A stretch of DNA of 54,292 nucleotides, taken from positions 1 through 54,292 of the forward strand of contig JANOHV010000074.1 in NCBI GenBank assembly GCA_031406795.1, written 5' to 3'. Below, piece by piece: positions 1-54,292 of the stretch (within the stretch, counting starts at the first letter, position 1; each line of letters starts with the position of its first letter). The notes below the pieces were generated by a model. The model was not told the DNA's origin and searched no databases. It worked only from the letters and a program-made list of their open reading frames with translations. A program made the position numbers and the translations under genes. Origin of the DNA: Candidatus Rokuibacteriota bacterium (lineage in GTDB: Bacteria; JAUVQV01; DATDCY01).

Positions 1-112
1 GGCGCATGCGGAGCGGTTTGCATTCACCCGGTATTCGTGAAAAGATGCGTGTAACAACCACCGGCGAGCGGCTCTGCTCCCGGAGCACGCGGCGCTGTCA
101 GAAAGGACATGC

Positions 113-2830
113 ATGACACGTACGAGAAGCCCGGTGACGGGACCCCTGTTGGTGAGCGCGCTCGTCCTGGCGTTCATTCTGGCGCCGCAGCTCTCGGCAT
201 TCTACGTCGACTGGCTCTGGTTCGAGAGCATCGAGCTCCCGCAGGTCTTCGCGATCAGTTTCAAGGCGCAGGCGTTCTGGTCGCTGGCGGGCGGACTGCT
301 CGGCTTCCTGCTGACATACGCCAGCCATCTGGCGATGGTCCGGGCCACCCGGGGCCGCGTCGTCACCGTCTCCTTTCAGAACAAGGCGAACCTGCAGCTG
401 GACGTGCCGAAGCACCTCGACCGGCTCGCATTGGCGGCGCCGGCACTGGCGGCGTTCGTCGTCGGTTCGCTCTTCGCCGCCAACTGGCAGAAATTTCTGC
501 TGAGTGCCGGTGCGGCGCCGTTCGGTTCGGTCGACCCGGTCTTCGGCCGGGACATCTCCTTCTACGTCTTCACGCTGCCGGTGCTCGAAATCGCCGGTTC
601 CGGCCTGCTGCTGGCGTTCGGGATCGCGCTGCTCGCGGCGGCGGCGCTGTATTTTCTCAAGGGGGCGCTGCTGCTGACCAACAAAGGGGTCACCGCCGAG
701 CGACCGGCCGCGGCGCACCTGGCGATCCTCGGCAGCCTGCTCTTTCTGGTGCTGGCGTTCAACACGTTCGTCGGGATGCACGCCGTCCTGATTTCGACCC
801 AGGGACTCGTCGCCGGCGCGACCTACACCGACGTCCACGCGCGGCTGCCCGCGATGAAGCTGCAGATCGCGCTGGCCGTGGTCGCGGCGGTCCTGATCCT
901 GGCAAACCTCTTCGTGCGGCGCGGCCTGCTCGTGATCGCGGGCATCGGCGCCTACCTGCTCGCCGCGATCGTCGGGGGCGCGGTCTATCCCGCGCTGCTG
1001 CACAAGTTCGTCGTGGCGCCGAACGAACTGGTCAAGGAGACGCCCTACATCAAGCTGAACATCGCCGCGACGCGCCGGGGCTTCGGTCTGGACGCGGTCG
1101 AGGAGCGCAACATCTCGGGGCAGACCGGGCTGACCAGGGACGACGTCGAGAAGAACGCCGCGAGCATCAAGAACATCCGCCTCTGGGATCACCGGCCGCT
1201 GCTCGACACGTTCAGCCAGGTGCAGGAGATCCGCACCTACTACGACTTCACCACGGTGAGCAACGACCGTTATCTGATCAACGGCGAGTACCGGCAGACC
1301 ATGCTCTCCCCGCGCGAGCTCTCCAGCGACAGCATCCCGACGAAGAACTGGATCAACGAGACGCTGACCTTCACCCACGGTTACGGGCTGACGCTCGGAC
1401 CGGTCACCCAGGTGACGCCCGAAGGGCTGCCGGTGCTGCTGGTCAAGGATATCCCGCCGGTTTCGACCGCCGCCGAGATCAAGATCACCCGTCCGGAGAT
1501 CTACTATGGCAAGCTCTCGAGCAGTCACGTCATCGTCAACACGAAATCGAAGGAGTTCGACTACCCGGCCGGCGAGGACAACGTCTTCACCACGTTCGCC
1601 GGGGCCGGCGGCGTGAAGATCGACTCGCTGCTCAGGAAGCTGGTGTTCGCGGCCCACTTCGGCTCGATGAAGCTGCTGCTCTCGAACGACATCACCGACG
1701 CGAGCCGGGTGCTCTACCACCGGAACATCGCCGAGCGGGTCGGGCGGGTGCTGCCGTTCGTGCAGCTCGACAGCGACCCGCACATGGTGGTCACGGACGC
1801 CGGACGCCTGGTCTGGATGTACGACGCCTACACGGTGAGCCGCCGCTTTCCCTACTCGCAGCCGGTCGGCGGCGGCGTCAACTTCATCAGGAATTCCGTG
1901 AAGATCACCGTCGACGCCTACGACGGGAACATGAAGTTCTACATCGCCGATCCCGTGGATCCGATCGCCAGGACCATCGCCGGCGTCTTTCCCGGGCTGC
2001 TGCGCCCGATCGGCGAGATGCCCGCGGACCTGCGCCGGCACATCCGCTACCCCCTGGACATCTTCGGCGTGCAAACCGCGGTCTACTCGACCTACCACAT
2101 GGAAGACCCGCAGAGCTTCTACAACCGCGAGGACCAGTGGGAGATCCCGGTCATGGGCGCGGAGAACCAGCGCGCGGCGATGGAGCCGTACTACACGATC
2201 ATGAAACTGCCGGGGCAGCAGCGGGAGGAGTTCATCCTGATGACCCCCTTCAACCCGAAAAAGAAGGACAACCTCTCGGCCTGGATGGCGGCGCGCAGCG
2301 ACGGGGAAGACTACGGGAAGATGATCGTCTACCGCTTCCCGAAGGACCGGCTGGTTTACGGGCCGAAGCAGATCGTCGCGCGGATCAACCAGGACACCGA
2401 GATTTCGCGGCAGGTTTCGCTGTGGGACCAGCGCGGTTCGCAGGTGATCCAGGGGACGCTGCTGGTGATTCCGATCGAGAACTCGCTGATCTACGTCCAG
2501 CCGCTGTACCTGCGCGCCGAGACCGGCAAGATCCCCGAGCTCAAGCGGGTGATCGTGGCCTACGAGAACAGGATCGCGATGGAGGAGACGCTCGAGAGCG
2601 CGCTCTCGAGGATCTTCGGCGAGAGCTCCGGCGCCGGCGCGGTCGCAGCGGCCCCGGGCGCCCCGGCCCCGACGGGCGCCGCGAGCCGTCAGCCGGCGGC
2701 CGCAGGCGATCTGGCCGCGCGCGCGCGGGAGCACTTCGACCGGGCGATCAAGGCCCAGCGCGAAGGCAACTGGGCGCAGTATGGGGAGGAGATCGGCCGG
2801 CTCGGGGAAATCCTCGGCAAAATGCGCTGA
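113..2830 (+). CDS. UPF0182 family integral membrane protein
   Basis: 905 aa; multi-TM N-terminus, YVDWLWF, DPVFGRDISFYVF, NIRLWD, YYDF, FYNREDQW, IYVQPLYL motifs; AGGA RBS upstream. Confidence 0.92.
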   Translation: MTRTRSPVTGPLLVSALVLAFILAPQLSAFYVDWLWFESIELPQVFAISFKAQAFWSLAGGLLGFLLTYASHLAMVRATRGRVVTVSFQNKANLQLDVPKHLDRLALAAPALAAFVVGSLFAANWQKFLLSAGAAPFGSVDPVFGRDISFYVFTLPVLEIAGSGLLLAFGIALLAAAALYFLKGALLLTNKGVTAERPAAAHLAILGSLLFLVLAFNTFVGMHAVLISTQGLVAGATYTDVHARLPAMKLQIALAVVAAVLILANLFVRRGLLVIAGIGAYLLAAIVGGAVYPALLHKFVVAPNELVKETPYIKLNIAATRRGFGLDAVEERNISGQTGLTRDDVEKNAASIKNIRLWDHRPLLDTFSQVQEIRTYYDFTTVSNDRYLINGEYRQTMLSPRELSSDSIPTKNWINETLTFTHGYGLTLGPVTQVTPEGLPVLLVKDIPPVSTAAEIKITRPEIYYGKLSSSHVIVNTKSKEFDYPAGEDNVFTTFAGAGGVKIDSLLRKLVFAAHFGSMKLLLSNDITDASRVLYHRNIAERVGRVLPFVQLDSDPHMVVTDAGRLVWMYDAYTVSRRFPYSQPVGGGVNFIRNSVKITVDAYDGNMKFYIADPVDPIARTIAGVFPGLLRPIGEMPADLRRHIRYPLDIFGVQTAVYSTYHMEDPQSFYNREDQWEIPVMGAENQRAAMEPYYTIMKLPGQQREEFILMTPFNPKKKDNLSAWMAARSDGEDYGKMIVYRFPKDRLVYGPKQIVARINQDTEISRQVSLWDQRGSQVIQGTLLVIPIENSLIYVQPLYLRAETGKIPELKRVIVAYENRIAMEETLESALSRIFGESSGAGAVAAAPGAPAPTGAASRQPAAAGDLAARAREHFDRAIKAQREGNWAQYGEEIGRLGEILGKMR

Positions 2831-2872
2831 GGGGGTCTTCGGGGCGGGTAGTCGAACCGGGGAGTCATTGCC

Positions 2873-4489
2873 ATGACGAGTTTTGCGGAATTGAATCTGA
2901 GCGCGGGCCTGCTGAAGGCGATTGCCGACATGGGGTTCGAAGAGCCGACACCGATTCAGGAGCAGACGATACCGGCCGCGCTGGCGGGCCGGGACATCAT
3001 CGGCCAGGCGCAGACCGGCACGGGCAAGACGGCTTCGTTCGCGGTGCCGGTCATCGAGAAGAAGACCGCGGGCTCCAAGCCGTACGCGCTGATTCTCGAG
3101 CCCACCCGCGAGCTGGCGATCCAGGTCGCCGAGGAGATCGGCAGGCTCTCGAAGTTCAAGAGCCGCTCCGTCCTGACCGTGTACGGCGGGTCCTCGCTGG
3201 AGCGCCAGGTCAAGGCGCTCAGAAGCGGCGTGAACATCATCGTCGGCACGCCGGGAAGGGTGCTCGACCACCTGAACCGGAAGACCCTGTCCCTCGCCGA
3301 AATCTCGATCGTAGTCCTCGACGAGGCGGACGAGATGCTCGACATGGGGTTCATCGAGGACATCGAGAAGATCCTCGAGATGACTCCCGCGACCCGGCAG
3401 ATGATGCTCTATTCCGCAACGCTGGCCCCCGCGATCGCGAAAATCGCGAAACGGCACATGAAGGACCCGCTGAAGATCGCGATCAACCTCAAGGACATCG
3501 TCGCCCCGAAGATCGCCCAGGTCTTCTACGAAGTGGCCCAGCGGGACAAAACGGAGGTGCTGACGCGGCTGCTCGACGTCGAAACCCCGGAACTCACGCT
3601 CGTGTTCTGCCACACCAAGCGCGAGGTCGACGATGTCGCGGCCTCCCTCAAGCAGCTCGGCTACAACGCCGGCGCGCTGCACGGCGATTTCACGCAGGCG
3701 CACCGGGAAGAGATGATGGGCAAGTTCAAGGGCGGGGCGATCGACATCCTCGTGGCGACCGACGTCGCGGGCCGGGGCATCGACGTCGAGAACATCACGC
3801 ACGTCATCAACTACAGCATCCCGCAGAGCCCGGAGGGGTACATCCACCGGATCGGGCGCACGGGCCGGGCCGGCCGCTCGGGCATGGCCGTCACGTTCGT
3901 GACGCCGCGGGAATACCGGCAGCTGCAGCTGATCGAGAAGACTGCCCGGACCAAGCTCAGCCGCAGGGACGTCCCGTCGGCCGCCGAAGTCACCAAGGCG
4001 CGACACAAACAGATCGTCGCCGATGTCGTCGCGCTGCTGCAGAAGGGGACCCACCACGCGTATCTCGAAGTCGTCAGGGAACTCTGCGGGAGCGCGAGCG
4101 CCGAAGAAGTGGCGGCCGCAGCGTTGGTCATCGCCTTCGGCGACCCGAAAGTCGCCGAGTTGCAGAAACGCCCCGCTCCCGGCCCCGCCCACGACACCCG
4201 GACGCTGTCCGTGGAGAAGGGCATGACCAGGCTCTTCATCACGCTCGGGCGCAAGGACCAGATCCAGACTTCGGAACTTCTGCGCGCCATCGCCGGGGAG
4301 TCGGGGATCCAGGGCAAACGCGTGGGGAAGATCGACATCCGGGAGCAGTTCACCTTCGTCGACGTCCCCGTCGACATCGCCGAGAAGGTGATCGCCGCGA
4401 TGGACAACGCGTTCATCCGGGGGAAGAAGATCGCGGTGAAGAAAGCACTGCCCCCGATGGGTCCGCGGCCGGCGGTGAGGAGCCGCTGA
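2873..4489 (+). CDS. deaD: DEAD-box RNA helicase (DeaD/CshA-like) with C-terminal DbpA-type RNA-binding domain
   Basis: Q motif GFEEPTPIQ, AQTGTGKT, PTRELA, TPGR, DEAD, SAT, HRIGRTGRAG. Confidence 0.9.
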   Translation: MTSFAELNLSAGLLKAIADMGFEEPTPIQEQTIPAALAGRDIIGQAQTGTGKTASFAVPVIEKKTAGSKPYALILEPTRELAIQVAEEIGRLSKFKSRSVLTVYGGSSLERQVKALRSGVNIIVGTPGRVLDHLNRKTLSLAEISIVVLDEADEMLDMGFIEDIEKILEMTPATRQMMLYSATLAPAIAKIAKRHMKDPLKIAINLKDIVAPKIAQVFYEVAQRDKTEVLTRLLDVETPELTLVFCHTKREVDDVAASLKQLGYNAGALHGDFTQAHREEMMGKFKGGAIDILVATDVAGRGIDVENITHVINYSIPQSPEGYIHRIGRTGRAGRSGMAVTFVTPREYRQLQLIEKTARTKLSRRDVPSAAEVTKARHKQIVADVVALLQKGTHHAYLEVVRELCGSASAEEVAAAALVIAFGDPKVAELQKRPAPGPAHDTRTLSVEKGMTRLFITLGRKDQIQTSELLRAIAGESGIQGKRVGKIDIREQFTFVDVPVDIAEKVIAAMDNAFIRGKKIAVKKALPPMGPRPAVRSR

Positions 4490-4504
4490 TCCGCGAAAGC
4501 CTGG

Positions 4505-6148
4505 TCAGGCCGGCAAAGCGGCGGCGACGATCGCCTGCGCCTCCTGCTGGATCCGGCGCAGGTGCTCCTCGCCGCGGAAGCTCTCCGCGTAGATCTTGTA
4601 GATGTCTTCGGTGCCCGACGGGCGCGCGGCGAACCAGCCTTGCGCGGTCGTCACCTTGAGCCCCCCGATCGGCGCGTCGTTTCCCGGCGCGCGCGTGAGC
4701 TTCGCGAGGATCGGGTCGCCGGCCAGCTCGGTGGCGCTCACCTGCGACGGGGAGAGCCGCGCCAGCGTGTCGCGCTGCGACTTCGAGGCGGCCGCGTCGA
4801 TACGCGCGTACCAGGCGCGGCCGTGCTCGCGCTCCAGGCTGCGGTAGCACTCGCCGGGGTCCTTGCCGTGAACCGCGGTGATCTCGGCCGCGAGCAAATC
4901 CATGATGATCCCGTCCTTGTCGGTGACCCAGACCGTGCCGTCACGGCGCAGGAAGGCGGCGCCGGCGCTCTCCTCGCAGGCGAACGCGCAGGCGCCGGAG
5001 AGCAGTCCCTCGACGAACCACTTGAAGCCGACCGGGGTTTCGATGACGCTGCGGCCGAGGCTCGCGGCGACGCGGTCGATCATCGAGCTGGAGACGAGCG
5101 TCTTGCCGACGGCGGCCGCGACCGGCCAATGCGGCCGGTGCGAGAAGAGGTGCCAGACCGAGACGGCGAGGAAGTGATTCGGGCTCATCAGGCCGACGCT
5201 GCGGGTGACGATGCCGTGGCGGTCGAAGTCCGGGTCGTTGCCGAAGGCGATGTCGAAGCGATCCTTGAGCCCGATCAGGCCCGCCATGGCATACGGGGAC
5301 GAGCAGTCCATGCGGATCCTGCCGTCGTGATCGTGCCGCATGAAACTGAAGGTCGGGTCGATGGCGCGGTTGACGATCTCGAGCTCGAGGTCGTACAGCG
5401 TGGCGATCGGGTCCCAGTAGGCAATGCCGGCCCCGCCCATCGGGTCGACGCCGATCTTCAGGCCGGCGCGGGCGATTGCTTCGAGGTCGATGACGTTCTC
5501 CAGATCGCTGACATAGGGCATGACGTAGTCGTGGGCGTGCGTCGTCGAGGCCTTCAGAGCGCGAGCAAGGGGCATGCGGCGCACACCGGTCAGTTCCGCC
5601 GCCAACAGGGCGTTCGCGCGCTCTTCGATGCGGCGCGTGACTCCGGTGTCGGCCGGGCCGCCGCTCGGCGGGTCGTACTTGATGCCGCCATCCTCGGGGG
5701 GGTTGTGCGAGGGCGTGATGACGATGCCGTCGGCGAGGCCGACCGTGCGCCCGCGGTTGTACCTGAGGATGGCGTGCGACACGACCGGCGTGGGCGTGTA
5801 GCCGCGCCCGGCCTGAATCATCGTCTCAACGCCGTTGGCGGCCAGCACCTCGAGCGCGCTCGCGAACGCCGGTTCGGAGAGCGCGTGCGTGTCCATGCCG
5901 AGAAACAGCGGCCCGCCGGCGGGTCCGCCCGCACGCAACTCGCAGATCGCCTGCACGATGGCCAGCACGTGCGCCTCGTTGAACGAGCCCTTGAGCGACG
6001 AGCCGCGGTGCCCGGACGTGCCGAACGTGACAGCCTCGGCCGGGTTCCCGGGGTCGGGGCGGCGGGTGTAGAACTCCGAGACGAGCCGCGGGATGTTGAC
6101 GAGCATTTCGCGCGGGACCGGCTTGCCGGCGAGTTCGTGCAGAGCCAT
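4505..6148 (-). CDS. pgm: Phosphoglucomutase (alpha-D-glucose-1,6-bisphosphate dependent)
   Basis: [14 protein letters not shown] phosphoserine loop, DPDFDR metal loop, RPSGTE; GGAGG RBS. Confidence 0.96.
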
Positions 6149-6151
6149 GGT

Positions 6152-6619
6152 TCAGCCTCCGTGTGCTGCGGACAGAGCCGCGAAAATCTCCTGCACGTCC
6201 CGTGGCGGGCGCAGCACCCGCCCCGCGCCGTCCGTGAAGGCGTGCTCGGTGTGTCCCTCGACGATCAGCGTTGCCTCGCAGTCGATCCGGTACTCGACGC
6301 GCAGGCGCACGCCGGCGGCGTGCACCCGGCCGATGCTCACGATCAGCAGGTCATCGTAGCGCGCGGGTTTGCGGTAGCGCACGAGCGCCTCGATCACGGG
6401 CAAGTGGATGCCGCGGCCGATGAGCGCGGGGTAGGGTAGTTCGGTCAGCCGCATCAGCTCCGTGCGCGCCATCTCGAACCAGCGAAGATAATTGCCGTGC
6501 CAGGCCACGCCCATGGCGTCCGTGTCGGCGAACGCCACACGGAGGCGCAACACCTCGAGCGGCACCTGATGCCCGCTGGTGTCCCGCCGCCTGGAAAGAC
6601 GCTGTCGCGTGCCGCTCAT
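6152..6619 (-). CDS. Hotdog-fold acyl-CoA thioesterase (YbgC/4HBT family)
   Basis: DTDAMGVAWHGNYLRWFEMAR motif; start set at ATG 6619 because the longer ORF start lies inside a repeat element. Confidence 0.85.
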   Translation of the reverse strand: MSGTRQRLSRRRDTSGHQVPLEVLRLRVAFADTDAMGVAWHGNYLRWFEMARTELMRLTELPYPALIGRGIHLPVIEALVRYRKPARYDDLLIVSIGRVHAAGVRLRVEYRIDCEATLIVEGHTEHAFTDGAGRVLRPPRDVQEIFAALSAAHGG

Positions 6620-6691
6620 GAAGCTCAATTCTAACAGTTTGCAGAAAAACCGGAAATCCACGGAATGCCCCGGTCTGCCGGTGTCGGCGGC

Positions 6692-6818
6692 CGCCGGGCC
6701 TCGAGAAGGGTCCAGGTGCAAGGCGGGCGAGTCCCGAAGAGTGAGGCGTACGCCGGTACGCCGCAGCGATGAGGGACGAAGCCCGACGCAGCAGATGGGC
6801 CCTTATCGAGGCCCGGCG
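6692..6818. repeat. Structured palindromic dispersed element, copy A
   Basis: 22-bp terminal IR (20/22), nested stems cgggc/gcccg and gtccc/gggac, central hairpin ggcgtac-gccg-gtacgcc; shares exact 18- and 14-bp blocks with 45051-45168. Confidence 0.85.
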
Positions 6819-7720
6819 AGGCCGATCGCCAGGAGCAGGCTGAAAACAAGTGACAGTCGCGCGGTGCCCGCCAGCGCGGCGTTCATCGCGGGGCCGTCCT
6901 GCCGGCGCGCGACGAGGGTTCTCACGAGGGGCACCGTCAGCGGCAGCGCGAGCAGGGGCAACAGGATCAGCGGGCCGCGCACGCCGGCCGCGAAAAAGTA
7001 CGGCGGGAGGAGAAAGGGGCCGCCGAGCAGCAGCAGGTATTCGACGAGCGAGCCGCGCGGGCCCAGACGCACGGCGAGGGTGCGTTTGCCGGCCCGCGCG
7101 TCGGTCTCGATGTCGCGCAGGTTGTTGACGACGAGGATCGCGGTGATCAGGAGTCCCGGTGCGATTGAGGCCGCCGCCGCCGTGCCGGAAACCGCGCCGG
7201 CCTGCACGAAATAGGTGCCGCAGACCGCGACGGGACCGAAGAAGACGAAGACGAAGAGGTCGGCGACGCCGAGCGAGGCCAGCGGCCAGGGCCCGCCGCT
7301 GTAGGCGAGCGCGGAGAGGATCGACGCGATCCCGACGACGAGGATCGGCGCTCCGCCGCGCACGATCAGGTAGACGCCGACGAGCGCCGCCGCCGCGAAG
7401 GTCGCGATCATGCCGCGGCGCACGTGCGCCGGCGGGATCAGTCCGGCTTGCGTTACCCGGACGGGACCCTTGCGGTCCGGCGTATCGACCCCGCGACCGA
7501 AATCGAAGTAATCGTTGGCGAGGTTCACCCCGACTTGCAGCAACAGCGAACTGAGCAGCGCGGCCAGCGCCGGCAGAGGCGAAAACGTCCCGTCGCCGAA
7601 CGCCGCCGCGGCACCGACGACCACCGGGGCGATCGCCGCCGGCAGGGTCTTCGGCCGCGCCGCGAGCAGCCAGGCCCGGCCGCGGGTGATGGTGCCCGAG
7701 GCGTTCGCAGAGGCGGTCAT
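6803..7720 (-). CDS. menA: 1,4-dihydroxy-2-naphthoate polyprenyltransferase
   Basis: ARPKTL, NLANDYFD, NNLRDIETD, GKRTLAV motifs; hydrophobic UbiA-family protein. Confidence 0.93.
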   Translation of the reverse strand: MTASANASGTITRGRAWLLAARPKTLPAAIAPVVVGAAAAFGDGTFSPLPALAALLSSLLLQVGVNLANDYFDFGRGVDTPDRKGPVRVTQAGLIPPAHVRRGMIATFAAAALVGVYLIVRGGAPILVVGIASILSALAYSGGPWPLASLGVADLFVFVFFGPVAVCGTYFVQAGAVSGTAAAASIAPGLLITAILVVNNLRDIETDARAGKRTLAVRLGPRGSLVEYLLLLGGPFLLPPYFFAAGVRGPLILLPLLALPLTVPLVRTLVARRQDGPAMNAALAGTARLSLVFSLLLAIGLAGPR

Positions 7721-8442
7721 GGCGCTTCTGCCTCTGCCGCCGGGCGCGTCCCGACGTGAACGGCGATCGTCCCGGCCATGAAGCGCTGATAGCGCACCCG
7801 GTCGAGACCGGCGGCGCTCATGATCGCCGCCAGTTCGTCGGGGGTCTTGAACCCCTCGGTCGAGGCGGAGAGGTAGGCGTAGGCGGAGCGGTCCCCGGCG
7901 ACCAGCCGGCCCAGAAGCGGAATGATCCGGCGCAGGTACAGGCGCACGAGCGGCCGCAGCGGCGAGGCCGGCGGCGGCGAGGTGTCGAGACAGACGACGC
8001 GACCGCCGGGCTTCACGACGCGGGCCTGCTCCCGGAACGCGCCCTCGCGGTCGGCGACGTTGCGCAGCAGGTAGCCGGAGGTCACCGCGTCGAAGCTGGC
8101 GTCAGCGAACGGCAGTGCCAGCGCGTCCGCGGCGCACCACACGATCCGGCGCCCGCCGGGCCGCTGTCGGCCGACCCGGATCATCTCGAGCGAAAAGTCG
8201 GCCGCCGTGACGCGCAGCCCGGGATCCTGCCGTAGCGCCTCCAGGGCAATGTCGCCCGTGCCGCTCGCAAGATCAAGAAGGCGCCCGCCCGCCGGGAGCG
8301 CCGCCGCGAGCACGACGGCGCGCCGCCAGAGCCGGTCGCGGCCGAAGGTCATCAGGGCGTTCATGAGCTGGTATCGGCCGGCGATGCGGTCGAACATCGC
8401 CCGCACGTCGGGCATCGCGCTGCCCGGCGCGGCCGTCGTCAT
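7717..8442 (-). CDS. menG: Demethylmenaquinone methyltransferase (UbiE/MenG)
   Basis: VRAMFDRIA, LDLASGTGD SAM motif, LPFADASFD, VKPGG; ATGA overlap with menA. Confidence 0.88.
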   Translation of the reverse strand: MTTAAPGSAMPDVRAMFDRIAGRYQLMNALMTFGRDRLWRRAVVLAAALPAGGRLLDLASGTGDIALEALRQDPGLRVTAADFSLEMIRVGRQRPGGRRIVWCAADALALPFADASFDAVTSGYLLRNVADREGAFREQARVVKPGGRVVCLDTSPPPASPLRPLVRLYLRRIIPLLGRLVAGDRSAYAYLSASTEGFKTPDELAAIMSAAGLDRVRYQRFMAGTIAVHVGTRPAAEAEAP

Positions 8443-8564
8443 CGGCGGGAATCTCCGGTCACCGTCATGGCAGGTGCGGATTGTACGCGCGCGCGGTGTG
8501 TTCCGCTACGGGTCCGGGCGGAGTAGAATGCCACCGCTGCACATACCAGAGGAGGTTCGTGTTC

Positions 8565-9677
8565 ATGACGGCTCCGCCCTATCGCCTTTTCGACCACGGT
8601 CCGGAGGTCGCCGAGTTCTTCGCCCGGGTGAGCTCCGAGCCGGTCCTGGCCCTCGACCTCGAGGCCGACAGCCTGCACCACTACCCCGAGAAGATCTGCC
8701 TCGTGCAGATCTCCACCCCGTCCGAAACCGCGATCCTCGACCCCCTGGCCGCGCCGGAAGTTCTCGACGGCCTGGCGTCGGTGCTCGCCGACGGCGCGGT
8801 GCGCAAGATCGTGCATGGCGGCGACTACGACGTGCGCCTGCTCAAGCGCGAGCGCCCGGTGGCGGTGCGCAATCTCTTCGACACGATGATCGCGGCGCAG
8901 CTCACCGGCCGCGAGCGCTTCGGCCTGGCGGCGCTGCTCGAGGAGCACTTCGGCGTGGTGCTCGACAAGCGTTACCAGCGGGCGGACTGGTCGCGGCGGC
9001 CGCTCGCTCCGGAACTGCTGGCCTACGCGGCCGGGGACACCACGCACCTGCACGCCCTCCGTGGGCGCCTGGCGGGGGAACTCTCCGCGCTGGGACGTCT
9101 GGCCTGGGCGGATGAGGAATTCCGTCTGCTCGAACTGGTCGAGCCCGGGGCGCCGAAGCAGCCGTGGTGCCTGGATCTGAAGGGGACGGGGCGGCTCGCC
9201 CCGCGCCAGCTCGCGCGGCTCCAGGCGCTGCTCGAGATGCGCGACGGGCAGGCGCGGGCCTGGGACCGCCCGCCGTTCATGGTTCTCGGGAATCAGACGC
9301 TGATCGACTGGGCGCAGCGGCCGCCGGCGAGCCGACGCGAGCTGCTGCAGACCCCGGGAGCGGGCCGCGCGGTGCTCGAGCGCGTCGCGGATCGCGCGCT
9401 CGCGGCGCTCGCGAGCGCCGAAGCCCTGCCCGAGGAGGCCTGCCCGCGGGTCGAGCCCGTCCGGCGCACCGTGCTCAGCGAGTCGGAAACCAGCCGGCTC
9501 TCGCGCCTCAGGGGCGTGCGCGAGGCGGCCGCGAAGCGTCTGGCCCTGGCTCCCGGGCTGTTCGTCAACGGCGCGACGCTGGAGCGGCTCGCGCGCGAGG
9601 GGGCTCCCTCCGCCGGACTCTTGAAGAACTGGCAGGCCGAGGCGCTCGGCGCGCCCTTTCTCCAGGCGCTGGAGTAG
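8565..9677 (+). CDS. rnd: Ribonuclease D-like 3'-5' exonuclease with HRDC domain
   Basis: LDLEAD, FDTMIAA, DWSRRPL, YAAGD DEDDy motifs; GGAGG RBS before ATG 8565. Confidence 0.85.
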   Translation: MTAPPYRLFDHGPEVAEFFARVSSEPVLALDLEADSLHHYPEKICLVQISTPSETAILDPLAAPEVLDGLASVLADGAVRKIVHGGDYDVRLLKRERPVAVRNLFDTMIAAQLTGRERFGLAALLEEHFGVVLDKRYQRADWSRRPLAPELLAYAAGDTTHLHALRGRLAGELSALGRLAWADEEFRLLELVEPGAPKQPWCLDLKGTGRLAPRQLARLQALLEMRDGQARAWDRPPFMVLGNQTLIDWAQRPPASRRELLQTPGAGRAVLERVADRALAALASAEALPEEACPRVEPVRRTVLSESETSRLSRLRGVREAAAKRLALAPGLFVNGATLERLAREGAPSAGLLKNWQAEALGAPFLQALE

Positions 9678-9695
9678 CGCCGGCGTCGGCCCGGT

Positions 9696-10802
9696 TCACT
9701 GCTCGCGGGCGAACTCCTCGAAGATCGCCGCGAAGGTCCCCGACGAGTCAGCGAAGGCCTCGAGCACCCGCGGGTGGAAGTGCGACGGCTCGGTCCGCCC
9801 GTCGCCGCGGGTGATGATGTCGACGACCCGCGCGTGCGTGAGCGGCGGCTTGTAGGGCCGCTCGCTGCGCAGTGCTTCGTACTGGTCGGCTACGCTCATG
9901 ATCATTCCCGGGAGCGGGAGGTCCTCGCCCCGCAGCCCCCGGGGGTAGCCCCCCCCGTTGAAGCGCTCGTGATGCGTCAGGGCGATGACCTCGGCCAGCT
10001 GGAGAAACGCCGAGGTCGACCCCTGGAGGATGCGCGCCCCGGCCGTCGTGTGCCCCTGGACGATCACGAACTCCTCGGCGGTCAGCGGCCCGGGCTTCTG
10101 CAGGATTTCCGTGGGGATGACGACCTTGCCGATGTCGTGCATCGGGCTGGCGTAGAAAATCGACTCCTGATCCGCCTCGCTCCAGCCGAACTCCCGCGCG
10201 AGGTGGCGGCAGTAGTGGCCGACGCGCTTGATGTGCCCGGAGGTGAAGCCGTCCTTGTACTCGGCGACCGTCGTCAGCCGGAAGATGGTGTCGAGGTAGC
10301 TGACCTTGAGCTCTTCGCGCGAATGGCGCAGCGCCTCGAGCGCGTCCTCAAGCTGGCGCGTGCGCTCGCGCACCTGCGCGTCGAGCTGCTCGTTGTGCTG
10401 CTGGAGGAAGGCCTCGAACTCGACGACGCGCAGCAGGTTCTTCACGCGTAGCGCCAGTTCGGCCTCGTCGACCGGCTTGGCGAGAAAGTCGCTCGCGCCG
10501 ACGGCCAGGCCGCGGATCTTGGACTCCCGCCCCTCGAGGGAGGTCACGAGCACCACGGGGATGTGGGCCGTCAACTCGTCGGCCTTGAGCCGGTCGCAGG
10601 CCTCGAAGCCGTCCATCAGGGGCATGACGACGTCGAGCAGGATCAGGTGCGGCCGGATGCGCCGGGCCAGATCGAGCGCGGCCTGTCCGTCGCCGGCCAC
10701 GGTCACCGCGTAGCCGAGCGGCACGAGCATGTCCTGCATCAGCCGCTGGCTGAACCGGTCGTCGTCGACGACAAGGATCCGCGGCTTGCCCTCGTGCAGC
10801 AT
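9696..10802 (-). CDS. Response regulator with HD-GYP phosphodiesterase (RpfG-like)
   Basis: REC (ILVVDDD, LLDVVMP, KP) plus HDIGK, HHERFNGGGYP, RPYK. Confidence 0.93.
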   Translation of the reverse strand: MLHEGKPRILVVDDDRFSQRLMQDMLVPLGYAVTVAGDGQAALDLARRIRPHLILLDVVMPLMDGFEACDRLKADELTAHIPVVLVTSLEGRESKIRGLAVGASDFLAKPVDEAELALRVKNLLRVVEFEAFLQQHNEQLDAQVRERTRQLEDALEALRHSREELKVSYLDTIFRLTTVAEYKDGFTSGHIKRVGHYCRHLAREFGWSEADQESIFYASPMHDIGKVVIPTEILQKPGPLTAEEFVIVQGHTTAGARILQGSTSAFLQLAEVIALTHHERFNGGGYPRGLRGEDLPLPGMIMSVADQYEALRSERPYKPPLTHARVVDIITRGDGRTEPSHFHPRVLEAFADSSGTFAAIFEEFAREQ

Positions 10803-10931
10803 CGTGCATCCCTTTCCGTTTCTGTCGCTCCTGGCAGCGCCGGGGCGACCCGGCATCGATGTCAATAGGTACCCGAGGCGGTGGGGGATGTCAATTGCGA
10901 CGTCCGACGGGCTGACCTTCGGAGTTTCCGG

Positions 10932-12467
10932 CTATTTCTCCTCGGGAAGCGTGAAGGTGAAGACCGCCCCCTCCCCGGGCCGCGCCTCCGCGCGGATCGC
11001 GCCTCCGTGGCGTCGCACGATGCGCTGCACCGTGGCGAGGCCGATCCCGGTACCCGGGAACTGCTCGGTGGTGTGCAGTCGCTGGAAGGGGCCGAAGAGT
11101 TTCCCCGCGCAGGCCGGATCGAAGCCGGCGCCGTTGTCGCGGACGAAGAACTCCCGGCCGGCGGGGGTTTCCACGGCGCCGAACTCGATCCTCGCGCCGT
11201 CGGTCCGGCCGGTGAACTTCCAGGCGTTCTCAAGCAGGTTGCGCAGCACGACGGCGGCGAGATGCGGGTCGGCGCTCGCGACCACGTCGTCCTGGATCAC
11301 GACGTCGACCGACCGCTCCGGGTGGCCGCAATGCAGCTCCCCGAGGATCTGCCGGGCCAAAGCCGAGAGATCCACGCGCTCTCGCCGCAGGGCCTGACGG
11401 GAGGTTCGGGAGAGTTGCAGCAGATCCTCGATGAGCGTGTTCATCTGCCGGCTCGCGCCGCGGATGCGGTGGAGGTAGTCCTTCGCGATGTGGTCCAACC
11501 CCGATCCGAATTCATCGAGGAAGAGCTGGGCGAAGCCGTCGATGCTGCGCAGGGGGGCGCGCAAGTCGTGAGAAACCGAGTAGGAGAAGCTCTCGAGCTC
11601 GCGGTTCGCGCCCTCCAGCGCGAGCGTGCGCTCCGCCACGCGTTGTTCGAGGCCGAGATTCAGGAGGAAGACCTCTTCCTCCGCCCGCTTGCGGTCGGTG
11701 ATGTCCACCGCGATGCCACGCAGGCCCACCGGGCGGTCCTCGCGAACGATGGCGCTGGTGGTGATGATGAAGGTGCGCAGCGCCCCGCCGCGGGTCCTCA
11801 CGAGAAATTCGTTGGAACTCGTTGCGCCGCCGGAGAGGCGCACCCTGAAATTCTCCCGGGCACGGTCGATTTCTTCAGGGGCGAAGATCTCGAAGGCGCT
11901 CATGCTGGTGACGGCGTCTCCGGCCTCCGCGCCGATGGTGTCGACGAAGGCGCGGTTGACCAGGAGAAACCGGCCCTCGGTGTCAACCTCGAAGAGCGGG
12001 ATCGGCAGGAAATTGAAGAAATCGCGGAACTTCGCCTCGCTTTCGCACAACGCCTGCTCGGCCTGCCGCCGCCGCCGCCGCTCCCCGGCCTCGTCGAGAG
12101 CCCTCCTGATTGCCGGAACGAGTCGGCTCAGGCTGTTCTTGAGGACGTAATCGGTCGCGCCGCCCTTCATTAGCTCGATCGCCCGTTCCTCCCCGATCGT
12201 CCCGGAGACGAGGATGAAGGGCACGTCCGGCGCCTTCTCGCGGGTGAGCGCGAGGGCGGAGATCCCGTCATAGGACGGGAGCGAGTAATCGGCGAGGATC
12301 ACGTCGAAGTTGCGTTGGTCGAGGGCTCTCGAGAAGGCCTCCTCGGTCTCCACGCGGAGCAGTTCGCAGGCGAAGCCCGCCTCCTCCAGGCAGACCTGGA
12401 GAAGCTCCGCATCGCGAAGATCGTCCTCGAGAGAAAGTACCCGCAACGCGTCCGACACGGGCGTCAC
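10932..12467 (-). CDS. Hybrid REC-PAS-histidine kinase
   Basis: REC (LEDD, ILADY), [12 protein letters not shown]-box, NAWKF, DNGAGF, GTGIGLA; GTG start overlaps the upstream TGA. Confidence 0.9.
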
Positions 12468-12928
12468 CCCTGGCTTACGGTACCCGGGGGCGGCTCGTTG
12501 ACGATCGCCCAGAAGAGCCCCAGCGCCTTCACGGCATCGATGAAGGAGTGGAACTCCACCGGCTTCACGACGTAGGCATTCACGCCGAGATTGTAGCTGG
12601 CGACCATGTCCTTCTCCTCGTGAGATGAGGTCAGCACGACCACGGGGATCCGCTTCAGATTCTCGTCGGCGCGGATCTGCTGCAGCACCTCGAGGCCGTT
12701 GATCTTGGGCAGCTTGAGGTCCAGCAGGATCACCGCCGGGTTGCCGTCCGGCCGTCCGGCGTAGGCTCCCCGGCGGTAGAGGTAATCCAGCGCCAGCGCC
12801 CCGTCCTTCACCAGCTCGACGGCGTTCGTCAGGTTGTGCTCGGCCAGAGCTTCGAGCGTCAGCTCCGCGTCGTTCGGGTTGTCCTCGACCAGCAGAATGC
12901 GTTTGAGCACGACAGCATGCATGATCAC
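12464..12928 (-). CDS. Single-domain response regulator (Rcp1-like)
   Basis: [32 protein letters not shown] tail. Confidence 0.92.
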
Positions 12929-14364
12929 TATCCCTCCTGTCGCTTCGGCAAGGTGAAGTAAAAGCTGGCGCCCTCCTCCACCGCGCCTTCGGCCCAGGTG
13001 CGGCCGCCGTGGCGGTGGATGATGCGCCGGATATTCGCAAGGCCGAGCCCGGTGCCGGGGAACTCCTCCGCGGTGTGCAGGCGCTGGAAGAGCCCGAAGA
13101 GCTTGTCCACGTACTTCATGTCGAATCCCGCGCCGTTGTCCCTGACGAAGATCGTCTCCTCGGCCGCCCCGGGTATCTGGCCGATTTCAACCCTCGCCGC
13201 GGGGTTCTTCACCGAGTACTTGGCCGCGTTGTGGACAAGGTTGAACAGCGCGATCTTCAGCATGGCCGGGTCGCCGAAGACCACGGGGAGGGGGTCCACC
13301 AGCCAGAGGATCTCCCGGCCCGGCATCTCGGCCTTGACGGCCTCGACGACCTCGGCGGCGAGCGCGTCGAGCTGCACCCGGCTCCGCTTCATCTCGGCCC
13401 GGCCCATCCGGGAGAAGGAGAGCAGGTCGTCGATCAACCGTCCCATCTGTTTCGCCGAGGAAGAGATGACGTCGAGGTAGTGCCGGGTCTTCTCGTCGAG
13501 CGCTGCGGGGGAGCGCTTGAGGAGCAGCTCGATGAAGGCGTTGATGTGCCGCAGGGGCGCCCGCAGGTCGTGCGACACGGAGTAGCTGAAGCCCTCGAGC
13601 TCCTTGTTGGTCGCCTCCAGGTTGCGGTGGGACAGCTGGAGCTTCTCCGCCATCTGGTTGAAGGCCCCGGATAACTCCGAGAGCTCGTCGTTGCCGGCGA
13701 CGGCGATCCGCCGGGCGAGGTTCCCTCCGGCAAAGTCCTTCGCGCCCTGCTCCAGCGATCGGATGCGGGCTCCCACGAGCCGGTTGATCAAGAGCGCGTT
13801 GACGACGACCACGCCGCTGCCCCCGGCGACGCACAATGCCACCAGCAGGATCGCATCGCGAGTGGTCCGGTTGCGCTGGGCGCGATTCGATTCCCGCAGC
13901 CGTGCGATGATTTCCGAACGCCGGTAGGAGACGATGATCAGCTGGCTCGCGAGTCTCCGGGAGTACTCCCGGGCGAGGAGATCATCCTCGGACCCCGGGC
14001 GACTCTCGTCGGCGGCGACGATGGCCATGAAGAGCTCCCCGGACTCGTCAAGCAATCCGGACAGGACGCGCAAGAGCGCACGGTCTTCGTCCCGGTGCAG
14101 TTGCGGCCAGGCCTCATCGACCAGCGAGTGGAACTCGGCGTTCTTTGCCAGCCACTGTTCTCTTGAGCGCCGCTCCTGATGAATCAGATACTCGTCGCGG
14201 AGCGAGACGAGCGTGTCGTTCAGCAGGCGAATCCGATTGGTGAGAGCATCGTTCCGCTCCGTTACTTGGTAGCCGCGGTAGCTCCAGGTGACCGCGGTGA
14301 GCATCCCCGCCAAAGCCGCCAGGGAGATCCAGATGCTGAGCGCCAGCCGGGTCTTGATCCGCAT
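12928..14364 (-). CDS. Membrane sensor histidine kinase (TM-periplasmic-TM-HAMP-HisKA-HATPase)
   Basis: Two TM helices, HAMP ([14 protein letters not shown]), [20 protein letters not shown]. Confidence 0.92.
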
Positions 14365-14379
14365 GGGAGGGCCGCGTCC

Positions 14380-15390
14380 TCAGTGCAGGATCGTGACCGC
14401 TTCGGGTTTCACTGCCAGCAGCCCGTCGAGGTAGATGTACTCGAGATAGTTCGGGACGGTGGTGGCCGGTGTCAGGCGGCTCTTGATCGCCCAGCGGGAC
14501 TGATTCTCCAGTGTCAGAATCAGGTCCTGGCCGAGAGTGACCCGGAAATCGTAGATCCCCCAGATCTCCGCCAGCAGTCCCCGGTCGATCTTCAGGAAAT
14601 CCGCGGCAAGCTCCACCGAGAGATCAGGGTGCTGCGCCATGAAGGCCTCGGCCTTGAGGAGGGCCCGCAGCAGTTTCTTGACGATCTCCGGGTTGCGCGC
14701 CGCATACTCCCGCAGCGAAGAGAGGCAGAACATCTCGGTGTAGACGTTCTTGTCCTGGAATGAGACGCCGCCGGTACCGAACGACTTCTGCATCTGGAGG
14801 ACGTAAGGGTTCCAGGTTGAGACCGCGTCCACCGTCCCGGCCTGGAGCGCGGGCAGCATCTCCTCGGGCTTCAACGGGACGGTCACGACCCCGTTCATGC
14901 CGATCAAGCGCGTCATCAGAAACGAGTCGAGGAAGAATTCGCTCGTCGTTCCCGGGGTCATCCCGATGCGCTTTCCCTTCAGGTCGCCCGGGGTCGAGAT
15001 CCCGCGGTCCTTGCGGGCGAAAATCGTCTCGTTCTTCGTCGAGGTCTGGATGACGGCCACCGGGGCGATCTTCTCCCCCTTCATGATCGAGAACATGATC
15101 GGGATGTCGGCGGAGGTCGCGAAGTCGGCCTTGCCCGCGGTGAGCGCTTCCATGGCGGGTTTCCCGAAGGGATGCGTCTGCGGGAGGGCGTCCAGGCCCT
15201 CCTCGGCGAAATACCCCTTCTTCCAGGCCACCGCGAGGAGGGCGCTGTTGGGAATGGTCGCGCAGGCGATGGTGACCCGCTGAAGCGGCACGGCGGGTGG
15301 CTTGGCGCCTTCCCGGCAGCCAGCGGGCAGAAACGCAGCAACGACCAGGCACGCCGTGACAACGACTCTTCGGATCGCCAGAACTCTCAT
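14380..15390 (-). CDS. NitT/TauT (SsuA/THI5-like) substrate-binding lipoprotein
   Basis: Lipobox-like PAGC, KKGYFAEEGLD, DLKGKRIG, DAVSTWNP; GGGGAGGGG RBS. Confidence 0.88.
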   Translation of the reverse strand: MRVLAIRRVVVTACLVVAAFLPAGCREGAKPPAVPLQRVTIACATIPNSALLAVAWKKGYFAEEGLDALPQTHPFGKPAMEALTAGKADFATSADIPIMFSIMKGEKIAPVAVIQTSTKNETIFARKDRGISTPGDLKGKRIGMTPGTTSEFFLDSFLMTRLIGMNGVVTVPLKPEEMLPALQAGTVDAVSTWNPYVLQMQKSFGTGGVSFQDKNVYTEMFCLSSLREYAARNPEIVKKLLRALLKAEAFMAQHPDLSVELAADFLKIDRGLLAEIWGIYDFRVTLGQDLILTLENQSRWAIKSRLTPATTVPNYLEYIYLDGLLAVKPEAVTILH

Positions 15391-15576
15391 GACTGCCCCT
15401 CCCCGTCGCGTGCAACGAACTCGGTCGAGGCGATCGACGGATCGGAAGGACAATCAGCCCGTCGGCCGGAACTAATGCTTGCTAATATCCATTGCATAAT
15501 GGAACTGTTACAGCAGGTGACTACGAAGTCAAGCACACCGGAACAAGTATGACTTGGGCCGAGCTTGAAGCGGTCG

Positions 15577-16212
15577 TTACGGCGCGTTGAGGATCTTCTC
15601 GAGGACGAAGCCTTCGGGCGCTGCGCCGACGAACTCCGCCTGGTAGTTGATCATCGTCTTCGGCACGCCGCCGACGTTGTAGCGTCGCGAGAGCTCGGGG
15701 AACTCCTCGGCGTCGATGACTTCGGCGCTCACCTTGTCGCTCGCCATCGCCATCGAGTAGGCCGCCCGGGCCGCTTTTGGGCAGTAGGGTCAGGATTGGG
15801 TGACGAACACCGTGAGCTGGACGGGTTTGGAAAGCTTCGCGAGCTGAGCCGCCGACTCCGGCGAGACGCCGGAGGTGTCGTCACCCACCGCGCGGATCGT
15901 CTCGACGAACGGGATGAAATCGTAGCCGCTCGGCAGGCCGAAGTAGCGCAGATCGTAGTCCTTCTTGCCGAGCAGCGCGATGCCCGGGACCTTGTCGATA
16001 CCCAGCTCCTTCGCGCGGGCGGCGTCGTTTTTCAGCGAGAGAACCTCGACTTTGACCCGCGGCTCGGCGGCGGCGATGTCGGCGAGCAGCCCCTCGGCCT
16101 CCCCGCAGTACTTGCACTCGCCGCCGTCGCGCGAGAAGAGGACCAGCCGCACCTCGTCCTTCATGCCGCCGAGGGTCTTCTTCACGTAGGCTTTGTCCTT
16201 CTCGCTGAGCAT
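15577..16212 (-). CDS. Protein-disulfide oxidoreductase (two thioredoxin folds, AhpF-N/PDO-like); putative selenoprotein with Sec at TGA 15790-15792
   Basis: CKYC motif, then VFVTQS-TGA-PYC; the frame continues 70 codons with Trx-like sequence (EEFPELSRRYNVGGVPKT, FVGAAPE) to TAA 15577; alternative start at 16317 adds a lipoprotein-like signal. Confidence 0.88.
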
Positions 16213-16379
16213 GGAAACCGCCCCCCCGCCTTTCTTGGCACAGGCGGGCAGACACAGCAGCAGCGCCGCGAGAGTCGCGGCGGCCACCTTCAGGACGGTC
16301 AATCGCGTCAAGTCCATAAGTCTGTCGAAGCATACGCGAGCGACTTGGCGAAGGCAAGAGCCGGCATGAGGATCAGCTG

Positions 16380-16609
16380 CCCGCGCCCGCTCGCGCGCGA
16401 TATTTTTCGTTCCGGCAAGGCAGCGACGAGACCGCGCGGAGGCGTGCTGGTGCACGCCGCACAAGCGAGTCGAGAAGCAACGCGGCCGGGGCTGACCGGA
16501 GCGGTCGCGATCTGCGAGCGCGGGTAAAAACTGAGGGGCGTAGCCCCTTCCTTGCCGGAGCGGCGGCCTGCTGGGACGCCGATAAAAAGATCCGCGCGAG
16601 CGCCGCGGG
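16380..16609. repeat. Structured palindromic dispersed element, copy B (larger, divergent)
   Basis: Imperfect terminal IR cccgcg..ctcgcgcg..atattttt / aaaaagatccgcgcgagcgccgcggg; tccggcaagg/ccttgccgga; central hairpin ga-ggcgtgc-tggt-gcacgcc-gca. Confidence 0.7.
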
Positions 16610-17440
16610 CTATTCGGAAGTAACGACGTTCCAGGCGAGGCTCAACAGCGGAATGCACTCGTCGGCCGCCCCGGCCACGGGCTTGAGCACGTAGCAGCGC
16701 TGAGCATCCTCCTCGCGGTAGAAGGCCTGGACGCCCGCTGCGAACTCGCGGTTGACGGCATCGCGCAACTCCCCGGCGGCGCCGGGCGGGATGACCAGGT
16801 GGAAGACGTTGTCCCCGGTGTGCCCGACGAACGCCCGGGCGCCGGCGATCCGCCCGGCCGCCTCGAGGATGATTTTGCTGGTCTGCAGCGTGACGTGGTC
16901 GGCCTTGATGTTGCCGTACTTCATCTGATAGGTCTCGTAAGCCACCGGCTCGAACGAGCAGCCGAGCACGACGAACTGCTCCCCCGATTTGCGGCGCTGC
17001 TCGAGCTCGTGCTGGATCGCCGTCCACAGCGGCAGCTTGGTGAGCGGGTGATAGCTCTCACCGCGTTCGCGCAGCGCGAAGATCTTCTCGACGGCGCGCT
17101 CGAGCTCTTCGGGGTCGTACGGCTTGGTGATGTACTCGTCCGCCCCGAGCTCGCGGCCCCAGTACTGGTCTTCCTCGAGGTTCTTCGCGGTGAGCATCAC
17201 CACCGGGATCGTGCGCAACTCGGCGTCCGCTTTCATTTCGGAGCAGACGTCGTAGCCGCTCTTCTCCGGCATCATCACGTCGAGGATCACCAGGTCGGGG
17301 CGCTCGGCGCGGATCTTCTCGAGCGCGACCCGGCCGTCCTCCGCGGTGATCACGGTGTAGCCCAGCGACTCGAACCCCATCTTGACCACCTTGCGGATGT
17401 TGGCGTTGTCGTCCGCGACGAGAATCTTCCTGGCTGTCAT
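16610..17440 (-). CDS. Response regulator with degenerate GGDEF-like domain
   Basis: Intact REC (VADD, ILDVMMP, TKP); HPLTKLP, KYG, and GHTGDNVF in place of GGD/EEF. Confidence 0.8.
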   Translation of the reverse strand: MTARKILVADDNANIRKVVKMGFESLGYTVITAEDGRVALEKIRAERPDLVILDVMMPEKSGYDVCSEMKADAELRTIPVVMLTAKNLEEDQYWGRELGADEYITKPYDPEELERAVEKIFALRERGESYHPLTKLPLWTAIQHELEQRRKSGEQFVVLGCSFEPVAYETYQMKYGNIKADHVTLQTSKIILEAAGRIAGARAFVGHTGDNVFHLVIPPGAAGELRDAVNREFAAGVQAFYREEDAQRCYVLKPVAGAADECIPLLSLAWNVVTSE

Positions 17441-17468
17441 TGCCGGCCCTCCGGTTACCGCCACCATA

Positions 17469-20051
17469 TCACACGCCACGGGCTGCGGCGGACGCCAGCG
17501 GCAGAGTGAAGTAGAACGCGCTCCCGCCCGCGGGGGCGGCTTCGATCCAGATCTTGCCACCATGCTCCTCGACGATTTCACGCGCGATGGCCAGGCCGAG
17601 CCCGGTCCCCTGGATGCCCTCGATGTTCTTTTCGCGGCCCCGCTGGAATTTCTCGAAGACCCGCAGCCGGTCCTCCTCCGGGATGCCGGAGCCGGTGTCG
17701 CTCACCCAGAAGCGCGCCATGGCCGCCGTCCCACCCGTCTTCGGCCCGACCGCGCGCACGTCCGCCCCGAGGGTGATGCGCCCCCCCGCGGGCGTGTACT
17801 TGATGGCATTGCCGACGAGGTTGGCGAGCACGCGCTCCACCCGCCTGCGGTCGGCGCGCACCAGGGGCAGGGCGGGGTCCCACTCCCAGGACAGCGTCTG
17901 GGCCTTCTCGGCGGCCAGCAGCCGCAGGCCGTCGAGCAGCTTCTCGAGCACGGGGCGCACGGCCAGATCCTCGGGTTCGAGCCGGGCCATTCCCGACTCG
18001 AGCTTGGAGAGATCGAGCAGATCGTTGATCAGCGCGGTCATCCGCCCGACCTCCTCCTGCACCATGGCGACCAGGTCGGCCTGCTCGGGCGTCAGTTCGC
18101 CGGCGCGTCGTCGCGCGATCAGGCCGAGGGCCCCGCGTATCGAGGTCAGCGGGGTGCGCAGTTCGTGCGAGACCTGGGAGATGAATTCCGACTTGAGTTG
18201 CGAGAGGTGCGTCAGTTCGGTGGCGTCCTCCAGCACCGCCACCGCGCCGAGGAACTTCCCGGCCCCGGTGCGCATCGGGGCGACGCGCACGTGGTGAATC
18301 CGGTGCCCCGCGGTGTCCGGGGCGATGGTTTCGGAGAACTCCGTGTGCTCGATGGCCGCGCGCTGCAGCAGGCCGAGGACCATGCCGTGCTCCGGCAGCC
18401 AGGTCGCCCCGTCGCGCGAGAGCGCCAGCCGCGCCTTCTCGTTGACGAGGGTGACGGCCCCCGCCTCGTCGCAGACCAGAACCCCCTCGACCATGCTCGC
18501 GAGGATCGCCTCGACTTTGCCCTTCTCCTTTTCGAGGGAGAGGAACATCTCGATGGTTTCGTTGACCTGCTCCTCCATGTACTTGTAGAGGCGCGCCTTC
18601 TCGATGGCGGTGCCGGCCTGGCTCTCCAGCGCCTGGAGCAGACGCAGATCGTCGTCGACGAAGGCCCGCCCGGGCGGCAGCGAGTTGAGCACCTCGAGCA
18701 CGCCGATGACCCTGCCGCGCACGGACAGCGGCACCGCCATGATGTTGCGCGTCGTGTACCCGGTCGTGTCGTCCGCCTTCCTGAAGAAGCGCTGGTCGGC
18801 GGCCGGGTCGTTGACGATCACCGGCTGTCCTTCGCGCGCCACCCACCCGGCCACCCCCTCGCCGAGCTTGAGGCGGATCTGCTTCACTGCCGAGCCCCGG
18901 TCGCCGGTGGCGACCTCGAACACCAGCTCCTGGGTCGACTCCTCGAGGAGCATCAGCGCGGAGGACTCCGCGCCCAGCAACCGGGTGCTCTGCGCCATCA
19001 CCTGGCGCAGCACCTCGCTCAGGTCGAGCGTCGAATTGATGACCTGGTTCACCTCCATCAGCGATTCGATCTCGGCGGCGCGGTGGTTGATTTCCGCGAA
19101 AGCCGCCAGGTGTTCGAGGCTGCGTGCCAGGCTCAGCGCGGCGATGCAGAAGACCTCGCACATCCGCTCGCCGAATTCCTCGGCTCCCGCGGGGTAGACC
19201 GCGAGCAGGCCGCGCCCGCCGGCGTGCATCACGAAGGGGAAGGCGGCGATTTGCGCGGCCTCCGGCGGATGGGGCCCGCTCTCGCGCCGGCCGCGGGCCA
19301 GCGGTTCGTGGAAGAAGGGGCGCTCCCCGACTCCGGCGGCGGGCATGCCGAACTCCGCCGCCGGCCAGGGCTCCGCCCCGGCGTTTGCGAGGTCTTCGGC
19401 CCGCCGGAAGCCGCCGTCGACGCCGAGAAAGACGCGGGCCTCGCTGACGCCGGGGAACCGCCGCAGCGTCCTGCGCAGGATCGCCAGAACCTCGTCGCGG
19501 TCACGCGCCGCGGCCAGATCCTGGGTCATCCCGAGGATGATCCGCGTCCAGGCCAGCCGTTCCCCCTCGGCGCGCGACTCCTCGGCCATGAAGCTGGACA
19601 TCAGGGCCACGAGGTAGAAGAACGGGACGCGGATCAGCAGCGCCGGGTCGAGCAGGGTCGCCACGCTCCCCGTGCGCACCGCCATCCAGACGTAAAAGCC
19701 GCTGGCGAGCACCGCGACCAGCAGGCTGCCCTGGATGTTGCGGCCGTAGGAGGCCATCAGAATGGTGAAGAAGTAGAAGATGTAGAGATCGAGATCGCCG
19801 GTGAGGTAGATCATCGCCGAGATGAAGAGCACGTCGAAAAGCACCACGCCATAGTTCAGGCGCCAGCGACGGAAGCGCTCGTCGTTCACGAGGCCCAGAG
19901 CGAGGTTGCTCGCGGCGAAGAGGCCGAGCAGCGGGAGGAAGAGGGCCGGGGACTGCCGCTCGCCCGAGACGACGAGATACGCGGCCACGAAGAACAGCAG
20001 CCAGCGCAGGATGGCAATCAGGGCTTTCTTCTTGATCAGGTAGACGCGCAC
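17469..20051 (-). CDS. Multi-TM GAF-GAF-PAS histidine kinase
   Basis: Hydrophobic N-terminus, GAF (GEGVAGWV, AVPL), [23 protein letters not shown] start after GGAGG. Confidence 0.88.
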   Translation of the reverse strand: MRVYLIKKKALIAILRWLLFFVAAYLVVSGERQSPALFLPLLGLFAASNLALGLVNDERFRRWRLNYGVVLFDVLFISAMIYLTGDLDLYIFYFFTILMASYGRNIQGSLLVAVLASGFYVWMAVRTGSVATLLDPALLIRVPFFYLVALMSSFMAEESRAEGERLAWTRIILGMTQDLAAARDRDEVLAILRRTLRRFPGVSEARVFLGVDGGFRRAEDLANAGAEPWPAAEFGMPAAGVGERPFFHEPLARGRRESGPHPPEAAQIAAFPFVMHAGGRGLLAVYPAGAEEFGERMCEVFCIAALSLARSLEHLAAFAEINHRAAEIESLMEVNQVINSTLDLSEVLRQVMAQSTRLLGAESSALMLLEESTQELVFEVATGDRGSAVKQIRLKLGEGVAGWVAREGQPVIVNDPAADQRFFRKADDTTGYTTRNIMAVPLSVRGRVIGVLEVLNSLPPGRAFVDDDLRLLQALESQAGTAIEKARLYKYMEEQVNETIEMFLSLEKEKGKVEAILASMVEGVLVCDEAGAVTLVNEKARLALSRDGATWLPEHGMVLGLLQRAAIEHTEFSETIAPDTAGHRIHHVRVAPMRTGAGKFLGAVAVLEDATELTHLSQLKSEFISQVSHELRTPLTSIRGALGLIARRRAGELTPEQADLVAMVQEEVGRMTALINDLLDLSKLESGMARLEPEDLAVRPVLEKLLDGLRLLAAEKAQTLSWEWDPALPLVRADRRRVERVLANLVGNAIKYTPAGGRITLGADVRAVGPKTGGTAAMARFWVSDTGSGIPEEDRLRVFEKFQRGREKNIEGIQGTGLGLAIAREIVEEHGGKIWIEAAPAGGSAFYFTLPLASAAARGV

Positions 20052-20269
20052 CACACCCTCCCGCGGGAACCGCCTGCCGGTGACGCGGTGCAGTATAGCA
20101 AGTGTCGGTCCTGTCTGTCCGGTGTTGCGCCGACAGAGGCGCTGTGTCACCATTGCCGCGGCTGGCGCGGCAGGTCGCCGCGCCGAATCGGGGGAGTCAT
20201 GGGACCAGGACGAGCCGGCGGGCCGCGGGGCTTGCCCTGCGCAAACGCCGCTCCGGGAGGGTTCGCGCC

Positions 20270-22684
20270 GTGACGCTGCGCGTTGCGCTGATCGGCGGCG
20301 CCCACCCCGCGGAACTCGTGGAACTGTTCCGCGGCGCGGGCGCCGATCTCCTCGTGCAGAGTGCGACGCCGTCCGAACCGGATCCGTCCGTTTCGCTGGT
20401 GCTGCTGGATCTGGCCTTGCTGGGCGGCGACTTGCGGGCGACTCTCGATCGGGTGCGTGGGGTCTTCCCTTCGGCGCTCCTGTGCCTGCTCGCGAGATAC
20501 TCTCACCGCCCGCCCGAGCCCCGCTACATCGGCTGGGGGCTCTGGGATGCGCTGTACTTGCCCGCGCAGCCCGAGGAGGTGCGCGATCTGCTCGGCCGCG
20601 CGGAGGAGTTCCTCGCCCGCCGCGCGCGCGCCGACCAGCCGAAGAAGGTTCTGGTCGTCGACGAGGAGTCGATCCGCGAGGTCTGCGCGGCTCTGCTCGA
20701 TGAGCTGGGGTATCGTGTCGAGACGGCGGTCGACGCCCTGGAGGCGATCGGCAGGATCGGTCAGGGCGGCTTCGACCTCGTCGTGACCGACCTGCAGATG
20801 CCCGGCATGGACGGGGTCGCGCTGCTCGGCAGGATCCGCGCGGCGCACCCGCAGCTTCCGGTGGTGATCTCCACCGGCCACGCGACCGTTGAAACGGCCA
20901 TCGCGGCGCTGCGCACCGGCGCCACCGACTTCATCCGCAAGCCCTTTTCCGGCGAGGACTTCCGCCAGGTCATCGAACGCGCGCTGCGGTTCGGCGAGCT
21001 CACCCGCGCCAATGTCGAGCTCGAGGGGATGATGCGCCTGGAGAAGACCCGTCTGCGGTGCCGCCAGTACGAGCTGCTGGTTCTCTCGCGGGCCATCGCC
21101 GAGCTGTCGCGCGCCGTCCAGCCGGGGCAGGTCGCCGAGTGCTGGTTGCGTGCCGCCGGCCAGGTCCTGGAGTTTGCGTGCGCCGGTTTTTTTCTGGCGG
21201 GTCCTGATCCGGAACTGGTGCTTCTCGAGGGGCGCGGGTTCTCGTGCGACCCGGCGGATCTGGCCGCGCGGCTGAATCGGCAGGCGCCGGGGCTCCTCTC
21301 CGCGGAGGCGCTCGAGCGGCCGCGCGTACGGCGGCTCGAAAGCGGGGGGGGCGGCAGTGCTGCGCCGGGGGCGGCGGCCCTGGCACGGGTGCACGTGCTC
21401 GGCCCGGCGGCCCGACCCTGCGCCGGGGTAGTCATGCTGCACGCGCCGGGGGAAGACCTCACCGCGGAGCAGGAGTCTTTTCTGCACAGTCTCACCGTGC
21501 CGGCGGCACAGGTGCTCGAAAAACTGCGGGCGCTGGCCGGGGAGGCGCGGCTGCGGGAGACGGCGATGGTGGCCGGGATGCACCAGGGCGTCATTCTCGC
21601 CGATCTCGCGGGACGAATCCTGGTGATGAACGCGGCGGTGCGGGAGTTGCTCGGCCTGGCGCCGGGGGACGAGGTCCACAGTCTCTCCCGGCTCAGCGCT
21701 GCGCTGGCGATCCCCCTCGAGGAGGCCTTCGCCGGGTTGTTGAGCGCCGGCGCCGACACTTTTTCGCGGGAGTTCCGGCTCCCCCCCCCGCGCGAACTGA
21801 TCGTGACCCTCGACCTGACGCTGATCCACGGCGACGCGGGCGAGCCGATCGCCGTGGTCGGTCTGCTGCGGGACATCACCGAGATTCGCGAAGCCGAGCG
21901 CATGAAGAGCGAATTCGTGGCCATCGTCTCGCACGAGCTGCGCACGCCGCTGACCACCATCAAGAACTGCAACAGCCTGCTGCTCAGCGGCAGCACCGGC
22001 GCGATCACACCGCCTCAGGAGCGCTTCCTGCGCATGGCCCAGGTCAGCATCGACCGCCTGACCCGCCTGGTGGGCGACCTGCTCGACGTGGCGAAGATCG
22101 AGTCGGGGCGCTTGCCCCTGGAGTGCGCGGCCGTCGATCTGGTCGAACTGCTGCGCGAGGTCGGGAACGAAACCGAGCACCTGCTGCTCGACCAGGGGCT
22201 GCGGCTGCAGTTCCACGGCCTGGACGCGCCGCTGGTCATCTTCGCCGACCGGGATCGGCTCAAACAGGTGTTCATCAACCTGGTGCACAACGCCGCGAAG
22301 TTTTCCCCCCCCGGCGGGTCCATCGAGGTGAGGGCGCACGACGGCCCGTCGGGCGCGTGCCCGCCGGAAATACTCGCCCAGCTGAAATCGTCGCAGGGGC
22401 CGTTCGTCGAGGTGCAGGTGATCGACGAGGGAGTCGGCATTGCGGCGGAGGACCTCGGGCGGATCTTCGATCGCTTCCAGCAGGTCGAGCAGACCCTGCG
22501 CCGTGAGCACGGGGGGATCGGCCTGGGGCTGCCGATCTCCCGGGGGATCGTGCGCAGCCACGGCGGCGAGATCTGGGCCGGGCGGCGCGAGCCGTCGGGG
22601 AGCGTCTTTCACGTGCTGCTCCCGCAGGGCGGGCCCCGAACAAGCGCGGACGAGATGGTTGCCGAAAACGCCTCGGTGCGGTAA
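20270..22684 (+). CDS. Hybrid kinase: pseudo-REC, REC, GAF-like, PAS, HisKA-HATPase
   Basis: VTDLQMPGMDG receiver, [22 protein letters not shown] start after GGAGG. Confidence 0.87.
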   Translation: MTLRVALIGGAHPAELVELFRGAGADLLVQSATPSEPDPSVSLVLLDLALLGGDLRATLDRVRGVFPSALLCLLARYSHRPPEPRYIGWGLWDALYLPAQPEEVRDLLGRAEEFLARRARADQPKKVLVVDEESIREVCAALLDELGYRVETAVDALEAIGRIGQGGFDLVVTDLQMPGMDGVALLGRIRAAHPQLPVVISTGHATVETAIAALRTGATDFIRKPFSGEDFRQVIERALRFGELTRANVELEGMMRLEKTRLRCRQYELLVLSRAIAELSRAVQPGQVAECWLRAAGQVLEFACAGFFLAGPDPELVLLEGRGFSCDPADLAARLNRQAPGLLSAEALERPRVRRLESGGGGSAAPGAAALARVHVLGPAARPCAGVVMLHAPGEDLTAEQESFLHSLTVPAAQVLEKLRALAGEARLRETAMVAGMHQGVILADLAGRILVMNAAVRELLGLAPGDEVHSLSRLSAALAIPLEEAFAGLLSAGADTFSREFRLPPPRELIVTLDLTLIHGDAGEPIAVVGLLRDITEIREAERMKSEFVAIVSHELRTPLTTIKNCNSLLLSGSTGAITPPQERFLRMAQVSIDRLTRLVGDLLDVAKIESGRLPLECAAVDLVELLREVGNETEHLLLDQGLRLQFHGLDAPLVIFADRDRLKQVFINLVHNAAKFSPPGGSIEVRAHDGPSGACPPEILAQLKSSQGPFVEVQVIDEGVGIAAEDLGRIFDRFQQVEQTLRREHGGIGLGLPISRGIVRSHGGEIWAGRREPSGSVFHVLLPQGGPRTSADEMVAENASVR

Positions 22685-22696
22685 GGATAGACGCAC

Positions 22697-23116
22697 ATGG
22701 CCGAACCAGCGCGCGGCGTCAGCGTCCTGATCGTCGACGACGAACCCTTCATCGTCGAGACGGTGCGTTTCGCCCTCGAACAGGCCGGGTATCCCTGCCT
22801 CGTGGCCTTCGACGGCGAGGAGGCGATGCGGGTGGTCCGCGCGGAGAACCCGGGGCTGATCCTGCTCGACATCATGCTCCCCAAGCTCAATGGTTTTCAG
22901 ATCTGCCGGCTGCTGAAGTCCGACGAGCGCTACCGCCGCATCCCGATCGTCATGCTCACCGCCCGCGCCCAGGAGCGCGACCGGCTGCTCGGCAAGGGGA
23001 CCGGTGCCGACGACTACCTGACCAAGCCCTTCGAGTTTACCGAACTGCTCCGGGTGATTTCCTGCCATCTGCCGCCGCCGGTCGCCGCTCCCGCGGCGCA
23101 GGAAGGCCAAGAATGA
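22697..23116 (+). CDS. Single-domain response regulator
   Basis: VLIVDDEP, LLDIMLP, LTKPF. Confidence 0.92.
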   Translation: MAEPARGVSVLIVDDEPFIVETVRFALEQAGYPCLVAFDGEEAMRVVRAENPGLILLDIMLPKLNGFQICRLLKSDERYRRIPIVMLTARAQERDRLLGKGTGADDYLTKPFEFTELLRVISCHLPPPVAAPAAQEGQE

Positions 23117-24693
23117 GCGAAACGCCGCTCAGGCTGCTGCTGGTCGAGGACAGCGAGGACGACGCCGCCCTGCTGCTGCGCGTGCTGCGGCGGGACGGCT
23201 ACGCGGTGACGTTCCGCCGCGTCGAGACAGCCGAGGCGCTGTTCGCGGCGCTGGCCGATGAGACGTGGGATCTGGTGATCTCCGACTACTCCCTGCCGCA
23301 GTTCTCGGGCCCACGGGCCCTGGCGCTGTTCAAGGAGCGCGGCCTGGACATCCCGTTCATCGTCGTCTCGGGAGCGGTTGGCGAGGAGGCGGCGGTAGCG
23401 CTGATGAAAAGCGGCGCCAACGACTTCGTCACCAAGGGCAACCTCGAGCGGCTTCCGCCGGTGGTGCGCCGCGAACTGGCCGACGCCGAAATGCGCGGCC
23501 GGGAGCGGCGGGCGGCGGCCGAGAAACAGCAACTGCAGGCCCAGTTGCTGCAGGCCCAGAAGATGGAAGCGATCGGCGTGCTCACCGCCGGGGTCGCGCA
23601 CGATTTCAACAATATCCTCGGGGCGATCCAGATCTACGCCGATCTGGCGCAGATGAAGAGCTGCAAGGGCCTCGCCATCGAAAACGAGCTGAATCAGATC
23701 ATGAAATCGATCGAACGCGCCGCCGGCCTGGCCCGGCAGCTGCTGCTCTTCTCGCGCAAGCAGCCGCTGGAAATGGTGCCGCTGGACCTGGGGCACACGG
23801 TCGAGGAACTGCTCAAGATGCTGCGGCGCATCATCGGCGAGCGCATCGAGGTGCGCACCGAGATCGACGCCGGCTGCCGGCGCGTGCTCGGCGACAGCGG
23901 CGGGATCGAGCAGGTGATCATGAATCTCGCGATCAACGCGCGCGATGCGATGCCGGAGTCCGGGGCGCTGACCATCGGCCTGGGCAACGTCGAGATCGTC
24001 GAAGGCTGCTGTCTGGGCATTCTCGGCGCGCGCCCCGGCACCTTCGTACGCCTGTTCGTCCAGGATACCGGCTGCGGCATGGACCCGGGGACGATCGAGA
24101 GGATCTTCGAGCCGTTCTTCACCACCAAGGTTGCCGGCAAGGGGACCGGCCTCGGGCTCTCGGTGGTCTATGGGATCGTCCAGCAGCACCGGGGGTGGAT
24201 CACGGTTTGCAGTACGCCCGGGGCGGGGACCCGCTTCGAGGTCTTCTTCCCCCCGGCCGGGGAGGCGAGCGCCGCAGCGGGCGAAGCGGTCTGCTCGTCG
24301 ATCGAACTCGCGGGGCGGGGCGAGCGCATCCTGCTCGTCGAGGACGAGGAGAGCTACCGGGCGGTGGCAGCCGAGGCACTGCGCGCGAACGGCTATCTTG
24401 TCGAGACTGCCGCCGGCACGCTGGAGGCCGAGCGGGTGGTAAGGGACGCCCCGGTTTCGTTCGACCTGCTCTTCTCCGACGTCGCGCTCGGCGACGGGAA
24501 CGGTTTCGATCTGGCGTGCCGGATCCGCGCCCTCGCTCCCGGGACCCGAGTGCTGCTGACCAGCGGCTACACCGACGAGGCGTCGCAGCTCGGGCGAATT
24601 CGCGCTGCAGGTCTCCCGTTCATCGCCAAACCCTACGCGCTTTCGGCGCTGCTGCTCGCCATCCGCGAGCTGTTGCGCCGGCCGCCCACCTGA
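23113..24693 (+). CDS. Hybrid REC-HisKA-HATPase-REC kinase (CckA/NtrB class)
   Basis: AHDFNNIL H-box, NARDAM, FFTTK, GTGLGL, N- and C-terminal receivers; ATGA overlap. Confidence 0.92.
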   Translation: MSETPLRLLLVEDSEDDAALLLRVLRRDGYAVTFRRVETAEALFAALADETWDLVISDYSLPQFSGPRALALFKERGLDIPFIVVSGAVGEEAAVALMKSGANDFVTKGNLERLPPVVRRELADAEMRGRERRAAAEKQQLQAQLLQAQKMEAIGVLTAGVAHDFNNILGAIQIYADLAQMKSCKGLAIENELNQIMKSIERAAGLARQLLLFSRKQPLEMVPLDLGHTVEELLKMLRRIIGERIEVRTEIDAGCRRVLGDSGGIEQVIMNLAINARDAMPESGALTIGLGNVEIVEGCCLGILGARPGTFVRLFVQDTGCGMDPGTIERIFEPFFTTKVAGKGTGLGLSVVYGIVQQHRGWITVCSTPGAGTRFEVFFPPAGEASAAAGEAVCSSIELAGRGERILLVEDEESYRAVAAEALRANGYLVETAAGTLEAERVVRDAPVSFDLLFSDVALGDGNGFDLACRIRALAPGTRVLLTSGYTDEASQLGRIRAAGLPFIAKPYALSALLLAIRELLRRPPT

Positions 24694-24719
24694 GCGCGGC
24701 CACCCGTCTGCCCATGACT

Positions 24720-25321
24720 TGACGGCATGCTCGACGACATCAGGTCAGATCTCGACCAGGCGCGCGCGAGCGCCGCGCGCGTCAGCTCACGGTCATCGGG
24801 GCTGTCGTCCACCAACAGCACGGTCGGCGCGGGTGCTTGTCCTGGCTGTAGCGCATCGCGAGCAGTTCGGCGTTCGCGATAATGGCGGTCAACAGGTTGT
24901 TGAAATCGTGGGCGATCCCGCCGGCGAGCCGTCCGAGCGACTCGAGCTTCTGCGACATGTTCAGCTGGGCCTCGAGCTGCTTGCGCTCGGTGATGTCGAT
25001 CATCAGGTGCATGGCGCCGGCAAGCACCTGCTCTTCGTCGAAGAGCGGGTCCACCGAGACTGAATACCAGCGCACGCCGGCCTTGATCTCCGAGGTCTCA
25101 CGGTGCAGCGAGCGGCGCATCCGGCGCATCCGGCGCATCGGGCACTCTTCGGGTTCCGAGAGCTCGCAGTGCACCACGGAGCAGGGGGCTTGTCCGACAG
25201 CGGCTTCGGAAGTCCGTCCGAGCAGCAGTTCGCCGGCCTGGTTGCTGCGCACGAGCGTCTTCTCGCAATCGAGCAGGAAGAGCGGGTGGGAGATCGCGTC
25301 GAAGGTCGCCTGCCACTGCCG
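24720..25321 (-). pseudogene. Fragmented PAS-HisKA hybrid kinase plus receiver fragment
   Basis: QWQATFDAI...PAS...[11 protein letters not shown] with no HATPase; joins out of frame to a [13 protein letters not shown] receiver start; no clear 5' start. Confidence 0.8.
25113..25139 (+). repeat. 9-bp tandem repeat (cggcgcatc)x3
   Basis: Exact triplication encoding MRRMRRMRR on the minus strand. Confidence 0.9.
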
Positions 25322-25392
25322 GCCTTGTCGGCCGCAGTATACCCTCTGGGGTGGCGCCGCTCCGGTAGAGGTTCGCCGGCACTCCGTCTTAG

Positions 25393-25576
25393 CACTACAG
25401 CGGATCTTTCTTGGCTATTCTGACCCGTTGTTTTTCGTAGGGGAGCGGGTTCATCCCCTCCCGCCTGTGTGCGGCGAATCTTCAAAGCTCGGGCGGGATT
25501 CAATCCCGCCCCTACGGCACAGATTTCCTCTTCATGCATATTATCAACAGGATGTCCGAAATGATCCGCTGTAGTG
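25393..25576. mobile_element. MITE (184 bp) with perfect 14-bp TIRs and TTAG target-site duplication
   Basis: TTAG|CACTACAGCGGATC ... GATCCGCTGTAGTG|TTAG; interior visibly AT-richer; no transposase. Confidence 0.85.
25437..25515. repeat. Inverted pair of GTAG-type REP sequences (REPIN-like)
   Basis: GTAGGGGAGCGGGTTCATCCCCTCCC on + and GTAGGGGCGGGATTGAATCCCGCCC on -; each is GTAG followed by a hairpin. Confidence 0.8.
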
Positions 25577-25722
25577 TTAGTGTCGTCGCCGGGAGAGCGG
25601 CCCGCTGCACGACCCCGCGCGGCCATCTTCCGCCGTGGACAGCCAGACCCGCTGCGGGCGACGCCGTGAGAGCCCGAAAAATCCCGGAAGCGGGGTATAC
25701 TCAATGCGGAGGTTGGGCCGTC

Positions 25723-26838
25723 ATGACGGAGATTCCGGCGGTGCGCGGCAGCGAAGGGGGCCCCGGCGCGTCCGTACGCATCCTGATCGTCGAGGATTGC
25801 GCGCCGGACGCCGAGCTGGCCGCGCGTGAAATCCGTCGCGAGGGCTTGCGGATCGAGACGCGGGTCGTCGATACCCCCGAGGCGTTCGTCGCGGCGCTGC
25901 TGGAGTTCAGGCCGGATCTTGTCCTCTCCGATTATCGCCTGCCGCACTTCGACGGCATGGCCGCGCTGCGCCTGGCGCAGGAGCATGCCCCGGACACGCC
26001 GGTGCTGATCAGCACCGGTTCGACCAACGAGGAGATCGCGGTCGCCTGCATGAAGGCCGGGGCCTGGGACTACATCCTCAAGGAAAATCTCACGCGGCTC
26101 GGCCTGGCCGTGCGCGCGGCGCTGGAGCGAAAGCTGGATCTCGCCGAGAAGGCGCGGGCCGAGCGTTCGCTGGCCCAGAGCGGGCGGCGTTACCGCAAGC
26201 TCGCGGCGCATCTGCAGCAGGTCCGCGAGCGGGAGCGGAGCGTGATCGCGCGCGAGATCCACGACGAACTCGGCCAGTTGCTCACCGCGCTCAAGATCGA
26301 CCTGTCGCTGCTGCGGCCGGGCGCCGGGGAGTTCGAGGAGCGCCGGCGCGAGATGTCCGCCTTGATCGACCAGACGATCGGCACCGTGCAGCGCATCACC
26401 GCCGAGTTGCGGCCGGGTGTGCTCGACGACCTGGGGCTCGAAGCGGCGGCGGAGTGGCAGGTGAAGTCCTTCAGGGCGCGCACCGGCATCGCCTGCACGT
26501 TCAGCTCCGAGGGGCACCCGGGGGCGCTCGACCATGACCGGCAGACCGCGATGTTCCGCATCCTGCAGGAGTCGCTCACCAACGTCGCACGCCATGCCTC
26601 CGCCGCGCACGTCACGGTGGCGCTCCATCAGGATGAGCAGGGCGCGAGCTTGTTCATGCGCGACGATGGGCAGGGTCTGCCGGCCGCCGAGCTCGAGAAC
26701 CCCCGCTCCTACGGGCTGATCGGCATGCAGGAGCGCGCGTTGGAATTCGGGGGACGGGTCGAGTTCCACTCCGCCCCGGGCGGCGGCACCGTCGTGCAGG
26801 CGCGCATCCTGAAGGCAGGACGGAGAAAGACGCGATGA
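25723..26838 (+). CDS. REC-HisKA_3 sensor kinase (UhpB/NarX class)
   Basis: REC (LSDYRLP), IAREIHDELGQ, QESLTNVARH, DDGQG, GLIGMQER. Confidence 0.92.
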   Translation: MTEIPAVRGSEGGPGASVRILIVEDCAPDAELAAREIRREGLRIETRVVDTPEAFVAALLEFRPDLVLSDYRLPHFDGMAALRLAQEHAPDTPVLISTGSTNEEIAVACMKAGAWDYILKENLTRLGLAVRAALERKLDLAEKARAERSLAQSGRRYRKLAAHLQQVRERERSVIAREIHDELGQLLTALKIDLSLLRPGAGEFEERRREMSALIDQTIGTVQRITAELRPGVLDDLGLEAAAEWQVKSFRARTGIACTFSSEGHPGALDHDRQTAMFRILQESLTNVARHASAAHVTVALHQDEQGASLFMRDDGQGLPAAELENPRSYGLIGMQERALEFGGRVEFHSAPGGGTVVQARILKAGRRKTR

Positions 26839-27467
26839 TCCGGGTGCTGATCGCCGACGACCACGCCGTGGTGCGTCGGGGCGTGCGTCTGGTGCTCGAG
26901 AGCACCTCGCGCATCGCGGTGGTCGCCGAGGCCGCCACGGGGTCCGAGGCGCTCGAGAAGGCGCGCAAGGAGCGGATCGACGTCGCGGTCCTCGATCTCT
27001 CGATGCCGGGGCCGGGCGGGCTCGAGGTGCTCAAGCAGATGAAGGACGAGCACCCGCGCCTGCCGGTGCTGATCCTGACGATGCACCCCGAGGACCAGTA
27101 CGCGGTGCGGGCCTTTCGCGCCGGCGCCGCCGGCTATCTGACCAAGCAGAGCATTCCCGAGGAGCTGATCAAGGCCGTCGAAACCGTGGCCGCCGGCCGC
27201 AGGTACATCACCCCGTCGGTCGCCGAAGCCCTGGCGAGCGAGGTGCGCCACGACACGACGAAGCTCCCCCACGAGCAGCTCTCGGACCGCGAGTACCAGG
27301 TCCTGCTGCGGATCGCGGCTGGCAGGGCCGTCGGCGAGATTGCCGAAGAGCTGCGGCTCAGCCCGAAGACCGTGAGCACCTACCGTGCCCGCATCCTCGA
27401 GAAGCTGGAGCTCAGGAGCAGCGCCGAATTGACGCACTACGCGTTCCAGCACAAGCTCGTGGAGTAG
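26835..27467 (+). CDS. NarL/LuxR family DNA-binding response regulator
   Basis: IADDHAVVR, LDLSMP, LSDREYQV...LSPKTVSTYR HTH; ATGA overlap. Confidence 0.95.
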   Translation: MIRVLIADDHAVVRRGVRLVLESTSRIAVVAEAATGSEALEKARKERIDVAVLDLSMPGPGGLEVLKQMKDEHPRLPVLILTMHPEDQYAVRAFRAGAAGYLTKQSIPEELIKAVETVAAGRRYITPSVAEALASEVRHDTTKLPHEQLSDREYQVLLRIAAGRAVGEIAEELRLSPKTVSTYRARILEKLELRSSAELTHYAFQHKLVE

Positions 27468-27704
27468 AAGCAGACCCCTCCGCCCCAACCGTCTTGACCC
27501 CGATTTGTAGTCCTGCGACCGACAGGGTGACGCCGGTGCGTCTGACACCGCAACGTCCGGTAATCGAAGGGCTTTCAGCGCGTGGTGCCTACCCGACAAT
27601 CAGTCGTTCGCCGATGTCTGGAGACCCGCGCCGGCGCGATCTTTACCTCAGGGAGCAGGAAGGCCGGAAGGGCCGGTCGGAAAAGCCCCCGGGGGAGCAC
27701 GGCG

Positions 27705-28142
27705 ATGAGAACAACGGCGAAGGCGAAGGCGGCCGGCGGGATCATGATCCTCCTGGGGGCGATGCTGATCGCCGGGTGCAGTGGCGGGCCGACGAGTCCC
27801 GATTCGCCTGCGGACCGGACGACTGCAGGAATCCGGGTGATCGGCGCGGGTTCGGAGCTGCATTCCGCGATCGACCAGAGATGGGCCGAAGTGGAAAGCT
27901 GCTGGGGCGTCGCGATGAGCGGCGAGAGGCAGACGGTGACCGTGCAGCAGCCGGAGCTGTACGACAAGGCGGGGCAGGGAGTGATCCGTGTCAACGGGCA
28001 GCTGGTGTACGGGCTGCGGATCGGCGACAAGGTCTGGGTGGCATCGGATCTTGCGGCGCTGCGGCACGAGTTCTCGCACGTCGTCGGCGAGCGGGCGACC
28101 GGCCGTCCGGTCGAGAACGGCGGGGGCCGCTGCTGGTTGTGA
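27705..28142 (+). CDS. Hypothetical lipoprotein with HExxH motif
   Basis: Signal peptide with IAGC lipobox; LRHEFSHVV; GGGGGAG RBS. Confidence 0.7.
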   Translation: MRTTAKAKAAGGIMILLGAMLIAGCSGGPTSPDSPADRTTAGIRVIGAGSELHSAIDQRWAEVESCWGVAMSGERQTVTVQQPELYDKAGQGVIRVNGQLVYGLRIGDKVWVASDLAALRHEFSHVVGERATGRPVENGGGRCWL

Positions 28143-28319
28143 CGGTCGGGCCGCGGTCAAGCGACGCTTGCAGCGAGCAGCACGGCCCAGTGTGAGCCAC
28201 AAGTCACGAAAAACAGGACCAGTCAACGAGCCTGCCCGAACTGAACCACGCGTTACGCGCGGATTTGGGCAGGCGGGTGAGGGCTTGAGACGCGGCGGGG
28301 TCAGGTCTACACTTGACTC

Positions 28320-30560
28320 ATGGCTGAAGCTACCCCCGGCGGCGAGCCGGAAGTCCGCCCGCTGCCCCCGGCGCTGGACGGAGTGCTGCAGGACCTGGCC
28401 AAAGCGCTGCTCACGTTGGAGCACGCGCTGTGCTTCTATCCCGAGGGACACCAGTCTCGCCAGGCGCCGCTCGAGAGGCTCCTCGAGCTCATGCAGGCGG
28501 AGGCCGCCATCACCGGTGAGGCTTCGCTGGGTTTCGCTGGGGAGACCGTGCACTGGCGCGATGAGCTCTACGGCGAGTTGCCGGCCCCGGTTCGCAAGCT
28601 CTCCACGCTGCTGGGTAACCAGGGCATCGCCCGCCTAAGCTGGACACCGGGGTTGAGCGCCAACGAACTGGAGCACTTCCTCGCCCGGCTGGCGCGCGGT
28701 CGCGGCGCGGGTCGCCGTCAGGGCTGGGACCCGGCGGGAACTTTCGAGAACCTGCGCATCGACGGCCTGGACTACCAGGCGCTGATGGCGCAGGACGCCG
28801 AGGCAGGGGAGAGTTCAAGTGCCGAGCCCCGCCTGCTCTGGCAGGCCCTGTTGCAGCGCACGCTTGCCGCCCCGGCCGGTGAGCTCTCCGCGGCGGAGCT
28901 GCAGCTCTTGCGCGGGCCGTGGGCGGATCCGGCCGCCCTGGCCTCGCTGTTGGCCGAGGCGATCGGGCCGGGCGCGCAGGCCGGCGATCCCGGCGCCGTC
29001 GAATCGGTGCGACGGTTCGCCCGGCTGGTGGAGCAGGCCGCCGCCGAGGGGGAGCCGCTGCCGGCTGGGGAGGCGGAGCGCAAGCTGGGCGCGCTGGCGC
29101 GCCAGCTTCCGGCAGCCTTGCGTCTGAGCCTGCTCGAGGCCACGATGGATCAGCCGGAGCCCGGGCTCTTCCCGGCGGCTTTCGGTTTGCTGGACGCGAA
29201 TGAGAGTGTGACGCTGATTGCCGAGAGCTTTTCTCTGGATCCCGGCCAGATCGGCCGCCTGGCGCACGTCTTCCAGCACCTGATCCCCCGTCAGCTCGAG
29301 CGCATGGAGCTGGCGCCGCGACTGCGGGAGGAGATCCGCCGGGAAGGCGACCCCGACGATCCGCTCGCCGACAATGCCTGGGAGGAGGTTCAGGAGCTGC
29401 TCACCGGGGAGTCGGGAGAGTTCATGTCCGCGGGCTACCAGGAGCAGTTGCGGCTTCTGGCGACGCGGGAGGAGGCGCGGCGTGACGGGGAATCGTCTTT
29501 CGCCGATCTGCCGGAGCTGGCGGCCGATCTGGCGTCGGCGCGCCTGGCCGGTGAGTCGCTCTCGATCCAGATCGAGCAGCTGCGCCTGGCCAGCAGCATC
29601 GAGCGGTACCGCGACGCCCTCGAGGGGGTCGGCGGCCTCTGCGTCGCGGCGCTTGCCGCGGGCGATGGGGAGCGGGGGGTGCGGATCCTGCTGCAGCTGC
29701 TGCAGGTCAACGCGAGCGACGAATTGCTGGCCGGGCCGCGCTCCGAACTCGAGCGTGCGCTCAAGGCGATTGCCACTCCGCAGGTGCTGCAGGCTCTGGT
29801 GCACTCCCAGGGCGGACTCGCCGCCGGGGATCGGGCCGCCTTGCGCAGCTTCTTCTCGCTGGTTTCCGCGGCGGCCGCCCCGGTGGCGCTCGATGCGCTG
29901 GCGGGCGAAGAAGATCCCGGCCGGCGCCGGGAGATCGTGGCGTTGCTTCAGGGTCTCGGGTCCGCCGCGCTGGCGCAGCTGCTGCCGCGGTTGGCCGCCG
30001 CCCCTCCGACCCTGGCGCGGACACTGCTCCCGCTCGTGGCCGAGTTGTGCGATCCCGCCTCGGTGCCGGTGCTCATCGGCCTGCTTGAGCGCGACGATGC
30101 CCGGATGCGTCGCGACGCGCTGCGCGCCCTGCTGAGCATCGATTCCCCCGATGTCCGCCGCGCGCTGCCCGGTCTGCTCGAGGACCCCGACATCGAGATT
30201 GTCCAGATGGCCGCCGCGCACCTGGGCGAGGTCGGCAGCCCGGACACGGTCCGCACCTTGCTCCGGGAGCTGGACACGGGGTTCTTCCTCCGCCGGCGCG
30301 CCGACGAGATGCAGCGGGCGATCTTCGTGCTCGGCCGGATGCGGGCCGCCGAGGCCGTCGGGCCTCTCGCCGAGCTGCTGGGCCGGCGCGGCTGGATCAA
30401 CCGGCGCGCCCGGGAGCGGATCTGCGAGGCCGCCGCGCAGGCGCTGGCACGGATCGGCGGCGATGCCGCGAAAAAGGCGCTGGAGCAGGCGGCCGCCCGC
30501 GGCTCCGAGGGGTTGGCGACGACCTGCGGGCGACTGCTCGCCCGGTGGGGGGCGCCGTGA
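28320..30560 (+). CDS. HEAT-repeat domain protein
   Basis: Leu/Ala-rich helical repeats in the C-terminus (RRDALRAL, AAAHLG, AAAQALARIG); N-terminal FYPEGH motif. Confidence 0.8.
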   Translation: MAEATPGGEPEVRPLPPALDGVLQDLAKALLTLEHALCFYPEGHQSRQAPLERLLELMQAEAAITGEASLGFAGETVHWRDELYGELPAPVRKLSTLLGNQGIARLSWTPGLSANELEHFLARLARGRGAGRRQGWDPAGTFENLRIDGLDYQALMAQDAEAGESSSAEPRLLWQALLQRTLAAPAGELSAAELQLLRGPWADPAALASLLAEAIGPGAQAGDPGAVESVRRFARLVEQAAAEGEPLPAGEAERKLGALARQLPAALRLSLLEATMDQPEPGLFPAAFGLLDANESVTLIAESFSLDPGQIGRLAHVFQHLIPRQLERMELAPRLREEIRREGDPDDPLADNAWEEVQELLTGESGEFMSAGYQEQLRLLATREEARRDGESSFADLPELAADLASARLAGESLSIQIEQLRLASSIERYRDALEGVGGLCVAALAAGDGERGVRILLQLLQVNASDELLAGPRSELERALKAIATPQVLQALVHSQGGLAAGDRAALRSFFSLVSAAAAPVALDALAGEEDPGRRREIVALLQGLGSAALAQLLPRLAAAPPTLARTLLPLVAELCDPASVPVLIGLLERDDARMRRDALRALLSIDSPDVRRALPGLLEDPDIEIVQMAAAHLGEVGSPDTVRTLLRELDTGFFLRRRADEMQRAIFVLGRMRAAEAVGPLAELLGRRGWINRRARERICEAAAQALARIGGDAAKKALEQAAARGSEGLATTCGRLLARWGAP

Positions 30561-31951
30561 GCCAGGCTGAAGACCCGGCGGTCATCGCGCGGCGGGACCT
30601 GGTCCTGGCCCTGCTCAAGGGGCTGTTGACCGCGGTCAAGAGCCGCACGTTCTATCCGGCCGGCCATCCGACGGTGCGCGCCTCGCTGCGCGAACTCGGC
30701 GCGGCCTTCAGCGCTGCGCTCGCCGGCAGCGACCAGGTGGTCGTCGGGCTGATCGGCCGGGATCTGGTCGCCGACGGGCGGGCGCTGCCGCCCGAGGCCC
30801 CGTTCGTGGAGCGCTTCGTGCACGAACTGGCGGTTCGGGAGATCGAGAAGATGACGCTGCTGCGCAGCGCCCGGGCCGAGGAACTCGAGGCGCTGGTCGA
30901 GACGTTCACGATTCCGCCGGAACGCCTGCGGGAGCAGGGCGGCCTGGCCCGGGTGCTTGCGGGGCGCGCGGTGCATGCGGTCCAGATCGGCCGTTTCGCC
31001 CTCGATGAGCAGGAGGAGGCAACGGATCGCGGCGATGTCTGGCACCGGGCGCGCGAAACCTGGCAGCAGGGTCTCGCCGGGGTGCGGGAGATCTCGGAGC
31101 GCGTGCGCGCCGGACGCGCCCTGCGCGGCGGCGAGGCCCGCGAGATCGCGACGCTGCTCATCCAGGGGCTGCGCGGCCAGCGCGGCCCGATGCTCGCGGC
31201 CATCTCCCTGCGCCAGAAGAGCGCGTACACCTTCAGTCACTCGCTCAACGTCTCGCTGCTGATGCTCGCGCAGGTCGAGATGCTCCCCCTGGCCGAGCGG
31301 CAGCTCGAGGAGGTCGCCGCGGCCGGTCTGCTTCACGACCTGGGAAAGCTGCAGATACCGGAGGAAATACTCAACAAGCCCGGCCCGCCGTCCGACGCGG
31401 AGTGGGAGATCCTGCGCCGGCACCCGACGCTCGGCGTCGAGGTCCTCGGGAAGATGCGCGACGCCGGGGATCTGGCGCTGATCGTGGCCTTCGAGCACCA
31501 CCGGCGTTTCGACGGGACGGGCTACCCGTCCTGCCGGCAACCCTGGCCGCTCAATCGAGTCACGGCCCTCTCGGCGATCGCCGACAGCTACGACGCGATG
31601 CGTTCGCATCGCCCGTACGACGCCGGCTGGCCTTGCGAGCGCGTCTACGCGCGGATGCAGCAGCTCTCCGGGACGGCCTACGACCCCGCCCTGCTCGATC
31701 GTTTCTTCCGGATCGTCGGCGTCTTCCCCCCGGGGTCGCTGGTGCGCCTGTCCTCCGGCGCGATCGGCAAGGTCGTTCGCAACCACCCCGTCCTGCACGA
31801 CCGTCCTTTCGTCCGGATCATGCGCACCGCCGCGGGTGTCATCCCGGAGACCGAGAGCCACATCGACCTGTCCCTGGAATTCGAGCGCCACGGCGCCGGG
31901 TCGCTCGCGGTGGCCGAGTCGCTGCCGGATCTCCTGGGCGAAAGCGGGTAG
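30557..31951 (+). CDS. HD-GYP domain protein
   Basis: HSLNV, LHDLGK, EHHRRFDGTGYP, DAMRSHRPY, FPPGSLVRL; GTGA overlap with the HEAT gene. Confidence 0.9.
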   Translation: MSQAEDPAVIARRDLVLALLKGLLTAVKSRTFYPAGHPTVRASLRELGAAFSAALAGSDQVVVGLIGRDLVADGRALPPEAPFVERFVHELAVREIEKMTLLRSARAEELEALVETFTIPPERLREQGGLARVLAGRAVHAVQIGRFALDEQEEATDRGDVWHRARETWQQGLAGVREISERVRAGRALRGGEAREIATLLIQGLRGQRGPMLAAISLRQKSAYTFSHSLNVSLLMLAQVEMLPLAERQLEEVAAAGLLHDLGKLQIPEEILNKPGPPSDAEWEILRRHPTLGVEVLGKMRDAGDLALIVAFEHHRRFDGTGYPSCRQPWPLNRVTALSAIADSYDAMRSHRPYDAGWPCERVYARMQQLSGTAYDPALLDRFFRIVGVFPPGSLVRLSSGAIGKVVRNHPVLHDRPFVRIMRTAAGVIPETESHIDLSLEFERHGAGSLAVAESLPDLLGESG

Positions 31952-32028
31952 CCGGCGCCGCCGGCGCCTGACAAGTTGCGGCCCTGAGCGGAAAGAGTGG
32001 CGACCGTGCTGCTGAAAAGGGGTCAGGC

Positions 32029-33207
32029 ATGAAGAGGAAAGTCCTGTATATTGAAGACAACGAGCAGAATCTCTACCTGGTGACGTTTATCCTGGAGAAG
32101 CACGGGTACGAAGTGCATGCCGCCCTGGATGGTCAGGAGGGAATCGGCAAGGCCGCTGCGGTGCGTCCCGATCTGATCCTGCTCGACATCCAGCTGCCGT
32201 GCATGGACGGTTACGCCGTTGCGCGGCAACTGCGGACGAATTCCGGCCTCGCGGGCATCCCGATCGTGGCGGTCACCTCCTATGCCATGGCGGGAGACCG
32301 GGAGAAGGCGCTCGCGGCGGGATGCAACGGCTACATCGAAAAGCCGATCAACCCCGAAACCTTCATGCAGCAGCTGGAGCAGCATCTCCCGCCGCCGGCC
32401 GCCGGCGCGCCCCGGAGCGAAGATGAGCTGCTCAAGGCGTACAACGAGGTGCTGTTCCGGAAGCTGGAAAAGAAGACGGCCGAGCTGGAGCAGCGGGTGA
32501 GCGAGCGCACCGCGCAGCTGGAAGCCGCCAACCGCGAACTGGAAGCGTTCTCCTACTCTGTGTCGCACGACCTGCGCGCGCCGCTGCGGGCGATCGAGGG
32601 TTTCTCCGCGATCGTGGTCGAGGATTACGGCGAGCGGCTCGACGACGAGGGGCGGCGTCTGCTCGGGGTGGTTCGCGCGAACGCCCGGCGGATGAGCCAG
32701 CTCATCGACGACCTGCTGGTCTTCTCGCGCACGGGGCGCAACGAGATGAAGTGCCGCCGGCTGGACATGGCGGCGATGGCGCGGTCGGTGTTCGAGGAGT
32801 TCGCCTGGGAGGCCGGGGCCCGCGCCCGGGTCGAATTCAGCGTCGGCCCGCTGCCCGCGGCCCTGGGCGACGCCTCCCTCGTGCGGCAGGTGTGGGTCAA
32901 CCTGCTGTCCAACGCGGCGAAATTCTCCGCGTTGAAGGAGCGTTGCGTCATCGAGGTCACCGGTGCGCCCGAGGGGGACCAGAGCGTGTACCATGTGCGC
33001 GACGAAGGCGTCGGCTTCGACATGGGGTGTGCGGAGAGGCTGTTCGGCGTGTTCCAGCGCCTGCACCCGGCGAACCAGTTCGAGGGGACGGGCATCGGGC
33101 TGGCGCTGGTCAAGCGCATCGTCGCGCGCCACGGCGGCCGGGTGTGGGCGGAAGGGAAGGCCGGGCAGGGCGCCACGTTCTCGTTTTCGCTGCCGGCGCC
33201 GCCGTGA
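32029..33207 (+). CDS. Hybrid REC-histidine kinase
   Basis: [35 protein letters not shown]. Confidence 0.92.
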   Translation: MKRKVLYIEDNEQNLYLVTFILEKHGYEVHAALDGQEGIGKAAAVRPDLILLDIQLPCMDGYAVARQLRTNSGLAGIPIVAVTSYAMAGDREKALAAGCNGYIEKPINPETFMQQLEQHLPPPAAGAPRSEDELLKAYNEVLFRKLEKKTAELEQRVSERTAQLEAANRELEAFSYSVSHDLRAPLRAIEGFSAIVVEDYGERLDDEGRRLLGVVRANARRMSQLIDDLLVFSRTGRNEMKCRRLDMAAMARSVFEEFAWEAGARARVEFSVGPLPAALGDASLVRQVWVNLLSNAAKFSALKERCVIEVTGAPEGDQSVYHVRDEGVGFDMGCAERLFGVFQRLHPANQFEGTGIGLALVKRIVARHGGRVWAEGKAGQGATFSFSLPAPP

Positions 33208-35081
33208 GACAGGATCGGCGCCGGGGAGACAGCTCCTGCCAGGCCGCGCCGGTGGCTCCCGCTCCCACCCGCATCCTCATCGTCGAGGATAGCCGCACCC
33301 AGGCCCGGCGCCTGCAGGATCTGCTCGAGGAGCAGGGCTATCGCACCGCCCTCGCTGAAAACGGCCAGGCCGCCCTCGAGCAGATGCCGCTCTTCGAACC
33401 GCACCTGGTGATCAGCGACATCGTGATGCCCGTCATGGACGGGTATGAACTGTGCCGGCGTATCAAGACGGACGCGCAACTCGCGGGCACGCCGGTCTTG
33501 CTGCTGACCTCGCTCTCGGACCCCCGGGACGTCTTGAAGGGTCTGGAATGCCTGGCTGACAATTTCGTCGTCAAACCCTACGAGACGGAAATGCTGCTGG
33601 CCCGCATCGAGGCGATCTTCGAGAACGAGAGACTGCGCGCCGGGGCGCAGAGCGCTGCCGGGGCGGACATCTTCTTCCAGGGCGAACATTTCCACATCGC
33701 CGCGGACCGGCGCCAGATCCTGGACCTGCTGCTCTCGACCTACGAGACGGCGGTGCTCAAACAGCAGGAGCTCTCCCGCGCGCGCGACGAACTTCGGGAT
33801 TTCAACGAACGGCTCGAGCAGCGGGTGGCGGAGCGGACGGCCGAACTCCAACGGGAGATCGGGGAGCGGCAAAAAGCCGAGGAGTCGCTCAGCCGGGCCA
33901 AGCAGCTGCTGCTGAGCGTGACCAACGGCATCGCCGAGAGCATCGTGCTCCTCTCCCGGGACCGGCGGGTGGAGTGGGCCAACACGACCGCGCTCAGGAG
34001 CTACGCCGGTGGTCGCGAAGCGGCCATGCTCGGGAAGCGCTGCTTCGAGGTGTTCCACCGTCTCGAGGCGCCGTGCGAGGAGTCGGGGGTGATCTGCCCG
34101 CTGCAGGGCTGCGGCAGGACCGGGTCTGCGGGCAATTGCACGCAGACTCACGTGAACGGCAGCGGGCAGGCCTTCCCCGTCGAAGTCGGCATCTACCCGA
34201 TCCTCGACGAGCGGGGCGAGGTCGCCCAGTTCGTGCATCTCTCCCGCGATCTGACCGAGCGCATGCGGTTCGAGGAGAACCTGATCAGAACCGCCGAGGA
34301 GTTGCGGCGCGTCGACCAGATGAAGTCGGAGTTCATTTCCGTCGCCTCGCACGAGCTGCGGACACCGTTGACCTCGATCAGCAACGCCGTCGACCTGATG
34401 CTCAAGCGGCGGGCGGGGGAGATCACCGGAACCCAGGAGAATTTCCTGGCGATGGCGCAACGGAACATCGTCCGGCTCGGCCAGCTGATCAACGACATCC
34501 TCAATGTCGCGAAGATCGAATCCGGGAAGATGGAGCTGCACTACGGCGAGGCGGACATCGTCGCGCTCGTCGGCAACGTGCTGAACACGATGAAACCGCA
34601 GGCCGACGCGAAAGCCATCGAGCTGCGCGCGGAAATCCCGCCGGGGCTCCCGAGGATCCCGATGGACAGCGCCCGGATCGAGCAGGTGCTGCTGAACCTG
34701 GTCGGCAATGCCGTGAAGTTCACCCCCGACCGGGGCCGGGTGACGGTGCGGGCGCGGCTGGCGGCAGGCGGCGCGCTCCCGTCGTCGGGGGCGGGAGCGT
34801 TCCTGGAGATCGCCGTGAGCGACACCGGCATCGGGATCTCCGCGCAAGACTTGGAGCACATTTTCGAGAAGTTCTACCAGGCCGAGGATTCGCTCACGGA
34901 TCGGGAGCGGGCGGGGACGGGTCTGGGTCTGGCGATCGCCCGCGGTCTCGTGGAAAAGCACGGGGGGGAGCTCTCGTGCGTCAGCGCGGTCGGCGAAGGG
35001 AGCACCTTCCGGTTCACGCTTCCTTTCGGCGGCAAGCAGGAGCGATCGCCCGGGGGACCGGCGAAGACGGGGGCGGCATGA
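33204..35081 (+). CDS. Hybrid REC-PAS-histidine kinase
   Basis: ILIVEDS, ISDIVMP, Cys-rich [16 protein letters not shown]; start is GTG 33204 (overlapping the upstream TGA) or GTG 33252. Confidence 0.88.
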   Translation: MRQDRRRGDSSCQAAPVAPAPTRILIVEDSRTQARRLQDLLEEQGYRTALAENGQAALEQMPLFEPHLVISDIVMPVMDGYELCRRIKTDAQLAGTPVLLLTSLSDPRDVLKGLECLADNFVVKPYETEMLLARIEAIFENERLRAGAQSAAGADIFFQGEHFHIAADRRQILDLLLSTYETAVLKQQELSRARDELRDFNERLEQRVAERTAELQREIGERQKAEESLSRAKQLLLSVTNGIAESIVLLSRDRRVEWANTTALRSYAGGREAAMLGKRCFEVFHRLEAPCEESGVICPLQGCGRTGSAGNCTQTHVNGSGQAFPVEVGIYPILDERGEVAQFVHLSRDLTERMRFEENLIRTAEELRRVDQMKSEFISVASHELRTPLTSISNAVDLMLKRRAGEITGTQENFLAMAQRNIVRLGQLINDILNVAKIESGKMELHYGEADIVALVGNVLNTMKPQADAKAIELRAEIPPGLPRIPMDSARIEQVLLNLVGNAVKFTPDRGRVTVRARLAAGGALPSSGAGAFLEIAVSDTGIGISAQDLEHIFEKFYQAEDSLTDRERAGTGLGLAIARGLVEKHGGELSCVSAVGEGSTFRFTLPFGGKQERSPGGPAKTGAA

Positions 35082-35184
35082 CGGGATTGCGTCAGCGGGA
35101 TTCGCGACCGGTGCTAAGATGCAGCAAAGACGTCGCGCGGCAGTGCCGCGGCAACCTGCCCGGCAGCTGCGAAGGCGGAGGGCC

Positions 35185-35556
35185 ATGAAGAACCGGCGAG
35201 TGCTCATCGTGGACGATGAACCGGATGTCGTCGAGTCGATCGCGTTCCGCCTCGGGATCGAGCACATCGAGTGTCTCGCGGCCGGCGACGGGGCCGAAGG
35301 CCTGAGGATGGCGCAGGAGCTGCTGCCGGATCTCGTCATCCTCGACGTCATGATGCCGAAGCTGACCGGGTACAAGGTGGCGCGTGCGCTGAAGCAGGAC
35401 GCGCGGTGCCGGCACATCCCGATCATCATGCTGACGGCGCGGTCCCAGGCCGGCGACCGGATGATCGGGGTCGACTCCGGCGCGGAAGAGTACATGACCA
35501 AACCCTTCGATCTGGACGAACTGACCGGGAAGGTCCTGAAGCTCCTCGAGAGGTGA
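35185..35556 (+). CDS. Single-domain response regulator
   Basis: VLIVDDEP, ILDVMMP, TKPF; GGAGG RBS. Confidence 0.9.
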   Translation: MKNRRVLIVDDEPDVVESIAFRLGIEHIECLAAGDGAEGLRMAQELLPDLVILDVMMPKLTGYKVARALKQDARCRHIPIIMLTARSQAGDRMIGVDSGAEEYMTKPFDLDELTGKVLKLLER

Positions 35557-35559
35557 GAA

Positions 35560-36447
35560 ATGGTGGTGGCCGACGTGAACCGCGACGCGGACGCGCTCGC
35601 ACCTCCGGCAGGCCCGGACCAGGGCGGGGTCCTGGCCGTGATGCGTGAGGTGCATGGGCTCGACATCTCCTGCTGCGGCGCGGCGTTTCTCGCCCGGTCG
35701 CTCGAGAAGCGACGGGGGAGCACCGCCTGCGGGAGCGCGGCCGCCTACCTCGAGCGCCTCGCGGACGATCGTGTGGAGGCCGAGGCGCTCTTCGGTTCGC
35801 TGCGCGTCGGCTACAGCGAATTCTTCCGGGACCCGCTGGCCTTCGCCCTGCTCGAGCGGGCGATCCTGCCCGAGCTCGCGGAGCAGCGAGCCCGCGACGG
35901 CGGGAAGGAGATCCGGGTCTGGTCGGCGGGGTGCGCGAGCGGGCAGGAGGCCTGGTCCGTGGCGATCCTGCTGTCCGAATTGTGCGCCGCGCCGGGGCGC
36001 GCCGTCCCGTATCGGGTTTTCGCCACCGACCTCTGCGAACCGGACCTGGCCGCGGCTCGCGCCGGGGTGTACGGCGCCGAGGCCGTCGGGAATGTCCGCG
36101 CGCGGCACCTGCGGGATTACTTCGTCCGGCACGGCGAGTCGTATGCCGTGGCCGCCGCGCTCAGGGGACGGGTCGATTTCTCCGTCTACGATCTGCTGGA
36201 CGAGTGCACGAACTGTCCGCCGGCGAGCATCTACGGCGACATGGACCTTGTGCTCTGCTGTAACGTCCTGCTCTATTACCGACCCGAGGCGCAGCGCGTC
36301 ATCCTGGAGAAGGGGCGGCGCTGCCTGGCGCCCGGCGGGTATCTGGTCACCGGGGAAACCGAGCGGCAGATCGTGGAAAGCGGCGGCGGTTTTCGCGCGG
36401 TGTCCCCACCCGCGGCGGTCTATCGGAAAACCACGCGAAGGAGCTGA
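35560..36447 (+). CDS. cheR: CheR-family protein-glutamate O-methyltransferase
   Basis: EFFRD, RVWSAGCASGQEAWS, FATD, DLVLCCNVLLYY, LAPGGYL. Confidence 0.88.
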   Translation: MVVADVNRDADALAPPAGPDQGGVLAVMREVHGLDISCCGAAFLARSLEKRRGSTACGSAAAYLERLADDRVEAEALFGSLRVGYSEFFRDPLAFALLERAILPELAEQRARDGGKEIRVWSAGCASGQEAWSVAILLSELCAAPGRAVPYRVFATDLCEPDLAAARAGVYGAEAVGNVRARHLRDYFVRHGESYAVAAALRGRVDFSVYDLLDECTNCPPASIYGDMDLVLCCNVLLYYRPEAQRVILEKGRRCLAPGGYLVTGETERQIVESGGGFRAVSPPAAVYRKTTRRS

Positions 36448-36450
36448 TCG

Positions 36451-39426
36451 ATGCGCCCGGACGATCTGAAGATCGGCACGCAGCTGCGGCTGGGCCTGGG
36501 GATGATCCTCGTGTTCGTGGGTGCCCTGGGCGCCCTGGCCTGGCGACAGTCGGATCTGCTCTGGCTGCAGACCAGCACGATGTACGACCATCCGCTCCAG
36601 GTCACGCGCGCCGTCGGTGCCCTGGGGGTCGATGTCGAAAGCATGTCCCGGCACGTCAGAGATCTGTTCCTGGCCCGGAGCGAGCAGGAGACGGCGCTCG
36701 CGCTGCAGAACATCGAGCTCGAGAAAAGCGCTGTCGAGCGGCAATTCGCCGTCCTGTTCGACCGCTACCTCGGCCCGCGCGGCGACATCAACGCGCTCCA
36801 CGAAGCTTTCGCCAGATGGAATGCCATCCGCGATGAGACCGTCCGGCTGCTCAGGGCGGGGAAGACCGCCGAGGCCGAGGAGCGCATCCGTCCAGGCGGG
36901 GTGCAGGATGCCCAGGCGCAGGCCGTCGGGAGCTCCCTGCGAAAGATCAGCGACTTCGCCACGGGCAAGGGCGACCAGCTTCACCGGACGGCCAGGGAGG
37001 AGAGACGCTCGCTGAACCGCAGGCTGGCCGCCATCGTTGTCGCCATCCTGCTGCTTTCGCTCGCCGTTTTCCTGCGCCTGATCAAGGCGATCAAGGGCCC
37101 GCTCCAGGAGCTGACGGCGGCGACGGAGCAGTTTCGGGAGGGGAAGCTCGAGGTGCGCAGCAGGTACTTCGCCGCCAACGAGTTCGGCGCGCTGGCGGCT
37201 TCGTTCAACGCGATGGCCGATGCGCTTCACCGGGAGACGCAGCTCAACGACAGCGCGGCCCGGCTCGCCGGCGTCATGCTGCGGGAGGAGGAGGCGCAGG
37301 GGTTCTGCCGGGAGTTGCTCAAGGGGTTGCTCGAGCACACCGGTTCGCAGGTCGGGGCGGTGTATTTCCTCAACGAAACGAAGACCGCCTTCGAGCATTT
37401 CGCGTCCATCGGGCTCGGCGCCGGCGGGCGCGCCGCTTTCTCGGCGACCGAGCGGGAGGGCGAGTTCGGGGCGGCCCTGGCCTCGCGCCGGATTGAGCGC
37501 ATCACGGACATTCCGCCGCAGACCCGCTTCAGCTTTGCCGCGGTCAGCGGGGACTTCGCGCCGCGCGAAATCCTGACCATACCCGTGCCGGCCGATCACG
37601 GCGTTTCTGCGGTGATTTCGCTGGCCAGCGTCCGCGCGTACGACAAGGCCTCGCTGCGGCTGGTCGAGGAAATCTGGAATGTGCTGACCGCCCGCGTGAA
37701 TGGCGTGCTGGCGTTTCGGCGGATCAGGGCCCTTGCGGAGCGTCTCGAGGCACAGAACCGCGAGCTGGACGCGCAGAAGCGGGAGTTGGACGCGCAGGCG
37801 AGCGAGTTGACGCAGCAGAACTCCGAACTGGAGCTCCAGAAGCAGCAGCTCGGCGAGGCCAGCCGGCTCAAGAGCGCCTTCCTCTCCAAGATGAGCCACG
37901 AACTGCGCACGCCGCTGAACTCGGTGATCGCGCTCTCGGGTGTGCTCGGCCGGCGGCTGGAGGGCAGGATTCCCGCGGAAGAGCTCGACTACCTGGAGGT
38001 GATCGAGCGCAACGGCCGGCATCTGCTCTCGCTGATCAACGACATCCTCGACCTCTCGCGCGTCGAGGCCGGCCGGGAGGAGATCAGTCTCAGCCGGTTC
38101 TCCCTGCGGGCGCTCGTCGCCGACGTCGTGGCCATGATCAAGCCCCAGGCGCGCGAAAAGGGCGTCGCGCTCGAAACCCTCGTGGGCCGGGACTTGCCGA
38201 GCATCGCCTCCGATCCCGAGAAGTGCCGGCACATCCTGCAGAACCTCGTCGCCAATGCGGTGAAGTTCACCGACGCCGGCTCCGTGGCGATCTCGGCCCG
38301 GCGCGAGGGGAATGAGCTGCTTGTCGCCGTCCGCGACACCGGCATCGGCATCGCGGCCGAGCAGATCCCTCACATCTTCGAGGAGTTCCGCCAGGCCGAC
38401 GACAGCACCTCGCGCAGGTTCGGCGGCACCGGTCTGGGCCTGGCTATCGCCGCGAAATATGCCGAGCTGCTCCAGGGCGGCATCTCGGTCGAGAGCGCGC
38501 CCGGCAAGGGCTCGACCTTCACGCTCAGGCTGCCGCTGGCGCTGGAGGCGCCGGACGGTGTCGATGGCGCGGCATCCGGCGGGCTCGAGTTCGACTCCGC
38601 AGCCGAGTCGGCACTCCCGCCGCCCGGTCAGGGCCAGTGCCTCCTGCTGGTCGAGGACAGCGAGCCCGCGGTGGTCCAGATGACCGACATCCTCGCCGGG
38701 CAGGGCTATCGGGTGCACGTGGCGCGCAGCGGCGGCGAGGCCCTGGCGTGGATCGAGCAGACGCTGCCCGACGCGATGATTCTCGACCTGATGATGCCGG
38801 AGATCGACGGGTTCGAGGTGCTCCGGCAGATCCGCCGCGCGCCGCGGACCACCCGCCTTCCCGTGCTGATCCTGACCGCCAAGCACGTGACCAGGGAGGA
38901 GCTGAGCTTCCTGAAGGGAAATCACATCCACCAGCTGATCCAGAAAGGCGACGTCGGCCGCAGCGAGTTGCTGACCGCGGTCGCGAGGATGGTCGCCCCG
39001 CCGCAGGAGCCCACGGTGCCGCCGCGCTCGGGCTCCGGTGCCCCGGCGGGCCCGGCGCACCCCGGCCGCCCCGTCGTGCTCGTGGTGGAGGACAACCCCG
39101 ACAACCGGTGCGCCGCCCGGGCGCTGCTGAGCGACCGCTATCAGGTCATCGAAGCCGAAGACGGCCAGACCGCGATCCGGCAGACGCAGCTGCACCGGCC
39201 CGACCTGATCCTCATGGACATCGCGATGCCGGTCATGGACGGCATTGCGGCCCTCCGGGAGATTCGCAAGGACGAAGCGCTGCGGCACATTCCGGTGATC
39301 GCCGTCACCGCCAGTGCGATGGTCGGCGACCGGGAGACGATTCTGGCCCACGGCTTCGACGGCTACCTCTCCAAGCCGATCGACGCGGAACTGCTGAAAA
39401 AGACGCTGCACGAGGCCCTCGACTGA
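36451..39426 (+). CDS. Hybrid sensor kinase: 4HB-like sensor, HAMP, GAF, coiled coil, HisKA-HATPase, REC, REC
   Basis: MCP-like N-terminus ([10 protein letters not shown]), two TMs, [21 protein letters not shown], two receivers. Confidence 0.92.
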
Positions 39427-39440
39427 GCGAAAGGACGACC

Positions 39441-41843
39441 GTGGAAACCAGCAGCCTGAAGATCCTGGCGATTGACGATAACCGGGACAACCTGACGACG
39501 CTGAAGGCAGTCGTGTCGGACCGGCTGCCCGGAGCCAGGGTCCTGACCGCGCTGACCGGCCCGCAGGGGCTCGCGATGGCGCTGGCGGAGGACCCGGACG
39601 TGGTCCTGCTGGACATCGTCATGCCCGGCATGGATGGCTACGAGGTCTGCCGGAAGCTGAAGGCGGACGAGCGCCTGCAGGCGATTCCGGTGGTCTTCCT
39701 GACGGCCCTCAGGACCGACCTGGCGAGCCGCATCGCGGCCATGGATGCCGGCGCGGAGGGGTTCCTCCCCAAGCCGTTCGACGAGATCGAACTCGTCGCC
39801 CAGATCAGGGCGATGGCCAAGATCAAGGCGGCGAGCCGGCTGCGGCGCCGGGAGAACGAGGAACTCACCGCGCTGGTTGCCGAGCGCACCCGGGAATTGG
39901 AGAGAGGCCTGGAGCAGCGCGCCCGCGTCGAAGAGGCGCTGCGGGCAAGCGAGGCGCACTATCGGTCGTTGTTCGAAAACAGCCTGGATGCCATCCTGCT
40001 CACGGTGCCCGATGGCAGGATTCTGTCCGCCAACCCCACCGCCTGCCGCATGTTCCAGATGGCGGAAGAGGAACTGTGCGCGCGAGGACGCCAGGGCGTG
40101 GTCGAAAGCGGAGACCCGCGCCTGCCGCTGTTGCTGGAGGAGCGGGCCTGCAACGGAAGGGCGTCGGGGGAACTCATGTTTCTCAGGAAGGATGGGACCC
40201 GGTTCCCGGGCGAGATCTCCTCGCTCCTGTTCAAGGACGCCTCGGGCGCCCTGTTGTCCAGCATGATCATTCGCGACATCACCGAGCAGAAACGACTGGC
40301 CGCGGAAAAGGCCCGGCTGGAGGATCAGCTGCGGCAGGCCCAGAAGGTCGAGGCGATCGGCCGGCTTGCGGGGGGCGTGGCGCACGACTTCAACAACCTG
40401 ACTGCGATCGTCCTCGGCTACGGGGAGATGCTGCTGAGTCGTCTGGGTCCGGCGGATCCCTCGCGCCATTGGGTGGAGCAGATCGTGGCGGCCGGCCGCC
40501 GCTCGGCGACGCTGACTCGACAGTTGCTGGCCTTCAGCCGCAGGCAGGTGCTGCTGCCCGAGGTGCTGGACCTCAACGCGCTGCTCCGCGACCTCGAGAA
40601 GCTGCTCGGCCGGCTGATCGGGGAAAACATCGAACTCGAGGTGAATCTGGCCGAGGGATTGGGGCGCATCACGGCCGACCCGGGCCAGATCGAGCAGGTG
40701 GTCACGAACCTCGCGGTCAACGCCCGCGACGCGATGCCCCTCGGCGGCCGACTGGTGATCGAGACCGCCGACGCGGTGCTCGACGCGACCGCCGCGGCGG
40801 GCGCCGAGAGTGTCGTTCCCGGAGAGTACGTGCTGCTCTCCGTCACCGACACCGGAGGGGGGATGGACCGGCAGACGCTCGAGAGGCTCTTCGAGCCGTT
40901 CTTCACGACCAAGCCGCGAGGAAAGGGGACCGGTCTGGGTCTGGCCACGGTGCACGGCATCGTGAACCAGTCCGGCGGCTACGTCCGGGTCGCCTCGGAG
41001 CCCGGCAAGGGAGCGAGTTTCAAGATCTACCTGCCGCGGACCGATGCGGAACCCAAGGCGAAAGCTGCCGAGGCGAGCGAGTCGGTGCCGCGAGGCAGCG
41101 GCGAGCGGATACTGCTGGTGGAGGACGAGGCGGCTCTGCGGGAGTTGTGCGAGACCATCCTCTCGCGCCTCGGATACCGGGTGAGCGTCGCCGAAAACGG
41201 CCTGGAGGCGCTGCGCCTGGTCCAGGAGCAAGGGTTCGAGGCTGACCTGGTCGTCAGCGACGTGATCATGCCGGACATGGGCGGCGCCGAGATGGTGGAG
41301 CGGCTGCGCAGAACCCGGCCGGGCCTCAGGGTGCTCTACATGTCCGGGTATCCCGACGACGCCATCGCCCCCCACGGCGTCCTCGCCCCGGGCACGCCCC
41401 TGCTGCAGAAGCCGTTTTCGGAGCGCGCCCTGGCGGTGAAGGTGCGCGAGACGCTCCCGGGGAAGGCCGGCGCGGCGCCCCCGGCGCGGCGTGTCCTGAT
41501 GATCGACGACGACGAACAGTATCGCGAACTGGTGCGGCACTTCTGCTCGCGGCGGGGTCACGTCTGCGCGGGTGTGGACACCGTCGCGGCCGCGCTTGCG
41601 GCCCTCGCCGGGCAGTCCTTCGATGTGCTGCTGCTGGACATGCATCTGCCCGGCACGAGCGGCGAAAGCGTGCTGCGCGAGATCCGCGCCGCGGGCCACA
41701 CCGTTCCCGCGATCGCGCTGAGCGGGGATGTCTCCTCGGCGGACCTGGCGGTGTTGCGTCCGCTCGGGGTGCTCCAGGCGCTGGAGAAATCGGGCGACGG
41801 CAGGACGATCCTGCAGGCGATCGAAGAGGCGGCGCCGCGGTGA
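39441..41843 (+). CDS. Hybrid REC-PAS-HisKA-HATPase-REC-REC kinase
   Basis: ILAIDD, PAS, AHDFNNL, NARDAM, FFTTK, two C-terminal receivers; GTG after AAGGA. Confidence 0.9.
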   Translation: METSSLKILAIDDNRDNLTTLKAVVSDRLPGARVLTALTGPQGLAMALAEDPDVVLLDIVMPGMDGYEVCRKLKADERLQAIPVVFLTALRTDLASRIAAMDAGAEGFLPKPFDEIELVAQIRAMAKIKAASRLRRRENEELTALVAERTRELERGLEQRARVEEALRASEAHYRSLFENSLDAILLTVPDGRILSANPTACRMFQMAEEELCARGRQGVVESGDPRLPLLLEERACNGRASGELMFLRKDGTRFPGEISSLLFKDASGALLSSMIIRDITEQKRLAAEKARLEDQLRQAQKVEAIGRLAGGVAHDFNNLTAIVLGYGEMLLSRLGPADPSRHWVEQIVAAGRRSATLTRQLLAFSRRQVLLPEVLDLNALLRDLEKLLGRLIGENIELEVNLAEGLGRITADPGQIEQVVTNLAVNARDAMPLGGRLVIETADAVLDATAAAGAESVVPGEYVLLSVTDTGGGMDRQTLERLFEPFFTTKPRGKGTGLGLATVHGIVNQSGGYVRVASEPGKGASFKIYLPRTDAEPKAKAAEASESVPRGSGERILLVEDEAALRELCETILSRLGYRVSVAENGLEALRLVQEQGFEADLVVSDVIMPDMGGAEMVERLRRTRPGLRVLYMSGYPDDAIAPHGVLAPGTPLLQKPFSERALAVKVRETLPGKAGAAPPARRVLMIDDDEQYRELVRHFCSRRGHVCAGVDTVAAALAALAGQSFDVLLLDMHLPGTSGESVLREIRAAGHTVPAIALSGDVSSADLAVLRPLGVLQALEKSGDGRTILQAIEEAAPR

Positions 41844-41927
41844 GCGCGCGCCGACGCGTTGCCGCGCGCGGCCCGGGAGCGGCCCGCCGGTTCGAGCCGA
41901 CGGCCGGAGGCCGGGAAGGAGCACCCG

Positions 41928-43379
41928 ATGGCGGTTGACCACCAGCCCGCCGCGCAGCCCTCGTGCGCCGACGAGACGGCGCGGGCCCTCGACACGCCGC
42001 TGTACAACAGCCGCATCACCAACACGTACCTGAAGCTCCTGCAGAAGCGGTATCCGCAGGTGGATGTCGGAGAGCTGCTGCGCTTCGCCGGCATGAAGAT
42101 GCACCAGGTCGAGGACGAGGGACACTGGTTCACGCAGCGTCAGGTCAACCGCTTCCAGCAGAAACTCCGCGAGCTGACCGGCAACCCGGGCATCGCCCGC
42201 GAGGCTGGCCGCTTCTCCGCCGCACCGGAAGCGCTCAGCGGGCTTGGCCGCTCGATACTCGGGCTGCTCAGCATCGCGCGGGCGTACTCCCTGGCGGGGA
42301 GGTTCACGGGGAAATTCACGCGCTCCTCACGGATCGAATCCCGCGTGCTGGGACCACGCAGCGCGGAGATCCTCGTCACGCTGAACGAGGGGGTCCGCGA
42401 GGAATCCTTTCAGTGCGAGAGCCGCCTCGGCTACCTGGAGTCGGTCGCCCGTTACTTCGACAGCCGTCTGACGCGCATCGAGCACCCGGAGTGTCTCTTC
42501 CGCGGCGATGCCCACTGCCGCTACCTCCTCACCTGGCAGCCCTCGCGCGCGGCCCGCTGGCGCCGGGTGCGTATCCCCGCCGGGCTCGTGGCGCTCGCGG
42601 CTCTGGTCGCGGCGGCCGCGGGGCATCTGGCGTGGGCGCACCTCGCCGTGCTGCTGCCGGCGATTGTCACCGCCGTGCTGTTGGTCAGCGTGCTCGCGCT
42701 GCATCTGGACAACGGCGAGTTGCGAGCCGCCGTCACCCAGCTGGAGCACACCGCCGACGAACTGGTCGACCAGATCGACCTGAATTCCCGGAACGCCCTG
42801 ATGATCAGCGAGATCGGGCAGAGCCTCGGGAAGGGCCGAAGCATCGAGGAGATCCTGCGCGGGGTGATCGAGGCCCTGGAACGCCGCCTGGACTACGACC
42901 GCGGCGTCGTCCTGCTTGCCGATCAGCAGGGATCACGCCTCGCCGTCGCCGCCTCTTTCGGTTACTCGCCCGAACAGCTGGCGGTCCTGAACGGCGATGA
43001 CGGGCTCTCGCTGGAGCGCAGCGATCCGCGCGGCGCCATCATCCGCTGTTTGCGCGAGCGGCAGGCGTTCCTGGTTAACGACCTGGCCGCGGCCGGGTCC
43101 GAACTCGCCGGCGTCGGCAGCGAAACTGCCTGGCGGCTCGGGGTGAAATCCTTCATCTGCTGCCCGATCGCGTTCGAGGACCAGGCGCTCGGCGTGCTGG
43201 CGGTGGACAATTGCAGCACCAAGCGGCCCCTGCTCGAGCGGGACATGAATCTGTTGATGGGCATCGCGCCGCAGATCGCGATTTCCATCCGCCATGTCCG
43301 GCTCGTCGAGGACAACCTCGGGCAGGCGCGCCGCCTGACCCAGGAGCTGGAGCGGCGCGTACCGGGCGCGGCGAGTTGA
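41928..43379 (+). CDS. V4R/H-NOX-like sensor, 2 TM, GAF; truncated kinase lacking its catalytic core (probable pseudogene)
   Basis: EHPECLFRGDAHCRY V4R-type motif; GAF (FICCPI, LGVLAVDN); ends at ELERRV followed by an out-of-frame kinase remnant. Confidence 0.72.
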   Translation: MAVDHQPAAQPSCADETARALDTPLYNSRITNTYLKLLQKRYPQVDVGELLRFAGMKMHQVEDEGHWFTQRQVNRFQQKLRELTGNPGIAREAGRFSAAPEALSGLGRSILGLLSIARAYSLAGRFTGKFTRSSRIESRVLGPRSAEILVTLNEGVREESFQCESRLGYLESVARYFDSRLTRIEHPECLFRGDAHCRYLLTWQPSRAARWRRVRIPAGLVALAALVAAAAGHLAWAHLAVLLPAIVTAVLLVSVLALHLDNGELRAAVTQLEHTADELVDQIDLNSRNALMISEIGQSLGKGRSIEEILRGVIEALERRLDYDRGVVLLADQQGSRLAVAASFGYSPEQLAVLNGDDGLSLERSDPRGAIIRCLRERQAFLVNDLAAAGSELAGVGSETAWRLGVKSFICCPIAFEDQALGVLAVDNCSTKRPLLERDMNLLMGIAPQIAISIRHVRLVEDNLGQARRLTQELERRVPGAAS

Positions 43380-43458
43380 GCTGCGGCAAGGTGGCGATGG
43401 GGGAGCTGGCGCGCTCCGTGTTCCTGGAGATCGTGCCGGACGCCGTGGCGCGGGCGGG

Positions 43459-44220
43459 CTAGGGCAGTTGCGCCGCGAGGAAATTCTTCAGCCGCGCGAG
43501 CGAAGCCGGGTCGTTCTGGTCCAGGACCAGGTCGGCGCCGCATTCCACCAGGTAGCTCTTGAAGGGGCCGGCGACATCGGAGGCCCAGAAGACGACCGGC
43601 GTTTTCGCCCGCTGCTCCTGCTTCAGGTAGGTGGCGATCGTGCAGCCATCGAGCAGCGCGAGACCGATGCCGAGCACGACGGCATCCACCTGCTGGCGCG
43701 CGAGGATGCTCATCGCCTCGATGCCGTTGCCCGTCGCCAGGACCTGGTAGCCCGGGCCCAGCAGGGTGCGCAGCACCGTCTGGCTGGCCATCGAATCGTG
43801 CGCGATGAGTACGATTCGGCGCCCCCCCTGCCGCAAACCGTGGTCCAGCAGGCGCGCTAGCGCAGTGCACTCCCGGAGCATGGTGCGCAACTCGGCGGAC
43901 TTGTAGGGTTTGGCGATGAAGCGGTGGACTTCCCCTTCGTTCAGGGCCCGGATGACCAGCTGCATGTCGGCGTAAGCCGTCATCAGAATCCGGACGATCT
44001 CCGGGTGCCGCCGCTTGACCTGGATCAGAAACGAGAGACCGTCCATCCCCGCCATCCGGTAGTCGGAGACGACGACCTCGATGCGCTCGCGCTCGAGCAG
44101 CGTCAGCGCCTGCTCGGCGCTGGCGCTGGTGAACAGGGTGTACTCCTGCCCGAACAGTTCCGAGAGCCCATACAGGATGCTCGGCTCGTCGTCGACGATG
44201 AGAACGCGGCCCTTGTCCAT
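43459..44220 (-). CDS. Tandem receiver protein (REC plus pseudo-REC)
   Basis: First REC intact (IVDDE, VSDYRM, AKP); second has IAHDS and VVLG with no phosphoacceptor Asp. Confidence 0.85.
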   Translation of the reverse strand: MDKGRVLIVDDEPSILYGLSELFGQEYTLFTSASAEQALTLLERERIEVVVSDYRMAGMDGLSFLIQVKRRHPEIVRILMTAYADMQLVIRALNEGEVHRFIAKPYKSAELRTMLRECTALARLLDHGLRQGGRRIVLIAHDSMASQTVLRTLLGPGYQVLATGNGIEAMSILARQQVDAVVLGIGLALLDGCTIATYLKQEQRAKTPVVFWASDVAGPFKSYLVECGADLVLDQNDPASLARLKNFLAAQLP

Positions 44221-44344
44221 GAGCGACCTCCTGGGTACGTCAGGGCACTGACGCGCTTCGGATGCTACGGCAAACCGCCGCGCCGCGCAAGACTGACAGC
44301 GCTTCGCGGGGCGGCGACCGGCGTGCGCGTGGTATAGTCGCTCC

Positions 44345-45049
44345 GTGACGATCAAGCGCACCGACCCGGTTGCCGATGTCTTGCGCAGTGCCCCGATGCT
44401 CTCGGGGCTCGAGCCGTTGGATCTGCAGGAACTGGCGGGCATGGCGCTGCTGCGCGAGGTGCCGCGGGGTCAGCTGGTGTTCGCCGAGGGCGACGAGGCC
44501 CTGGGCTTCTTCATCTGCGCCGGGGGCAAGCTCAAGGTCTTCAAGACGACCCCGGACGGCCGCGAGCAGATCCTGCATTTCATCTTCCCCGGGGAGAGCT
44601 TCGCGGAAGTGGCGCTGTTCACGGGACGGACCTACCCGGCCTCGGCGCAGGCGCTGGAGACCAGCCGCGTCGTCTTCATCCCGCGCGAGGGGCTCGTGCG
44701 GCTGATCAAGAAGAGAACCGATATCGCGTTCAAGCTGCTCGCGGGCTCGGCGCTCTGGGTGCGTCGCCTCACCGACCTGATCGCCGAGTACGCCAAGGCG
44801 GTGCCGTCGCGATTGGCCGGATACCTGCTCGCCGAAGCGCTGCGCCAGCGCCCGACCGCCCTGGCGGACGGAGCACGGGTACGGCTCGTCGTGAACAAGG
44901 GGGAGTTGGCGGCGCACCTCGGGACGGTCGCCGAAACGCTCTCGCGGGCCTTCGCGCGTCTGCGCGACGACGGGGTGATCGAAGTGGAGGAGCGGGAAAT
45001 TACCATCAAGGATCTCGCGGCGCTCCGGGACCTGGCCTCTGGACCGTGA
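44345..45049 (+). CDS. Crp/Fnr family regulator (HcpR/DNR-like)
   Basis: GREQILH, GESFAE, YPASA, HTH GTVAETLSR; no FNR Cys cluster. Confidence 0.9.
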   Translation: MTIKRTDPVADVLRSAPMLSGLEPLDLQELAGMALLREVPRGQLVFAEGDEALGFFICAGGKLKVFKTTPDGREQILHFIFPGESFAEVALFTGRTYPASAQALETSRVVFIPREGLVRLIKKRTDIAFKLLAGSALWVRRLTDLIAEYAKAVPSRLAGYLLAEALRQRPTALADGARVRLVVNKGELAAHLGTVAETLSRAFARLRDDGVIEVEEREITIKDLAALRDLASGP

Positions 45050-45050
45050 C

Positions 45051-45168
45051 GGCCGCTGAAAAGGGCCCATCTGCGGCGTCAGGCTCCGCGCATCCGCCTG
45101 CGACGCACACGAGTGCGTCTCGGCATCTGCTTGTCGCCTTCCTTGCACCTGGACCCTTTTGATCGGCC
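45051..45168. repeat. Structured palindromic dispersed element, copy C (inverted relative to copy A)
   Basis: aagggcccatctgc ... ccttgcacctggaccctt are exact reverse complements of blocks in copy A; central hairpin gacgcac-acga-gtgcgtc. Confidence 0.85.
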
Positions 45169-45245
45169 TCTGCGTGATGGTGCTCGCCGGCGCCACCCCG
45201 CCTCCGTTCTGGTCCGGGGAGGCAATTTTCCGCGTTTGACCTACA

Positions 45246-45261
45246 TTTGACTCAAGTCAAA
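45246..45261. promoter_or_regulatory. Fnr/HcpR-type palindromic operator TTTGAC-N4-GTCAAA
   Basis: tttgactcaagtcaaa about 90 bp upstream of the ferredoxin ATG, next to a Crp/Fnr gene with an ExxSR helix. Confidence 0.8.
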
Positions 45262-45349
45262 GACCTGCCCCTCGCCGGGGGGTATGTTCGTCCAAGATCG
45301 TAGTTCGAATGGTCATCGCAGCCGCGATGCGCGGCGGGAGGAAACGGAC

Positions 45350-46204
45350 ATGAAACGCAAGATCGTACTGATCGACGCCGAGAAGTGCAACGGCTGCGGG
45401 CTCTGTGTTCCCAATTGCGCCGAAGGGGCGATTCAGGTCATCGACGGCAAGGCCCGGCTCGTCGCGGAGAATCTCTGCGACGGGCTCGGCGCCTGCCTCG
45501 GCGAGTGCCCCGAGGGGGCGATCACGATCGAGGAGCGCGACGCCGAGGGTTTCGACGAGAGCGTCGTGGAGCAGCATCTCAAGGCCATCGGCCGCGCGCC
45601 GGCCGCGCAGCACGGGGAGCATCACGAAGGGCCCGGGCATCATCACGGCGACCACCAGCACGGCGAGAAGCACCACCACGAGAATCGCCTGCAGCCCGGC
45701 GGCCACGCTCACCATGGGGGCGGCGGCTGCCCGTCGGCGCGCCTGGTCAGCCATGATCGCGCATCGGCCGCAGCGCAGGTTCCCGCGGGCGAAGTCGGTT
45801 CCGAACTCGGCCACTGGCCGATCAAACTCCAGCTCGTGCCGCCGACGGCGCCGTTTTTCAAAGGGAAGGATCTGCTGATCGCAGCCGACTGCGCTCCCGT
45901 GGCCTTTGGTGATTTCCAGCGGCGCTTCCTCAAAGACAGCGCGGTTGTGATCCAGTGCCCGAAATTCGGCGAACAGGGGTTTGTCGTCGACAAGCTCGCC
46001 GGCATCTTCCGGGATGGCGGGATTACCGGCATCACCGTGATGCGAATGGAAGTGCCCTGCTGCGGCGGGTTGAGCTGGGGCGTCCAGAAGGCGCTCCAGT
46101 TGTCCGGCCGCACGGATCTGCCGCTGCGCGAGGTGGTGGTCGGCGTGCGCGGCGACATCGTTTCCGATCGCGCGCAGGCCACCGGTATTCCCGTGGCTGG
46201 TTGA
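45350..46204 (+). CDS. 4Fe-4S dicluster ferredoxin-domain protein (FrdX-like) with His-rich linker
   Basis: CNGCGLCVPNC, CDGLGACLGECP, GCPS, WPIKL, ADC, CPK, MEVPCCGG; GGAGG RBS. Confidence 0.88.
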   Translation: MKRKIVLIDAEKCNGCGLCVPNCAEGAIQVIDGKARLVAENLCDGLGACLGECPEGAITIEERDAEGFDESVVEQHLKAIGRAPAAQHGEHHEGPGHHHGDHQHGEKHHHENRLQPGGHAHHGGGGCPSARLVSHDRASAAAQVPAGEVGSELGHWPIKLQLVPPTAPFFKGKDLLIAADCAPVAFGDFQRRFLKDSAVVIQCPKFGEQGFVVDKLAGIFRDGGITGITVMRMEVPCCGGLSWGVQKALQLSGRTDLPLREVVVGVRGDIVSDRAQATGIPVAG

Positions 46205-46369
46205 GATTTTTCGGCGCCCGGTGCCCGCTGCGGGCGGGACGCTTCACGAGCCGGTCGCCGTGGGTGGCGCAGGCAACTGCCCCGACAGTTTCGGGGTGAC
46301 AACGGCGGGGGATTCAGACACTCCCGACAATCGCGGGGAACCGCACACACAACCAGGAGGAGGGGACGC

Positions 46370-47581
46370 ATGAAGAAAGCGATGTTCACGACCTTGGCGG
46401 CGATCGGCTGGCTGGCGATCGCGGCAGCGCCGGCGACGGCCGCCGACAGCGCCTGCATCAGCTGTCACGAGAAAACGACGCCGGGCATTGTCGCCGACTG
46501 GAAGAAGAGCGCGATGGCCGACCAGTTCGACTGCACGAAGTGCCACGGCGACAAGCACCTGAGCGCCACCGATGCGGCGAAGGCGACGATGCCGACGCCC
46601 GAGACCTGCAAAGACTGCCACAAAAAGCAATATGACCAGTACATGGGCGGCAAGCACTCGAAGGCCTGGGTCGCGATGGCCGCGATGCCGACGAACGCCC
46701 TGCAGCCCCACGCGTACATTTCGGGGCTCAAGGGGTGCGGCGGCTGCCACCGCGTCGGCATCAAGCCGGAGGAGGAGAAGAAGTACAACCGCTACGGGAT
46801 GGGGTGCAACTCCTGCCACACCCGCCACGCCTTCTCCAAGGCCGAAGCGCAGAAGCCCCAGGCCTGCCAGACCTGCCACATGGGCTTCGACCACCCCCAG
46901 TGGGAGATGTGGTCCTCCTCCAAGCATGGCTCGATCGCCCTCTCGGGCGGTGATGCCGGTCGTGCGCCCGTCTGCCAGACCTGCCACATGCCCGGCGGCG
47001 ACCACGGCGTGCGGACCGCCTGGGGCTTCCTCGCGGTGCGTCTGCCCGAAGACGACGCGGAGTGGATGGGCTACCGCGCGACGATCCTCAAGGCTCTCCA
47101 GGTGCTGGATCCCGACGGCAAGCCGACCGCGCGCCTCGAGGTCGTGAAGGCCGGCGATGTGGCGCGTCTGACCAAGGAGTCGTTCGACGCCGAGCGCAAC
47201 AAGATGATCGGTGTCTGCACCCAGTGCCACGGCGCGCCTTTCGTGAAGAAGAACCTGGGCGAGGCCGACCAGATGATCAAGGAGGCCGACAAGCTCATGG
47301 CCGAGGCGATCGAGATTGTCGCCGGTCTCTACAAGGACGGGATCATCAAGCCGCAGGCGGGACAGACGGCCTACCCGGATCTGCTGACCTTCTACGACAC
47401 GCAGACGCCCGTGGAGCAGACGCTCTACGTGATGTTCCTCGAGCACCGGATGCGGGCCTTCCAGGGGGCGTTCCACATGAACCCGGACTACGTGACCTGG
47501 TACGGCTACGCCGAGATGAAGAAGGACCTCGTGGAGATCAAGCACGGGGCGGAGAGCATGCGTCGCGAGGCGAAGAAGTAA
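46370..47581 (+). CDS. Octaheme c-type cytochrome, hydroxylamine oxidoreductase (HAO)-like
   Basis: Signal peptide; 8 CxxCH motifs; HAO-type CHTRHAFS, CHMGFDHPQ, SKHG, GAFHMNP. Confidence 0.88.
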   Translation: MKKAMFTTLAAIGWLAIAAAPATAADSACISCHEKTTPGIVADWKKSAMADQFDCTKCHGDKHLSATDAAKATMPTPETCKDCHKKQYDQYMGGKHSKAWVAMAAMPTNALQPHAYISGLKGCGGCHRVGIKPEEEKKYNRYGMGCNSCHTRHAFSKAEAQKPQACQTCHMGFDHPQWEMWSSSKHGSIALSGGDAGRAPVCQTCHMPGGDHGVRTAWGFLAVRLPEDDAEWMGYRATILKALQVLDPDGKPTARLEVVKAGDVARLTKESFDAERNKMIGVCTQCHGAPFVKKNLGEADQMIKEADKLMAEAIEIVAGLYKDGIIKPQAGQTAYPDLLTFYDTQTPVEQTLYVMFLEHRMRAFQGAFHMNPDYVTWYGYAEMKKDLVEIKHGAESMRREAKK

Positions 47582-47596
47582 CCCCTCCTGAACGGG

Positions 47597-47630
47597 AAAG
47601 GGCATCCGGGGTGACCCGGATGCCCTTTTT
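47597..47630. terminator. Intrinsic terminator (probably bidirectional)
   Basis: aaagggcatccggg-gtga-cccggatgcccttt followed by T-run, between convergent genes. Confidence 0.9.
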
Positions 47631-47648
47631 ATTTCGTGCCGGAGCAGT

Positions 47649-47936
47649 CTACTTCTTGGCCGCCTGGCTGCGTTTGGACGCCTTGAGCGGGTTGAGCTTC
47701 TTCTCGTCCTTCTTGACGTCGGACTTCAGGTGGGTCGCGAAGTTGCAGCGGCCGAGCGTCCACTTCGACGCCGGGTTCGCGAAGACGGCGCAGAAGGCAC
47801 CCGCCGGGAATTCCCGCACGTTGCCGCAGCCTTCGCACTTCTCCACCACCGTGATGCAGCGGCCGCCGCTGTAGGAACAGCCGGTCTTGACCATAAACGT
47901 GCATTCGGTGCCATCCTTGATCGTTGCGCAGAGCAT
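47649..47936 (-). CDS. PxxKW family small cysteine-rich protein
   Basis: 95 aa, Cys-rich, CEGC, NPASKW, CNFATH, LNPLKASKR tail; GGAGG RBS. Confidence 0.88.
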   Translation of the reverse strand: MLCATIKDGTECTFMVKTGCSYSGGRCITVVEKCEGCGNVREFPAGAFCAVFANPASKWTLGRCNFATHLKSDVKKDEKKLNPLKASKRSQAAKK

Positions 47937-47969
47937 AGTCGGTTCACCTCCCTTGCTTGGTAACCGCAA

Positions 47970-48049
47970 ATAATAGGCGTCACCCCCGGTCGTTGTCAAG
48001 AACCGGTCTTGACGCCTGCTTGACAACCGGGCGGGGCGGGCGCTAATAA
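47970..48049. promoter_or_regulatory. Back-to-back divergent sigma70-type promoters
   Basis: Minus strand TTGACA(47999-47994)-18-TATTAT; plus strand TTGACA(48020-48025)-18-TAATAA. Confidence 0.6.
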
Positions 48050-48118
48050 AGACGGGAGCACCCGTCACGGTTCATTCTCGAGGAAAGCGGTCGCGTTTCG
48101 CAAGGGGGTTGTCCGTTC

Positions 48119-49684
48119 GTGTCGAAGCCAACGCCGTTGCCCAAAGATCTTGCAGCCGAGGTCGAGCGCCTGCGCGCGGAGGTGGGCAAATTGCGCGGGT
48201 GGGTCCGGGAGTACCGCCACTTCGCGCAGCACACCTCGGACGTGATCTTCGTGCTCGATCTCGAAGCCCGGCGCGTGGTGTACGTCAATGACCGCTGCGA
48301 GGACCTGCTGGGCTACCGCGGCGCGGAGTTGATGGCTCCGGGATTCGACTTTGCCGGGCTGATCGCCCCGGACTCGGGGGAGAAAGTCCGCCGCAGCTAC
48401 CGGATGCACCTGCGGGGGGAGGAGCACCTGCCTTTCGAATTCGCCATGGTCGCCCGGGGCGGGCGTCGCGTCGAAGTGATGCTCAACTCCTGGAACACGA
48501 CCATCGGCGGTCACCGCGCGGTCGGCGGGATCATCGCGGACATCACCGCGCAGCACCGGCTGTCCGGGGAGCTGCGACAGGCCGCCGAACGCGCCGAGAG
48601 CGAGCGCGCCCGCGCGGAGTCGGTGATCGCGGCCATCGGCGAGAGCATCGTCGTTCAGGATCTGGCGTATCGGGTCACCTACCAGAACGAGGTCAACCGG
48701 CGTCTCTTCGGGGACCGCCTCGGCGAGCTCTGCCACGAGGTCTATGCCGGGCTCGATCACCTCTGCCCCGGCTGTCCGGTGGAGCAGACGTTCCTCGACG
48801 GGAACGTGCACCGGCACGTCACGACGACTGTCCGCGGCGGGCGCACGTCCCACATGGAACTGGTCTCTTCGCCGCTGCGCGACGCCGCCGGCAGGATCGT
48901 CGCGGGGCTCAAGCTCGTGAGGGACATCACGGGGCTGGTCGAATCCGCCGCGGCCCTGAGCAAGGCCAAGGAAGAGCTCGAGTGCCAGAACCAGGAGTTG
49001 CGAACGCTCGACCGCATGAAGGATGGGCTCGTCAGGGACGTTTCGCACGAACTCAAGACTCCCGTGGCCAAACAGGCGATGCAGCTGGAGATCCTGCGGC
49101 TGCAGCTCGGCGAGGCCTGTCGTGGTCCGGTGGCCAAGACACTGGGGGTCATGGAGGAAGCGGTGCACCGCCAGCAGCGGGTGATCCGCAACCTGCTCGA
49201 CATGGCGCGACTGGAGTCGGGACGGCGCACCTTCCGCCTCGGGCCGGTCCGGGTGGATGAAGTGCTCGCGCGCGTGCTCGAGGATTACCGCCCGATGCTC
49301 GAGGCCGCAGCGTTCGCCGTGACGGTGCGCGCCGAGCCGCTCGCCGTGACCGCGGACGAGGAGATGCTCTGGCACGTCGTCTCCAACCTCGTCAACAACG
49401 CGGTGAAGTTCGCGGCCCGCGCCGCAAAGCGCCGTCTCGAGGCGGCGGTGTCGCGCGAAGGCGGCCTGGCCGTGCTGCGAATCGCGGACAACGGCATCGG
49501 GCTCGCGCCGAACGAGCTCTCCCGGGCATTCGATCGTTTCTACCAGGCGTCGGCGTCGATCGAGGGCAGCGGGGTGGGGTTGAGCATCTGCCGCTCGATC
49601 ATGGAGGGGATGGGCGGGTCGGTTTCGCTCGAGTCGCCGGGGCAGGACCAGGGAGCACTCGCCACGGTCACGCTGCCGCTCTGA
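48119..49684 (+). CDS. PAS-PAS histidine kinase
   Basis: Two PAS domains, SHELKTP, NAVKF, DNGIG, GSGVGL. Confidence 0.9.
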   Translation: MSKPTPLPKDLAAEVERLRAEVGKLRGWVREYRHFAQHTSDVIFVLDLEARRVVYVNDRCEDLLGYRGAELMAPGFDFAGLIAPDSGEKVRRSYRMHLRGEEHLPFEFAMVARGGRRVEVMLNSWNTTIGGHRAVGGIIADITAQHRLSGELRQAAERAESERARAESVIAAIGESIVVQDLAYRVTYQNEVNRRLFGDRLGELCHEVYAGLDHLCPGCPVEQTFLDGNVHRHVTTTVRGGRTSHMELVSSPLRDAAGRIVAGLKLVRDITGLVESAAALSKAKEELECQNQELRTLDRMKDGLVRDVSHELKTPVAKQAMQLEILRLQLGEACRGPVAKTLGVMEEAVHRQQRVIRNLLDMARLESGRRTFRLGPVRVDEVLARVLEDYRPMLEAAAFAVTVRAEPLAVTADEEMLWHVVSNLVNNAVKFAARAAKRRLEAAVSREGGLAVLRIADNGIGLAPNELSRAFDRFYQASASIEGSGVGLSICRSIMEGMGGSVSLESPGQDQGALATVTLPL

Positions 49685-49696
49685 CCGGGCAGCCTG

Positions 49697-50380
49697 CTAG
49701 CAGTCGCGGCCGGATTCCGCCTTGAAGAAGGCCGGATGCAGCGTGATCCGCTTGTTGTGGATCGCGATCAGTCCCTCTTTCTCCATTGTCGCGAGCGCGC
49801 GCGTCACGGTTTCGCGCGAGGAGCCGACCATTTCCGCGAGCTCCTGGTGTGTCGGCGCCCGCTCGATGGTCCCCGTGCCGTCCTTGATCGGGTTGTGCCG
49901 CCCGAGATGGCCGATCAGGCAGACGAGCCGGTCGGCCACCGAGCCGAGCGCCAGGTTCTCGATCGTCTGGTCCGCGGCGCGCAGGCGCTTGGAGAGTTCG
50001 CGCAGCAGTTTGGTCATGATGCGCGCCTGGGTCAGCACATAGCGCTGGAAGTGCTCGCGGTCGAGGACGAGCAGCTCGGTGCTCTCCGTCGCGGTCGCGG
50101 TCGCCGAGCGCGGCTGGCCGTCGAGAAGCGACATCTCCCCGAAGAAGTTGCCCTCGTGGAGGACCGCGACGGTCACGTCGCGACCGTCGCGGCCGGTGCG
50201 GGAGATCTTCACCGAGCCGACGAGGATCAGGTACAGACCACCCTCGCTGTCGCTCTGGTGAAAGATCACGGTGCCCTTCGCGACCGTTTTCTCGCGCATC
50301 AGGTCGAGGATGGTGTCGCTCTCGCGGTCCGTCAGGTCGGCGAACAGGTGAATCCGGCGCAGCAGTTCACGATGTCCCAT
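49697..50380 (-). CDS. Crp-type cNMP-binding transcriptional regulator
   Basis: FFGEMSLL...RSATA cNMP cassette; HTH GSSRETVTR. Confidence 0.92.
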   Translation of the reverse strand: MGHRELLRRIHLFADLTDRESDTILDLMREKTVAKGTVIFHQSDSEGGLYLILVGSVKISRTGRDGRDVTVAVLHEGNFFGEMSLLDGQPRSATATATESTELLVLDREHFQRYVLTQARIMTKLLRELSKRLRAADQTIENLALGSVADRLVCLIGHLGRHNPIKDGTGTIERAPTHQELAEMVGSSRETVTRALATMEKEGLIAIHNKRITLHPAFFKAESGRDC

Positions 50381-50721
50381 GAGCGCATGATACCCCGGCC
50401 ACGGGTACATGAAAAGGGGTCTGTCGCGGCCCAAATCTGCGCGTAACGCGCGGATCAGGAGCGTCAGGCTTGTCACCTGGTCCGGATTTATCCGAGTCGT
50501 TGTTCATTTCTGATCGCAATGCCTGCTTCAAGCGATGCTCGACCTCTGCCACGCCGTGCTTCATGCACGAAATCCGGCTTTTTCAGTGGTTGAAATGCCT
50601 CCTCTGCTGCTGGATCCGCGCGTACGCGCGGATCGAGGCGCGGGTTGACCGGGCCGCGCCCGGTGGACTACCATTGGCGCCGGGTGGACCGCGCCGCGCG
50701 ACCATGCGCCAAGGAGATTGC

Positions 50722-52035
50722 ATGCAGATGACAAAGCTCGATCCCCGGCTCCCGCTTGTCCAGAACGCCGATCTCGACGGCAAGGTGGTGCTCGTGCGCT
50801 TCGACCACAACGTGGTCAAGAAGGGCGTCGTGAAGGACCCCTACCGCATCGACCGGACGATCGGCACGCTCTACAGCATCGTCGAGCGCGGGGGGCGGCC
50901 GATCCTGATGACCCACATCGGCCGCCCGCGCGACAAGAAGACCGGCGCCATCCGCTGCGAGGCGGCGGACGCCGTTGAATCCATCGTCGCCTACCTCGAG
51001 CAGAAGCTGCACGCGCGCTTCTTCGTCCCGCAGCTGCCTCCCGACGGCGATCGCGGCATCCTCGGCATCGACACGTCGATCAACCTCGCCGTGCGCGAGC
51101 TGCGCGCGCGGCGCTACGGCGGCATCTACCTGCCGAACATCCGCTGGTTCGCCGGCGAGGAAGCCGACGGCCCCGCGCGCGCCGCCTTCGCGCGCCAGCT
51201 GGCCGGTCTGGCCGACGTCTTCGTCAACGACGCGTTCGGCTCCTGGCAGCCCCACTGCTCGACGGTGGACGTCACGCGCCACCTGCCGTCGTTCGCCGGG
51301 TACCTGATGCAGGAGGAGATCGCGAACCTCGGCCGCGTGCTCGAGCCGGAGCGCCCGTTTGTCGCCGTGGTCGCCGGCGCCAAGTACGACACCAAGATCG
51401 GCCCGCTCCACGAGATCTACAAGAAGGTCGACCACCTGATCCTCGGCGGCGTGATGTATAACGCCTACCTCGGCGCGAAGTACGGTATCGTCATCGACGG
51501 CGTGGCCCCCGCCGACGTCGAGGCCGCCCGGCAGCTCGTCGAGATGGACAAGAAGGAGCACAAGGTCGTCGAGCTGCCGTTCGTCGTGGAGTCCGACCTC
51601 CCCGACCGGCGCGACGCCGGGTGCTTCCGCACGCGGGCCCTGGCGGACTTCAAGCCGGGCGAGCGCGTGCGCTACCTGCTGGACGTCGACCCGCTCTCCT
51701 TCCGCGACATGAAGGTGGCCGCGGCGCTCGGGCAGGCGAAGACGATCTTCGTCAACGCGGTCATGGGCTTCACGCCGCATTTCTCCGAAGGCTCTGCCGC
51801 GCTGGACGAGACGATCGACCAGAACCGCGCCGCGATGAAGCTCTACGGCGGCGGCGACACGCTGCAGGAGTTCAAGAACCTCTGCCCCGGGCTCTACCTC
51901 TCGGTCATGGACAACGCCCGCTACTACTTCTTCACCGGCGGCGGCACGGTCCTCACCGCGATCGAGAAGGGCAGCGCCTACGGGCTGGCGCCGGTGCAGG
52001 CGCTCATCGCCAACGCCGGCAAGGCGCCGGGGTAG
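50722..52035 (+). CDS. pgk: Phosphoglycerate kinase (divergent)
   Basis: VRFDHNV, THIGRP, FVNDAFG, VAGAK, GGGDT, TGGG; AAGGAG RBS. Confidence 0.88.
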   Translation: MQMTKLDPRLPLVQNADLDGKVVLVRFDHNVVKKGVVKDPYRIDRTIGTLYSIVERGGRPILMTHIGRPRDKKTGAIRCEAADAVESIVAYLEQKLHARFFVPQLPPDGDRGILGIDTSINLAVRELRARRYGGIYLPNIRWFAGEEADGPARAAFARQLAGLADVFVNDAFGSWQPHCSTVDVTRHLPSFAGYLMQEEIANLGRVLEPERPFVAVVAGAKYDTKIGPLHEIYKKVDHLILGGVMYNAYLGAKYGIVIDGVAPADVEAARQLVEMDKKEHKVVELPFVVESDLPDRRDAGCFRTRALADFKPGERVRYLLDVDPLSFRDMKVAAALGQAKTIFVNAVMGFTPHFSEGSAALDETIDQNRAAMKLYGGGDTLQEFKNLCPGLYLSVMDNARYYFFTGGGTVLTAIEKGSAYGLAPVQALIANAGKAPG

Positions 52036-52047
52036 GGGACGCTGGGA

Positions 52048-52461
52048 ATGGCGGATCTCGTCCGGTTCGGCATTTCGATCCCGGGGCCGCTACTCGAGAG
52101 CTTCGACGCGCTGATCGACGGGGCGGGGTACGCCAACCGCTCCGAGGCGATCCGCGACCTGATCCGCAGCCGGCTCGTCGACGCGGCGTGGGAGGGCGGC
52201 ACGGGCGAGATGATCGGGACGCTGACCCTGGTCTACGACCACCACGTGCACGAGCTGGGGGATGCGCTGACCGGCATCCAGCACCAGCACCACGCGGCGA
52301 TCCTCTCGACGCTGCACATCCACCTCGACGCGCACCTGTGCCTCGAGGTGCTCGTGCTGCGCGGGCTGGTCCCGGTGATCAAGCACATTTCGGAGGCCCT
52401 GATCGGCATGCGCGGGGTCAAGCACGGGAAACTCACGGTGACGAGCGCGGGGCACCTCTAG
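52048..52461 (+). CDS. nikR: Nickel-responsive regulator NikR
   Basis: RFGISI ribbon, [21 protein letters not shown]...CLE. Confidence 0.95.
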
Positions 52462-52534
52462 CCGGCAGAGTGCTGAAAATGGCCCGCGTGCGGCGTTCCG
52501 CTTCGCCCTTCGTCACTGCTCAGAGGACCCGTCC

Positions 52535-53845
52535 ATGACGGCCAACGGTCGCAAGAGTCGGCTGTGGTGGGCGCTGTTTGCCGTCGCTGTCGCGCTGCTT
52601 GCCACCGCGCCGGGGCTGCTGCGTCTGCTCCGGGGCCGCGAGGTCGTCGTCTGGACGCTGGAGCCCACCGAGCTGGTGCAGACGGTCGTCGCGAGCGGCC
52701 GGGTCTCGGGACTCGCCCGGGTGGAGATCGGCAGCCTGCTGGCGGGGACCGTGACCGAAGTGGCCGTCCGCGAAGGCGACCGGGTGGAGCCGAAAGACGT
52801 GCTCGTGCGACTCCGGGACGCGGAGGCGCGGGCGGGCGTCGCCCAGGCCCGTTCGGGTGTCGCCCAGGCCGAGGCCGCGGTCGCGCAGGCGCAGGCCGGC
52901 GCGTCGGCCGCCGCGGTGCGGTTGCTGCAGTTGAGCGAAACGGCGCTGCCTGCGGCCGAGTACGGCGTGAGCATTGCGGCGGCGGAGTTCGCGTCGGCGC
53001 TGCGCAGCTTCGAGCGGGTCGATGCGCTCGTGGCGCAGGGCATGCTGGCCCGCGCCGATCTCGATGAAGCGCGGCGCGCGCTCGACACCGCCCGGGCCCG
53101 TCTGGCGCGCGAGCGCACGATCGCCGATGCGAGCCGCTCCGGCGGCGGCGACGAGCGGACGGCGCAGGCCGCGCGTGCCCAGGCGGATGCCGCCGTGGTT
53201 CAGGCGCGCGCCGCGGTCGCCCAGAGCCAGGCGGCGCTCGCCGCCGCCGAGGCCCGCCTGGCCGAGCTGGTCGTGCGGGCGCCCGCGGCCGGCACCATCA
53301 TCGTCCGCTCGGTCGAGGAGGGCGACACCGTTCAACCGGGGCGCCCGCTGCTCGTGCTCTCGCGCCCCGGACGGGCCGAGATCATCGCCTCCGTCGACGA
53401 GAAGAATCTGGCGCTGCTCGCCGTCGGACAGCAGGCCGTTGTCTCAGCCGACGCCTACCCCGAGCGGACCTTCACCGCGCTACTGGCCACGCTGGTGCCG
53501 GCGGTTGTCGCCGCCAGCGGCACCGTGACGGCGAAATTCGCCGTCACCACCCCCCCCGGCTACCTGCTGCCGGAGATGACGGTTTCGGTGGAGATCGAGG
53601 TAGCGCGAAAGGCCGGCGCGCTGACTCTGCCGCTCGACGCCATCCGTGACCTCGCGACCGCCCCCTGGGTGCTGGCGATTCGGGGCGGTTTCGCCCGCCG
53701 CATCCCGGTGCGCATCGGGGTGCGGGGCGCGACCCGCGTGGAAATCCTCTCGGGCCTCGCCCCGGGCGACCGGGTGATCCCCGCCGCCGCGGGGAGGGTC
53801 GCCGAGGGCGACAAGGTCCGGGCGAAGGCGGCCCCGGGTGAATAA
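52535..53845 (+). CDS. Efflux periplasmic adaptor (MacA/HlyD-like membrane fusion protein)
   Basis: N-terminal TM, VREGDRV, long Ala-rich coiled coil, RAPAAG, SGLAPGDRV. Confidence 0.9.
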   Translation: MTANGRKSRLWWALFAVAVALLATAPGLLRLLRGREVVVWTLEPTELVQTVVASGRVSGLARVEIGSLLAGTVTEVAVREGDRVEPKDVLVRLRDAEARAGVAQARSGVAQAEAAVAQAQAGASAAAVRLLQLSETALPAAEYGVSIAAAEFASALRSFERVDALVAQGMLARADLDEARRALDTARARLARERTIADASRSGGGDERTAQAARAQADAAVVQARAAVAQSQAALAAAEARLAELVVRAPAAGTIIVRSVEEGDTVQPGRPLLVLSRPGRAEIIASVDEKNLALLAVGQQAVVSADAYPERTFTALLATLVPAVVAASGTVTAKFAVTTPPGYLLPEMTVSVEIEVARKAGALTLPLDAIRDLATAPWVLAIRGGFARRIPVRIGVRGATRVEILSGLAPGDRVIPAAAGRVAEGDKVRAKAAPGE

Positions 53846-53875
53846 AGCCTTGTTCAGGAAGCTCGGGAAGCTGCT

Positions 53876-53974
53876 GTACGGGCTGGGCGGAGGGGTGGCG
53901 CAAGCGGGGGCCCCCCGTCGCGCAGCGGAGCGAGCGGACGGGGGTGCGCAGCGACAGGACCCCGCAGCCCGCAC
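53876..53974. repeat. Intergenic nested palindrome
   Basis: gtacgggctg/cagcccgcac (9/10) enclosing cccccgtc/gacggggg. Confidence 0.6.
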
Positions 53975-54001
53975 GGGAATGGGGAACGCCGGAGAATCGC
54001 C

Positions 54002-54292
54002 ATGCCCTTCGAACTGATCGCGGCCTTCCGCTTCCTGCGCGAGGGGCGCTTCCAGACACTGCTCATCCTCTCCGGCGTCGCCGTCGGCGCGGCGGTCATC
54101 GTCTTTCTCGTGGCGCTCATCACCGGACTGCAGGACGACCTCATTGCCCGGACGCTGGGGACCCAGCCGCACATCGTCCTGCGTCCGCCGGACGACGTCG
54201 CGCGCTCGGTGGTCCGCCCGGCGGCGGGCGAGACGGTCGCCGCCCAGGTGGACAGGCGCGCCCAGCGGCTGCGCTCGATCGACGGCTGGCAG
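54002..54292 (+). CDS. ABC transporter permease (MacB/LolE/FtsX-like), runs off the window
   Basis: MPFELIAAFRFLREGRFQTLLILSGVAVG...GTQPHI; GGAG RBS; absent from the ORF track because it has no stop in the window. Confidence 0.85.
   Translation, partial: MPFELIAAFRFLREGRFQTLLILSGVAVGAAVIVFLVALITGLQDDLIARTLGTQPHIVLRPPDDVARSVVRPAAGETVAAQVDRRAQRLRSIDGWQ

Follow-up and report, generated by a model that had tools for sequence, protein, structure and literature searches.

A PDO with a predicted selenocysteine and a predicted lipoprotein signal peptide in a Candidatus Rokuibacteriota contig

Introduction

Protein disulfide oxidoreductases (PDOs) have been described as cytoplasmic proteins of hyperthermophiles (Pyrococcus furiosus 1A8L, P. 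horikoshii 1J08, Aquifex aeolicus 2AYT/2YWM and Aeropyrum pernix 2HLS), where they are reduced by the cytoplasmic thioredoxin reductase; NADPH-linked reductases are not directly usable by an exported protein. The same double thioredoxin fold is found in the N-terminal domain of AhpF (1ZYN, 1HYU, 4O5Q, 5H29), from which the first CxxC is absent and which is fused to a FAD/NADH reductase module. Membrane-tethered thioredoxin-fold sites on the outer face of the membrane, recharged by a membrane electron carrier, are known from pneumococcal Etrx1/Etrx2, the Neisseria DsbA lipoproteins and Bacillus ResA/StoA; these are members of other families, with one thioredoxin fold each, and rely on Cys alone. 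A selenocysteine (Sec) form of the NCBIfam family TIGR02187 had been published by 2006 at the latest and is listed for Carboxydothermus hydrogenoformans and Symbiobacterium thermophilum (PMC1794560; PMC13188914).

The gene analysed here lies on contig JANOHV010000074.1 (assembly GCA_031406795.1), a stretch of 54,292 nucleotides that we refer to as the window. Like the hyperthermophile PDOs, its predicted product has two thioredoxin-fold units, a CxxC in each and a cis-Pro loop (30-35% identity, E about 1e-33, TM 0.79-0.86), but the hyperthermophile proteins use Cys in both motifs and lack a signal peptide, whereas the window protein appears to have both Sec and a signal peptide. With the AhpF domain (TMq 0.66-0.78) it shares the redox-active CxxC of the second unit, although it is free-standing and ends at residue 246. 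The likeness to the tethered proteins concerns the proposed mode of working and carries no information on family membership. The closest relation is the published Sec form of the family: the window protein scores above the cut-off of the same NCBIfam model, and both have a UxxC; the window clade differs from it by its own long branch, the signal peptide with lipobox, Q174 and Y187. The kind of selenoprotein is thus already known, and no long-standing question is opened by finding another member; what sets the window's branch apart is the predicted signal for export and lipid anchoring, and a search of the literature at hand for a lipoprotein or exported form of the TIGR02187 family returned nothing relevant.

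Results

A read-through frame that encodes a PDO

The original prediction described an ORF that stops at TGA 15790-15792, in the place of the first Cys of a second redox motif, and whose frame then runs on for another 70 codons. We found both: the TGA is codon 176, and codons 177-246 lead to a TAA whose position and codon are the same in two further loci of the clade, L001 and L002, where sequence similarity stops. Reading-frame inspection places the start codon, ATG, at 16315-16317 of the minus strand. The first motif (CKYC) and the VP cis-Pro motif of the downstream half are also where they had been proposed (Table 1). C68 and C71 are invariant among 34 aligned sequences and again among 47, V218-P219 is invariant in the 47 aligned family members and, with Sec read as Cys, so is the U176/C179 pair. 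The gene does sit in a kinase region, its neighbours being histidine-kinase and response-regulator genes.

Table 1. Positions of the gene and of its predicted features in the window
Feature	Position	Strand	Description
Whole CDS	15577..16317	-	246 codons + TAA, with TGA 15790-15792 read as selenocysteine (U176)
Predicted lipoprotein signal peptide	16240..16317	-	Residues 1-26; R5/K10, hydrophobic core, lipobox L-P-A-C
Lipobox L-P-A-C	16240-16251	-	Predicted lipidated Cys26 = 16240-16242
Short tether	16213..16239	-	Residues 27-35, Lys/Gly-rich, from Cys26 to PDO domain
First redox motif C-K-Y-C (C68, C71)	16105..16116	-	Residues 68-71, N-terminal thioredoxin-fold unit
Second redox motif U-P-Y-C	15781..15792	-	Residues 176-179, preceded by VFVTQS; U176 = TGA, C179 = resolving Cys
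Competing stem CUGCCC/GGGCGG	15762..15784	-	CUGCCC 15779-15784, GGGCGG 15762-15767; 11-nt A-rich loop
Best SECIS candidate GGCC-CGGGC-GGCC	15760..15772	-	4-bp stem, 5-nt loop, 21 nt from UGA to loop, G at loop position 2
cis-Pro loop V218-P219	15661..15666	-	C-terminal thioredoxin fold
Stop codon TAA	15577-15579	-	Closes the read-through frame

The read-through protein scores 234.9 bits against TIGR02187 (PDO_seleno_TRX; cut-off 185), and because the match covers residues 39-244 (profile positions 2-208 of 209) it spans the TGA. Pfam Thioredoxin_3 matches residues 167-243 (1.1e-19), and the PDOs 2YWM, 2AYT, 1J08 and 1A8L of the PDB match at E values of 2.5e-33 to 5.3e-33. An AF2 model of the read-through protein (pLDDT 91.3) superimposes on 2AYT and 1A8L with TMq 0.79, TMt 0.85-0.86 and rmsd 1.8-2.2 over 215-223 columns; the modelled fold is that of a PDO. 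An AhpF identity was considered and rejected, with scores of 53.8 bits for TIGR03140 (cut-off 502.9) and 92.5 for TIGR03143 (cut-off 687.65). A read-through scan of all high-GC3 window ORFs that end in TGA gave this gene as the sole clean candidate and found no further selenoprotein gene in the window, the other hits being neighbouring genes that share a frame by chance. Since the product exceeds a curated family cut-off and no other clean candidate emerged, the read-through reading goes beyond chance. We consider it highly probable that the 246-residue protein is a PDO of the TIGR02187 or 'AhpF N-terminal domain homologue' family, with two fused thioredoxin folds and Sec decoded at the C-terminal CPYC.

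Evidence for selenocysteine

Homologues had been expected to show Cys or TGA at the column of codon 176, and in the 81 homologous loci among the genome-contig matches listed it holds TGC or TGT in 71 and TGA in 10. Apart from the window, the TGA is thus present in nine of the loci listed, from at least three further lineages, and in all ten it stands for the first Cys of the C-terminal CPYC. On the tree of these loci the TGA forms occupy four separate places, and at least five changes of state are needed, of which the starred branches alone force three; the Sec locus L055 is sister to the Cys locus L040, and the Cys locus L036 falls within a group of Sec loci. Cys/Sec pairs at one column are given, in the part of the literature at hand, as the signature that defines selenoproteins.

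The sequence after the TGA is under constraint resembling that upstream of it: the window clade has dN/dS values of 0.20-0.34, Chloroflexia of 0.03-0.14. In the three close-clade DNA sequences compared (the window, L001 and L002, from the matches listed), the 15 codons that follow the UGA contain no third-position difference, while other 15-codon windows contain two to nine. The proteins in the databases carry the same mark, since 102 of the 105 close entries end exactly before the Sec codon and the downstream half is kept as orphan ORFs in 61 clusters (56-69 aa, about 58) that are 67-97% identical to residues 189-246. Given the truncated relatives, the kept downstream half, the selection on it and the Cys/Sec pairs, recoding of the TGA as Sec, as originally inferred, is well supported by comparative sequence data. 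A cluster of A-ending codons had also been pointed out near the TGA, and of the 13 such codons among the 245 sense codons, three (174, 180 and 181) lie within eight codons of it.

A candidate SECIS

Both GC-rich stems proposed to follow the UGA are present, at 15762-15784 and 15760-15772. The published bSECIS rules ask for a loop of 3-9 nt, a stem of at least 4 bp, a G in the first two loop positions, a spacing of 16-37 nt and an MFE of -7.5 kcal/mol or lower. The hairpin at 15760-15772 agrees with them in its 5-nt loop, 4-bp stem, G at position 2 and 21-nt spacing; on its own it reaches -6.8 kcal/mol, slightly weaker than the -7.5 asked for, and -12.9 when extended. All four of its pairs are found at the same position in nine of the 10 Sec loci as against 14 of the 71 Cys loci among the matches listed, and it arises in 17-24% of synonymous permutations. 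The CUGCCC/GGGCGG stem is mutually exclusive with this hairpin and is the minimum-energy fold of the free RNA, with 84% of cells able to pair across the 10 Sec loci, but its loop (11 nt) and spacing (11 nt) lie outside the published bSECIS ranges. In the free RNA the hairpin has a probability of 0.08, which rises to 0.84 with the first 15 nt occluded.

Of the proposed SECIS directly 3' of the UGA, the stems and the kept position of one of them were observed, whereas covariation, excess stability and an Rfam match were not found. The 10 Sec sequences show no compensatory change in either candidate structure. The fold after the UGA is no more stable than that of dinucleotide shuffles (z +0.84; 162 of 200 fold as well) or of synonymous codon permutations over 66 nt (z +0.49; 201 of 300 as stable) or 40 nt (z +1.66; 291 of 300). 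Rfam gave no match in the whole window at gathering thresholds, and over 15500-16000, with E values up to 10 allowed, returned only chance-level hits to a flavivirus xrRNA and a Xanthomonas sRNA (E 2.2-2.4). We therefore regard the hairpin at 15760-15772 as a candidate SECIS, less secure than the original prediction implied. Among the Sec loci, those of the Chloroflexia L006 and L012 alone stand out against permutations, of which 7 and 15 in 300, respectively, fold as well; their signal comes from a different hairpin, one that encloses the UGA.

Sec machinery and gene neighbourhood

The 39 high-GC3 ORFs of the window chosen for comparison with Pfam include no selA, selB or selD, and no tRNA-Sec was found in the window or in the nine other Sec-bearing loci. 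No sel gene appeared among 18 ORFs of L001 and L002 compared with Pfam; the set excluded both PDO copies and also L001:3402-4175, an ORF that overlaps a larger one on the minus strand (3802-6357). The flanks differ among the window, L001 and L002, and there is no conserved partner gene. The nearest genome locus among the matches listed, L002, aligns collinearly with the window (84-90% identical at the nucleotide level) and is labelled Candidatus Rokubacteria, a group that we take to be linked to Methylomirabilota in GTDB. One Methylomirabilota MAG has 63 predicted selenoprotein genes, a very large number, according to a review.

Signal peptide, lipobox and clade

Starting from the ATG at 16317 had been said to add a signal with an LPAC lipobox, and the translation bears this out: basic residues R5 and K10 precede a hydrophobic stretch (11-21) and L-P-A-C26. 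In the AF2 model residues 5-22 form a helix of low pLDDT, and residues 1-30 have pLDDT values of 52-58. All 29 clade members in alignment A1 have the predicted signal peptide, and the Cys is present in 30 of 30 clade rows; in the wider set of 105 entries, 88 match the strict pattern, 12 more were recognized by eye and five start at or after an internal Met. Outside the clade the extension is absent from 77 of the 78 homologues listed, and in 53 of them a start more than 147 codons before the Sec/Cys site is impossible. The clade therefore carries a conserved predicted signal peptide with a lipobox Cys and departs from the habit of the family, in which PDOs are typically, if not by formal definition, cytoplasmic and without a signal peptide. 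That a lipid anchor would be unusual for PDOs, as the original prediction remarked, holds in silico. On the tree a long branch of 1.26 changes per column separates the clade from every one of the 78 other loci listed. Two positions next to the redox site that are almost invariantly P and H in the family are occupied by Q174 and Y187, and every member sampled has UGA. With its long branch, its constant Sec codon and its conserved predicted signal peptide and lipobox Cys26, the clade appears to be new.

Discussion

The decoding of the UGA admits other readings. Gene callers take it as a true stop, which would leave a 175-residue lipoprotein with the CKYC site only and perhaps a 58-residue peptide from the ATG at 15753, the products of a split or decaying gene; the databases do contain 175-aa and 58-aa entries, some of which agree in the length of their longest contig and so may derive from a single one, and Sec machinery was not seen in the window. 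Sec insertion is never fully efficient, and some termination product is likely anyway. As the whole account of the locus, however, termination is very unlikely: a thioredoxin fold would be broken off right at the column of its catalytic Cys, the next three residues (P-Y-C) are invariant yet covered by no separate ORF, the 12 codons from the TGA to ATG 15753 show no third-position change among the three clade sequences, and the same TGA recurs in distant lineages beside Cys forms. Decay of the downstream half in relatives, which the original prediction named as evidence that would speak against it, is replaced by purifying selection (dN/dS 0.03-0.34). An open and conserved frame does not by itself tell which residue is inserted, and the weak SECIS evidence would also suit a UGA read as Cys or Trp by a near-cognate tRNA or under a reassigned code. 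We find this highly improbable: the code is not reassigned, because 25 of the 39 high-GC3 window ORFs examined with Pfam end in TGA, and the column holds solely Cys codons or TGA in the 81 loci listed; a review, moreover, lists the family as a UxxC selenoprotein family. As for a sequencing or assembly error for TGC or TGT, nothing speaks for it other than the single-base distance between the codons, and its probability is close to nil; it is refuted by the same TGA in L001 and L002 and by the 102 of 105 independently assembled entries that imply it.

Where the protein resides is a separate matter. A real but cytoplasmic selenoprotein could start at Met36 (ATG 16210-16212), within one or two residues of the point at which the cytoplasmic homologues begin, or the N-terminus could be a plain signal or membrane anchor. 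Five of the 105 entries are called from Met36 or later, and no Shine-Dalgarno is evident before the ATG at 16317. The classical lipobox is [LVI][ASTVI][GAS]C, and the Pro at -2 lies outside this pattern. Yet a basic n-region, a hydrophobic core and a Cys after A, G or S are kept in about 100 of the 105 entries despite poor sequence conservation, the extension already contains the point (16285-16292) from which L001 and L002 are similar in nucleotide sequence, and 77 of the 78 non-clade homologues listed have no counterpart of it. A cytoplasmic or merely membrane-anchored product thus seems unlikely, if worth keeping in mind, and the conserved pattern suggests that the protein is probably exported and lipid-anchored.

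For the selenoprotein in its exported form, the following working can be proposed. SelB with Sec-tRNA(Sec) would decode the UGA at 15790-15792, guided by the small hairpin with a G-rich loop about 21 nt downstream, which may be favoured after the ribosome has unwound the stem that competes with it beside the UGA. The precursor would be exported, Cys26 lipid-modified and the signal peptide then cleaved. A tether of nine residues would hold the PDO domain to the outer face of the cytoplasmic membrane, where U176 and C179 would cycle between a selenolate-thiol and a selenenylsulfide, and the enzyme could act as a disulfide reductase or isomerase that is fast and strongly reducing. Electrons would presumably be supplied by a CcdA/DsbD-type membrane thiol-disulfide transporter, and exported peroxiredoxins, methionine sulfoxide reductases or cytochrome maturation might be the acceptors; neither such a transporter nor such exported acceptors are encoded in the window. 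Function, partners and redox direction are conjecture, held with far less confidence than export and lipid anchoring. At the level of the clade, which is widespread (more than 100 metagenomic clusters, with a Candidatus Rokubacteria MAG as the nearest named genome), we see about an even chance that a PDO has moved outside the cytoplasmic membrane, become lipid-anchored and fixed Sec at its attacking position, giving a disulfide reductase or isomerase that works outside the cytoplasm and depends obligately on selenium, and whose SECIS hairpin maybe forms only after the ribosome melts the competing stem.

To our knowledge, few thioredoxin-fold selenoproteins are exported. A lipid-anchored PDO that always has Sec would, if true, suggest that a lineage of soil and groundwater carries out selenium-dependent redox chemistry in its cell envelope. 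In practical terms, the gene appears in public protein sets split into "hypothetical" fragments with no link between them (105 N-terminal clusters and 61 C-terminal ones), and their annotation could be repaired by a single rule, a TGA at the CPYC column of TIGR02187. The pairing of L055 with L040 and the presence of L036 among Sec forms also provide natural Sec/Cys comparisons with which to ask what Sec buys in the PDO fold.

Reading frame, family and fold

The original prediction described a frame that stays open past an in-frame TGA, with CKYC, UPYC and VP cis-Pro motifs and an N-terminal segment ending in LPAC, and our analysis confirms this observation in every detail. A-ending codons do cluster near the TGA, since three (174, 180 and 181) of only 13 among the 245 sense codons of the gene flank it, and both proposed stems after the UGA are present in the sequence.

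Features of the protein disulfide oxidoreductase (PDO) gene and its read-through product
Feature	Position	Strand	Remarks
PDO frame start ATG	16315-16317	minus	
In-frame TGA, codon 176	15790-15792	minus	
Candidate SECIS GGCC-CGGGC-GGCC	15760-15772	minus	4-bp stem, 5-nt loop, G at loop position 2, spacing 21 nt
TAA stop	15577-15579	minus	70 open codons between TGA and TAA
N-terminal signal-like segment	residues 1-26		two basic residues, hydrophobic run, L-P-A-C
First redox motif C-K-Y-C	residues 68-71		
Second redox motif U-P-Y-C	residues 176-179		TGA in place of first Cys
V-P pair of cis-Pro loop	residues 218-219		

The 246-residue read-through product scores 234.9 bits against NCBIfam TIGR02187 (PDO_seleno_TRX, protein disulfide oxidoreductase; curated cut-off 185), and because this match covers residues 39-244 it spans the TGA. 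Pfam places Thioredoxin_3 at residues 167-243, and the solved PDOs of Aquifex, Pyrococcus and Aeropyrum are matched in sequence with E values of 2.5e-33 to 5.9e-19. An AlphaFold2 model built on a 47-sequence alignment (mean pLDDT 91.3; residues 1-35 a single helix and a linker of low confidence) superposes on the PDO structures 2AYT and 1A8L, with TM scores of 0.79 normalised on the query and 0.85-0.86 on the target. It also superposes on AhpF N-terminal domains (0.66-0.78 on the query); identity as AhpF was rejected, as the product stops at residue 246 and scores far under the cut-offs of the AhpF models.

Probable selenocysteine at the in-frame TGA

Scanning 185,579 species genomes yielded at least 80 homologous loci, making 81 rows with the window. 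Among the matches listed, the column of the TGA holds only Cys codons or TGA: TGC or TGT in 71 loci and TGA in 10, namely the window, its close relatives L001 and L002 (87-89% identical to it), five Chloroflexia, one Anaerolineales and one Bacillota. When these 81 rows are placed on a maximum-likelihood tree, the Sec state changes at least five times, the starred branches alone requiring three, and the Sec locus L055 is sister to the Cys locus L040. Decay after the TGA is not seen: downstream dN/dS is 0.03-0.34 (0.20-0.34 among the window, L001 and L002, and 0.03-0.14 in Chloroflexia pairs), resembling the upstream values in both groups, and the same TAA ends all three clade genes, with similarity disappearing beyond it.

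The 120 best matches from a collection of 5.8 billion proteins include 105 short entries of 140-183 aa, 62-100% identical, one being the window's own gene call; in 102 of these 105 the last residue is exactly the one encoded just ahead of the TGA. The other 15 are full-length Cys forms, just 42-46% identical. The 58-residue ORF that begins at the first ATG after the TGA retrieved 61 clusters, 67-97% identical and nearly all of 58 aa, and for several N- and C-terminal pieces the longest contig is equally long, so that the two may share contigs. Cys/Sec pairs, downstream selection, truncated calls and the preserved downstream half are four independent lines of comparative sequence evidence that argue for Sec at the TGA.

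An assembly error is excluded by the presence of the TGA in other loci, L001 and L002 included, and by the public gene calls cut there. A reassigned code is excluded as well, since TGA is a normal stop in 25 of the 39 high-GC3 window ORFs checked against Pfam. The gene very likely encodes a Sec-decoded PDO.

As to the Sec machinery, a tRNA search of the window found none, Pfam detected no sel genes among its 39 ORFs, and none of the nine Sec-bearing loci carries a tRNA-Sec. Indirect support for recoding is lent by L002, the nearest genome locus among the matches listed, which matches the window collinearly (84-90% nucleotide identity) and is titled Candidatus Rokubacteria, a group that belongs to Methylomirabilota in GTDB. 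For one Methylomirabilota MAG, 63 selenoprotein genes have been predicted, according to a 2026 review (PMC13188914).

The call of a hidden selenoprotein is correct, and the family is already known: a Sec form of the PDO family was in print in 2006, with two members, from Carboxydothermus hydrogenoformans and Symbiobacterium thermophilum (PMC1794560), and the 2026 review lists TIGR02187 as UxxC, ‘predicted with high confidence’, and also places its Sec form in Asgard archaea (PMC13188914). The clade formed by the window gene and its close relatives is set apart by a fully supported branch of 1.26 changes per column on the tree of the 81 listed loci, and by Q174 and Y187 where the rest of the TIGR02187 family has near-invariant P and H. 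Our limited literature search found no exported or lipoprotein PDO of the TIGR02187 type, and as far as it reached, this divergent, always-Sec, apparently lipid-anchored clade is apparently new. The finding is useful for annotation; to selenoprotein specialists the family would be unsurprising and the location mildly surprising.

The SECIS candidate

In the 2026 review, the bacterial SECIS model calls for 3-9 nt in the loop and 4-16 bp in the upper stem, with a G within the first two loop positions, a UGA-loop gap of 16-37 nt and an MFE of -7.5 kcal/mol or lower (PMC13188914). Of the SECIS that had been expected directly 3' of the UGA, the geometry stands: the hairpin at 15760-15772 fits the loop, stem, G and spacing rules, and folds at -6.8 kcal/mol when taken by itself and at -12.9 where it forms the end of a longer, irregular hairpin. 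A hairpin at exactly the equivalent position occurs in 9 of the 10 Sec loci versus 14 of the 71 Cys loci among the matches listed. Those of Chloroflexia and Bacillota have an A-GGU-U loop and a 3-bp extension that bears a bulged C; the Anaerolineales Sec locus has instead, 6 nt farther upstream, a hairpin of 6 bp closed by a CGUGC loop. Third codon positions of the 15 codons after the UGA show no differences among the three clade sequences, other 15-codon windows showing 2-9. However, the candidate hairpin contains no compensatory changes, its four pairs appear in 17-24% of synonymous codon permutations, neither shuffles nor synonymous permutations fold less well than the region after the UGA, and an Rfam search gave no match for that region; the hairpin is a candidate SECIS only.

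The competing stem CUGCCC/GGGCGG, nearer the UGA, is favoured in free RNA, where the candidate hairpin forms with a probability of 0.08; when the first 15 nt are blocked, as a ribosome at the UGA would block them, it forms with a probability of 0.84. From this folding model we infer that the ribosome could drive a switch from the competing stem to the candidate hairpin.

Two further observations concern Chloroflexia. In the Sec locus L006 (6298-6328), a hairpin of up to 12 bp holds the UGA itself in its 5' arm, as it also does in L012 and, more weakly, in L025, L029, L041 and L064; in stability it exceeds synonymous permutations, of which 7 of 300 fold as well in L006 and 15 of 300 in L012. 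Since this hairpin excludes the downstream SECIS-like one, it suggests a structure that needs melting before recoding. L036 (10037-10702) is a Cys (TGC) form nested within the Sec Chloroflexia, and its retained SECIS-like hairpin sequence and position among Sec forms make it look like a recent Sec-to-Cys replacement.

Predicted lipoprotein signal

A signal with a lipobox Cys, claimed to be unusual for PDOs, recurs in 100 of the 105 short clade entries (88 by the strict pattern, 12 by eye as a Cys after a hydrophobic run) versus at most 1 of the 78 other loci listed; five entries are called from an internal Met or later. Of the lipobox forms, LPAC is seen most often, in 27 entries, and the classical LAAC comes second with 19. 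The whole extension, which combines basic residues with a hydrophobic core and a Cys after A, G or S, is found in the window and in 29 of 29 clade members of the protein alignment. Among the non-clade loci listed, 53 of 78 cannot start more than 147 codons ahead of the active site, the point where Met36 of the window aligns. None of the seven Sec forms outside the clade, among the matches listed, has a signal, so that export and lipid anchoring appear to be a property of the clade and not of Sec forms in general.

These patterns predict that the gene product is probably also an exported lipoprotein. A cytoplasmic PDO translated from Met36 is retained as a rival, since Pro at -2 is unusual in lipoboxes and no Shine-Dalgarno sequence is evident before the ATG at 16315-16317; set beside the clade-wide signal, this start is unlikely. 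Sec decoding of a PDO, with a putative lipoprotein anchor, is overall the best explanation and a rather probable one.

The one non-clade locus with a possible extension is L053 (about 9965-10735), a Cys-type PDO of a Phycisphaerae MAG, in which 44 N-terminal residues could include a hydrophobic run and a lipobox-like L-S-G-C; judged from sequence, PDO export may have arisen here independently. L002 (about 9900-10080) shows a disturbed frame from the lipobox region to the mature domain: its translation upstream has ceased to match the clade, and the signal has no in-frame start before it, which looks like an assembly indel or a real frameshift.

Proposed mechanism

The in silico evidence comprises the fold and both redox sites, the Sec column, whole-frame selection and the signal pattern. 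In the mechanism that we propose, the downstream hairpin would guide SelB in bringing Sec-tRNA(Sec) to UGA176, and the precursor would be exported, lipidated on Cys26 and then cleaved, leaving the PDO domain tethered by a 9-residue Lys/Gly linker to the outer side of the cytoplasmic membrane. There U176 would attack substrate disulfides, with C179 as the resolving Cys. With Sec in its UxxC thioredoxin-fold site the enzyme should be faster and more reducing, as in seleno-glutaredoxin analogues, and by this analogy a reductase or isomerase role would be favoured, perhaps recharged by a CcdA/DsbD-type carrier. No gene for such a carrier or for a substrate lies near the PDO gene, and since the flanks differ among the window, L001 and L002, the context gives no clue to a partner.

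Gene neighbourhood

Right after the PDO stop lies a 120-nt stretch with a markedly higher A+T content than the sequence around it (15454-15576; the window is 68% G+C), which is not conserved in L001 or L002. Between the response-regulator and PDO genes, minus-strand terminator-like hairpins with T tracts occur at 16534-16548 and 16592-16608 (eight terminator-like sites in 15300-16700, 1.1 expected), suggesting separate transcription of the PDO gene. At 50470-52461 the window has a 521-aa phosphoglycerate kinase ORF, with about 96 residues ahead of the PGK domain, and then a separate NikR gene, where L002 (1866-3683) has a single 605-aa ORF with PGK and NikR_C domains.

Compared with L002 (9824-9951), the window has at 16300-44310 an additional block of about 28 kb, made up of histidine-kinase, response-regulator, CheR and HD genes and lying between the PDO gene and a Crp-family gene (44345-45049), two genes that are adjacent in L002; on both sides the window and L002 are collinear, with 84-90% nucleotide identity. 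On the other flank, a block with an NMT1-type binding protein, a kinase and a regulator (10906-15575) takes the place of a SufBD-type gene in L002 (10667-12769). Flanked by variable segments, the PDO gene is a conserved island shared by the window and L002.
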